Part shown: positions 1-64,000 of the stretch, piece by piece | How positions within the stretch are numbered: the first letter of the stretch is position 1 | Layout of the letters: every line of letters begins with the position of its first letter | NCBI GenBank assembly: GCA_951406725.2 | Contig: OX597825.1 | Span: 7,626,001-7,690,000 of the forward strand | DNA from: Octopus vulgaris | Taxonomy: Eukaryota | Length of the DNA stretch: 64,000 bases | Direction: 5' to 3' | Translations under genes and position numbers: made by a program | Notes under the pieces: generated by a model | What the model was told of the DNA's origin: nothing | The model's database searches: none | What the model saw: only the letters and a program-made list of their open reading frames with translations

Positions 1-30
1 TTTGATGGCATGCACTGCTCTCTCACTCAA
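1..30 (+). mobile_element. 3' end of the non-coding (AAT)n-associated retro-like element (same family as 23696-24256), cut by the window edge
   Basis: tttgatggcatgcactgctctctcactcaa matches the reverse complement of the 23696-23725 terminus and is followed by (AAT)n/(AAC)n. Confidence 0.75.
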
Positions 31-53
31 TACATAATAATAATAATAATAAT

Positions 54-88
<35 letters not shown>

Positions 89-931
89 CGACGACAACAA
101 TAATTATAAGCATAAACCTTGCAGATGACATTCCAGGCGGTATTAACACATAACATGTTAAACATAAATCATCGTCATAAAAACCACTCTGGTTGTTGAC
201 TTTCATTTTAAGATGAGAGAAAACTGTTTTGAAAGCATCATTAGACAGACTGGAGTGAAAATCCATTGGATTTTATCCACACATCCTTAATTCCATTTAG
301 TTGAGGCATTTCACAACGAAGTGTTAGGAGACTTATGAATATAATTAATTAATTCCATATCGAATTTCAATAACACAATCGATCGCTGGAGTCGCAAAGG
401 TAACACAAATATTTCTAATGAAACTGAACTCGACAATTCTTTAAGCCGCGTAATGGTTCAAGAATGTTCCAGAATGTTAGTCCATTACATTGAGTTTCAC
501 TATTTTGGTACTTATTTTGTCGACTTCGTACGAAGCGAAAGGAAAATAAATGTAAATGGTACGGAAATGGTAGTTGTCTTTTAACGCACCGATTCTCTTA
601 CATTTCCTCCACAGACACACACAGGTACATTCATATTTACCTGCAGGTTTAGCTAAATGCATATATTTACATGCAAACATACACACACACACGCACGCAC
701 ACATACATATATCATAGTCAGAGCCTATTATTCCAGCACAATCTCACATATCCATCCTGTCGTGACAAACATAAGAAATCAAAGGAGACCTTTCGCGATA
801 TCCAAATGAAGACAAGAGTCGAATTTCCCGTATTTTTCTGAATATTCCTCTGGAGAATTTTCGGATATAGCTTCCCATGAAAGGCTTTCACATAGAAAGA
901 ATTTCTATACGAAATATAAACTCATATATAA

Positions 932-984
<53 letters not shown>

Positions 985-1009
985 GTATGTATGTGTGTGT
1001 GTGTGTGTG

Positions 1010-1069
<60 letters not shown>

Positions 1070-1072
<3 letters not shown>

Positions 1073-1222
1073 AGAATTCACAAGAAAACAAAAGACGAAG
1101 ACAGGTGATGCAGAATACAAACAGATGTATAAGTATAACGCTTGGGAATTGGAAAACTCTTTAACGTATCGAGCCTACGCTCTTCCACAGAAAGGAACAC
1201 AAAAAGGACAAATCGAGAAAAA
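1070..1222 (-). mobile_element. Short (~155 bp) repeat between (TA)n tracts with a minimal hammerhead-like motif; Penelope/retrozyme-like
   Basis: Reverse complement aligns by eye over its length with 28500-28652. Motif at 1159-1194(-): cttt CTGTGGA A GAGC gtag GCTC GATA CG TT aaag. Confidence 0.65.
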
Positions 1223-1372
1223 TGTGTATATATATATATATATGTATATACTGGCTTTGGCTTTCGTTGTCACCTTCCGCTAACTTTGGAATATTCAAAC
1301 TTGCTGCAACAGAAATATCAAAATCACACACACACATACGTCTATACGTACATACATACGTACACCTCTTCA

Positions 1373-1410
<38 letters not shown>

Positions 1411-2381
1411 TATACGTACATACATACGTACACCTTTTCAGACACACACACACACACATACATGCACACACACTGACATATATACAAGAACATAAAAGTG
1501 TATACACATGTACAGATACTCTATACTGCTCATCTCGCTCTCTCTCTCTCTTCTCTCTTTCCTTTTCTCTCTCTTTCTCTTTCTATCGTATATCCTTCCA
1601 CTGTGTTATCTCGCAGACAATAGAAGACGATACGAAAATAAGTGTTCTCGTTTTACATAAAATTTGGACCTTTTTACGATTTTTTTCGCTGATTTGTGTT
1701 TTTGTATCTTGATATATAAAAAAAAAAAATTCCAAGATATAACTTTTCTAAGATTTTTTCTTTGCTTCTCGTTTCAACGCATAAGGAGGTAGAAAAAATG
1801 TCAAGACCAGTGGAATATCGAAAAAATTGCCAAGGTGATGAAAAATGCCTATCTCTTAGAATCGCCATCTGTAGAGAAAAAAAATGGCGTATGACAGTGT
1901 TACGCATAGACAGACACTAACGTATACACACACAGTAAGATGGGAACATATGCCCACATTGACAGAAACAAACGTTCACACACACACACAAACACACACA
2001 CCCAACACAAATTCACACACACACACACACATTCATACAAACACGCGTGCACACAGACACTCAAATGCGCATACATGTATGGTGATAAAGGCATCCGTAT
2101 TATCATATATCTCCATATATACACTAATAATCTACACACAGTCGTATAGACCAAGAGACGACGCATTTTCATTCTGGCCTTTTACACTTACGCACATTGA
2201 AATATTTAATCATTCACTTTCTCTCTCTCTTTCTCTCCCTCTTTGTCTTTCTCTTTCTCTCTTTTCCCATGTAATCATTTATATGTACGTCCGCATATCA
2301 AATACAGGTATTACATACCTATATCTCACATACGTATCAGATAAACGACACACACACAAATATATTGATATACATACAAGC

Positions 2382-2442
<61 letters not shown>

Positions 2443-2450
2443 TATGCATA

Positions 2451-2631
2451 GGCGCAGGAGTGGCTGTGTGGTAAGTAGCTGGTTTAATAACCACATGATT
2501 CCATGTTTAGTCCCACTGCGTGACACCTTGGGCAAGGTGTCTTCTTCTATAGCCTTGGGCCGACCAAAGACTTGTGAGTGGATTTGGTAAGAAGCCCGTC
2601 GTATATCTATCTATTTATCTATCTATCTCTT

Positions 2632-2666
<35 letters not shown>

Positions 2667-2893
2667 GTATGTATGTATATATGTGTGTGTGTGTATGTAT
2701 GTGTTTGTTTTCCCACCATCGCTTGACAATCGATGCTGGTGTGTTTACGTCCCCGTAACTATGCGCTTCGGCAAAAGAGACCGATAGAATAAGTACTAGG
2801 TTTATAAATAATAAATTTGGGGTCAATTTGTTCGACTAAAGGCGGTGCTCCGGCATGGCCGCTATCAAATGACTGAAACAAGTAAAAGAGTAA
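2451..2893 (+). mobile_element. tRNA-derived SINE family B (CORE-like, resembling octopus OR2-type), full length, with internal (TA)n(TG)n
   Basis: A-box-like tggctgtgtggtaag, degenerate B-box, CORE-like gtgacaccttgggcaag, tail ending gactgaaacaagtaaaagagtaaaaga; colinear with 40750-41195. Confidence 0.85.
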
Positions 2894-2949
2894 AAGAATA
2901 TATATACTCATATCTATCTGTCCATTGATGTATGTATCTATCTCTATAT

Positions 2950-2997
<48 letters not shown>

Positions 2998-3307
2998 TAT
3001 TCATAGAAACGTAGCCATACGTCACACGTACGTATATTCATATATATATATATATATGTATATATACGTATAAGCGTATTCAACCTACACATCCAGTTAC
3101 ACATATCATATACATTAAATCGTTTCCTTCTTTATCTCAGACGTACAAATACTCTTTTATGTCCCTCATTCACATTTTCCCTCTCAAGCACATACAAACG
3201 CCACATCAAAATAATTCATCGATCAAAACACACACGCACAAATACATATCTGTATTATGCACATGAAGGAACTCTTATGCACACATACATAGACATATGT
3301 ATACACG

Positions 3308-3343
<36 letters not shown>

Positions 3344-3589
3344 AGTGTGTGTATATATATATAGACACACACAGACTCTTTTATGTCACTATTTCCATAT
3401 CATGGTCTCATATTCTTCCATGCAAATATTTCTTTCCTCCACTAACCTCGTCTAACCCTTCCTCGGTCTCACTATTTATCCAGCCACTGTGTCACACATA
3501 GACTCGGTCTCTCACTGCTGTCGACATATACATACATACATACATACATACATTCATTCATACATACATACATTCATGCATGCATATAA

Positions 3590-3638
<49 letters not shown>

Positions 3639-3699
3639 TAAAAAGAGTGAGGCTGGCTGCGTATATATATTTATATATAGACTGTCTGAGAACAGAACA

Positions 3700-5590
3700 A
3701 TATAAATAAAAGAACATGACAATCTTCTCTCTGACATATTACTAACATCATTTCACATAAAACCGCGTATAGAAACTAAAGAGAAATATGAGAAATTATT
3801 TTATACGATTGTAGCATTCAAAATAATGTTATATTTCGTTGGTATTCTATATTACAGAATTTAATCTATTCCACGATTCCATTTAATATACAACACGTAT
3901 TATTATTCTATTTTAACTGATACTGAAGGCCGATTCTCTCCAATACCGCAGTAATTCACCTGACCAGACAGAATCTTAATCTGCCGCACTATCCCCTTTT
4001 GGTCTGCAACAGTGAAGTAATTCACTGTAGCAGACATAATACTAATCCAAGCTAGACTTCCTGCAACATACAACATTCTGTTTCGTAAGATATTGCGATG
4101 ACTTTCTTCAAAAGTTTTTATTACAGATTGATGTCACTTTAGACTATTTCATTTCAAACGGCTTTTCAACTGTGCAGTGTAAGCTGCCAAATTTACAAGA
4201 TTAATCCTTAATATGACTGGAAAATCAATAAAATTAAATTAACCTGTAAAATATCATTAAAGAAATGTAACTAAAGTGAAATATAGATTATATACCTGTA
4301 ATTTCACAGAAAAGGCAAAAAAATAAAACGAAAAAGAAAAAAGTAGCAACCATTTTTTTTTCGCATGGTTTCAGTAATTTTATTAAGAGATTAAAAGCAT
4401 TTAACAGATTCTGTAGTCAGAGGTAAAGTCTAGATGAGTAAAATATGCGCATATTTTTTTATTCTAACTAGAACCTATTTGAATTTACATACATAGCTAA
4501 TTTATATGTTGCTATAGAAATGTCACATCTTTTTGATTTCATTCTACGTTTTACTTCTGAAAATAAATCCTATAGAATATATCAAGTTCATGATGGCAGA
4601 TGATAAAGTAGAAGTTCGCTCTTACTGTCCGCCTCTTCGACAAAAATTCCCTCGCTTAATTACTATACTTTTATTATTTGGTTACTGACATCTCTGCTGC
4701 ATCTTCCATACTTCATCTAACATTATATTGTCATCTCTCACGAACACACAGGATATGGATTACATCTGACAATAGCTTCATCTGTTTTATCTTTCTTATA
4801 ACACACAATTCTTCATTCTTTAAAGCGTGCCATTAGACAATATGTCTGTGTGAAAGTAATCCAGTTCACTGGAGCCGATCACATCTTAATCTGTCATTTG
4901 ATTCTATTTGCATACTCCGCATCCCTTCTTAATCCTATGTAAACAAAGATACTTTGCGCTTCTGATCCTACACCAGCAGCACAGGTTATTGTCTATAATC
5001 TGTATTACAGCCATAACAGTCATGTAATTGTGGTGGGGATGCGGGTGGGGTGGGGGTGGGGGCAACGATTGCTGGACTTTCTGCTCGAGAAATAACATGG
5101 AATTGCTTATTTTGAATCTCGCTTGTATTGGAATAACATATTAAAGATTTCAAACAATTTACTAGCTTTATCAAGCAAGAATTATCTCCACGAATCGGTT
5201 TTTTTTCTTTTTGCTTCTGCGAAAGCCATCTATAGATATTTAATTCCATGATATTCTGACCGTTATTCTTAATGCTACGGGAAAGTTGAAACGGCGTCAC
5301 TGCTTCGCTCTCGACTGGAAACCATTGTCACAGACAATTGGAACTATTGCATGGAATTCGCAATGTCCCACTTTTCCCCTTTGCAATAATACTGCATGAG
5401 GAAATCCTTAACGAAGAATAAAATGATCTTTGCCTTGCCAGTCGAATCGCCAGCTCCGGTTGGAGCCTGTTTACCGCATTTCAAGAAACAAAAAGAAAAA
5501 ATGAAGTTTACTCTCACCAACTCGACATTTCCGTTCCCCGCAACATTTTTGTCTGCTGATCAAAGAATACAGCATTTCTTTATGACATAA
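3700..5590. promoter_or_regulatory. Repeat-free unique island; candidate enhancer or conserved non-coding element
   Basis: No microsatellite or SINE over ~1.9 kb and no credible ORF. TAATCC/GGATTA at 4043, 4202, 4757, 4857, 4930; octamer ATTTGCAT 4906-4913; CTGTCA 4891; GTAAACA 4939. Confidence 0.35.
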
Positions 5591-6368
5591 TAATAATAAT
5601 TACTGAATCTACGTAACAAATATATATTTAAAAAGAATTCTGATATACGTGTGTATATGTATATGTGTGTGTATGTGTGTGTGTGTGTGTCTGTTATATG
5701 TATAGGAGAATGAAAAATGTCTACAGGTATGTGACACGTACGTGTATTTTACAAGTGATGTGTTCTCATTCGTGAATATTTCTTCAAAAAGAACATTAGC
5801 GATGCAAACTACAATCAGAAAACTAAACTGGGTCTATGCTATTGGGAATTGCCTTTTCTCTCCATCTGTCTGTCTGTCTCTCTCTCTCTCTTTCTCCATC
5901 TCCCCTCTCTGTGTCTGTCCATCTGTGTTTCTCTATCTCTCTGTCTCTGTCTGTCTGCCTCTCTCTCTTTCTCTCTCTCTTACAGTTCCTTCCTCTCTAC
6001 ATCGCTGTCCCCATTATCTCCACGAAAATACAAACCTGCAGACCGGCCCCAACCACCTCAACCATCACCGATAGCAAATGGTTAAGATGAAGAAGCGTGA
6101 ATGAAAATTCATCCAGACGGTAGAAATTTCTTTCTACTGTCTTCAAGAATTCCGTTCGAATCTTGAAATTCATCTAAGATTTCTTTTCAACATTCTTATT
6201 TCTGATTTATTGTCATTTTTTTTCTCTTTATTCCTCAATTTTGCCTTTTCTCTTATTTTTTTTTCCTTACCAATTCTCAGTACGTGATGCAAAGCTGATA
6301 ACACTACGAGACTTCTTACCTTTGAGATAACCACAGATACATATCAGCACACTCGCACACACACACAA

Positions 6369-6436
<68 letters not shown>

Positions 6437-6559
6437 ACTCACACATACTCATATGCATTACATAGTAAGCATATTTCCAGATGATTCGCACTTTCCTATT
6501 TCTCTGTTTCGCATACACACTACCTACAAACACACTGAAGTACACACACACACCTAAAC

Positions 6560-6594
<35 letters not shown>

Positions 6595-6731
6595 ACACCT
6601 TTCAGTTGTTATATCTACCTTGCCATCCATCTATTCACAACCCGACTATTCGTCAAAATATGTATGCGGTTATACATAAGCCAAAGTAAATGATCTGCAC
6701 ACGCATATGAATATATATACACTTACACGTA

Positions 6732-6769
<38 letters not shown>

Positions 6770-6779
6770 CTGTCTTTGC

Positions 6780-6818
<39 letters not shown>

Positions 6819-7330
6819 CGTATGTGTGCGTGTGTATTATATAGGAAGCGTGTACGTATGGATGTTTATATACGGAGAACATTTTCTTGCTTTATGAAGG
6901 TTAAAGCTATCTAACGTGACTTATCTTAATCAGCTAATAACTGGCAAAAAACTTACATTGCCTTATCCTCTCTCCGTTATTACATCTCCCTATTCTATCA
7001 CGACGACGACGACCACGACGGCGACCACGAGTACCACCACTACCGCCGCCGACGCCACCGTCACAACCACGAGCACCAACGTTATCATCATTATATTTTC
7101 TCTCACCACCACCACCACTACAACATCCACCACCATCATTTTCTTCCCCATCTATCTCTTCCTATTCCTCCTCCACCATCACCGCAACCATCGCCACCAT
7201 CACCCTCACTACATTACTTTCCCCCACTCCTCAACCATTCTCTGCTATTCTGAACTTTCTGTTCTTGGATTGTTGGAGCTGGTGAAATATTTCTATCTTT
7301 TCATGGTTTCCTGGCGTCAAACAGAGAAAA

Positions 7331-7480
7331 GCGGTGAATTGGCAGAATGGATAAAGAAGGGGATGAAACGTTTTTTGGTCTTTGATCCAGTTCTTTGCAC
7401 TTGGAGATCAAATCCCACCGGGGTCATCATTACCTTTTATTCTTTCAGGGTCGATAAATAAAATACCTGCCCAGTACAGG
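7331..7480 (+). mobile_element. Degenerate SINE family A copy
   Basis: gcggtgaattggcagaa head, gagatcaaatcccacc B-box, ttctttcagggtcgataaataaaatacc central domain. Confidence 0.7.
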
Positions 7481-8990
7481 GACAATACATCTCTCTCTCT
7501 CTACCTCTCTCTCTCTCTCTCTGCCTCTTTCTTTCACTCTGCCTCTTTCTCTTTCCCTTTGACTCTCTGGAGGAAGTCATACAGTCATCAGAACTTGAGA
7601 TGTAGAAGCTCTGCCAGACTTTGATTCCAAAGGTATGCTTCAATATAGGACTTGATCAAGAGTTGAGGTCCAAACCGAAGTGTGTCAGGGAGAAAGTTTG
7701 CAGAGAACTCATTCCAGTTTCAATTCTCGGGAGAGACGCGCTGACTTAATTTATTTTATGGGGTGGCGGGGAATTGAAGCATTATATTAACCCTAAAAGA
7801 TAGGGTATTTATATCGAATAGAGAACAGTTTGCTTTGCGAAATGAAATATCAATGAATTATATTGTTACGACAATGTGGTGTAGTTGAAACTATTCAGAA
7901 ACAAAACGCAATGGAATAACAGCAGAAAATTAGAACGTTTTCTGAATGGAAAGGTTAAACGGTAAGTGAAGTGGTTTGTCATGAACTTCCATATTTATTC
8001 ATGCAACGGAGTCTTCACAACTGAAGACTGGATAACATCGAACGGTATTCGTCGTCATTCATTGAATTTACTTCAGGATATTGCTGGTATTTAGCGCCTC
8101 CGAACATATAAAAAGTCATAGGTTGAATTTGTTGGATAAAAAGGGGCAAAATAAAGTTATTTTGCGCAATTTAGGCACACGAGTGGCTGTGTGGTAAGAA
8201 GCTTGCTTTCTAAACACATAACTAGTCACGCATAAAAAAAAATATTGGTAAAAGAAAAGTTGTGATCATCATGTATATTTTTTAATCCTTGAGTATAAAG
8301 TTTTAAATTTGGCTCTTTTGGTTTCCGTTCAGAAATTCGATGGATGAGTAGGATGAAAACTTGTAATGTTCATACAGAAAAACATGGAAATGACCAAAGG
8401 AAAATGTAGGTAAAGACGTGGAAAGGTAACGATGAATAGGCATAGAGTGGTACAAGGGGAAAATGGTATGAAAACGGAGTAGTAAACCAAGGCAAACGTA
8501 GGGAAAATAATTTTGGAAGAACACAAGAAATATAGACTGGCTGTGAAGGAGTAACAGTGAAAATGTAAATAAAGACAAGAATGGATGGTCCAAGGTTAAA
8601 TATAGGATAAAGCAAGGAGAGGTCCGGTCCAAAAGTTATTGGGGAAACTAGAAAAAAAACAAAGAAAGAAATCTTAAGTGTGAATTACAAGTAGAACTGG
8701 AATGAATAAAATGTTATATCCTGTGGAAACGTCTCGAGATTTTCGTGCCAAGCAAAACATTTTAGAATAATGGCCTAGTATCTGGTCTAAGAATTTGATA
8801 TAACAAACTTCATTATTAGACTTGTAAGAATTTATTTCGAATATCAAATATAAATAAACAACGCAGAGTGAAAATTATTGGTTGGCACCGTGTTTGTTAG
8901 TCTTTAACATTCCAAACTATTTTCATTTTTTATATTTTTCCCTTCATAACTAAGGAAAATAATTTATAAGCTAAAGACTGAAAACTACTC

Positions 8991-9063
<73 letters not shown>

Positions 9064-9175
9064 CGGTTTCGATTCCCAGACCGGGCGTTGTGCGTGTTCT
9101 TGAGCGAAAACACTTAAAAGCTCCACGAGGCTCCGGCAGGGGTTGGTGATCTCTGCTGTACTCTTTCACCACACG
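9064..9175 (+). mobile_element. 5'-truncated SINE family C fragment
   Basis: ggtttcgattcccagaccgggcgttgtg...gctccacgaggctccggcagg is nearly identical to 54685-54790. Confidence 0.8.
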
Positions 9176-9229
9176 TCAGCATTTATTTCTAAATAACCAA
9201 CAGAAATGACTGAGGCGAGGTTGTGCAGA

Positions 9230-9450
9230 GGCCGTCAGATCGGACTGTTTGGCCATGTTGTTTAATTTTCCGCATTGGATCCTGGGTATGATGCTCTTTT
9301 GAGGATCGATCTGGGTTGACGGCTCCTGTTAGTTGAGCTGATGTCACAAGGTCACGGAGTATGATGGGAACAGATTGGGATACCGTTCGATGGGTTCCCG
9401 GTATAATCTGAGCAGATACCGACAAATCGTCGATGTAACGGCGCATGCCC
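9230..9450 (+). mobile_element. Degenerate RTE-clade LINE ORF C-terminal relic
   Basis: Translates RQIGLFGHVV*FSALDPGYDAL, resembling the RTE R.LR.FGHV.R....P motif; contains a stop. Confidence 0.55.
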
Positions 9451-10124
9451 ACACGGTTGACTTAAGCAGACACGAGGATCACAGCTTCTTGAGCCATTAC
9501 AAATATGTTTGTTTATACATAGCCACGCTGCCTCCGTTAACCAGTCGTCTGAAGAATCTGCAGTTTGTAACTCAGAGTGACAGTTCTAAAATCTTCCATT
9601 TTTGATAAACATACAAACTCTACATCACGTATTGAGCACTATTATTTCGTCTATTCAAAAACGATTAAATATGTACAAACGTGAAATTGGAATAAGAACT
9701 AGAATCAAAATGAACGCATAAAACATTGCATGCCTTTCCTCAGCAACACGGCGGCCCAGTGACTGAAGCTAGTGCAATAATGCGCATGTGTATATATGTA
9801 TAAATGTATGTGTGTATTTGTGTGTGTGTGTGTGTGTGTGTATCTGTGTATGTGTGTCTGCCATTTGGAAAAATGCGGGAAGGTTATATCACGGTAGCAA
9901 TCTATTTCTTGCACCAGACGTATGTAAATGGAAGGTGTAGTGGTGGTGTTGTTGGTGGTGGTGGCGGCGGCGGTGGTGGTGGTGGTGGTGGTGGCGGTGG
10001 TGGAAGTGCGACGAAGCAAACTCGTTTCTTTTTCTGTGACTTACATTCTTATCTTGTTATCTAGCAAGGCACGTGCTCTTATCTGGCAAGGCACATTAAC
10101 AAAATTTGCTAATCAAAATAATAC

Positions 10125-10214
10125 CAATAATAATAATAACGAAGATGATGATGACGACGATGATGATGATGATGATGATGATGATAATACTACTACTACT
10201 ACTACTACTACTAC

Positions 10215-10268
<54 letters not shown>

Positions 10269-10270
10269 TG

Positions 10271-10324
<54 letters not shown>

Positions 10325-10337
10325 GTAATAATAATAA
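10125..10337. repeat. Compound trinucleotide microsatellite (AAT)n(GAT)n(ACT)n(AAT)n
   Basis: Direct reading; source of the poly-N/D/T/I/L pseudo-ORFs. Confidence 0.95.
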
Positions 10338-10751
10338 TTTTCTGTGAAGGAAATGAATGAAAAATAAACAAACGTTGTTGCTGTTTTGTGGAAATATGAG
10401 AATCTCTTCCCCCAAATTGATTCTTCTTAACTACTTAATTCAGGTTTGTTTTTACACATTAACTGAAAAGATCTATGTTAATTCGTTTAATTACGGTATA
10501 TTCACAGATAGTGCTCAGTATCTAATTACGAACGAGTTGGGTCTAAGACAAATGTCTATCAGAAATAAATAAACGGGTATAATGAGTCGTACATAGTTAA
10601 CTTGTAGTAATCTTCTATATCGGTTTAAGAGATCCGTGGCTCTTAAACCGGTGTGGAAAGGGACAGTTTATAGCAGATGGCTACCACGGGTTAGATATAA
10701 AGGAACCAGAACTTGCAAACGGAACGTATTGAATATATATTTATAAAAACG

Positions 10752-11150
10752 AAGGCGACGAGCTGGCAGAAATGTTAGCACGCCAGGCGAATGCTTAGCG
10801 GTATTTCGTCTACCGCTATGTTCTGAGTTCAAATTCCGCCGAGGTCGACTTTGCCTTTCATCCTTTCGGGGTCGATTAAATAAGTACCAGTTACGCACTG
10901 GGGTCGATGTAATCCGTTTGCCTGTCCTTGTTTATCCCCTCTGTGTTTAGCCCACTGTGGGTAGTAAAGAAATAGGTATTTCATCTGCCATTACGTTCTG
11001 AGTTCAAATTCCGCCGTGGTCGACTTTGCCTTTCATCCTTTCGGTGGCGATAAATTAAGTACCAGTTACGCACTGGGGTCGATGTAATCGACTTAATCCC
11101 TTTGTCCTTGTTTGTCCCCTCTGTGTTTAGCTCCTTGTGGGCAATAAAGA
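10752..11150 (+). mobile_element. SINE family A (tRNA head plus Meta-like domain) with body duplicated in tandem; perfect 20-bp TSD
   Basis: Head ggcgacgagctggcagaa, B-box gagttcaaattc, domain gactttgcctttcatcctttcggggtcgat twice. TSD aatatatatttataaaaacg at 10732-10751 and 11151-11170. Confidence 0.9.
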
Positions 11151-11422
11151 AATATATATTTATAAAAACGTGTGTAAACAGAGGGAGAGGTAATAGAATG
11201 TGGGAGAGAGTAGGAGAGAGAGAGGGTGGAGAGATAGAGAGGGAGAGATAGATAGAGAGTGATGGAGCAAAAGTGGAAGGAAGAAGAGAGAGGGACGAGG
11301 AACGGAGAAGTGGAGATATTTTCATGGTTTATAGATTTTTTTGTAGGACTTTCTGTGTTCATTTGAGTGAGTCTAGATGTGTATTAGTGCTTTGTTTTCT
11401 TTGTCACTGAAAATACTCTAAA

Positions 11423-11454
<32 letters not shown>

Positions 11455-11770
11455 CAATGACTGTCTACTTTGCAACCCAGCATAACCTCTTCCGTTCCCT
11501 CTTTTGCCTTTTTAATGACATACCTCTCATGATAAGTAGTCAAGCCTCCGCCTCTTTAACATTATAAAACAAAGCTACTCAGATAACGAATAGCACCGCC
11601 CCACACACGCACTGCCTGAGTTTATACGTCATCTGACAAGCTTTGTATTTCACCCCACAGGCGCTATTACAAAACCATATTCTATACCAAACACACTTGT
11701 TCGGGTTGTCAGGTTTGCCACTGACGGCCCAACCATGGACAGGTTGTACTAGTATACAATAGCGACTGTA

Positions 11771-12370
11771 GACGGCGAGCTGGCAGAAACGTTAGCACGC
11801 CGCGCGAAACGCGCGGACGTATTTCCTCTGCCGTTACGTTCCGAGTTCAAATTCCGCCGAGGTCGACTTTGCCTTTCATCCTTTCGGGGTCGATAAATAA
11901 AGTACCAGTTTCGCACTGGGGTCGATGTAATCGACTTAATCCCTTTGTCTGTCCTTGTTTGTCCTCTCTGTGTTTAACCCCTTGTGGGTAGTAAAGAAAT
12001 AAGTATTTCGTCTGCCGCTACGTTCTGAGTTCAAATTCCGCCGAGGTCGACTTTGCCTTCCATCCTTTCGGGGTCGATAAATAAAGTACCAGTTTCGCAC
12101 TGGGGTCGATGTAATCGACTTAATCCCTTTGTCTGTCCTTGTTTGTCCTCTCTGTGTTTAACCCCTTGTGGGTAGTAAAGAAATAAGTATTTCGTCTGCC
12201 GCTACGTTCTGAGTTCAAATTCCGCCGAGGTCGACTTTGCCTTCCATCCTTTCGGGGTCGATAAATAAAGTACCAGTTTCGCACTGGGGTCGATGTAATC
12301 GACTTAATCTCTTTGTCTGTCCTTGTTTGTTCCCCTCTATGTTTAGCCCCTTGTGGGCAGTAAAGAAATA
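11771..12370 (+). mobile_element. SINE family A: one head plus three tandem 184-bp body units
   Basis: Units start at 11821, 12005 and 12189. Flanked by imperfect direct repeat tatacaatagcgactgtaga / tatacattaccgactataga (11753 / 12371). Confidence 0.9.
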
Positions 12371-13001
12371 TATACATTACCGACTATAGACGACTTGAGT
12401 TACTTGTAGCAGGTCGATGATACGCTGTGCTTTTCACCGGTTTGTTGCGCATTAGCACTTTGTGGACGACTTAACACATACATTGAGTTCGTGCGATCGA
12501 TAATGTTTATAGATATATAGTTTTAGTTTATATATAACTGGACTCACATATCTTCTTTCTTTTTCATAAGAATAAATATGAATCTCCGAAATTCTACGCT
12601 GCTATTTCCTTTATCAAATTCTTAGTAAAAAATTTGTTCATACTTCTTGCACTGAAGATAACAGTGATATATAATTAATTTAATTAAATTAATTTAATTA
12701 TTTCTATTGAAACATGAATTTGCTTGATTTTTATATCGCTGATCCAAACGATCGTCTGCATGAATTAAACTTTTCTTACATTCTAACATTTTCTCTTTTC
12801 CATAAAAAAAAAAAAAATGTTCAGATTTATGAGATTTCTTTCCATAAATTAACATAACACACCGTATACAAGTATTATTTTCATATTCGCCAAATACCAG
12901 CAAAATATGAAGAATCTAAGTTAGAAATCTTTTTTTCGAATTCTTCAAATTAAACGACGAAATTTAATTCAACGTTTTTACACATATATTATATTTATAC
13001 A

Positions 13002-13036
<35 letters not shown>

Positions 13037-13325
13037 TATACACACACAGACACACACATAGCTATGGTGATGCAAACAGAACAAATAAAACTCAAAATAT
13101 GCGTATATCTATAATTTTAATAATGTTTAGCAGAAGCAACAGAGTGCCTCTAAGGCCGAGAATTTCGCGCATTGGCCCATATCAGTCTAGTCACAGATCG
13201 AAGAGATGTGGATTTATATACCCTGTACTTATATATAGCTCTATTTGCTTATTGACCTTCATAACTGGTAAACTATTTGAAAAATACGAATTATACAATT
13301 GTCATTGTAATTGCTTTTTAAAATT

Positions 13326-13711
13326 CGTAAAGTATACTAGCCATCTCAACATGGCTAACCACTAAGGGTGGGTGTTACTGTAGCTTTTAGCCCCAGGAGA
13401 TCATCGTCTCCAGCTGGCTTTAGGAACACTTTCTGTGCCCTTATGGTATTTGCAAAGGGAGGTCATCCTTCTCTCGTCAACCTAAGTGATACGCACGGAC
13501 TGCAGTTTCTAGAAGGCAAATACCTAGAAACTGCAGTCCGTGCGTATCACTTAGGTTGACGAGGGAAGGATGACCTCCCTTTGCAAATACTGATAGGACA
13601 CAGAAAGTGTGTCAATAGCCAGCTGGAGACGATGATCTCCTGGGGCTAAAAGCTACAGTAACACCCACCCTTAGTGGTTAGCCATATTGAGATGGCTGAG
13701 TATACCTTACG
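13326..13711. mobile_element. 386-bp foldback (palindromic) element, MITE-like, superfamily unassigned
   Basis: Arms 13326-13512 and 13524-13711 are inverted repeats with about 13 differences and an 11-nt spacer; no TSD seen; further copies at 19822 and 56041. Confidence 0.85.
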
Positions 13712-13859
13712 TTGTCGAGTGGTTACTGTTTACATCTCGTTCAGAGATTTATTGTTGCTTTTTAATATTCGTTCTAGATTAATCCAGTGAAATATAATTT
13801 TTCATCAGCTTTGTAAGCCCACCTCTCTTCGATTTTATTCCTCTCCTAATGATATTTAA

Positions 13860-14081
13860 CCCTTCTGATACCAAACCGACTGAAACCGCCTCTGTCTCTG
13901 TAGCACAGATGTCTTGTTTTCATAAGTTTTGAATTAAAATCTTCCACCAAACCTTAGTCACATTTTATGTTCCTAAGACTAGCTGAATGATAACTAAGTT
14001 ATTTTACTAAATCCTTTGTTAGATTTAAAATTAATTGAAAGAAACACAAAGCATCTCAAAATAAATACGGTAACGAAAGGG
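13860..14081. mobile_element. piggyBac-like MITE, copy 1
   Basis: TTAA-CCCTTCTGATACC...GGTAACGAAAGGG-TTAC: CCCT/AGGG termini and TTAA target, right TSD altered. Confidence 0.8.
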
Positions 14082-14172
14082 TTACGAAAAAAATTTCAAT
14101 GAGGCGTTACTCACTAACAATCCAGCCTTCCAACTTTAAAATTTATCAACCCAAATGTAGAGGTGTACTTAA

Positions 14173-14394
14173 CCCTTTCGATACCAACCCGACTGAAACC
14201 ACCTCTGGTTCTGTTGTACAAATGTCTTGTTTTCATAAGTTCTGAATTAAAATCTTCCACCAAACCTTAGTCACATTTTATGTTCCTAACACTAGCTTAA
14301 TGATAACTAAGTTATTTTACTAAATTCTTTGTTATATTTAAAATTAATTGAAAGAAACACAGAGCATCTCAAAATAAATACGGTAATGAAAGGG
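14173..14394. mobile_element. piggyBac-like MITE, copy 2 (tandem duplicate, period 313 bp)
   Basis: TTAA-CCCTTTCGATACC...GGTAATGAAAGGG-TTAC, with the same downstream flank as copy 1. Confidence 0.8.
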
Positions 14395-14880
14395 TTACGA
14401 AAAAATTATTTCAATGAGGCGTTACTCACTAACAACCAGCCTTTTAAAATTTATAACAAAATATGCAGTGAATGATATATTTGAGGGGTTATATGGCGGT
14501 TGCATTTTTGTTTTTGGCACATTCAGCCAAAAATGAATATATTAACTCATTCCAATGAGTGAAAAAACGGCTTTCTCCAATATATTTTAACAATTCTTAG
14601 AAAATGGCCGAACTATCGAGTGTCATTTAATCTAATTTATTTTTTCGTGTAGTGTTGGAGCATATTTCAATTTACTGAATTTAAATTTATTGAATTTTTC
14701 TTTTCAAATATGTGACTAATCTATTTTGTGTCTTGTCGTGCTTCAATCGGATTACTGATCGCGTGTGGTTTATCCTGAATCGGTTTTCTGATTTAAACAT
14801 CTTAAAGTAAATATGGTTTTAGATTTTATTACGTCTATAGTAATAAAAATGAACAACAACAATAATAATAATAATAATAA

Positions 14881-15149
14881 CCAGGAAACCCAAAAATGGC
14901 AGAAATTCAAAAGATAGTGCTCATGGGAACTGCTCATATCCTACGCAAAATACTTTCTATGTAATCTCAAGTTTTAAAACAAACAGAATGTTTCTTTTTA
15001 GGCATTCACTTGTACAACACTAAATACAAAACCAAATATATGGCACCCTAGGCATAACAACAACATGAACTTCCAACCTGTTGTCTCTTGAGGTCTCTGG
15101 GTGAGACTTGGAGCCAACTTGTACAAATATAAAGCAAAAGTCAAACATA

Positions 15150-15150
<1 letters not shown>
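14881..15150 (+). mobile_element. 5'-truncated R4/Dong-clade non-LTR retrotransposon (ORF end plus 3' UTR) inside (TAA)n
   Basis: 14881-14964 translates PGNPKMAEIQKIVLMGTAHILRKILSM*, the typical R4/Dong C-terminus; (TAA)n on both sides. Confidence 0.85.
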
Positions 15151-15219
<69 letters not shown>

Positions 15220-15433
15220 CCTTGCTACTATAGGCACAAGGCCTGAAATTTGGAGGGAGTCGACTAGTCGATTACTCGATCGCAGTATTTCACTGATATA
15301 TGATTTATCGACCCCGAAAGGGTTGAAAGGCAAACTCGACCTCGGTGGAATTTGAACTCAGAACGTAAAGATGGACGAACTACCGCTAACCATTTTGCCC
15401 GGCATGCTGATAATTCTGCCAGCTCGCCAGCTT
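15220..15433 (-). mobile_element. SINE family A (alternative tail variant)
   Basis: Plus strand shows ggcacaaggcctgaaattt...atcgaccccgaaaggg...gaatttgaactcagaacg...ctgccagctcgcc. Confidence 0.85.
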
Positions 15434-15494
15434 GGTAATAATAACAACAACAACAACAACAATAATAATGATGATGACGATGCTGCTGCTGCTG

Positions 15495-15538
<44 letters not shown>

Positions 15539-16099
15539 TTAACAATAATAATGCTGATGATAATAATAACAACAACAAACACTGATTGACCATAGTTATT
15601 GATGCCTGATGTGAACGAACTGATGGTGTCTCTGTAATTCTTTCATCTTTTTGAGTTTAAGCCTGAATTTGGTTTTATAACATGTTTTCTCTGGTTTGTA
15701 TTGGCTATTTTTAGTTTGATGTCAGTTTTAGGTCTTCGTCTGTCTTTGAACAGAAGTGTAGTACTTTTGATAAAGGTTTTATTATAATCATTCTTAATTA
15801 AGCCTATTAATTAGTTTCTGATTAAGTAGTCTATAAAAATCTACATCATAAATTTTGTCTGAGAAGTTTATGTTCATCGCTGAAAATTATGGCGTTGAAT
15901 ATTTTGTATCGAGTTTGCTAATCAGTGTCATCACAGCAGTAAATATGTTTAGTATTATTAGAAGAATGATTAGATTTGTTTATTCGGTGGTGTTATGGAG
16001 AGAAATGATTAGCTATCGTAACTGGTGCGAGGCCATTTAAAATCACAGGAAGAACATGGAAGAAAAATGAGAGAGAGAGAGAGAGAGAAAAAGAAAGTG

Positions 16100-17260
16100 A
16101 GAGAGGGAGAAAAGAGAGTATTGGTCAGTATTCTGGTATGTAAGACATTTCTTTGTTGATGTGTTGCTGCTAAAATGTGCCATCGGCAAATCAATATAAA
16201 GGGAAGATCGTAGAATTTGGTTATTTTTCTGCCGTCCGTTTGTCTATATATTGACTGAGTCCTATTGGTCTGTACTCCAGTATTCGAATATGTAATCTAT
16301 GCAGAGTCACGCGTTGCCTTAAGCACATACCAGTTTGCCCTATATAGTTCCTTCACATCCTAAGCATGTTACTGCATAAATTAGGTTTTCAGCTGCACAG
16401 ACAAAGTTATTTCTATTTTGAAGTGTTGCCACTTTTTAAATGTTTCTCTTATCTTTCTGACAGATTTTAGCAGATGCCTTTTATTTACTTTTGGTTCTGT
16501 TGTCATTGTGTGGTATTTGGCCTTCGTTAGTATTTTCTCTTTGCTTTTGACTGTTGTTTTTTTATATTTTGTATTGTGTCATGCATTTGAATATTTTGCT
16601 TCACCATGGAGTCTTTTTTCTGTGTTGGCACGTCTTGAAATATGTTGTAGACCTCGTTGTTTTTTTTAGATTACAGGTAAATCATTCAATTCTGTTATAT
16701 TTCTTTGTTTCATTTGTCTTAGTGCCCGGATATATATTTTCTTGGTTCTTTGTATTCTGTTATCGATTAATTCCTTAAGTATATAATTCCTTAAGTTCTT
16801 GGTGTTTTATATTACGGATGTTTTCATCGGATAGAATTGCGCAGACCAGTTTGGCAACGTTATAAGGGATGCATTTCGAATAGAACGTATTAAAAGGTAG
16901 GTAGTCCTCTGGGGCTTAGGTATATAGCAAATGCTAGTCTCAATTGGGTTGTTGACTTCCTTTATCAGGATGTAAAAAGAAATAAATTATAGTCTTGACT
17001 GTACTCCATAGTAAATTAAAAATGCTCGTAAATTCTATCCAGTAATGTTTTGAATTAATTTTGTTCCTCTATGAGTTCGTTTCATAAAATGAAGCAATCG
17101 TCATCCAATTTACCGTAATCAAATATACAAAGAACGAGGCTGGTTTCATCCCCATTGCGGTCCGAGATTTTTGTCAATAAAAAGTTCTTTTTTAAAAACT
17201 CTAATATTTAGAATGAATTTTAGTTTTTCTGTCCTTACTTCCTTCTCTATGCGTTGCAGG
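16100..17260 (-). mobile_element. Degenerate Penelope-like element (RT C-terminal part plus GIY-YIG endonuclease)
   Basis: Minus strand with frameshifts: TAMG (~17150), LDDDCFIL (~17100), IPYNVAKLVCAILSD (~16850), NLIYAVTCLGC...NYIGQTG..LRQRVTLHR (~16290-16390). Confidence 0.8.
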
Positions 17261-18275
17261 TGTTCAGCAGTATAATTATCCAAATTTTCTTTATTTATAC
17301 ATACAAATTTATGTGTACGCACATGTACGGGTAGAATCGTATCTTTGTGTACGCATGTATGTTAAGTAATACACATGTACGAATGCATTTTCTTTTTGAA
17401 TGCTGCTTATTTGGAAAAAACCCTTTCCACGTGATCTTCCAGTTTCAGTCTTTACGAGTCATACGCCTCGGAAGTAATTGTGATTGTTTCTAGATAAGGA
17501 AGTTGTCGGAGATTAAGTGAAACTCAGGTGGGTAAGTGCTGTACACGAAATTCTCAGCTCTTGCGTAGCTTTTGTAATTTTATACTCTGATGTATTGAGT
17601 TCTTTTTATTTTGTTTCTTCCGCAAAACTCACACAGCCACATATGCACGCATATATATCTCTATCTACACATATACATACACATATACATATGTATGTAT
17701 GCATGCATGCATATAAGCATACATTTAGTCAAACTTTAATGTGCACAAACTTTACTTTATGCAATTTTAATTCACAATAGAATGAGTTTTTTTTACCAAT
17801 CATTGGAGCCCTTTAATTGCACATTTTTTAAATGTTATCCATAATGCTTCATACTAAATTAAATTTTTGATAAATTCTGTGTGTTTTTTATATGATTTAT
17901 GAATCCAGTTGACGTGAATTTGGCGATACCCAGACATAATAAATATAAGATTTGCAGATAATAGGAAATTTTATTGTGGTATTGTTATTTCTATGTATTG
18001 GATCAATCGTATTCTAAAATAAAATGTAATTAATAGATAGTGTGGTCACCAGTTGCCAATTCTTCCACAAATAGAATATAAAAAATTATACCCTCACCAG
18101 GATACTGAATACAGCTGCAAATAGTGTGTACAAGACTTAATCAGGGATCGAACCTGTATTATCGACTGCCTTTATCGGTGAGATATAACTTTTCTAGTGT
18201 TTGTATCTCCAGCAGTTTACCTTAACAAAAAAAGGATTGTTACTTTCATCTTTGTGGGTAAATATTTGTTTCATA

Positions 18276-18620
18276 TTTTGGCACAAGGCCTGCAATTATG
18301 ACGAAGGAAGTAAGTCAATTATATCGACCCCAGTGTTCAGCCGGAACTTATTTTATCGACCCCGAAAGGATAAAAGATAAAGTCGACCTCGGCGGAATTT
18401 AAACTCAGAACGTAATCACGGAGGAAAACCTGGTAAGCATTTTCCCCGGCGTGTCAACGGTTCTCCCAGCTCGCCACCTACTTGCAAGTAAATATCGATT
18501 TAAATTTTTAGCACAAGGCCAGTAAATTCTAGATAAGTTTACTATATCGATCCCAAAGTTCAAGTAGTGCTTATTTTATGGATTCCGAAAAGATGAAATG
18601 CAAAGTCGACATCAGTGGAA
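18276..18620 (-). mobile_element. SINE family A copy plus an adjacent headless partial copy
   Basis: ggcacaaggcc...ttatcgaccccgaaagga...cagctcgccacc (18276-18480); second body at 18507-18620. Confidence 0.8.
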
Positions 18621-19821
18621 TATTATTGATAAATATTGAATGCATTTCTCCCCAAACTCATTTTCTTGCCAAACGTTTACAAAATATAATTTACACGTTT
18701 ATCAAAATAGAGTGAACTTCTATTTTATCTCTCGTCGCCCTAATCTAAGGCATTAAAGGAAACAAAAAGCATTTTAGAAATAGAACTTATTTAGATAAAA
18801 ATGAAATTACATTTTGAAAATAGTAAATTGCATTTCTTTATAAGATAAATTTTAAATATTTTTTTATGTACGAAAACTCCTTTATATCACTGAGCCGTGT
18901 GGTTCGGTAGTGGTGGTGGTGGTGATGGAGGTGGTGGTGGGGTTATTACAGAAATTAACTTAGAATGTATGATGTCCCCTACGTTGGCCACGTGAAGACT
19001 TAGGGAAATATTTGTAAAACGATTAAACTACATCACAAAACTGTTTTCGCTCTTCCAAATATTTTTAACTCTCTCAAAAAATGTTGACGTTAATAAATTA
19101 CGTTGGATTTAATGAGCTGAATTAATAGGGTGCTGTAGGATCAACTTAATAGCTTACAGCAACAACAACAACAACAACACTGATAACAGCAGATATGGTA
19201 GTAGCAACGAAAATACAAGATCACCATTGCTCCATCAATTGGCAAGATTAGTACAAGATGGTGGCAGCTATCATATTACGTTGTGGTTCAGCTAATTCAT
19301 TGGTCAAATTAGATTAGATATGCTAATTAACAAAATATTCACTATTACGTTGTTGTTGTTTTTTTTTCTAACGTCAATGGCTTCCCCTCTTTTCTTCATT
19401 TCTTTGTCTTCCTTTTTCGGCGCCATTTCCTTTGTCTTCCAATTTGTTTACTTCTCGTTAGGATACAACATAGAACATGGCCTATTCAAACCTATATTTG
19501 CTGCTCTCTCTCTCTCTCTATCTATCTATATCTCTTCCCATCTATCAGCTACAGCGATCGACACAAAACTTGCTTATACACTTAAAGACACCAACTACCT
19601 CAATCTCCGCCACAATCGCACTTCAAACACGATCAACATAAAAGAGATAATGAAGACATTTACGAGATCCCTCGCTCTGCTAAAAATAATAGCAAACACT
19701 ATCGGAGTTCACCTTACCATTTAAAAAACAGGAAGGCCACATTGGACGCTGTTCTCCTGACCACATTATTTAAAAAACTGAAGAAATGGTCATTCTTTCT
19801 ACTCAACAAATTATTTTATAT

Positions 19822-19965
19822 CAACGTAAAGTATACTAGCCATCTCAATATGGCTAACCACTAAGGGTGAGTGTTACTGTAGCTTGTAGCCCCAGGAGGT
19901 CATCGTCTCCAGCTGGCTTTAGACACACTTTCTGTGCCCTTATGATATTTGCAAAGGGAGGTCAT
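19822..19965. mobile_element. Single truncated arm of the 13326 foldback element
   Basis: Near-identical to 13326-13466; shares left-arm diagnostic bases (ggcttta, gcccttatg). Confidence 0.9.
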
Positions 19966-20384
19966 ATTATTTTATATCATTCTTCGAAATATTCGATTTG
20001 TTTTTGAGGATGTAAATATTTCATTTGTATAATGTCATACTTTTTCCCGTTGGCATTGGTCAGAAGCTAAGCGAAAACAGCGCAGCAGGAAGGAAATTCT
20101 ATGATTAGTTTGCAGGAAATTGTAGCTACAACACCTTCGCATCTCAGCCGACATTGTAAAAATATAAACAGGAGGACGTATAGGTCGTTGGAGTCCTAAG
20201 ATTCTTCTGGAGAGACGGGGTGGTCACGTGTGGACCGCCTTTGATTATACTGCTGTTCAATAAGAGTTATGTTTGGACAACTACAACAGTGATAAACCAC
20301 AATTGCCACCACTTTGTCTACTATCACCACAACAACCACAGCCTTTGAGTTTCCAATTGCAGTCACTGCTACTGAGGCTGCTGC

Positions 20385-20387
20385 TGT

Positions 20388-20452
<65 letters not shown>

Positions 20453-20522
20453 TTACTACTAATGCTGCTGTTACCGCCGCCGACGCCACCACCACTACCA
20501 CCACCACCACCACCACCACCAC
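20385..20522. repeat. (ACT)n / (ACC)n compound microsatellite
   Basis: Direct reading. Confidence 0.95.
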
Positions 20523-21673
20523 AGCGGCAATAATCGAAGTATTGATAGTAGTTGTATTACACAACACACACACACACACACACACATATATGTATATACA
20601 TGTATATATATGTATATCTATTTACCTATATATGTATATGTATATATCTATATATATACACACACACATATATATATATATACACATATATATATATATA
20701 TACGTATGTGTGTGAGCACATATGTGTTCGCGTGTGTATATAAGCAGGAGTGTATATTAACGATGCGTCTGGGTGGTATGTTGATGAATCCTGTTCACGA
20801 GTGGGTGTATGCATTAAATTTCGTATATGAATAACGGTGTATGTAATGCGCTGCTGCTAGCGTATGCACATGCGTGTACATAAGTCCCTATATGTATATA
20901 GGTATGTGCGCGCGTGTGTATGTGTGTGCGTGCGTAAATGGTTGTCATAATCACCAATATTAGAATCGATTTCGAAGATCGCATGAGACAATCTCCAAAG
21001 CATAACTAGGAAGTGATTAAGGCAAAGAAAATTAAAACCAAACATTCTCTGTCACAGTAGACTAGCTGGCACCATTAGCGATTAGAAAATATGCGCTGTG
21101 TTCGTTTCAATCTAGTTTCCGCTTACTTAGACAAAGTTTAATGAACATTCTAAGATTAGTCAGTATAAGGGAAGGTAAATATTGCATTATGCTACTGACG
21201 TGAATTCCCACTGCTTGAAATCTTCCGTTTGTTATGTGTTATTTTAGCGGTTTCATGCTCTTGAGGGCGGCCGTACTCAAAAACAACCTATCAAGACAGC
21301 GAAGTTGATAATACCAAGTCTAATCTTTTGTATCCTATGTATTTTACTGAAGCACAGGAGGAAGAAAATCACAAGTGAAAAATTGTTATCTAGTTGGAAA
21401 CAAAGCATTCGCTTGCATCTGTCTCGTCAATTCTGTCTGCCATTCTATACCAATATATATATATATATATATATATATAGTCATCAATAAATGTGTCTGA
21501 AACAACTGTAGTGAACCTTTAACGAATTTGTGTTCTTATTTGATTCATATAGATATGTGTGAGTGTGTCTGTGTATGCCTCAGTGTGTGTGTGCATATAT
21601 ATATATATAAATATACACACACGAACATATACATACACACACACACGCACATACACATATATATATCTATACA

Positions 21674-22551
21674 CAGGGAGCGATGAATAAACTGTTGTCG
21701 AAATTACGCAAAAATAAAAATGACGCTGACATTTCATTTTAACAGATATATTTACCAAAATTACATTAAAAATATCTTAAATATTAAAGAGTAAAGTTAT
21801 TCATTAAAATCGTCATTGGCTGCACCCACGGCCTCCAGACGACTTTGGAATTTCTTGCAACTCTTCTGGATAGTCTCCTTGTTTAAGTAGGTGGATGCTG
21901 CTATAATCATTGCCTTTCAGCCCATCATTGGGGTTATAAGGAATTTTGTTGTTCTCTCGCTCAACAGTGTCCCAAACATAATAATGAAAGGGTTGCAGTC
22001 TGGGGAGTAAGTTGGCCAGATTTTAGGGGCGATGTGGTCGAGGAAATAGTCTGACAGCAATGTCTGCTCCTGAGGCTGGTGCAGACTCATGTTGCCAGAC
22101 ATAGGGTCTTCTAGTAGCCACCCTCTTCACTCAGGAGAGCACTCCCTTCTCCAGGCACTTGATGTAGGCCTCCGTGTTGAGTCCGAGGCCGTGTGGGAAG
22201 ATAAATCGAGGCATAACGTAACCATTACTAGCGATCACTCGAAACCCTATGATCTTTTCTGGTTGTTTGATTTTCATCACTTTCGGTATATGTCCTCAGA
22301 TTGCACTGTCCTCGGGTTGACACACAGCCACTCTGAAATGTTCATATTGGAGCTTCTGGCGTGAATGCCAAGCAGTATAGCATGTCGTTTCCAAATTTAT
22401 GGCAGACTGAATTGCGTCATGGTTCAGTTTTTCTCACAGACGGTGCCCAACTGACTCTACTATACTGTCTAGTCAACAAAAATAAAAACAAACAAAGCGC
22501 ATGTGCAAAATAAAAAATATGAAATAGCGACAATTTACCCATCGCATGCTG
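21674..22551 (-). mobile_element. Internally deleted Tc1/mariner-superfamily transposon (maT/DD37D-like) with pseudogenised transposase at 21797-22420
   Basis: Minus strand: MTQFSLP*IWKRHAILLGI...VMPRFIFPHGLGLNTEAYIKCLE...RPYVWQ...IWPTYSPDCNP...LNKETIQKSCKKFQSRLEAV. Degenerate TIRs cagggagcgatgaataaactgt / acaatttacccatcgcatgctg in TA-rich flanks. Confidence 0.85.
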
Positions 22552-22649
22552 CATATATGTATATATATATATATATACATATATATACACATGCATGCCT
22601 ATGTATATATGCATGCAAACACATGCATATATACATGCATACATACATG

Positions 22650-22709
<60 letters not shown>

Positions 22710-22721
22710 TATACACATGCA

Positions 22722-22762
<41 letters not shown>

Positions 22763-23529
22763 GTATAAATTCATACTTGCAAACATACATGCAAATACGT
22801 AAAGAGATGACACAAAATCAGGCCTGAAGCTATCAACAGAAAAATTCTGCTCAATATTGCCGCTGGCGAACGCAACTCTCGTGATTAACACCGCTGCCCT
22901 AACACTGCTACCTTTTGCTGATTATCTTTTCTTGTTTTGCCTCTTGACATTTAGAATTTCTGTCAGGTAATTTACATGTCATGTGACTCCAACCGTCGCC
23001 AACAGAGCCGCCGCGTACCTACGCCTCTAATACTCATCATTTCTCATCGACTCGGAAACCAGCTGCGAAGATGAAATATTACATTATTGCCGTATATTTT
23101 TTTTATTAGAAAATGGGATTTGCTAACACACATATTTATTTCATGTTAATTAGATATGTTTCAAGATGTCATATATTCCGATCTGATAGTTACCTTACCT
23201 ATTAGGTGAAGTATAAGAAGCAGCTGCTATCTCGGGGAAGGAGTCTCCATAAAGCACAATTTACTGTTTCGTTAACACTATTCAAAGCTATTTACTAGTT
23301 GTAGATATGTAAAGGTGAAACATTCATTAATTGTTTAACTAACCTTGAGAAAATTAGTGAAGATGTGTTAATAGTTGCTGGCATAACAATCAATGCGTTG
23401 ATAGTTTTTCTTTGCTGTATTCGTTCCGTTACGTCGCGATTTTAGTTCAAATCCCACTGTTATCCGCTTCAACTATTTATGCTTTCGAAGGCGGTAACTA
23501 AAATACCAGCCAAGAATCGCTACCTTTTG

Positions 23530-23650
23530 AGTTCAAATCCCACGTTGCCTTTCATCCTTTCGGGATCGATTAAATAAGTACCATTTACGCACTGGGGTCG
23601 ATATAATCAGCTTGATCCTCTCGCCCAAGCTGCCTTGTGGCAATAAATTG
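23530..23650 (+). mobile_element. Truncated SINE family A body (older degenerate copies at ~23400-23510 and ~24390-24515)
   Basis: gagttcaaatccc...ttgcctttcatcctttcgggatcgattaaataagtacc...cactggggtcgat. Confidence 0.75.
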
Positions 23651-23695
23651 AAATCATTATTATTATTATTATTATTATTACTATTATTATTATTA

Positions 23696-24256
23696 TTGAG
23701 TGAGATAGTGCATGCTATCAAAGCGACACTGGGGTAAAATATAAATATACGAAGCCCAGTATACCCATCATTGACTACTCGTTTGATAAGGGTACACCTG
23801 GCACATGCATCGCAACCACATGTGCGCGACATGGTGTGTTCATATCAAGATAAACAGCACATGACCTTGCAGGTGGGGCCCAGTTAGAACTTTCTTCAGG
23901 TTGAGTAACCCATCCCACTCAAATGATCCTTGAATAAGGGTTGTTTAAGGATGTTGAACAAAGCATCCATGTTTCCAGACGTGAATTATCCAAACCTCCA
24001 AGAATTCCTTTCAACACAAGGGTATGATGCTCCACCCACTACTTCTGCTCGTGATCAGAGATGCACATATCGTCAGCCACTAAGGTTCATGCTCAACTGG
24101 TTAAGGTCAAACAACTGACAAGCAAATCTGTGGTATTGAGCAGAATATTTGTTGTAGGCCATCTTTTATACCAAGACAAAACAATGTACATGATCACACT
24201 TCCAATCAGTTAAGATCAGAAGCCATGAGAGCCACTGCCTGGTACTGCATCAGAGC
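23696..24256 (-). mobile_element. ~560-bp non-coding interspersed element embedded in (TTA)n; probable non-autonomous partner of a Dong/R4 element
   Basis: Complex sequence bounded by TTA/GTT repeats; its end recurs at 1-30 and 63193-63238, both next to (AAT)n. Confidence 0.65.
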
Positions 24257-24309
24257 TTTTTACCGTTATTATTGTTATTATTATTATTGTTGTTGTTGTT
24301 ATTATTTTA

Positions 24310-24346
<37 letters not shown>

Positions 24347-25747
24347 CTGCTGTTGTTGTTGCTGTTGCTGGTGTTGTTATGATAAAGGTATCGAATACTT
24401 TGCAATCTTGAAAATGCTCAGCCAGATTTACTCCGGCTCTACGCTCTGAGTTCAGCTACCAGCAAGATCGACTTTAACCTCATATGCTTTAGGTGTCGAT
24501 AATATAAATTCCAGGCTGTGTGCCTACATAACCTTATATACACACATATATACACACTCAAACGCATTAGCGTTATGGACTGGTTAGTCTTGCAATATTC
24601 ATATATCAAGTTGTCGCTTTAAAGTTACCGTATTTTAAGGCTTCTAATGATACTTACTGACACATATTTATCCAAAGGTGACAATGATTCTGTGACACTC
24701 TAAAGGAATGATTTTTTATTGGAGGTTTCATCTCCTAGCTTCCAGAGTTTATGTAAGTTAGAAGGAGTGGCATCACCATGGCAACAAACAACTTTCGATA
24801 TCATCTTATACATGATAATCGCTGAAAGGCAATCTTCATATAACACTTAGAAGGAACGGAGAACTGATCGCGATAAACTCTTAGGAATGTTCCGCTAAAC
24901 ACCAAAGTGTAGTGATTCTAATGCAGATGTAAATTTTGCTAAACTGGGTCGGGAAATTCACAAGAATTCTAACAAATCGAAAATGACCTGATTAATTTTC
25001 TTATCGAAAGAAATTTGGCGCGCACACGCACACACATAAATATCTATATGTGCATACATACATATATGCATACACGTGTGAGTGTATGTATGTATATATA
25101 TATATATACGCATACACATACTGATATACATACATACGTACATGCATATGTATATATAAAAAGAGAAAAGATGGACGAACGATTACAGGTGTAAATAGTA
25201 CTTTTCGAAGATGTATGTTACATATATTCATAGGAAATCAGTCTGTCTTTACAGCTGTTTCAAATATACAATGAATAGTTGATATAGTACACATGATGCA
25301 AACAACAGTACATTACGAGATAATATTAACCAAAAACATATAAAGAGTATTATCAACGGGCATGAATTTTGATTGCAAAATCCCTTTTATGCGAATAACA
25401 CAAAATATTAGCCTTAGAAGTATGAATGGCAGTAATTGTCGAAATAGGAGAGGAAAGGAGAGAAGTAGTGCATGAAGGAGGAGCGAAAGAAAGGAAATAA
25501 AGAAAAAAAGAGATGGAAGAAAAGAAAGAAAATATGAGGGATTAGTCAGTTAGTGTAAGATGTTGACATACTGCGCGGTAGGACAATGATATTGGTGGAT
25601 AAAGAGTATAATTAAGACGATGGAGAGAATAAGAGGAAGAGAAAAACCCCAAAGAGCATATAAAGAAACGCTCATTAATTTTCTAGTGACCTCGTCAAGA
25701 AGAAAGTGTCTTCTATAAAAAAAAACGGTAAGAAAATGAATATGATA

Positions 25748-26066
25748 TATTGGGTCAACCCCAAAATAATGCGGTATTTTTATAATTCTTTTACTTTTTA
25801 AAATTAAGATAAATTTCTCTTTTAATATAAAATAGACTCTCGTTCATTTTTCTACAATGCTTTTCCATTTATCTGTGACAAAAAATACTCCTCCAGTACT
25901 GTTCTGACCTCATCTACAAAAATTAATATTTTTTCTGTCCGAATTATTTTGAAGACTGCGAAATTAATGATAATCAGTTCAGGTGAATATGATGGGTGGG
26001 GCATCGTTTCTCATTTGAACTGCTCCGGCCTTTGGAATATCATACTCGCTGTCTGGGGCCGAGCAT
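25748..26066 (-). mobile_element. mariner (DD34D-type) transposase 3' relic with a probable TIR
   Basis: Minus strand ARPQTAS...ETMPHPSYSPEL...DYH*FRSLQN...VDEVRTVLEEYF...DKWKSIVE; terminus tattgggtcaaccc next to TA. Confidence 0.8.
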
Positions 26067-26119
26067 ATATATAAATACATCTATGTATGTATGCATGTAT
26101 ATATGTATGTATGTATGTA

Positions 26120-26177
<58 letters not shown>

Positions 26178-26226
26178 GCTATCTATCTGTGTATCTATAT
26201 ATCTATCTATCTGTCTAGCTATCTAC

Positions 26227-26258
<32 letters not shown>

Positions 26259-26363
26259 ATGTATATGTATATATGTATATATTGATAGAAATGGTAAGAC
26301 AACAAAAGAATGAAAGAGACCTACATATTATGTAAATAGTAGATTTTTTCTGTAAATATAATA

Positions 26364-26457
26364 TGTGAAAATTATCCGGTAGCCATGATAAAGCTCCGAG
26401 TTTCGCCCCGATATCCGAACCTCGGAGTTTTATCATGGCTACCGAATAATAGTCACA
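26364..26457. repeat. Inverted repeat, ~40-bp stem with 10-nt loop
   Basis: attatccggtagccatgataaagctccgagtttcg / cgaacctcggagttttatcatggctaccgaataat. Confidence 0.9.
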
Positions 26458-27386
26458 ATTTACATATATATATATATACTCGGGGGGTAAACCTCGTAGT
26501 GTGCGTATAAATGTATTTTGTCGTTATTTGGCTACCACATGATATCCTACTGTGAGGTATATTCGAGAGCTAGATACATACCCGGAACTCCTCCTTACAG
26601 GAGATTAATACAAAGATAATATAACATAAGGGTGGAGGATAACAGGTTATCCGCCATAAGCTTATAACTAATATTAAAATCTGCTCGTCTGTTATATTAT
26701 CCGAACATACAGATGTGTATGTATGTGAATATGTGTTGTGGGTGTTTGTTAAAGGTTCGTGTGTGTAGACAAAGCTGTGTGTCGTTGAAGTGTATGTCTA
26801 ATGTATGCACAACTAAAATCACAACATTTTCTAGACTGAAAACAATGAAAAGGCAAGGCATAAACCTGACAGTGGTGAATAGATCAGACATGATCGCTGA
26901 TTGTTCTAAACATTTAAATAATCATTTTTGAATACATTAGTTATAGAATACTGTCCGCAAGTTCTTTCATAGGGGACACGGTTTAATATTATATCGTGCA
27001 GACGGCTGATGGTAGAGAGGTATTTCAGTGTTTGTATGTGCACGTGTCTGTTTTCGTGTGTGTGTAGGTGCTTGTAGGTGTGTGTGTGTGTGATTATTTC
27101 CGCTCATCTACATAGCAAGGTTACATTTCTATCTATTATGAAATGTATACGACACTGTTATAAATGGTTTTGCGTATATTGAAGTATATGCATATAATTA
27201 CACATTTACACACACACACACACAAGTATATTACCCACACACGTGTGTATATGTATGTATATATCGTATCCATCTTGACACACATACATACATCCATGAA
27301 TATCAACATATATATACTGATATATATACATATATATATATACATACATATATACATATATATATGTATATATATATATATGTATG

Positions 27387-27436
<50 letters not shown>

Positions 27437-27512
27437 TAATCCAAACGGGAAACAAAAAAACAACAACAATGGAACAATTACAGTATTATTATTAATAGGC
27501 GCTCAGGAAATA

Positions 27513-27582
<70 letters not shown>

Positions 27583-27783
27583 CATTTTCACTCAAACAAA
27601 CGTTTACATTTAAGAATGTATACAGGAACATATACACGTATGTACGTTTGTAACTTTGTACTTGTCTATTATGTGTGTATGCACATATTCATATGTATAT
27701 ATACATGTATAAATACATACACACGTACACATATATATATGCACTTATATTTATGTATATACATATGTATGTATGTACGTGTT

Positions 27784-27815
<32 letters not shown>

Positions 27816-28340
27816 CTTATACACACATATACATGTATACAACTATTTTAACATGAATAAAATACTTATCAACAAATACTTGCTTAATTTAAGAAACGTA
27901 AACCTAGTTTAAATGTTCCTATCTATGTGTGTATATACATGTTTGTGTGTGTATGCATATATATATATATATATATATATACATAGTGAAAGAAAAGATG
28001 GTTGATATAAATATATATATGTACATACATAAATCGTACACATCTCCAATGATGGTGGTAGGTTTATCAAAATTTACACTCATGAATATTCATAAATAAT
28101 TCCCTGATATAAGATACTAAAAAATATTTATCATTGCTGTTTTCAAAATGAGATGGAAAAAAAAATTACAAGACTAATTACGAAAAGTATACAATTCTAC
28201 TCTCACATATTGTTTGGCATCAGCGAAGAAACTATTTACATACGAAAAAGACAAGACTATTTATAGGCTAATCGTGAACTCATTTCGAGAGTGTCTACTT
28301 CATTTTAGGATATATATATATATATATATATGCATGTATG

Positions 28341-28445
<105 letters not shown>

Positions 28446-28499
28446 ATATATATATATATATGTATGTGTATGTGTGTGTATAATTCTACAATTTTTTTT

Positions 28500-28652
28500 A
28501 TTCTCTCTGTTTATTTTCTCTTATTTCTTTTTGTTGAAGAACGTAAGTTCGAAACGTAAAAGACTTTTTCGTTTCCCCTAGCGTCAAACTGATACACTTG
28601 CTTGTTGCTCATACACCTGTTTTCGTCTTTTGTTTTTCTATAAATTTCACAT
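28500..28652 (+). mobile_element. Second copy of the hammerhead-like short repeat
   Basis: Homologous to 1070-1222(-). Motif 28526-28563: tcttt TTGTTGA A GAAC gtaa GTTC GAAA CG TA aaaga. Confidence 0.65.
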
Positions 28653-29308
28653 ATATTTATATTCTTGAAGAGGTTGCCATCCTTAAGCCTATTTCATTAC
28701 AATGGAAATGACTAAAGGAATAAATGAATGGTGAATAAGAACGAGATCCCCCTTCCCCCTCTCCTCTCTCTCTCTCTATCTATCTATCTCCATTTTCATA
28801 GAACTTTAGCCCAAAAAACAAAAACCATGACCTCCTTTTCTAAACAAAATCCCTCAAAAATGATGTTTTATATAAATGAACAAGCAGTTTGTACATTCAC
28901 AAAATTCTATTTGATAATTTAGAGAAACAAACGGAAGTGCTAATAAAAATGAATAAATAGATTTTAACCAAAATTCTGGCGACCTTTCTCAATATATATA
29001 TTGAGCCAGATCAGATTTGACCATCTCGACTTTTGCACAAACTACAATAGCCTATGTGGCGATTATTTAATACGGAGTGCTGGTGGTGGAGGTTATGAGA
29101 ATTTTACTGCCCTTTATAAAAAGTTAAGCGACCACAAAACGGCTCGCTCAATGGCCGAATCCATCCATGCACCCATCCATTCATCCATCCATCCATCCAT
29201 CCATCCATCCATCCATCCATCAATCCATCCATACATACATATATACATACATAAATGCATACATACATACACATATACACAGACAAACATAGATACACAC
29301 ACGCACAC

Positions 29309-29380
<72 letters not shown>

Positions 29381-29660
29381 TGTTGTGTCCAGGGTGAGTC
29401 ATTATGGCAATATAATTGACACACACACTGGTCCAGTGCAACTCATTTATTAAATATCCGATATTCTTTGTTGGTGGTCGACACAGATACCACCCACAGA
29501 GTATACGTACACAGGTAGATTGATAAGTGGCCAGGGAGATTTATCATGTCAATACAAGTAGGTAAATCGGTAGGGAGGTAGGTGGGTATACATACACATA
29601 TACATACACATATAGATAATAAGGTAGATAGATAGATATATAGATAGATGGTTGGATAGG

Positions 29661-29728
<68 letters not shown>

Positions 29729-30530
29729 CGGGAAGGTATGTAAGTGGGTACATCGATAAAACGGACAGACAAACAAACACACGCATATAAGGTAACAGAA
29801 ACACATGACCATATATACACACACACACCACACACATGCATACAGATGCATACACACAAAGACACATATATACACACATGCATACACAACATGAACAGGT
29901 GCATACTCACACAAACTCATGCGCAGAAACATTCTCAAACACGCACACACAAGGAAACAGTGGCACACACACAAGCAGACACACGCGCACATACACCAAT
30001 ACTCAAGCACACTCACACAAAACCACACGAATATATAGAATAGATACACACGTACAGACACTCATACATAGATACATACATACATACATACGTACATACA
30101 TACACACGTACATACATACATACATACATACATACGTACGTACATACATACGTACGTACGTACAGACATACATACATACAGACAGACAGACAGACAGACT
30201 GACGGAAATATTAAACATACATAAGTTCATACATACATCCACAGCCACACGCACGTTGGCACTCACACACACACGCCACAAAATGTCAAATAGACAATCA
30301 AACGCGCCCTCTATAACGTATAGAGTCGATAGTTATTGAGAAGGTTGCAAAAATGCAAGGAAACAGCTTTGACAAAAAGAAATGGGATATTTAAAGGGTG
30401 GAATTGAACCAGTGTGTGTGTGTGTTAATTATATTGGCATGATGACCCTCCCTACACAAAACAATGTTTGTTTGAACTCACGAATTCACGTAAAGAATCT
30501 TGGAAACCAGATACAAAAAATGAAATATAT

Positions 30531-30580
<50 letters not shown>

Positions 30581-30912
30581 TGAGGGAAACACGCTACTAA
30601 GGAGAATCCAATAAGATTAAAAAATCGATATATATATAAATATATGTGTGTGTGTATATATATGTGTGTGTAGGTTTGGTTTACAAAAAAGGAGAAAAAG
30701 TAGAGCACACACAGACACACGTGTGTGTGTGTGTGTATGAGCTTATCATTTAACTGTAAATCTCCGTTGACGAGTCTAGAGCCAAGAGCAATTCGGTTGT
30801 AAGAAGTGACCTCACTTGATACATACGAGCGACCACCTCAACCTTTTCTGTAACCTTTACCATGGAGTGTGTTTGTTTCTTTGTTAGCCCCGGTGGCTAA
30901 AAATGAGGTCAT

Positions 30913-30977
30913 TCTTCTTCTTCTTCTTCTTCTTCTTCTTCTTCTTCTTCTTCTTCTTCTTCTTCTTCTTCTTCTTC
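30913..30977. repeat. Pure (TTC)n microsatellite; tail or target of the adjacent Dong/R4 element
   Basis: Direct reading. Confidence 0.95.
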
Positions 30978-31289
30978 ACTTTTAATCTGCATGTTTGTTA
31001 CAATCACATTCTGAGACACACCCAGCGTTTTACGGCGAGTGAAGGACAAGAGATGTTACAGTATGACTGAAAGCTGGGTGGGGGGAAGTGGCAGGGACAG
31101 CAGCGAAATATCTTCATGTGGTAAAACACATACATTTAAATTGATAGGGTTTTTCTAAGGATGTGAGCAGTACTTGCCAGTACAATCTTTTGGATTTCTC
31201 TGAGACATGGTTCTCCTGGGATATTATCTAGATGTTTCTGATATCCTGGGATATCTAGATGTTTTTGATACCCCTTTCTTATCCCTTTC
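30978..31289 (-). mobile_element. 5'-truncated R4/Dong-clade element, second lineage, ending in (GAA)n
   Basis: Minus strand YQKHLDNIPGEPCLREIQKIVLASTAHILRKTLSI* (stop at 31136); ~25-bp duplication near the 5' junction. Confidence 0.8.
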
Positions 31290-31782
31290 TGTTGTTGTTG
31301 TTGTTGTTGATGTTGTTACGTAATGAGGAGACAGTTGAGGGAAGAATCAACACATCGTAGCCGGATATGTTTACCCACCGTCTTCCCAGGTTCTATAAAA
31401 CAAATGCCCTCGATATGGGCTCAATATAATTGCCTCTATCCCCTGCCTAAATGTCTGCTCTCATGCACAGGTTGGGGAATTCTTTTTCTTTTTCTTTTAT
31501 TTTCTTTTCCCAACCGTTGTGTTGCAGAATGTCTCCTATGCCGAAGTTATTGCAATATAGATTTTATTTACGTAACTTTACAAGCTGAGTTCACATCTGG
31601 CGGATGCTGCCAGCGTCTCTCATTTTTCCATGATGAATGTACTAGTTTCTGTTTCTCTCTCAAGACATGTGCCGTTTGGTCAGTATGAAATCAACAAGGT
31701 TACATCAATATCATCAAATATATTTTTCTACTCCAGAATAAAGACCGAAGACTGTCACTACTTAATTATGCTACTTCTATTC

Positions 31783-32198
31783 TACTCTAGGCACAAGGCC
31801 CGGTAGTTTTGGGGAGGGGCCAGTCGATTATATGGACTTCCAGTACGCAACTGGTATATAATTTATCGACCCCGAAAGGATGAAAGGCTCGGCGGAATTT
31901 GAACTCAGAACGTAAAGACAGACAAAATACTGCTAAGCATTTCACCCGGTGTGCTAACGTTTTTACCAGCTCGCCGCCTTAAAATATTCTTTTCTACTTA
32001 AGGTAGAAGACCCGAAATTTTTGGGGAGGACGCCAGTCGATCAGATCGACTCCAATACGCAACTGGTATTTAATATATCGACCCAGAAAGGATCAAAAGT
32101 AAAGTCGACCTCGGCGGAATTTGAACTCAGAACGTAAAGACAGGCGAAATACTGCATAGCATTTCGTTGGTGTGCTAACGTTTCTGCCAGCTCACTGC
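31783..32198 (-). mobile_element. Head-to-tail dimer of two complete SINE A monomers within one TSD
   Basis: Monomers ~31783-31980 and ~31990-32198. Flanks cttaattatgctacttctattc (31761) / cttaaatatgctaattatattc (32199), 19/22 identical. Confidence 0.85.
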
Positions 32199-32775
32199 CT
32201 TAAATATGCTAATTATATTCCTATTGTAGACGCTTGCTTTTTAAAAATGATTACTAAGATTAACTTAAACAACAGCTAAGCAAAGATGTTAATTGCATTG
32301 AGTTTTATAAAACTAAATTTAGAATATTGGAATATATTGAAATGTATCGTTGGTCCGACAGTCGTTCTGTTCTTCTACTTATGGCTTCCCTGTTGAGTAA
32401 TATGTTTGCTCTATCTTTGAGAAATGATAGCAATATATGCCAATAGCTTGGGAGTGAATTAATGCCGTTTCCACTTCTACAAACCACTCAGGTGTTTATT
32501 CGAATCAGTTCATTGAATGCTGACAGAACAGACATTTCTTGCTGCTTCAGTGACAAACTGGGGATAGCCTTACAAACAAGGGACTTTCCTGTTGCTTGCA
32601 GTTCTTAATGTAACACCAAGTTTCCGGTATGACGGAAATTACACCGATTTTGAGGTGTTTTCCAGTGACTGGATTGGATAGGCAAAAAGCTAGGGTGGTC
32701 ACAACAGGGATGCCTTTGAGCGTTGATATATCCGGTCATCGACAACCCAGGGTTATATGGGTTTATGTTAATACC

Positions 32776-33006
32776 TATTTCTTTATTACCCACCAGGGGC
32801 TAAACAGAGGGTACAGACAAGGACAGACACACGGATTAAGTCGATTACATCGAACCCAGTGTTTCACTGGTACTTAATTTATCGACCCTGAAAGGATGAA
32901 AGGCAAAGTCGACCTCGGCGGAATTTGAACTCAGAACGTAAAGACAAACGAAATGCCGCTAAGCATTTCGCCCGGCGTGCTAACGATTCTGCCAGCTCGC
33001 CGCCTT
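32776..33006 (-). mobile_element. Full-length monomeric SINE family A with perfect 15-bp TSD
   Basis: TSD gtttatgttaatacc at 32761-32775 and 33007-33021. Confidence 0.9.
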
Positions 33007-33394
33007 GTTTATGTTAATACCGTCCTTACTAATTACAAAGACACTGCCATATATTACCTGTATCAAAGCTCAATATTTTATCGAGTTGCTTCGATTAAAA
33101 GAACTCGCGCTTTTAATAATAATAATAATGTAGCCATGGCAACGAGAGTGGCTGCACCCACGCTACTCTCACCCCTAGCGACAAGAACCACGAGAGCAAC
33201 GATTACATGAAAAACAGCAGCGCACAGAGACAACAAAAACAGAAACTATAAAAGTAGATAATAAAAAAAAACACACACAAAGTTTCAAAAATCGAAAACA
33301 ATGAGAAACAACAATAGAGATGACCAAATCAACATCAATAACAAGAACAAAAACCGCTGGAAAAACCACGACTATCACTACAGTAGCAGCAGCT

Positions 33395-33427
<33 letters not shown>

Positions 33428-33672
33428 GTAGCAGCAGAAATAACAAAAACAGTTAAAAGATAGTGTTGTTTAGTAATAATAGTAGCAAGAACAGAATATG
33501 ATCAGATACAATGTTTCTGATACAAAGTTGCTGAGTCAGTTTATGATGTGTATCTTAATTAAAATCACCGCTTTTATGAGTTGGAATATTTAATTATCTA
33601 CTGAGTAACTGGCACAAATTTACACCATTAATCTCTCTCTCTCTCTCTCATGTCGTGTGTATATATGTATGA

Positions 33673-33750
<78 letters not shown>

Positions 33751-33948
33751 TTATGTACACACATATATTTGCACATACACACAAACGTACTTATATATAT
33801 ATACATACGTATATATACATATATATTTATACATACATACATACATTCATATATATATATATATATATACGTATATATACATAGATATACATATATATTT
33901 ATACATACATAGATATACATATATATTTATACATACATACATATATTT

Positions 33949-34005
<57 letters not shown>

Positions 34006-34469
34006 TCAACATGTGTGTGTGTTTAACAAATAATGTTGAAAAGACTACTACGTGCCAATTTATTGTTATTTTTATTAAGGTTTCCTCGTAACGGCTTATG
34101 AGAACCTTTTAGTTCGTTTGCAATAATAAAATTTCGGAATTCAGCTTTACCAACGCTTTCTGTCTCTCTCAGCCATGTCTACAGGAAGTGAAGTAACTTT
34201 GGCTTCCGAGTTGCTGTGTGTCTTATTAGGCAATTATTCTTATGCAAAATTTCCCGCCAGTCTTTAAGATCAACGTTTTCGGATTTTCTTTTGCCTAATT
34301 TGTATGTTAACTGCAGCCTCGTGCTGCGGTATGAGTTTTATTTCCATAATTAATAATCTACTTTGGGATAGGAGTAGGGCAGAACACTCTACGGTACCAG
34401 AGTATGCTCTACTGAAATATTCCTATCCACCTTTGCGTTATGGTAGACGGGACAGAGCGGTGCAAAGTT

Positions 34470-34985
34470 TGGCACAAGGTCAGAAAATTTGGTAGAGGTT
34501 GTAAGCTGATCGCATCGACTCCACTACGCAAATGGTTCTTACTTTACCGACTCCAAAATGACGAAAGCAAAGTCGACCTCGTCGGAATTTGAGCTCAAAC
34601 CGTGGAGAAAGCTGAAATTCCTTTCTACTCTAGGCACAAGGGCCGAAAGTTTGGGGGAGGGGGCCAGTCGATTAGATCGACCCCAGTACGCAACTGGTAC
34701 TTAATTTATCGACCCCAAAAGGATGAACGGCAAAATCGACTTCGTCGGAATTTGAACTCAAGCTGTAAAGAAAGATAAAATTCGTTTCTACTCTAGGCAC
34801 AAGGGCTGAAAGTTTGGGGGAAGGGGCCAGTCGATTAGATCGATCCCAGTACGCAACGCAACTGGTACTTAATTTATCGACCCCAAAAGGATGAACGGCA
34901 AAGTCGACTTCGTCGGAATTTGAACTCAAACCGCAAAGAAAGACGAAATGCTGCTCCACATACTGCTTGGCGTGCCAACGGAATG
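34470..34985 (-). mobile_element. SINE family A array, three tandem body units (~150-165 bp, alternative tail)
   Basis: Repeated ggcacaag...gtcgattagatcga...tttatcgaccccaaaaggatgaacggcaaa...gaatttgaactc. Confidence 0.85.
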
Positions 34986-35335
34986 TATGTATGTATGTAT
35001 GTATGTATGTATGTATGTATGTATGTATGTGTGTATGTATGTATGAATGTATGTATGTGTGTGTGTATGAATGTATGTATGTATGTATGTATGTATGTAT
35101 GTATGTATGTATGTATGCATGCATGCATGCATGTATCTATGCATGCATGCATGTATGTATGTATGCATGCATGTATGAATGCATGCATGCATGTATGTAT
35201 GTATGTATGCATGCATGCATGCATGTATGTATGTATGTATGTATGTATGTATGTATGTATGTATGCATGCATGCATGTGTGTATGTATGTATGTATGTAT
35301 GTGCGTATGTATGTATGTGTGTATGTATATGGGTG
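34982..35335. repeat. (TATG)n/(CATG)n compound tetranucleotide array
   Basis: Direct reading. Confidence 0.95.
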
Positions 35336-36057
35336 TGTATGCTTATATCAATTAATGAACGACAAAATATCGTGAGTTACACAATCACCTTTAGCTTACA
35401 CCTGTTTCTGCTCTGAAAAACATTGCACTCGGGTTTCAGTTTCTGTGCAATATCCTTTCGCTTCCTCGGAGTCATTTAAATGAAATGTATGTCTATTTAG
35501 GAAGCATCTAACTACTTTAAATCTTTACATATGTTTGCTTATGAATGTCTACTTGTATGTACAACACATGTATACAACCAAAAATACAAACGAAAACATA
35601 CACACACACACTTTGTGAGTGTGTGAATGTATATATAAATGTGTATCTATAAACAAATATCATATATGCATTTTATATTATGAATACAATTAGCTATATT
35701 AATATATCGATAAGTATTCTTTATAATTCAAATATAATTTTCATTCGTATTAATTTGCATATGATTTCATACTTTAGTTTTATAGCTTATTAATATCTAT
35801 TTTACATTGAGATAATGAATGTAAATTCTGTGGAATCGTATATCAATAATTATAGCAAACGTTGATATCTATTCTAAATATAGGTTATACTAATATCCAT
35901 ATTTTATACTTCTCAGTTATTATTGTTTTATTACTATATCTGCGCTTAGAAGATAGCAAACCGCGCGCGCTTTACCATTTCTATTGTGTGTGAATCACAC
36001 AACCTTGTGCTGATGGAACTTTAACAAAATCTCTCTTATTAAAATCTGACTCATTAA

Positions 36058-36272
36058 CCCTTTTGATGCCAACTTGCCTGAGACTATCTCTGGTTCTTAG
36101 CACAGACATCATGTTTTCAAATATTCCGAATTAAAGTATTCCATAAAAACTTATCGATAATTTATTTTCCAAACACTAGCTTAATAATAATTAAGTAATT
36201 TCACTTCATCATATTTAGAATTAATTGAAGTAAAGCCAGTGTATCACAACTGAAATATACTAGCATGAACGG
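36058..36272. mobile_element. Old diverged copy of the piggyBac-like MITE
   Basis: TTAA-CCCTTTTGATGCC start; colinear blocks (gaattaaa, aacactagcttaat, ttaattgaa) with 14173-14394. Confidence 0.65.
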
Positions 36273-37218
36273 TTCTTGTCCTCTTCCGACAGACGAACTG
36301 TACGAAAGACGGTTCTCAAACAATTCTCTGCAGCATACATGAGCGGTGCAAGAAATGAGTAGATGCTTCGTAGAATTTTAGAAAATACTATTTACCAATG
36401 TCTGGGTGTTATCCTGATAAAGTATCTTCTACTATAGCTTCGGGCCGACCGAAGCCATGTAGTTGGACTTGGTTGACGGAAACCGAAAGAAGCGAACGTA
36501 GTAACACGGATTCCATTTTGAGACATAATCTCCCCATTTCAATGGCTTCTAAACCTATACAATTACACACAGAAATATTCTACAGTAAATCACATTGTCT
36601 AAATTCTATTTTCTTTTGATTTATTTCATTACTTCAATGCTTCTCCATATTGGTCGGAAGAAACAGCATTAAACATCATTCTTTCTGTCTGAAAATCTTC
36701 CCGCCACTGGACGTGTGTACACCACTTTATTTTACATATTACATCCACCTCTATAGAAGTTAAATCTCCTGGACAATCACCTTCGATTCTCAAGGATTGT
36801 CGGCGATGATATTACGTGTTTCAATGTAGTTATTTGATTATTTTTACATTGGTAGAGGAACATATTAAATAATATTGATTTTTTGCCATGCGAGGTTTCC
36901 AGTTACTCAGTAGTGAAAGATTAAATATCTTATACAGCATCGTATCAAAACCGGTTATCGGCTCTGCTGCCTCTTAACTGGTTAGAAGATGCTCAATAGA
37001 GAGACAAGCTCGAGACACTAAGCAGACATTTTACGTCCAACTGTTAAATTGATGATACATTCGATGACCACATTGTTGCGTTAGAATGATGTTCTGGCAA
37101 GTGGTGTGATATCCACACACGCACACAAACTGTCGCACACTGTCGCACACACACACACACACACACAGATACAAAGGCATTACAATTGCACCACACTTCC
37201 ATATAAAGAAACCAGTCC

Positions 37219-37256
<38 letters not shown>

Positions 37257-37959
37257 TTACGGGTACAAACATGCATGCACGCACACACAAACACAGACGC
37301 AAGCACATTCATACAAACACACTCACACGCATGCTCAGATATAGTTCCAAGTATAAATTTCTGGCGCCTACGGACATACTTTCATGTATAAACGATTGCA
37401 TTTCTAGGTGTTACAATTGCATATGTACGCATATGTCTGTATGTATATATGTAAACTTGTGTTTATATATATATATATATACACATACACACTAACAACT
37501 AAATGAATAAATACGTCACACTACACACAGGCATACCTAGGTACACACATCCATAGAAATTTTCTTCATAACATTTCCTGGCATAATCTCTACGGAATAT
37601 GAACAAAGAAAAGATGTTCTTGGCAACAAAAGGCAAATGACCAGTTGACCAGTTGATACGGAATCCTACGCATCAAAATCATGAAGCAGTTATTAGGAGA
37701 TGTGTGTAGTTATCAAGGGAACGTATCGTTTTTGCCTCACGTCGGCCCCGATGAAGAGCCAGATATGATCAAAAGCGCTCAAGTTATGACCATCCATTCT
37801 TATATTGAGGAATTAGATCCACTGCACTGTATTATATATTGAGTTTTTCATAAGAAAATCATTGTGGCTTGAGAAAGATTTTGCCGTCATTTGTATGGGT
37901 TCTAGCTATCACGTAGTCTTTCTTTGACCAACAATGAAACTTTATATGAATATACACAC

Positions 37960-38020
<61 letters not shown>

Positions 38021-38266
38021 GTATATATATATATGTATATATATACACATACATATATGCATCATAAATACGATTCACACATATATGTGTATATGCGTAT
38101 CTGTACATATATATATATACATGTATATGTGCGTATAGTGCGCATAGAAATATATTTGTGTGTGTGTGTGTCTGCGTGTAATATATATGCATGTATATAA
38201 ATATAATTATATACGTATACATATACATAAATATATAAACTCACAGACATACATATATATATATGT

Positions 38267-38267
<1 letters not shown>

Positions 38268-38355
<88 letters not shown>
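38268..38355. repeat. (TAGA)n microsatellite (others at ~26120, 29660, 46790, 57000, 60860)
   Basis: Direct reading. Confidence 0.95.
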
Positions 38356-38356
<1 letters not shown>

Positions 38357-39180
38357 GTAGATGCATATATAATCCATATATTATATATATATATGCATAT
38401 TTATGCAGCTATCTATCTGTTTGTTAATCTCTCTCTCTTTCTATCTATCTATCTACACACATATATACATACACACACACACATATATGCATATACATAT
38501 ATACAAATATATATAAATACATATGCATATATATTTATGAATGCGTATATATATATACATGTGTATGTATGTATATATATGTGTGTGTGTGTGTGTGTGC
38601 GTACAATTTATGTGCACGAATCGCAGACATTTTGGTTTCAGTAAAAATGCCATGTAATAATCGATTGATTTACACAATGTAGGTTCTCCCTCTGACAGCA
38701 GCTCTGTCAAAACAAGCCAGACACTCCACAACTTCAGCGAACAACTAATACTATTTACTGACCATCGGAAACAACCTTGTCACTCACTCGTTGTCCAAGT
38801 CGTGCCTTGTCAAAGCAAATGGACAGCTTAAGAAAACAATTCACTGATGCTTTCACACTCTGCTTCATACATACATACTTAGATTCATACATGCATACAT
38901 ACTTAGATTCATACATGCATACATGCATACGTATGTAGATTCGTGCATACGGACATGGCATGCTTGCATAGATGCATGCATGTAAATATACATAGGTGCA
39001 TGCTTACATTAAAACACATGTCCAGAAATATTTAAACACTCGTTCTACACTCACGCTCAGAGACATACCTTGACATCTCCGCATCTGCAGCCACATTTGC
39101 ACGTACCCTCGCACGCAATCAGATCTTCATATACATATGTATGTATATCTATATCCATGTGAGTGTGTGTGTGTATATAT

Positions 39181-39212
<32 letters not shown>

Positions 39213-39378
39213 GAATATATGTGTATTTATGTATATATACATAATACATATGTACGAGCATATATATATATAGATATAGATAGATATATATACATATACA
39301 TTTTTGAATGTATATATATATATATATACATACATACACACACATATATATATATATTATATATGTACACATACATGT

Positions 39379-39449
<71 letters not shown>

Positions 39450-40749
39450 TATATACGAATATATATATGCACATATATAAACATATATATATGTCGATAT
39501 ATATGCATAAATTCAAAGATACATACATACTTCTATCTACATATATATATACAGTTTCTCTAAACATAAAGGAACATATATTCTTACGTGTGTATGTGTG
39601 TATATCTACACATACACACACAACATCACTCACTCGTCATATACTTATGTGTGTGTGTATGTGTCTGTGTGTGCCTATATGTTTGCATGTATCTATGTGT
39701 ATTAATGCACGCATTTATGTATACGTCCATGCGTTAAGTGAGGTTGACCGATATTATTTTCTACTTTGCACAATTTTACTGTCTCTTCTTCGGACTATTC
39801 TGCGGTCGAAATTGTTACAGCTGGCAGCATATAGGTCTTTCTTTAACCACAAAAATAACAATCATGTCTTTAAAATTTCAGAACTATCTTTTACGAAGTC
39901 TATTAATACCATAAACCGTTTGATCACATGACCTCTTTTATAATCTTAGTTTCCTCTGTTGTTTTCATACGTACCAAATAAATGTGTTTATACACTACAA
40001 GAAGACCGTTTTTGTATACAACTAGTATATATATAAAGTGTTTAAAGGCCATTTAAGTGAGTTGTTTACTGTTTGGAAGCGTGGTTAAACTGTCATTGTA
40101 AAGTAGTGCAAATGTTTCTGGGCTCTCCTAAGATTTGTAACATCCATGGTGTTGTTGCTATGTTTCGTTGTTTTACACGAGTAACGTTTGGTCAATAAAT
40201 CACGGCTGATCAAACGAGATAACTCGAAGCTATTAGACAGTCTCTTTATTGCGGCAGATATCGTTACTGCGGTAACATGGCGGGCGTTTGGGAGACGACG
40301 ATGAACTGAAGAAGTGGCATCCTTTAAGAATATTTTTTTTTAGTGGAACGAGTAAGAATTGGTTGACGTTTGATAATGAAACTTAAAAGTGAGGCTGTAG
40401 ACCTTTTGTTGAGCACTCCGCACTCTATCCAACATCAAACTCCACCATACACACACATACACACACATGCGCACAAACACATCCCACATATGCGCACAGA
40501 CACATCTACACATATGCGAAAACACGTAGACATACACACACAATCGATTAAACTGGAAAACTAATTTACAAAATGCCAACGGCAAAATCCTTAATATTCT
40601 ATCTCAAGAGAAATAATAAGAGAGATCTACAATATTCTCAATAAATAATTCTAGTTTTTCACCCGAATATACAATATCGTACTATGTTGTCCACTAGTTT
40701 GGACAATAGAGGGTCTTCTTTCTGCTTCAGAATGTGCGATGAAAACTAT

Positions 40750-40941
40750 TGGCGCAGGAGTGGCTGTGTGGTAAGTAGCTTGCTTACCAGCCACATGGTT
40801 CCGGCTTCAGTCCCACTGCGTGGCCCCTTGAGTAAGTGTCTTTTACTATAGCCTCGGGTCGACCAAAGCCTTGTGAGTGGATTTGGTAGACGGAAACTGA
40901 AAGAAGCCCGTTGTATATATATATATATATATATGTGTGTG

Positions 40942-40993
<52 letters not shown>

Positions 40994-41195
40994 TGATTGT
41001 GTTTGTCCCACCAACATCGCTTGGCAACCGACGGCGGTGCGTTTATGTCCCCCTAACTTAGCAGTTCGGCAAAAAGAGACCGATAGAATAAGTACTAGGG
41101 CTACAAAGAATAAGTCCTGGTGTCGATTTGTTCGACTAAAAGCGGTGCTCCAGCATGGCCGCAGTCAAATGACTGAAAGAGGTTAAAGAATAAAA
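40750..41195 (+). mobile_element. SINE family B, full length, with internal (TA)n(TG)n
   Basis: ggcgcaggagtggctgtgtggtaag head; colinear with 2451-2893. Confidence 0.9.
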
Positions 41196-42088
41196 GCATA
41201 CAAGAATGTCCACAGTTGTCCTTCATCAATATAATGATTTCTTGCGTAGATTCAAGGCCACATATTATTATTGTTCTTCTCTTTTTTTTTCTTTTTTTTT
41301 GGGTCAGGTAATTCGATTAATATCGATCCTAGTCTTGATTGGTTTTATATTTTATCATCGCTGGACTTGGACTGATGAAAGACAGAATTTAATTATAATG
41401 ATATGTGTCAATAGCTAATATGGCCTCATCGTCACCGCATACTTGTAAACAGCTACCTTTATAATGCATCTTGTTATAAATATCATAACAATACTTAACC
41501 TAAATGCAGATTGTGACGTTCAGTAATTCATTATCTGAACACGTTCACATACAAGAAATTGGTGAAACTAAAGTTTTACAACGGAAACAACGCCTCGTGT
41601 AGACAAATGACATCGCTGGTGGTTGCATCCAACACCATTGACGATCATTTCACATTAAGAATACGAGGCTTTCGATGCAAACTCGGCATAATAGAGACGA
41701 CGTGGTACAGAGATAGAAACAAGATCTCTTGAAAGTAAATAGCATCTACTTGAAACACCTACTGAAGCATGTGTCTGTTTATTAACGACTCGCATGATAC
41801 AATGATACAATATAATATGAGGGAAATATGCTGAAAGAAAACACAAAATTGCAATCTGGACATATGATTAAACTCTAAGACAAACAGCATCCATGTCTAC
41901 TATAATGGCATTGTTATAAACTGATGGTAGAGATGATTCGGCTACGCGGGTTCGAATCACAGTTGTAATTTGCGACCCTGGCCTACATAGGTCAGAAATG
42001 AATGTGCGAAGCCGAGTTAACTGGCTCTTAAAAAACAACATAGTAAGTATGATGTCAATTGTATCACCATCACTCTTTACACCATTGA

Positions 42089-42163
<75 letters not shown>

Positions 42164-42217
42164 GTATATATGTATATATGTATATATATATATATATTTA
42201 TGTATATATACGTGTAA

Positions 42218-42566
42218 ATAGCTTCAAGGTTCATCGAAGTCTAGGACTACGGGCCATACGTCCCCTGCCCATTTCAAGATCACAACATATAGGTACACTG
42301 CGATACAATTTATTTTCCTCAACAGGCCCTGCCCTGTTTAACACTGTCCCAAAACTGATCAAAGAGGAAAAGAATCCCTTCACCTTCAAACGGAGTCTGG
42401 ACAAATTTCTTCAAGGAATACCAGATAAGCTACTCATACCTGGATACAAGTCACTCAAGAAGAACTCACTACTTGAATGGACTATGATAACACAAAACTT
42501 GACTAAAAAGTATTTATCAGGTGGTGCTATGAAGTTAGATATGGCCTGGACCAATCTTTGGTCGAA

Positions 42567-42567
<1 letters not shown>
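42218..42567 (+). mobile_element. 5'-truncated CR1-group LINE (ORF2 C-terminus and 3' end) between (TA)n and (CA)n
   Basis: [39 protein letters not shown]...GY...NSLLEW matches the CR1-type GP.LFN.LP...FK..LD.FL..IPD terminal motif. Confidence 0.8.
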
Positions 42568-42634
<67 letters not shown>

Positions 42635-42696
42635 TTACGCGTAAATGTCGAACTATGAAATGAGTGCTCAAAACCGCATTGGTGGAGAAATAATTT

Positions 42697-42817
42697 ATTT
42701 CTTTATGAATTAAGGCTACCGTTGGTTTCATTTTAGGAAAAGTAGGAAACTATCCTGGTGTTTTAACCCTACTTTTCTTTACATGAAACCAATGGTAGCC
42801 TTAATTCACAAATAAAT
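42697..42817. repeat. Inverted repeat, ~50-bp stem with ~20-nt loop
   Basis: gaattaaggctaccgttggtttcat...gaaaagtagg / cctacttttc...atgaaaccaatggtagccttaattc. Confidence 0.9.
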
Positions 42818-43304
42818 GTATGTCAATATATATATTCACACATACACATACACACACATATATATATACATTATATATATACATATGTACAGAGTAGCAA
42901 CAAGGTTGGAGCAAAGTATGACAGAACATGAGTATATAGGGAAAGAATGAAACTCATTAATTCATATGCTACAAATGATCAGGATATCTGGAACAATAAA
43001 TATCTGCAAGACCTTCTTAAGTTTTAAAAGATGATGAACAAAACATGATGCTTTCTTTTACAGCAATGCTACTAAGTAGGTGGCCGGCAAAAATTGGCTC
43101 TAATCGAAAAGAGAAACTAATACACAGATATGCAGGCTTATATGCTTAGCAGATACTTACACACACACACAAATACACACACACACAAACACACACACAT
43201 ACACAAACATGTACGTATTAGTATGCATATATGTATGTATAAATGCATGTGTGTGTGTACGTTATAACTGCGGAATTGTAAATGGATTTCAAACTCACGT
43301 TTTT

Positions 43305-43355
<51 letters not shown>

Positions 43356-43918
43356 TCACACGAACCCAGGCGCACACGAATAGACATGAATATATATATG
43401 TGCGGGTTTACGTATAAAGAGAGAGAGAGAGAGAGAATGGAGGGAGAGAAAGGGAGGGGAGAGAGCGGGGTGGGCTATTAAAAGCCCAGATGCCAATGGT
43501 ATTTATATATGTCGAACATGTTTTTATATTCCTGCCAAAATACAGTCTTCTACTGTAATTCTTCTAGCCTTGCCCAATGTTTGTTATGTAAGAAGAAGAA
43601 GAAAAAACTGTTCACCAACCAAAAGTAAGGAGATGGAGGGAAGGGAATCTGCAAATCGACATAAAGACCAGGAGGATATTCACTAAGATTAATACATGGA
43701 TATATATACATATATACATATATGCACGTATGTGCGTATGTATGTATGTATGTATGTATGTATGTATGTATGTATGTATGTACGTACATGCACACACACA
43801 CACATATATGGACACATATAGATATATATGTATATACTTATATCTATCTATGTATATATATACATATATATATATACATACATATATAGATATAAGTATA
43901 TGTATATCTATCTATCTA

Positions 43919-43967
<49 letters not shown>

Positions 43968-44056
43968 TATATGTATATGCTTATATGTATGTATGTGTGT
44001 ATGTATATATATATATATATCTTTATATATATACATATTATATACATACGCATATA

Positions 44057-44092
<36 letters not shown>

Positions 44093-45134
44093 TCTCTCTC
44101 TCTATATATATATATATGTATATATATACACACACATTTATTTGGTGACTTATGTTGAGAGTTTTTTTATTCAGTCCTTCCGCAAATGGAATATTAGAAT
44201 ATTTCGTTTTACTAATCACGATGCCTAACAGAAAATGTGGCGTTAAACATAAATCCCTGAGAATGATGGTTGCCAGAGTATTACACAGATTCAGCACACG
44301 ATCACAAGTTATGCTTGTGTGCATGTGTGTGTGTGAGAGTGTGTGTTTCTCTGTGTGTGTGTGTGTGTGTATGTGTGTGTGTGTGTAGTCACAATTGGCC
44401 ACCTCGAAGAAGAGGGAAGCATTCTCTGCCATTGCGGCCCTTTGTAAATTTATTTAGAAGAATCCAGAACACTTTACACACAGGTATTGAATTTTTCACC
44501 CGAACTTGATGGTGGCGTCACACTTAATAGAATGTATGTTAACATTTGTATACATGCGTGTGTATGTCTATATATATACATATATATGAATCTATATATA
44601 CATATATGTACGCACACACACGCGTATATGGTATATGTGTGAATCCTCTGTGTTACGGAAGAAATGCATTTTGAAGATCCGTAACAACCAAATTTCTTTC
44701 CCCATTGATTTTCTGGTTCTAAAGACTAAAGAGATAATGTGTTCCATCGGATTTTCTTCATTTGGAAACAAGAAGCAAACACAACAGCAACGAACAACGA
44801 ATACAACCACTTCTCCACGCATAACAATTTCTAAACATACACAGTAAAACATATGTGTGTGCGTATGTGTGTGCGTCTGTTTGCGTGTGTGTGAGTTGCG
44901 CTAGCGTACGTTTGTATCTATGCATCGTCTTTGTATTTCTGCAAATTGTTAAACATACCTTGGTCTTTGCTAAATCGCCGAGAATCGGCCTTTTCACTTG
45001 GAAGAATATGTAATTTGTAAATTGTCAATGCTTATCCAAGTTTCCCTGATGGTGGAATCTCGAAACCTAATTTACATACATACATACACACACACAAACA
45101 TACATATCTATATAACTTGGAAACAACTTAGATA

Positions 45135-45213
45135 TGTCTCGACCAAGGTGCCACGCATTGGGACTGAATCCGGAAACATGAGGTTGGTAAGCAAGCTACT
45201 TACCACACAACCA

Positions 45214-45215
<2 letters not shown>
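45135..45215 (-). mobile_element. SINE family B head fragment (other fragments at ~8174, 36415, 48535, 51145, 57935)
   Basis: ccaaggtgccacgcattgggactgaatcc...gcaagctacttaccacacaaccact. Confidence 0.8.
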
Positions 45216-45253
<38 letters not shown>

Positions 45254-45261
45254 TACATGTA

Positions 45262-45314
<53 letters not shown>

Positions 45315-45593
45315 TATATGTATATACATCATATGTACGTGTGTTTGTGTGTGTGTGTGTGTCTGCGTGTGTGTGAGTATTTATTACCTTTAGACTCAAC
45401 CTTAGACGTATGTCTACATCAGATAGCATAAGTGAAATTTTAGCTGATGGAGATTCGATCTCTGGTTACGATATGTAATATATTTCATAAAATCTAATGT
45501 ATATCACACACACATACACACACACACATTTTGTGTGTATTTCTTTTCTTTACCTGTGTGTGTGTGTATGCATGTGTGCGTATATATATATGT

Positions 45594-45624
<31 letters not shown>

Positions 45625-45789
45625 CACTGGTGTGTAGGAGACGGTCTGTACGAGTGCAGGCGTTTTCTTTTCTCACACGATTTTTGCTTTTGTCTTTGAT
45701 GTTTGTATCACATTTCTTTATTTTGCTCTTCCCAGATAAAGAGATATCGATTCCATTTCATTCGATAAAATGTCCAACACAAATGCGAT

Positions 45790-45803
45790 ATACATACATA
45801 CAT

Positions 45804-45884
<81 letters not shown>

Positions 45885-45914
45885 AATGTATGTGTATATA
45901 TATATATATAAATG

Positions 45915-45987
<73 letters not shown>

Positions 45988-46045
45988 AATGTATGTATAT
46001 ATATATATATATAAACGTATGTATATATATATATATATATAAACG

Positions 46046-46105
<60 letters not shown>
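45790..46105. repeat. Long (TA)n-rich tract with a higher-order unit aaatgtatgtg(ta)n
   Basis: Direct reading. Confidence 0.9.
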
Positions 46106-46108
<3 letters not shown>

Positions 46109-46747
46109 ATGAGTGGTGAAAAGTGATATGAAATTTTGATGAAATGATGCTTGCTAGTTCCAGGAGCGATCGACGTAGAACTTTTACCGCCACAAAGCGA
46201 ATCTGCACCAAATATCAACAGTATGCAGGTGCTCAGTTCAACCTTTACAATGCTTATTATTCAGGTAAAGGATAATTACATTAAAATAATCTGCCAGCAG
46301 CTATATGAATATATTTATAGTTGAGAATTTGTAAAATATATTATATGAAATGTTCTATTAAATTATTCATTGCAGTAGTTTGGTATGTGAGTTCTGAGTT
46401 AATCTAGATAAAGGTGGCCACGACCGTGTCTTCTATAATAAAACTATAATACGGGCCAATAAAAAGGATGACACATATCAATTAAAGATAGGAGCAAATA
46501 AACTGAGTTTATACATAAAGACAAAAATATATATTGATGAATTATTGTTGCGAATTATCATAGAAGATTGGCGGTGGTTAGGTGGGTGAGAATGGAGGTT
46601 AAAGATCGGGTAGGGTGAAATTAGAATATATATTGACTGCCATCGATACGTACATGCATGCATGCATACATATACATACACATATATATACGTCTTTCTT
46701 TCTCTGTGTATACATACATACATACACACATACATAGACACATGAAA

Positions 46748-46784
<37 letters not shown>

Positions 46785-46791
46785 TAGATAT

Positions 46792-46852
<61 letters not shown>

Positions 46853-47977
46853 GAGATAGATAGATAGATAGATATGCAGAAGTGTTTGTAAATGATTGAT
46901 TGATTATCGATATAGATGGATGGATACCCAGACAAATAGATTGGAAGTGGAACAATAATGCTTACGTAAACATATTGTGTGTTTGTGTTTCAATACACAC
47001 AACCCGTCACCTCCCTTTATATATATGTGTATATATATGTGTGTGTGTGTATTATATATATATATACACACACACACATAGCCCCGCCACACACACACTC
47101 TCACACACGTATGTGTAGAAATACTGTGTGTGTTTGTATATATGCATATATGCTGTACGAGTGTGTGTGTGTGTGTGTGTATACGTGGAGAGGAGATATT
47201 TAAAGTGTATGAATGGGAGGGAAAGAAAGAAGGGGAGAGAGAGGAATAGGGTGAAAAGCGAATACGGGAAAGAAGAGGGTGGAGGTGGTTGTGTCATGTG
47301 AGGGATATGGAAGTTTTGATGTTGGTGGCGGTGGTGGAGATAGTGGTGGTGGTAGTGGTGGTGTGGTGGTAGTAGTTGTTGTTGTTGTGGTGGTGGTAGT
47401 GGTGGTAGTGGTGGTAATGGCAGTGGGGCTGGTTATGATTGATTTAGAAGTGATGCTGGTTACAATATTCGGCTAACAGAGATGGTGAGAGTAGCAAGTT
47501 AACGATGGTAGGAGGGAATAGTTATACTGTTATAGGTGACAGGATGTGATAAATGATTGGAACGTACATGTGTGTGTGTGTGTATGTGTGTGTCTTTGTA
47601 TTTGTGTGTATGTGTAAAGAGGGATAAGTGAGGTAGAGAGCAGAGAGAGAGAGGGGGAGGGAGAGAAGGAAAGGGTGAATGAAAGTGAGCATGAACGAGA
47701 ATGAATGAGATGCGTCAGGAAATGAATGTGAAATTGAAGCAGTGGAAACTTTGGAAAGAGAGAACGATGCAAAGATATAAGTTCTCACTCAACAAGGAAT
47801 ATCTGAGACAACGAAGCCAGAACTTTAGAATTTACCGTTCTGTGGAATGGTAACCACATACAAGATATATGAAACACGTCTAGAAAGCGGCCGCCTCATT
47901 GTTATGTTGAGTGCCATCGTAGACGAGGATGTGTATTGACTGACAATGTACGATTGATATTTCTGTATTCATCAGTG

Positions 47978-48100
47978 AAGGAGCGTGTCCTGGTGGTTAG
48001 TGTTTTGCGTTCATGATAGCCAGAACATAAGTTCGATTGCCTGATCGGGCGACGTGTTGCCTTCTTGAGCGAATAACTTCATTTCACGTTGCTTTAGTGC
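47978..48100 (+). mobile_element. Degenerate tRNA-derived SINE related to 60282-60620
   Basis: tggtggttag A-box, gttcgatt B-box, cttcatttcacgttgct block shared. Confidence 0.6.
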
Positions 48101-48416
48101 TGTGCAGGCACTGATATGTCAAAGAATAGATCCAAATGTTCGTTATTTACATTTGACGAATATTTGTTCTCATCTTGTTTGTTGACGAAATCGAGATTGA
48201 CAACGACAAATTTGAGTGGGTAACCATGTAGATCATATGAACAAAATACATCAGTACTGTGTGGAAATCCAACGCATGTGTGTGTGTTTGTGTGTGTATA
48301 CACCACAAGTATGCACGCACACACACATAGATAGATAGATACATACATACATACATACATATATATATATGCATGTGTGTGTATGTGTATACACATACAT
48401 ATATTATATATATATA

Positions 48417-48531
<115 letters not shown>

Positions 48532-49878
48532 GGTGCACTTGGGCACGGTTTATGTCAGCCAAATTAAAAAATTTATCTCACAAGCTATCGTCAATGCGCG
48601 ACTGCAGAACACGTTTGCCAATGTGCCACCGGTTGGGACCGAACCGAGAACCTCGTAGCTAATAATTGAAACTTCTTATCATCACAGTCATGTCTACACC
48701 TAGAATGTATTGAGCTAATTTAATTAGTTTCCTTAATTCTTTGGTTTGTAGAATTTTTCTTTTTTTTTCTTCTTTGTTCTTATATTTGCAATTCTGATTG
48801 ACAAGCGTCGGAGAAAGAGATTAAAATAAAGAAAAGAAACCACGACAAATTCCTCTTTAATATTCATTAACAGCAACCGTCTTCCTCAGGCTACTCTGCC
48901 AGACAATCAGAGAAGGGCAGTGAAGAGCAATTTACTGCTATATTAACTTGAACTCTATGGACAATATCTTTATGAAGTCCGCTGTACAAATATTGATTCG
49001 TCACAAGACCACACACTTGGTGTGGCCAGTAAAATCGATGCGAACAATCCCGTAATATCTGCGTTATATTCTTTTATACGAATGCTAAAAGCATAAGACT
49101 CCGTTAGGATCTGAACTAAACCGATGTAGAATATAATACGCGAAGGCTTTTATTTTCCTGTGGTGCACCGGTAGGGCCCCACCCATAATATATTCCTATT
49201 CAGCTCAAATATTACACAAAACAATGATCCAAGTTGAATCTATCTGGCTTTGTGTCTTCCTGGACGGATTGACAGACTAAAGAATAGTCGTATATATATA
49301 TATCTTTGTTTGTATGTTTATACTTAAGTGGGTATCAATGAATTGTATATGTATTGATGTATGTACGTACGTACGTTCGGATGTATAATATAATTAGTAT
49401 ATATGTATATATATAATTATATAGGCGTATGTGTGTATGTGCATGTGTGAGTGTCTGTATGCTATCAGAGCATTGTAGTACGCTGGTTTCATACTGTACA
49501 TTAATGTCTGACTGCATTGTCTCCGTGTATCCATATACGTTTCTCACGTTCCGACATGCCTGTCTATACGTGTATGAGCGTGTATTGTGTGTGTATATGT
49601 ATATTTCTCAATATACACATATGAATATTAGTGTCTCGGTACATCCATTGCTCTTCAAGCTTCACTACATGTCTATTCTTGTATAAGAGCGAAAATGTGT
49701 TAATATCTGTCTGTCACACTATCTGTGCAGGGAAGTTTATGCAAATTATAGGTTTTATTTTTTGTTTTCTAATTCTTCTTTGAGGTTCATTTCTGCATCC
49801 TATCTGTACACACCACTTCCTCACACTTTCTTCTTGTGTATGTTTTCATAATACATACATAATACATACATACATACA

Positions 49879-49946
<68 letters not shown>

Positions 49947-50030
49947 TTTTCAGATTTTTCTATATGCTAGGCTACTGGTTTTAAATTAGTATTAAATTAT
50001 TATTCAATTTATCATCCTCGTTATTTAAAT

Positions 50031-50089
<59 letters not shown>

Positions 50090-50419
50090 CGTGTGTGTGC
50101 GTGTGTGTGGGTGTATGTGTTTATATATGTATGTATGTATGTGTGTGCGTGCTTGTGTTTGTGTATTTACACACACACACACACCACACTCATACATACA
50201 CGCGCACACGTACATACACACAAACACATACAGTATTCTACTTGGCGCAGAGCGGATACGACAGTTCTGCAGACAGGAAAAACAAGCTGATGTAGAAGAC
50301 ACTCCGGCTGTGATGACCGATGACCGAAAATACAAGACTGTTCGGGAAATTGGATAACGAGAAGAAGGGCATTATAAATGGCTACTTACTGTACAAGCAA
50401 GCATATACACACACAGACA

Positions 50420-50470
<51 letters not shown>

Positions 50471-50618
50471 GCGCGCGCACGCATACACAGATATCTTCCA
50501 CGTCAGCCGATATCAGTGGAGGAACAGAATGAAATTGTCTGAAAGTGGAAGGCAAGAACTTGTAAATGGTCATTCGTTACTCGCTCTGACATGATATGTC
50601 AGATAAATGATAAGGACG

Positions 50619-50695
50619 TCTGTATAGTAGACAGGGTATCTGTATAGTAAGGGCACCTATAGAGTAAGGGCTTCTATTGTAAGGGCACCTCTATG
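50619..50695. repeat. Short degenerate minisatellite (~17-bp unit, tatagtaagggcacc)
   Basis: gtaagggc three times and tctgtatagta twice. Confidence 0.6.
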
Positions 50696-50990
50696 CTGGT
50701 GGATGAATGGCTACGAAGTCGTCTGATGGGAGGTGATATCGTTAATTAATCTTGTAAATGTTCTGTCCAATTAAAATTAGTAGAACATATTATTTGTAAT
50801 CTGTAGCCCGATAATTAGGCCATGCGCTTTACATACATGCTTACACAAACATGTATATACATGCATATTTGTGTGTGAGTGTGTGTGTGTGTGTGTGAGT
50901 GGGTATTTGCTTATATGTGTTTGCTTGAGTGTCTTTACATCTATACCTATCTTGTTTCCCATAATTCTTTAACAGTAAATTTATTTGCGT

Positions 50991-51053
<63 letters not shown>

Positions 51054-51876
51054 CATATATGTATGTATGTGTATATATATATACATACACATTCCTGTCA
51101 CACTAATTGCATATTATTAGAGTTGTTTTGAAGCCTATCTCCCTTACTTTCTTACTCTTTACTGTTTTGAGAGACTAGACAACGAATATGCTGTGACACC
51201 GCGCTGAAGGATACATTTGGCCAATCAAATGAACCTCAGTACTTATTTTAAGTTTCCTAAATACATAATCAGTTTTGTTTGGCCCTCAATCCCAAAGAGT
51301 TCACCTGTATCGTTTGGCTCTTCGGCTCCTTCGTCTCCTGTCTTTTTATATAAAATCTTTTGCTTGGGGAATCATCTACCTTTAAAATTGAGCCCTCATA
51401 ATATTTTCCCCTGTCAAATGAAAGCTTAAATTTGCGAAACCTAACGTCCAACAGCTTTTGCTGCAAACAACCAATGTTCTGAACTTTTTATTGACACCAC
51501 ACACCATCGCGAATTGCCAGATTTGATTCTATTTTGATATGACATTAATGAAGCAATTTTTGCTGCTATATTTGGAATTCTTTATACAAAACTCGTGGTT
51601 TAAATTCTGGTGGCTTAGTGAATCGGTTGCTTAAATGTTGATATGTCAACATTGGGTCACGTCTGTAGACATATGGTTGCATATTCCCGATATAATTCAG
51701 AAATTGATTCAAATAAATATGCAAAAGTGATTGATTTATTGAAATATGATACAGAGCTGTTATGAGTTGGAGATTCAGTTTCTGAATTGATTAAGATATT
51801 AAAATAAAAAAATGCATGAAACGTTATATGTTTTAAAGCATGGAGATATGTATCTATGTATGTATGTATCTATCTA

Positions 51877-51948
<72 letters not shown>

Positions 51949-51960
51949 ATATGTATGTAT

Positions 51961-52005
<45 letters not shown>

Positions 52006-52149
52006 GCGAGAGAGAGAGAGAGAGAGAGAGAGTATGTGTGTGTGTGTGTGTGATGATTTAATGAGAGCCAGTATGCTTGTTGTTTTATTTCCATGTAAGT
52101 GTGAGTTTGTGTATATGTGTGAAGATAAGGAGAGGGTTGAAGTGGGAAT

Positions 52150-52860
52150 AATTCAAAAGCGAACATAAATTCTTTTCCACGTGATGAACATCGTTCAAAC
52201 TGCGCATGTCTGTAGTGTTTTATGCGACGTAATCTCCATGACGAGCAATGCATTAGCGCCACATTGACCCAGTTCACGAAACTTCTTTGAAGAAATTCAG
52301 ACGTTAACTGTTGTAACCACTTCTTTACAGCAAAATTCTCTCCATCTGTGCCATTGAATTGTTGTCTCTGAAGACAAGCGTTTGGCAGTCAGAGGGTACC
52401 AAATACGAGTTGAACGGTAAATGGGAACTGGCGTCGGCCTAACTTGCCGATTGCTGAATTTGTTGTCAATGATGTATGTGGTCGCATATTGTCATCACAA
52501 ACAAAGTTCTTGTACAGTGTCTTCCTCCACATGGATTTTCCAAAGCATCTAGAGTGTCTCACTATACGCCGCGCTTTGCAGGGTACAACCACGTTCCAGA
52601 AAACAAAGGAGAATAACACCCTTGTTGCCCTCCGAGACATTCTGTGCAAATGCTATTACTTGAACATGGAGAAGAGACGCGGTCCCTTCCATGGATTAAA
52701 TCATCGTTTTCAGACCAAACAGATATTACCACACATCCTCCTCTGTCGCCAGATCGGAGAAGATAACCTATGATGATAGACTTTTAACGCATCCAAAAAA
52801 TCAGAGCAGATTGCCTCTTTCTCGCTATCAAATCAGGAATCAACTGCCGAAAACCCTACT
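52150..52860 (-). mobile_element. Highly degenerate mariner transposase relic
   Basis: Minus strand LATEEDVW*Y (~IVTGDETWVY), VFWN, DDNMRPHTSLTT...KLG (~HDNARPHTA..T...LG). Confidence 0.65.
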
Positions 52861-54631
52861 TCACCAGTTATCAGCTGGTAGGGGATATATTAGACTGATA
52901 TATGTTCCAGGTTCAAGATATTTAGACGTAGATATCATGTCAGGTAAAACAGAAATCGTAATCTAATGTTTGAGTAGATATGAAAACTAATAATTAATGC
53001 AATTTGAATGGAAGTTACGGGGAGGGGGCGTTTAACTTGATCCAGGAGCTAGAATGTGATATAAGTTTGTAGAAACTGTTTAAAGATATGGGAGTGAAGA
53101 GAACAAATATTGGCAATTAACTGAAAGTCTTCAATTTAGTAATTGAAAAAATATTGCAAACTATATTTCGGCATATTATATTCTAAAATTCTGCAAGTAC
53201 AATGCTTTGTGGAGAAGAATTGTATTACTACTCATATGCACATGATACGTACTGTACATACACCCACATAAATACACACATACACACACACAATTACACA
53301 TATACACACACATATACACACATATATTCATACACATCTATCGAGATATATATATATATAAAAGTTTGGTTTTGGAAGGAAGATGATTAAGTGCGATCCA
53401 TTTGGCGAATAGTAACAATATCTATTGAATTTTATGGCGGAGAAAGTTTGATCCATCGTGTAAAGAAATAACGAAATATAGAAATGAATGAATGCAGTTA
53501 GTTGAGTGTGTGGTTATTATAGATAAGAAATATGCAAACATAATAGTCTATTTTGATCGTGTGCTAAAGAATATATGGGCGTAATCCATGGGATGATAGG
53601 AAGAGGAAGAAGAATTTCAAACACAACCAGTCTATTGTAATGGTATGGAGGGAAGAATTATGATTATGTTGCTGGAACGGTTTAGATAAAATGTTAAAAA
53701 AATAAAGAAGAAGAATCCATTTTCTTGGAGAAAGCAAAATTAATAAAAAAGAAAAAAAAAAGTAATAACTGAATGAAATCCAACTGTGTCAGAGAGAAGG
53801 ACAATTGGAAGGGGATCTGTTGGTTGGTGCTGACAAGAAATCTTACAATGGAAAATATTTGTTTGCATGGAAAGCAAATCATTTAGTATAGATTGAGAGA
53901 AAAACAAGGTTCCTAATGTTTGTTAAGGATGGGGGTAATAGGAAGAGCGAATTTGTGAAGATAGATGCTTGGAGGGGGAAAATAGTTTCGGGTATTTGTT
54001 CGAAATCTTTAAAAAAAATAAATTCTTTTGTGATTTTGCTGTTAAAGCGGAAATTTCAACATAAAGGAATAAAAACTACAACACTTCATTGTCTAAAAGC
54101 AGCAGCTAATTAACTGAGATTAATTAAGGGATTAATTTATTTCGCGCATGATAAAGACGTTTTATTCCTCACTTGATGCTACAAATTTCCCAAAGCCTTT
54201 ATCAAAATCAGTGACGCAAAGCGGTTGTGATCAGAGCACGAAACCGTTGATGGGAATTTGAGTAGCTTTGAACGTACCGCTGGCCAACGTCTCACGCCTT
54301 ATTTAATCGACTATCAAAGATTCAGGACACCTTTTAACTTGTACAAGTAATTTATTAAACATTACAAGATTTAATAATCCCCACACACTCACACCAACAC
54401 CACTGCTATCACCACCACCACCACCGCCACCACCGCTGTCACCATAACTCCTTCCACTACTGCCACTATACTCCTCCTCATCCTATTCCTCATACAAACA
54501 CACACACGTATGCTTCTTATATAAAAGTGGATGACTACACAAACATGATCGACGCCGTGCACCTCGTCCTGGATAAAAGATACAGAGTTTAAGCTCAAAT
54601 TAATTTAAGCGCTAGTACGGGTTTTCTATGT

Positions 54632-54949
54632 GGAGGCGCAATGGCCCAGTGGTTAGGGCAGCGGACTCGCGGTCGGAGAATCGCGGTTTCGATTCCCAGA
54701 CCGGGCGTTGTGTGTGTTTATTGAGCAAAAGCACCTGAAAGCTCCACGAGCCTCCAGCAGGTGATGGTGGCGACCCTGTTGTAATCTTTCGCCACAACTT
54801 TCTCTCACTCCCTCTTCCTGTTTCTTGAGTAACGCTGCGATGGACTGGCGTCTCGTCCAGCTGGGGGGGGGGAACACATACGCCACAGAAATCGGGAAAC
54901 CAGGCCCATGAGCCTGACTAAGCTTGAAAAGGGCGACGTTTATCGTTTT
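54632..54949 (+). mobile_element. tRNA-derived SINE family C, full length
   Basis: ggaggcgcaatggcccagtggttagg A-box, gtttcgattcc B-box; TSD-like tacgggttttctat (54616) / tacgtgttttctat (54950). Confidence 0.85.
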
Positions 54950-54998
54950 TACGTGTTTTCTATACGAAGCATATCTAGCTCTCACCTATTTTCTGTCC

Positions 54999-55090
<92 letters not shown>

Positions 55091-55979
55091 TTGTATGTGT
55101 GTGTATACAAACACATACGCACACACAAGCACATACTCACAGGTGTGAATACTATCTATTGTATGATTGTAGTTCTACGTATTGTATACGGCTTCACTCC
55201 AAATGCAGTTCTGTATATTGACAATCTCAGTCTTCTAATTAATAATAACCACGTCAGGCCACATTTAATTAGACAAGAATCTACCCTAAAACTATTTGGT
55301 CAATTGTCGTAATTCAAGAAATGAATGATTAGTAACAATTTTGTTTGAAATTCTGTTTCATTTTGAAGAATCTTTCACGGAAACTTTTCTATTGTTGCAA
55401 CAGGTCAATCTTGGTAAGACAGGAGCAGATGCAATGTTTCTGATGAAGTAGATTATTCACAGAAGAGAATAAAATATCTGAACGGTCATCCACGATCTCA
55501 TTGTAAACTTGTACACTGACCTTCTCAAATATCGTTGGAGAATGATAGAAATTCGTAGGCAAGAATACCGTAACAAAATGCAGTAATTATAGAGTAGATT
55601 AAAATATTTCTGCAACAAGCAATAATATAAAAAAACAGAAATGTCTGAAATATGAAGGAGAAATTGATCTTATATTTTATTTTATTCTATTTTGAACTTC
55701 GGTATTCATTTCGAGAAAGCGTCTCTGGTGGATCTATATCATGCAATGCCAGCGGGGGACTAGCTACTGACGGAGTTCAGTTATGCAGAAATACGTATAT
55801 AGCGATACCACCCACGCTGATGCTCGATTTTCGTCCCTTGCTGATATATTCCTGGAGTTTTTAATACAATAAGTCTATAGAGTGTAATTTAACCGATTCC
55901 AACAACGACATCAACAACAGCAGCAACGATTAACCACTTTAGGATTGATAAACAGATGTGGATAAATATCTACATCATA

Positions 55980-56178
55980 CCTTGTGAGTGAATTTGGTAG
56001 ACGGCCAGTGAAAGAAGCCCATCGTGGGGGTATTTGTGTCCCCTTCGTAAATATATAAGGACATAGGAAATGTGTTAAGGCGCCGACAGGAAGCGTCGAT
56101 GCTTCCTAGGGCTAAACAGCGGTGGTGTAATTCCCTTACAGGACTGTCATGTTAAGTTGACAGTATACAACCACTATA

Positions 56179-56209
<31 letters not shown>

Positions 56210-56211
56210 TC

Positions 56212-56259
<48 letters not shown>

Positions 56260-56540
56260 GTATGTATATATATATATGTGTGTGTGTGTTTGTGTGTGTG
56301 TATACATACACGCTCTTGTGTGCCTTTGTCCCCCCGTTTGTTCCCCCACCACTGCTTTATAAACGGTGTCGATGTGTTTACATACGCGTAACTTAGTGGT
56401 TCGACAAAAGCGTCCGATAGAGTAGGTACCAGGCTTTAAAAACAATTAAGTTCTGGGAGTAGATTCGTTCGACTACAATTCCTCCAGGGCGATGCCCCAT
56501 CATGACCGCAGTCACATGACCGAGACAATAAAAATGAAAG
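55980..56540 (+). mobile_element. Headless SINE family B interrupted by the 56041 element and (TA)n
   Basis: cttgtgagtgaatttggtagacgg...aaagaagccc at 55980; 3' half at 56320-56540. Confidence 0.75.
56041..56170 (+). mobile_element. Diverged homologue of the foldback-element arm with conserved hairpins
   Basis: Colinear with 13577-13705: ccctt.g.aaata, aggaca.ag.aa.tgtgt, tcct.gggctaaa, ccctta, agtatac. Confidence 0.65.
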
Positions 56541-56902
56541 ACAAACAATGCAGAGGACAGCAAGTATATATCAATAACATAATAATATGTTGCGTAGGCT
56601 TAACAAGCTCTAGACAAACACTCGGTTACATAAATGCACAAAGCACAAAGAAAGTCATTTCAAGTTTATATTTCCTAGAAGTATTCACGTCCGCACACAC
56701 GCATAGATACATAACGATTTATAAAAAAAAAAAATCAATTTAGCGCTGTACATATATCTACCCGCGAACCAACCAAGCTACCTATATAGCTGCGTAATAC
56801 ATAAATGTATAACTACAGAACAGTACTGTGATCATCGTCTGCCTGTATATGTATATATGCATGTGTGTATACAGAGAGAGAGGTGGGGGAGAGAACGATA
56901 TA

Positions 56903-56942
<40 letters not shown>

Positions 56943-57001
56943 TATAATTAGGAGTCGACGGATACGTTGACATATTGGGGTAAATTACTAGAAAAATATT
57001 G

Positions 57002-57092
<91 letters not shown>

Positions 57093-58240
57093 ATATCTAT
57101 ATATCTAGCTAGCTATCTACCTATCTATCTATCTGTCTATATATCTATCGATATATATACATATATATATATATGTGTGTGTGTGTGTATTGTCACACAC
57201 ATACACACACACGCACACGAACACAGACGCACACGCACACGTGCGCATATACAGTCAGAAAGCGCGAGAGAGTGAATGAGAGAGAGAAGTGGATGTATAG
57301 ATAACTACTATATACACACATGCTTTTATACCACCCTACCTACACATATAGTTTACACACGCTTTACACAGCATTCCATACGAACACCCGTTACAGAGGA
57401 ACACCTACGAAACTGTAGACTGCTTTAAGTCATATAAGCAGCAAACATAGACCTGTACGCACGCGCATATCACACTGACAAGTACCCACAGCTTTGTACA
57501 CGTGTGTGTGAGTGTGTGTGTGTGTGTGTGTATATATGTGTGTGTGTCTATGTGTAGAGGACGTCACCAACAGTAAACGACATGAAATACGGAAACAAAC
57601 GACTTCAAAGCGCAAAGAACGAGAGAAACAAATGGAAAAGAGGACAAGTAACATAAAGAACGACCCTTCGTCAGTTGTCGGCTGTCTGTCTGCTCGTTAT
57701 TTCGAGCATCGAAAGGCAATATGAGTCTTCGAAGGGAGTTGCTCCCACAAGTAACAAAATACAATTTGGGATTTATGGAGGGTCAAAGTTGGGAATAAAA
57801 ACAGGACGGTGGGGACATACAAGGAAAGCGATACATACATACATACATACATATATACATACATATATATACATACATAGATACATACATACATCCCAAC
57901 CTTGGGATAATAAAAGAAAAAATTTTTTTTCGTTCTTTTTCTTTTAGTCATTTGACTGCGGCCATACTGGAGCACAGCCTTATTAGTAGAACAAATCGCC
58001 TTATTCTTTACATATGACTTCACTAAAGTTCCTGTCACATGGTCATCGCTATTTCAGCCAAATGAATGTTTGTCCCACATCAACTTTTGTAAGGTTTAGT
58101 GACCATTTCACTTTCTGAATCAATGCTGGCCATGAAGTAAGAATATGAATAAATACCTTTAAACTATCACATACACCCACATACAATTGATATGTGTGTA
58201 TGTGTGTCCCCTTGGTCGGGGCCTTATTATTTCTCTAGAC

Positions 58241-58450
58241 CAGTGCTTTTCAAATTTTTTGCTGGAGCGGAACCCCAAGGAAACATTCCACTGGCTCGAG
58301 GAACCCCTGTGCAATAATTTATGCACACATATCTGCACAGGAGACTTAAAAATTACTGCCGATTTTAGCAGTTTTGTAACTTCTTGCGGAACCCCTGGAC
58401 TGTACTGGCGGAATCCTAAGGTTCCGCGGAACCCTGGTTGAAAACCACTG
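58241..58450. mobile_element. hAT (Charlie-like) MITE, 210 bp, intact termini
   Basis: TIRs CAGTGCTTTTCAA / TTGAAAACCACTG; perfect 8-bp TSD CTCTAGAC at 58233-58240 and 58451-58458; subterminal ggaaccc repeats. Confidence 0.95.
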
Positions 58451-59268
58451 CTCTAGACCAATCAAATACAGGGAAACTTCATGAGAAAACCATAAAACTC
58501 CTATACATCAAAAAAGTACAATGATATGTTTAATACATTAAGTTTAATCGGTTGACAGTATATTTCAATTATGTTGGATTGAAGTCGAAAATATTATACA
58601 TGCGATCAACGTCTATCTTAGAATTCCAAAATATCGTTATAGTACAAACTTAGCTTTTAGAATAAACTTCTGACGTGGCACTTGAAACGGTTGCAAGTCC
58701 AAAGTAATCTACGCATCTTGTGCATCAATGTATATATTTTTCTATAAATACGTGTGTGTATGTATGTCTGCATGCTCTGTATGCTGTTTTTAAGTCTTCA
58801 AATTGTTCTTTGAACAAAGGAACTTGTAATTACCAGGTAGAGAAAACTTAAGCGTAGGAATTTAGACAACAAAAACGTTGAGATTTCAATGTTGAAGTTT
58901 AGAAATTGCTTCCACATTATTAACTGTCACGCTTTCATAAAGTTCATGCTCTTTGGTGACCTCATTCCATAAAAATTCTAGATCTTCGAGATTGTGACTA
59001 AGAACTTTTAATCACAGCCAAGTGCAGCAATAATTTTTTTGGCATATATATATATGTGTGAGTTTATCTTTTTTGTGCTCTGCCTGCCTGACTCCCTGTC
59101 TGTCTGTCTATCTATCTACCAATCTAAACACCCATACACACACTCAGAGATACATACATGCATACATACATATAAATATATACATACACATACATAAGCA
59201 TACATGTATGCACATATGTGTGAATACGTGCATTAGTGAGTGTATACATGTACGCACATACACACACC

Positions 59269-59321
<53 letters not shown>

Positions 59322-59521
59322 TCATAAACGTTTGTATATAAGCTGCTATCAATTTCATATTTTCTCAAGTCAGTGTGTGAGGTCAATATAATTTAATCCA
59401 ACATAATTCTCTGTCGATAACATTCAAATCTCAGATGTTTCAGCTACAAATATTTTGCTGTGAATTCAGCAAATTTCAAGATGAAGCCATTGGCTGTTTC
59501 TTAGATGAACTCATATGTGTA

Positions 59522-59590
<69 letters not shown>

Positions 59591-59664
59591 ATATATACAC
59601 ACACTCATGTATATATTTATGTGTATGTGTGTATGTATATATAATGTGTATATGTTCTTTTTTT

Positions 59665-59840
59665 ATTCTTTTTACTTGTTTCAGTCATTCGATTGCGGCC
59701 ATGCTGGAGCACTGACTTTAGTCGAACAAATCGACCCCAGGACTTATTCTTTGTAAGCCTTGTACTTATGCTATCGGTATCTTTAACGAACCACTAATGT
59801 TGCGGAAACGTAAACGCACCAACATTGGTTGTTAAGCGAT
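59665..59840 (-). mobile_element. SINE family B 3' half
   Basis: ttttacttgtttcagtcatt...gcggccatgctggagcac...tttagtcgaacaaatcgacccc. Confidence 0.8.
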
Positions 59841-60281
59841 CGTGCATACATACATGCATATATATGTTCTTCTTGCCAATTACGTCTAATTATTAAATGG
59901 GTATGCACTACTACTACTACTACTACAACAACTACACCACGCTTTTATTAATACTATTTTTAATAATACTTAAGGCGATAATTAACTAAATTATTAATGT
60001 CGGTATTTAGTTATTGCGCTTTGGAACTCTGTTACAACTTTTTTTTACGTTACCATATCTGATCCCGCTCAGCTTAAGTTAACATTCCATCATGGGAAAT
60101 CGATGAAAGAATGCATAAATGAAGTTTTAGAATCGGTGTATACAATCCCACCCTTAAGTATCTTCAACAAATTTTGATTTCCCAGAAAGTTTAGATGTGG
60201 CTCACAACAGCGTACGCGCCTATATTGAAAATATTATTATTTGGGTTAATGATGGTCACTGCTGCCCTACCCTTCCAGTCA

Positions 60282-60620
60282 AGGCGAATGGCATTGGTTA
60301 GAACGTCAGGCTCACAATCGTGAGGTTGTCAGATCGATCCATGTACCGGGCTATGTGCTGTGTTCCTGATCAAAACACTTTATTTCACGTTGCTCCATCC
60401 AGTTCACTCAACTGTAGAAATGACTTGCAACGCCACTGGTGCCAAGCTGTATCGACCCCTTTGTTTTTCTCTTGGATAACATCGGTGACATAGAGAGGAG
60501 AGGCTGGTACGCATGGGTGACGGTTGGCCTACCACAAAACAACCTAGCTCGGATTTGAGTCTCGGAGGATAACTTTCTAGGTGCAACCCCATGGTCATTC
60601 ATGGCCGAAGGGGTCTTTGC
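60282..60620 (+). mobile_element. tRNA-derived SINE, further family, degenerate
   Basis: ggcgaatggcattggttagaacgtcaggctcacaatcgtgaggttgtcagatcgatcc tRNA-like head; acactttatttcacgttgctcc block shared with 47978. Confidence 0.65.
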
Positions 60621-60859
60621 TCTGTTTTTTTTTTACCACTACTTCCTCGCACATCACTATAAACACTAGGCTCAACCGTTCATTACGCGATCGTTCGTCC
60701 CCTGGATTCATTCAACATTCATAGTTTATCCTGCAGACGTTAATATATACAAATTATCAAAGGGAACATTAAAAAGCGTTCATTGAATGGTTTAGGAAGG
60801 ACATGAGAACTGCTGCAGATCGAAGAGATTGGACAGATTAAGATACATTCATATATACA

Positions 60860-60974
<115 letters not shown>

Positions 60975-61296
60975 CTGTACATATGTAGATGGATGAATAA
61001 ATACGTAGAGAGATAGTTTGATAGATAGAGAGATATAGTGAACGAGTTGCTTGTGGTCTGTATGTATGTATTTGCATATACATGTCGACGCATAAATGCA
61101 AACAAACACACACACACACACATCTCTCTGTGCGTGTGTGTGTGCCTGTGTGTGTATATGTTTCAGTCTAAACTTTACAAAAAAGAAGAGAAAACAAATC
61201 CTATTTGAAAACGCGTACATTTGATTGTATCTCGGTTTATTGTAAGAATGAGTGAAGAGATGTAAACAATGCGATAATTTACACAGACCGATGAAC

Positions 61297-61354
<58 letters not shown>

Positions 61355-61631
61355 CGAGAGAGAAAGAAAGAGAGAGAGAAAAACAGAAAGAGAGAAAAAC
61401 AGAAAGAGAGAGAGAGAGTGTGAGATTAAAAGAGAGAGAGAAAGAGTCAGATACATACATACACATGCACAACTATGAGTGTGTGAGTGTGCACATGTAT
61501 ATGCGGATATGCAAATATATGTATGCATACATATCTATATATATATATATATAAATACACAGAAATATACACATACGCACATATATGTATGTGTGTACGT
61601 GTGTGCGTGCGTATGTGGTTATATACGCACG

Positions 61632-61663
<32 letters not shown>

Positions 61664-61713
61664 CAAATATACAAGTATGTATATACAAATATACATAAAC
61701 ACACACGTTTGTG

Positions 61714-61753
<40 letters not shown>

Positions 61754-61939
61754 GTGATACATGATGTATACATACATACATGCCTAACTTCTACCTCTCC
61801 ATCCACCCATGGCATACACACGCGTGTTTTTATCTATTTAACTTCAACAAGACACTCTGCCAATAAACACTTCGTTTCTCAGAATATTTTTTTTATTAAG
61901 TGAGCAAATGCAGACACAATACACAACACACACACGCAC

Positions 61940-61983
<44 letters not shown>

Positions 61984-62160
61984 ACACATATACACACAAA
62001 CGTAAATACACACACGCGCGGGTATACACACGCATGTACACATACACACATCGTTGTATAACAAACAAACGTACGTATGTTTATGTATGGCGGGAGAAGA
62101 CAAGCGATAAAGAGAACATAATCGAATGCTTGTATGAATATGTGTGTGTGTGTGTATGTA

Positions 62161-62215
<55 letters not shown>

Positions 62216-62803
62216 CTGAGTGTGTGTTTGTGTGTGTGTGTGTTTGTGTGTGTGCGGACGGTTTTTCTCTCTCTTTTCATTTATTCTTTCTCTCTTTCTT
62301 TCTTACTTTTTCATATCTTCCTCTGTAGTTACGAAGCGAAAGAACCCTCTCTTTATGCAGCTACATACGTGTGTGTGTGTGTGTGTGTGTTTATGTGTGT
62401 GTTATTTGTATGTTTGCGTGTATGTGAGTATGTGTGTGTTTGCACCGTGCGTGTGTGTTGTTTTTGTCAAACCTAAAATCTTTGACGTTCCACCCGTGAC
62501 TATCCTTTCATTGTCCGTTGCATCACCCTTCCCTTTTTTTTTTTCTTTTCCAGTTCCAGTTGGACAATATACGATCTGTAGGCTTTCTCTGCTACTAGCG
62601 AAGTTGAGTATGAACTGAAGCGAGAGTTCCACTGCTATTTCTAGCATTATTTCATCCCTATTACGTATGCATATATGTCCGCGTAAGCTTTCGTTACTGA
62701 TGCGATTTAAGCGTGATGGAGTAATGCCCGTCCTTACCTCGAACCTACATGTCCACTCCCTTATCACAACAACAACAACAGCAAAAATAATAACAACAAC
62801 AGC

Positions 62804-62857
<54 letters not shown>

Positions 62858-62859
62858 CT

Positions 62860-63078
62860 GTTCTACTCTAGGCACAAAGTCCGATGTTTTGGGGAAGGTG
62901 GGAGGCCAGTCGATTAGATCGACACCAGTACGCATCTGGTACTTAGTTTATCGGTCTCGAAAGGATATAAGGAAAAGGTCGACCTCGTCGGAATTTGAAC
63001 TCAGAACGCGAAGACGGACGAAATATCGCTAAGCATATCGCACGGCGTGCTAACGATTCTGCCAAGCTCACCGCCTTC
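62860..63078 (-). mobile_element. SINE family A (alternative tail) inside (AAT)n
   Basis: ttctactctaggcacaa...gaatttgaactcagaacg...ctgccaagctcaccgcc. Confidence 0.85.
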
Positions 63079-63123
<45 letters not shown>

Positions 63124-63138
63124 TTAATAATAATGATG

Positions 63139-63192
<54 letters not shown>

Positions 63193-63193
<1 letters not shown>

Positions 63194-63352
63194 AGGGCTT
63201 CGTATATTTAACCCCAGTGTCACTTTGATGGCATGCACAAGGGACTAAACATAGAGGGGACAAACAAGGACAGACAAACGGATTAAGTCGATTACATCGA
63301 CTCCAGTGCGAAACTGGTACTTTATTTATCGACCCCCGAAAGGATGAAAGGC
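63193..63352. mobile_element. Chimera: near-3' fragment of the (AAT)n-associated element (+) fused to a SINE A tail (-)
   Basis: gggcttcgtatatttaaccccagtgtcactttgatggcatgcac joined through 'cac' to cacaagggactaaacatagaggggacaaac. Confidence 0.75.
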
Positions 63353-63845
63353 AATAATCCTTTCTTTATTGGCCCTAAGGGCCGACCGAACACAAAATCT
63401 ATAAGGACAATACAAAAAAAAAAAAACAAGGGACAAGTGGGGTTTAAAACAGAAAACTTGTGAACAAAAAACAAAAAAAACAACAACACAAAGACAAAAA
63501 ACTATGCATATAAATACTAGTATTAATAATGTGTAAGAGCAGCAGCAGCGGCCGCAGCAGTAGCAGCAGCAGCAAGAACATTGTAAACAGCGAGTCGTCT
63601 GTCAAACAGCCTGCTTTTACATTCAACCGCTGTAACCATAACCACTTCAGTACGCCTCTTAACACAGCTGCTAATCGATTGATTCAGCCTATTGACGCCT
63701 CTCACTTGCACACTCCATTTCTTACCCTCCTCCCCTTCTTACTCTTCCTCCCCCTCTTCACTTACTCTCCTTCCTCAAAAGTGGTTTTGTTTTTGTTGTT
63801 TTTTTTTCTGCTTGTGTGTGTTTCGGTTTTTGCATGTGAGTGAAC

Positions 63846-63897
<52 letters not shown>

Positions 63898-64000
63898 TTA
63901 GCTCATATGCAAATACCACATATGTATATATACATGCATATATGGGTACAGGATATAAAATAAAACATGAACAAAAAGACGAACAAGAACATAAAAAAAA

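Follow-up and report, generated by a model that had tools for sequence, protein, structure and literature searches.

Non-LTR retrozymes have been described in corals, mussels and salamanders, with repeats of ~350–390 bp in mussels and of 330 or 350 bp in the axolotl (Cervera and de la Pena, 2020; PMC7229834); neither octopus nor cephalopod is mentioned in the main text of that paper. Retrozymes have been proposed to be derivatives of Penelope-like elements (PLEs) in a study of Xenopus (bioRxiv 10.64898/2026.07.22.740005). For PLEs themselves, a tail at one end, inverted 5′ arms and partial tandems have been described (PMC8557442), and in the only PLE examined in vitro, from Anolis, the reverse transcriptase (RT) initiates at two internal positions downstream of the hammerhead, which define the tail, and it needs the surrounding RNA (Frangieh et al., 2024; PMC11167929). 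In the text available, these papers settle neither the mobilisation of animal retrozymes nor the RNA feature that a PLE RT recognises (PMC7229834; PMC11167929; bioRxiv 10.64898/2026.07.22.740005). A recent repeat annotation of the octopus assigns 6.8% of the genome to PLEs, and hammerheads are not mentioned in its main text or in one supplement (PMC13282606). The class of element reported here, the non-LTR retrozyme, is thus already known; in the literature we found no description of this retrozyme family or of its fold, and its copies may be annotated in Repbase or Dfam as PLE or unknown.

Three insertions of this element were mapped in the window, a stretch of 64,000 nt from Octopus vulgaris. 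The first, at 56026..56175 (+ strand), is a 5′-truncated copy of family A that lacks the hammerhead, stops at the position called here 3′ end 1 and has no tail. It was inserted at the edge of the (TA)n tract of a host repeat, which we take to be SINE-like; the left part of this repeat lies at 55980..56025 (+ strand), the (TA)n target and the right part at 56176..56528 (+ strand), and both parts are present in an uninterrupted relative at 40869-41176. The second insertion is a family-B foldback whose left arm (13327..13512, − strand) stops at end 1 without a tail. Its right arm (13514..13756, + strand) carries the 3′ half of a hammerhead at 13514-13546 (GAAA at 13527-13530, a palindromic helix III and a predicted cut after 13538), followed by the hairpin module and a tail of ~50 nt that runs to 3′ end 2. 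The foldback is enclosed by target-site duplications of 16 nt with one mismatch, at 13313..13328 and 13757..13772 (both + strand). The third, previously placed at 19822, is a 5′-truncated family-B copy at 19824..19965 (− strand) that stops at end 1 and is flanked by an exact 14-nt duplication (19810-19823 and 19966-19979). The window also holds a frameshifted remnant of a PLE ORF, from the thumb to the GIY-YIG domain, at 16122-17102 on the − strand (tblastn E 1e-19), which is separate from the modules at 13327-13756 and 19824-19965.

The initial annotation had drawn attention to three hairpins in the 56041 copy, and to the colinearity of 56041-56170 with 13577-13705 at about two-thirds identity. 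Both observations were borne out: the hairpins lie where they had been placed, 91 of 137 aligned columns are identical (66%), and the alignment scores 77 (nhmmer E 3e-5), where 1000 dinucleotide shuffles averaged 22.9 and never scored above 45. When further copies were compared, a body of four helices emerged. P1 (the former hairpin 1; 56060..56076, + strand) is a hairpin of 5–6 bp with 88% of alignment cells paired. P2 (56082..56112, + strand) consists of a basal stem (56082-56084/56110-56112), an internal loop and an upper stem (56088-56094/56101-56107, the former hairpin 2), and by sequence comparison is the best-supported helix of the module. P3 (56132..56143, + strand), a short hairpin that holds CCCTTA and was absent from the initial annotation, is on the same comparison the weakest, with 78% of cells paired. 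P4 (the former hairpin 3; 56143..56164, + strand) lies 12–24 nt before 3′ end 1 of the insertions, and the tail between the two 3′ ends contains one further small hairpin. The segments previously regarded as invariant linkers vary, and in part they are stems: GGGCTAAA is found in 31, CCCTTA in 24 and AGTATAC in 11 of 64 aligned copies, GGGCT forms the 3′ strand of the basal stem under hairpin 2 (98% of cells paired), and CCCTTA belongs to the fourth small hairpin before hairpin 3. The suggested closure of a multibranch fold by UAAGG/CCUUA would be possible in only 10 of the 64 copies.

The element is abundant. A degenerate pattern of the central stem had 12,466 exact matches in the 2.8 Gb genome, and its reversed control had none; 2017 first-look candidates were obtained for family A, of which the best 40 scored showed 93–96% identity over the full query, and 2996 for family B. 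Five module matches were present at three loci in 400 kb sampled at fixed positions. At 87% identity, 165 distinct near-full modules fell into 30 clusters, 17 of them singletons and some consisting just of damaged copies, and the main clades of the module are 45–60% alike. A very diverged subfamily, 41–56% alike to the others and inserted as a foldback (L195:700-1040), keeps P1, P2 and P4 in different letters, with P3 not clear. One family-A foldback (L010:852-1439, − strand) directly adjoins an exon encoding KIWFQNHRYK, which is presumably homeobox-like. Three organisms are listed as holders of family A, and contigs of sequencing runs guessed to be RNA cover the retrozyme unit, with no holder recorded as RNA. 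A scan of metagenomes gave 11 matches, none of which reached past the search pattern, and these were taken as chance.

Fuller copies extend upstream of the module into a type I hammerhead motif composed of stem I, CUGANGA, a short stem II of 4–5 bp, GAAA, a palindromic helix III and a UH cut site. Of 148 distinct modules, 59 have a match to a purpose-made descriptor of this motif in the 110 nt upstream, compared with 15 of 7200 control windows. The strict CUGANGA core is present in 38 of the 59 matches and changed in 21, and many of the modules with no match are visibly 5′-truncated or inverted upstream. The assignment rests on this descriptor, since Rfam found no hammerhead family at the seven loci searched. 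Stems I and II and the palindromic helix III vary between subfamilies with their pairing preserved, and the predicted cut lies 165–177 nt from the module's end. Units recur in tandem with a period of 334–368 nt (one further unit, with a deletion, has 303 nt), in arrays of at least seven units at locus L060; no long ORF belongs to the unit, and no ORF with RT and GIY-YIG domains lies within it. In the family-B tandem units of L034, L036 and L052 the hammerhead core differs within one insertion, with CUGA, CCGA and UUGA starts, which suggests that arrays are mixed or that the core covaries as in the U3-A8 variant of PMC4209133.

In this anatomy the octopus family resembles the metazoan non-LTR retrozymes: non-coding tandem units, here of 334–368 nt, with a type I hammerhead motif and a short palindromic helix III in each unit, a GC content below 50%, duplications of more than 4 bp and PLEs in the same genome (PMC7229834). 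Like the retrozymes of Xenopus, it comprises hammerhead monomers, dimers and multimers that co-occur with PLEs (bioRxiv 10.64898/2026.07.22.740005). Its helix II of 4–5 bp differs from the longer one of minimal PLE hammerheads (PMC4209133); expression as circles and self-cleavage, as in the retrozymes of PMC7229834, are predictions for the octopus family. With high confidence, the element can be regarded as a PLE-type non-LTR retrozyme.

The insertions bear the signature of PLEs. When 194 copies were mapped, 73 ended at +12..+24 after P4 (end 1) and 74 at +54..+81 (end 2); 25 read through into the next unit, six ended between the two sites, and 16 ended earlier, which probably reflects a poor fit to the reference copy. 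In the sequencing run X15, contigs stop at two positions separated by 54 nt. Of 112 insertions, 41 were set aside because of microsatellite flanks; 28 of the remaining 71 have target duplications of 9–17 nt, compared with 2% of mismatched pairs. The flanks are AT-rich, and TATATA occurs within 20 nt of 60 of 169 ends (background, 6.6%). Head-to-head foldbacks make up 43 of 122 insertions and single-orientation copies the other 79; of the 43 foldbacks, 38 have the tail on exactly one arm, where independence of the arms would allow at most one half (p 1e-7). The 5′ ends vary between copies and the inverted arms have no fixed centre. The copies of this retrozyme thus have two internal stopping points, like those of a PLE, instead of stopping at the hammerhead cut.

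The 5′ truncation, partial tandems, inverted 5′ arms and AT-rich or (TA)n targets of the octopus copies are all shared with PLEs (PMC11167929; PMC8557442). The order of parts is also that of the pseudo-LTR (pLTR) of the Anolis Poseidon element PAc, in which two internal 3′ ends lie beyond a hammerhead and mark off a tail that may be present or absent (Frangieh et al., 2024; PMC11167929). Unlike PAc, the octopus retrozyme has no ORF, and no homologous autonomous pLTR was found among the sampled PLEs. The distance from the predicted cut to the first end is 165–177 nt in the retrozyme and 85–92 nt in PAc by the coordinates of PMC11167929, and the tail of ~50 nt compares with 30–40 nt reported for PLEs (PMC8557442). 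Where PMC7229834 gives minimum-energy folds, the octopus family provides a four-helix body obtained by subfamily comparison and ends mapped to two internal sites; the available text of the Xenopus preprint (bioRxiv 10.64898/2026.07.22.740005) contains no analysis of insertion ends or of a body fold.

As the module ends where the insertions end, it is likely the site at which a PLE RT recognises the RNA and starts. A recognition signal for RT, one of the functions proposed in the initial annotation for a folded element, fits the ends, the fold conservation and the tail data; the other functions it named, an unknown ribozyme and a transposase or ssDNA signal, do not fit, as set out below. We think it probable that the hairpins, as the conserved folded body of a non-LTR retrozyme, serve as an RNA handle to which a PLE protein attaches before reverse transcription begins just downstream. 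The tandem units would be transcribed on the + strand, as the G-U bias described below suggests, and their hammerheads, by analogy with known retrozymes with a palindromic helix III, would cut as dimers to give monomers or circles; cutting as dimers has been described for hammerheads with a short palindromic helix III (PMC4209133). A PLE protein with RT and GIY-YIG domains would then bind P1–P4 and the tail hairpin, and introduce nicks, 9–17 nt apart, into the two strands of AT-rich or (TA)n DNA. The cDNA would be primed inside the RNA at end 1, 12–24 nt after P4, or at end 2, ~50 nt further. Where synthesis terminated early, a 5′-truncated copy like 56026-56175 would be left; where both nicks served as primers, each at a different site, the product would be a foldback tailed on one arm. 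A more specific version, which we put forward as tentative, is that P1–P4 and the tail hairpin form a compact, telomerase-RNA-like template-positioning domain for the PLE RT, setting the two internal start sites. A protein dimer would use one start site for each nicked strand, so that foldbacks would be tailed on exactly one arm.

Candidate proteins are encoded in the same genome, which holds several PLE families with intact ORFs for RT and GIY-YIG; the clade labels used here come from motifs and not from a tree. One family has a 781-aa ORF with a Zn-finger linker and is of Neptune type by the description in PMC8557442, a second is a further GIY-YIG family, and a third has an intact 899-aa ORF with Hydra-like motifs. 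An older Hydra-like family was sampled as well. The terminal repeats of the sampled families have hammerhead motifs of their own. Copies of the Neptune-type family (L091–L097, L109, L110) are up to 99% alike, so that the family is apparently young; they show an upstream open frame of 360–480 aa, a terminal repeat of 500 nt with a minimal hammerhead motif, and a 40-nt tail with a small CTC/GAG hairpin that resembles that of the retrozyme tail, although the tail profile gave it no score. The 899-aa family, also apparently young, is represented by L282 (G000:C1:119513000-119522900), with a C-terminal GIY-YIG domain, 3.6 kb tandems and ~20 further matches; a hammerhead motif with a long helix II is followed there by a structured stretch of ~225 nt. 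In the older Hydra-like family (L302–L331, 3′ of the GIY-YIG match) the terminal repeat carries a hammerhead motif, and two 3′ ends ~50 nt apart can be discerned by eye, a tail length near that of the retrozyme. Another abundant repeat of ~200 nt, with a minimal hammerhead motif and ending in (TA)n (L116, L117, L230, L263, L329), is probably a fragment or non-autonomous derivative of another PLE.

The extension of the search to an autonomous partner ORF yielded no PLE with the module in its terminal repeats among the sampled loci (L061–L110, L221–L270 and L282–L331; profile and covariance-model searches), and no PLE tail in the sampled families matched the tail profile. The inspected modules that lie near PLE fragments are separate insertions. 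In Xenopus, 24 of 57 families matched annotated transposable elements, nearly all of them PLEs (bioRxiv 10.64898/2026.07.22.740005), in contrast to the octopus family, which matched no sampled PLE. The partner may be unsampled, since each protein search scored just 150 of 6,000–12,000 candidates; it may also be extinct, or recognise a shape without shared sequence.

The alternative with the best claim to consideration, which we judge unlikely but by no means negligible, accepts the same retrozyme and supposes that the fold is kept for reasons at the RNA level, such as stability of the circle, folding of the hammerhead, or transcription and export, and that the PLE protein reads only the tail and the start sites. 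The sampled autonomous PLEs are in its favour, as they also show fixed 3′ ends and tails without the module, and PLE proteins can thus work without it; known retrozyme circles, moreover, are highly self-paired (PMC7229834). This supposition has to accommodate a number and order of helices, an internal loop in P2 and a spacing from cut to end 1 that are fixed across clades only 45–60% alike, and such a layout is more specific than a general requirement for stability would demand. Single copies also fold only modestly better than shuffles: the 56041 copy has a z of −1.8 on the + strand and −2.3 on the − strand, and the support for the fold is consequently comparative and not thermodynamic.

A second alternative is that the covariation is an artefact of shared ancestry and of an alignment fitted to the structure, and that the hairpins are neutral leftovers. 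A covariance model aligned 74 copies, of which 64 rows were kept and 10 were dropped for large deletions or non-homologous ends. In the 74-copy alignment 89.7% of cells pair, against 34–60% for slid partners, counts that lean towards the structure because the model fitted the alignment to it. The alignment-wide, tree-aware covariation test on the 64 rows gave no pair at E<0.05; the best values were 0.17 and 0.18, and pairs of the structure ranked 1, 2 and 4. The covariation previously read in hairpin 1 also dissolves, as the difference at 56060-56076 consists of two private mutations and the other family-A copies compared match the family-B stem; the differences between families A and B in hairpins 2 and 3 are real two-sided changes. 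The alignment-wide result, the private mutations and the fitted alignment speak for the artefact.

A test at the level of branches speaks against it. On internal branches, defined as those with three or more tips, 7.75 two-sided changes keep the pair, against 1.15 in a rate-matched null whose maximum was 5 in 1000 replicates, so that none of the 1000 reached the observed value; the pair is kept in 76% of internal-branch changes, against 38% in the null. On the tip branches, which represent decaying copies, 58 of 103 changes break the pair. One-sided changes show the same division, with 11.0 G-U against 2.0 A-C on internal branches and 32.5 against 31.6 on the tips, a bias that upholds the earlier reading of G-U pairs on the + strand. 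About six of the about eight internal two-sided changes fall in P2; P1 and P4 have none on internal branches and draw their support from one-sided changes and singleton subfamilies. On a plain MAFFT alignment, RNAalifold recovered P2 and P4 with two-sided changes, but not P1 or P3. Its alternative long-range GGAC/GUCC pairing is not among the top covarying pairs and was not adopted. Pair keeping and a G-U bias confined to internal branches thus make it likely that the fold has been under selection as + strand RNA in amplifying lineages, and an artefact is accordingly improbable. By the branch-level comparison of sequences, the + strand fold is kept across many subfamilies, mostly through hairpin 2.

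Less probable still is a second ribozyme or a ligase in the module, distinct from the hammerhead and serving, for instance, to close the circle. A few unpaired or loop positions of the module are near invariant, and no Rfam family matches it: at gathering thresholds there were no matches within the window, and by E-value, at seven loci, there were sub-threshold miRNA-type matches on foldbacks and microsatellites and one tRNA match outside the module. Against such a function, cleavage is already explained by the hammerhead, the helices are simple and arranged in series with no supported long-range pair, and the supposed invariant linkers vary. The element's ribozyme is likely an ordinary type I hammerhead upstream of the module, and not the module itself as the initial annotation had considered; it could not be seen there, since truncation has removed it from the 56041 copy and 13514-13546 retains no more than its 3′ half.

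Foldback DNA transposons and MITEs have long inverted arms with flanking duplication. The octopus foldbacks share both features, and in 43 of 122 insertions a target duplication encloses long inverted repeats, but a DNA element (foldback transposon, MITE or Helitron-like) with ssDNA or transposase signals as hairpins is scarcely credible and is largely refuted by the variable 5′ truncation, the fixed 3′ ends, the hammerhead motif and the G-U bias of one strand, to which the single-orientation and tandem copies and the duplications of 9–17 nt can be added. Unlike those transposons, the octopus foldbacks have unequal arms without a fixed centre, built from 5′-truncated sense copies and tailed on one side, and 79 of 122 insertions are not inverted, so that fixed terminal inverted repeats are not found at both ends of every copy. 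What had been called a foldback family is instead a by-product of PLE-type insertion, with 5′-truncated inverted arms inside a target duplication.

The octopus family provides genome-scale evidence for retrozyme copies that end at two internal sites. It offers a short RNA with natural compensatory variants, together with intact candidate PLE proteins in the same genome, and is thereby testable in vitro. If the telomerase-RNA-like reading is true, the RNA element by which retrozymes hijack PLEs would have a structure model derived by comparison, and this element would have persisted through a long radiation without being shared by any sampled autonomous PLE.
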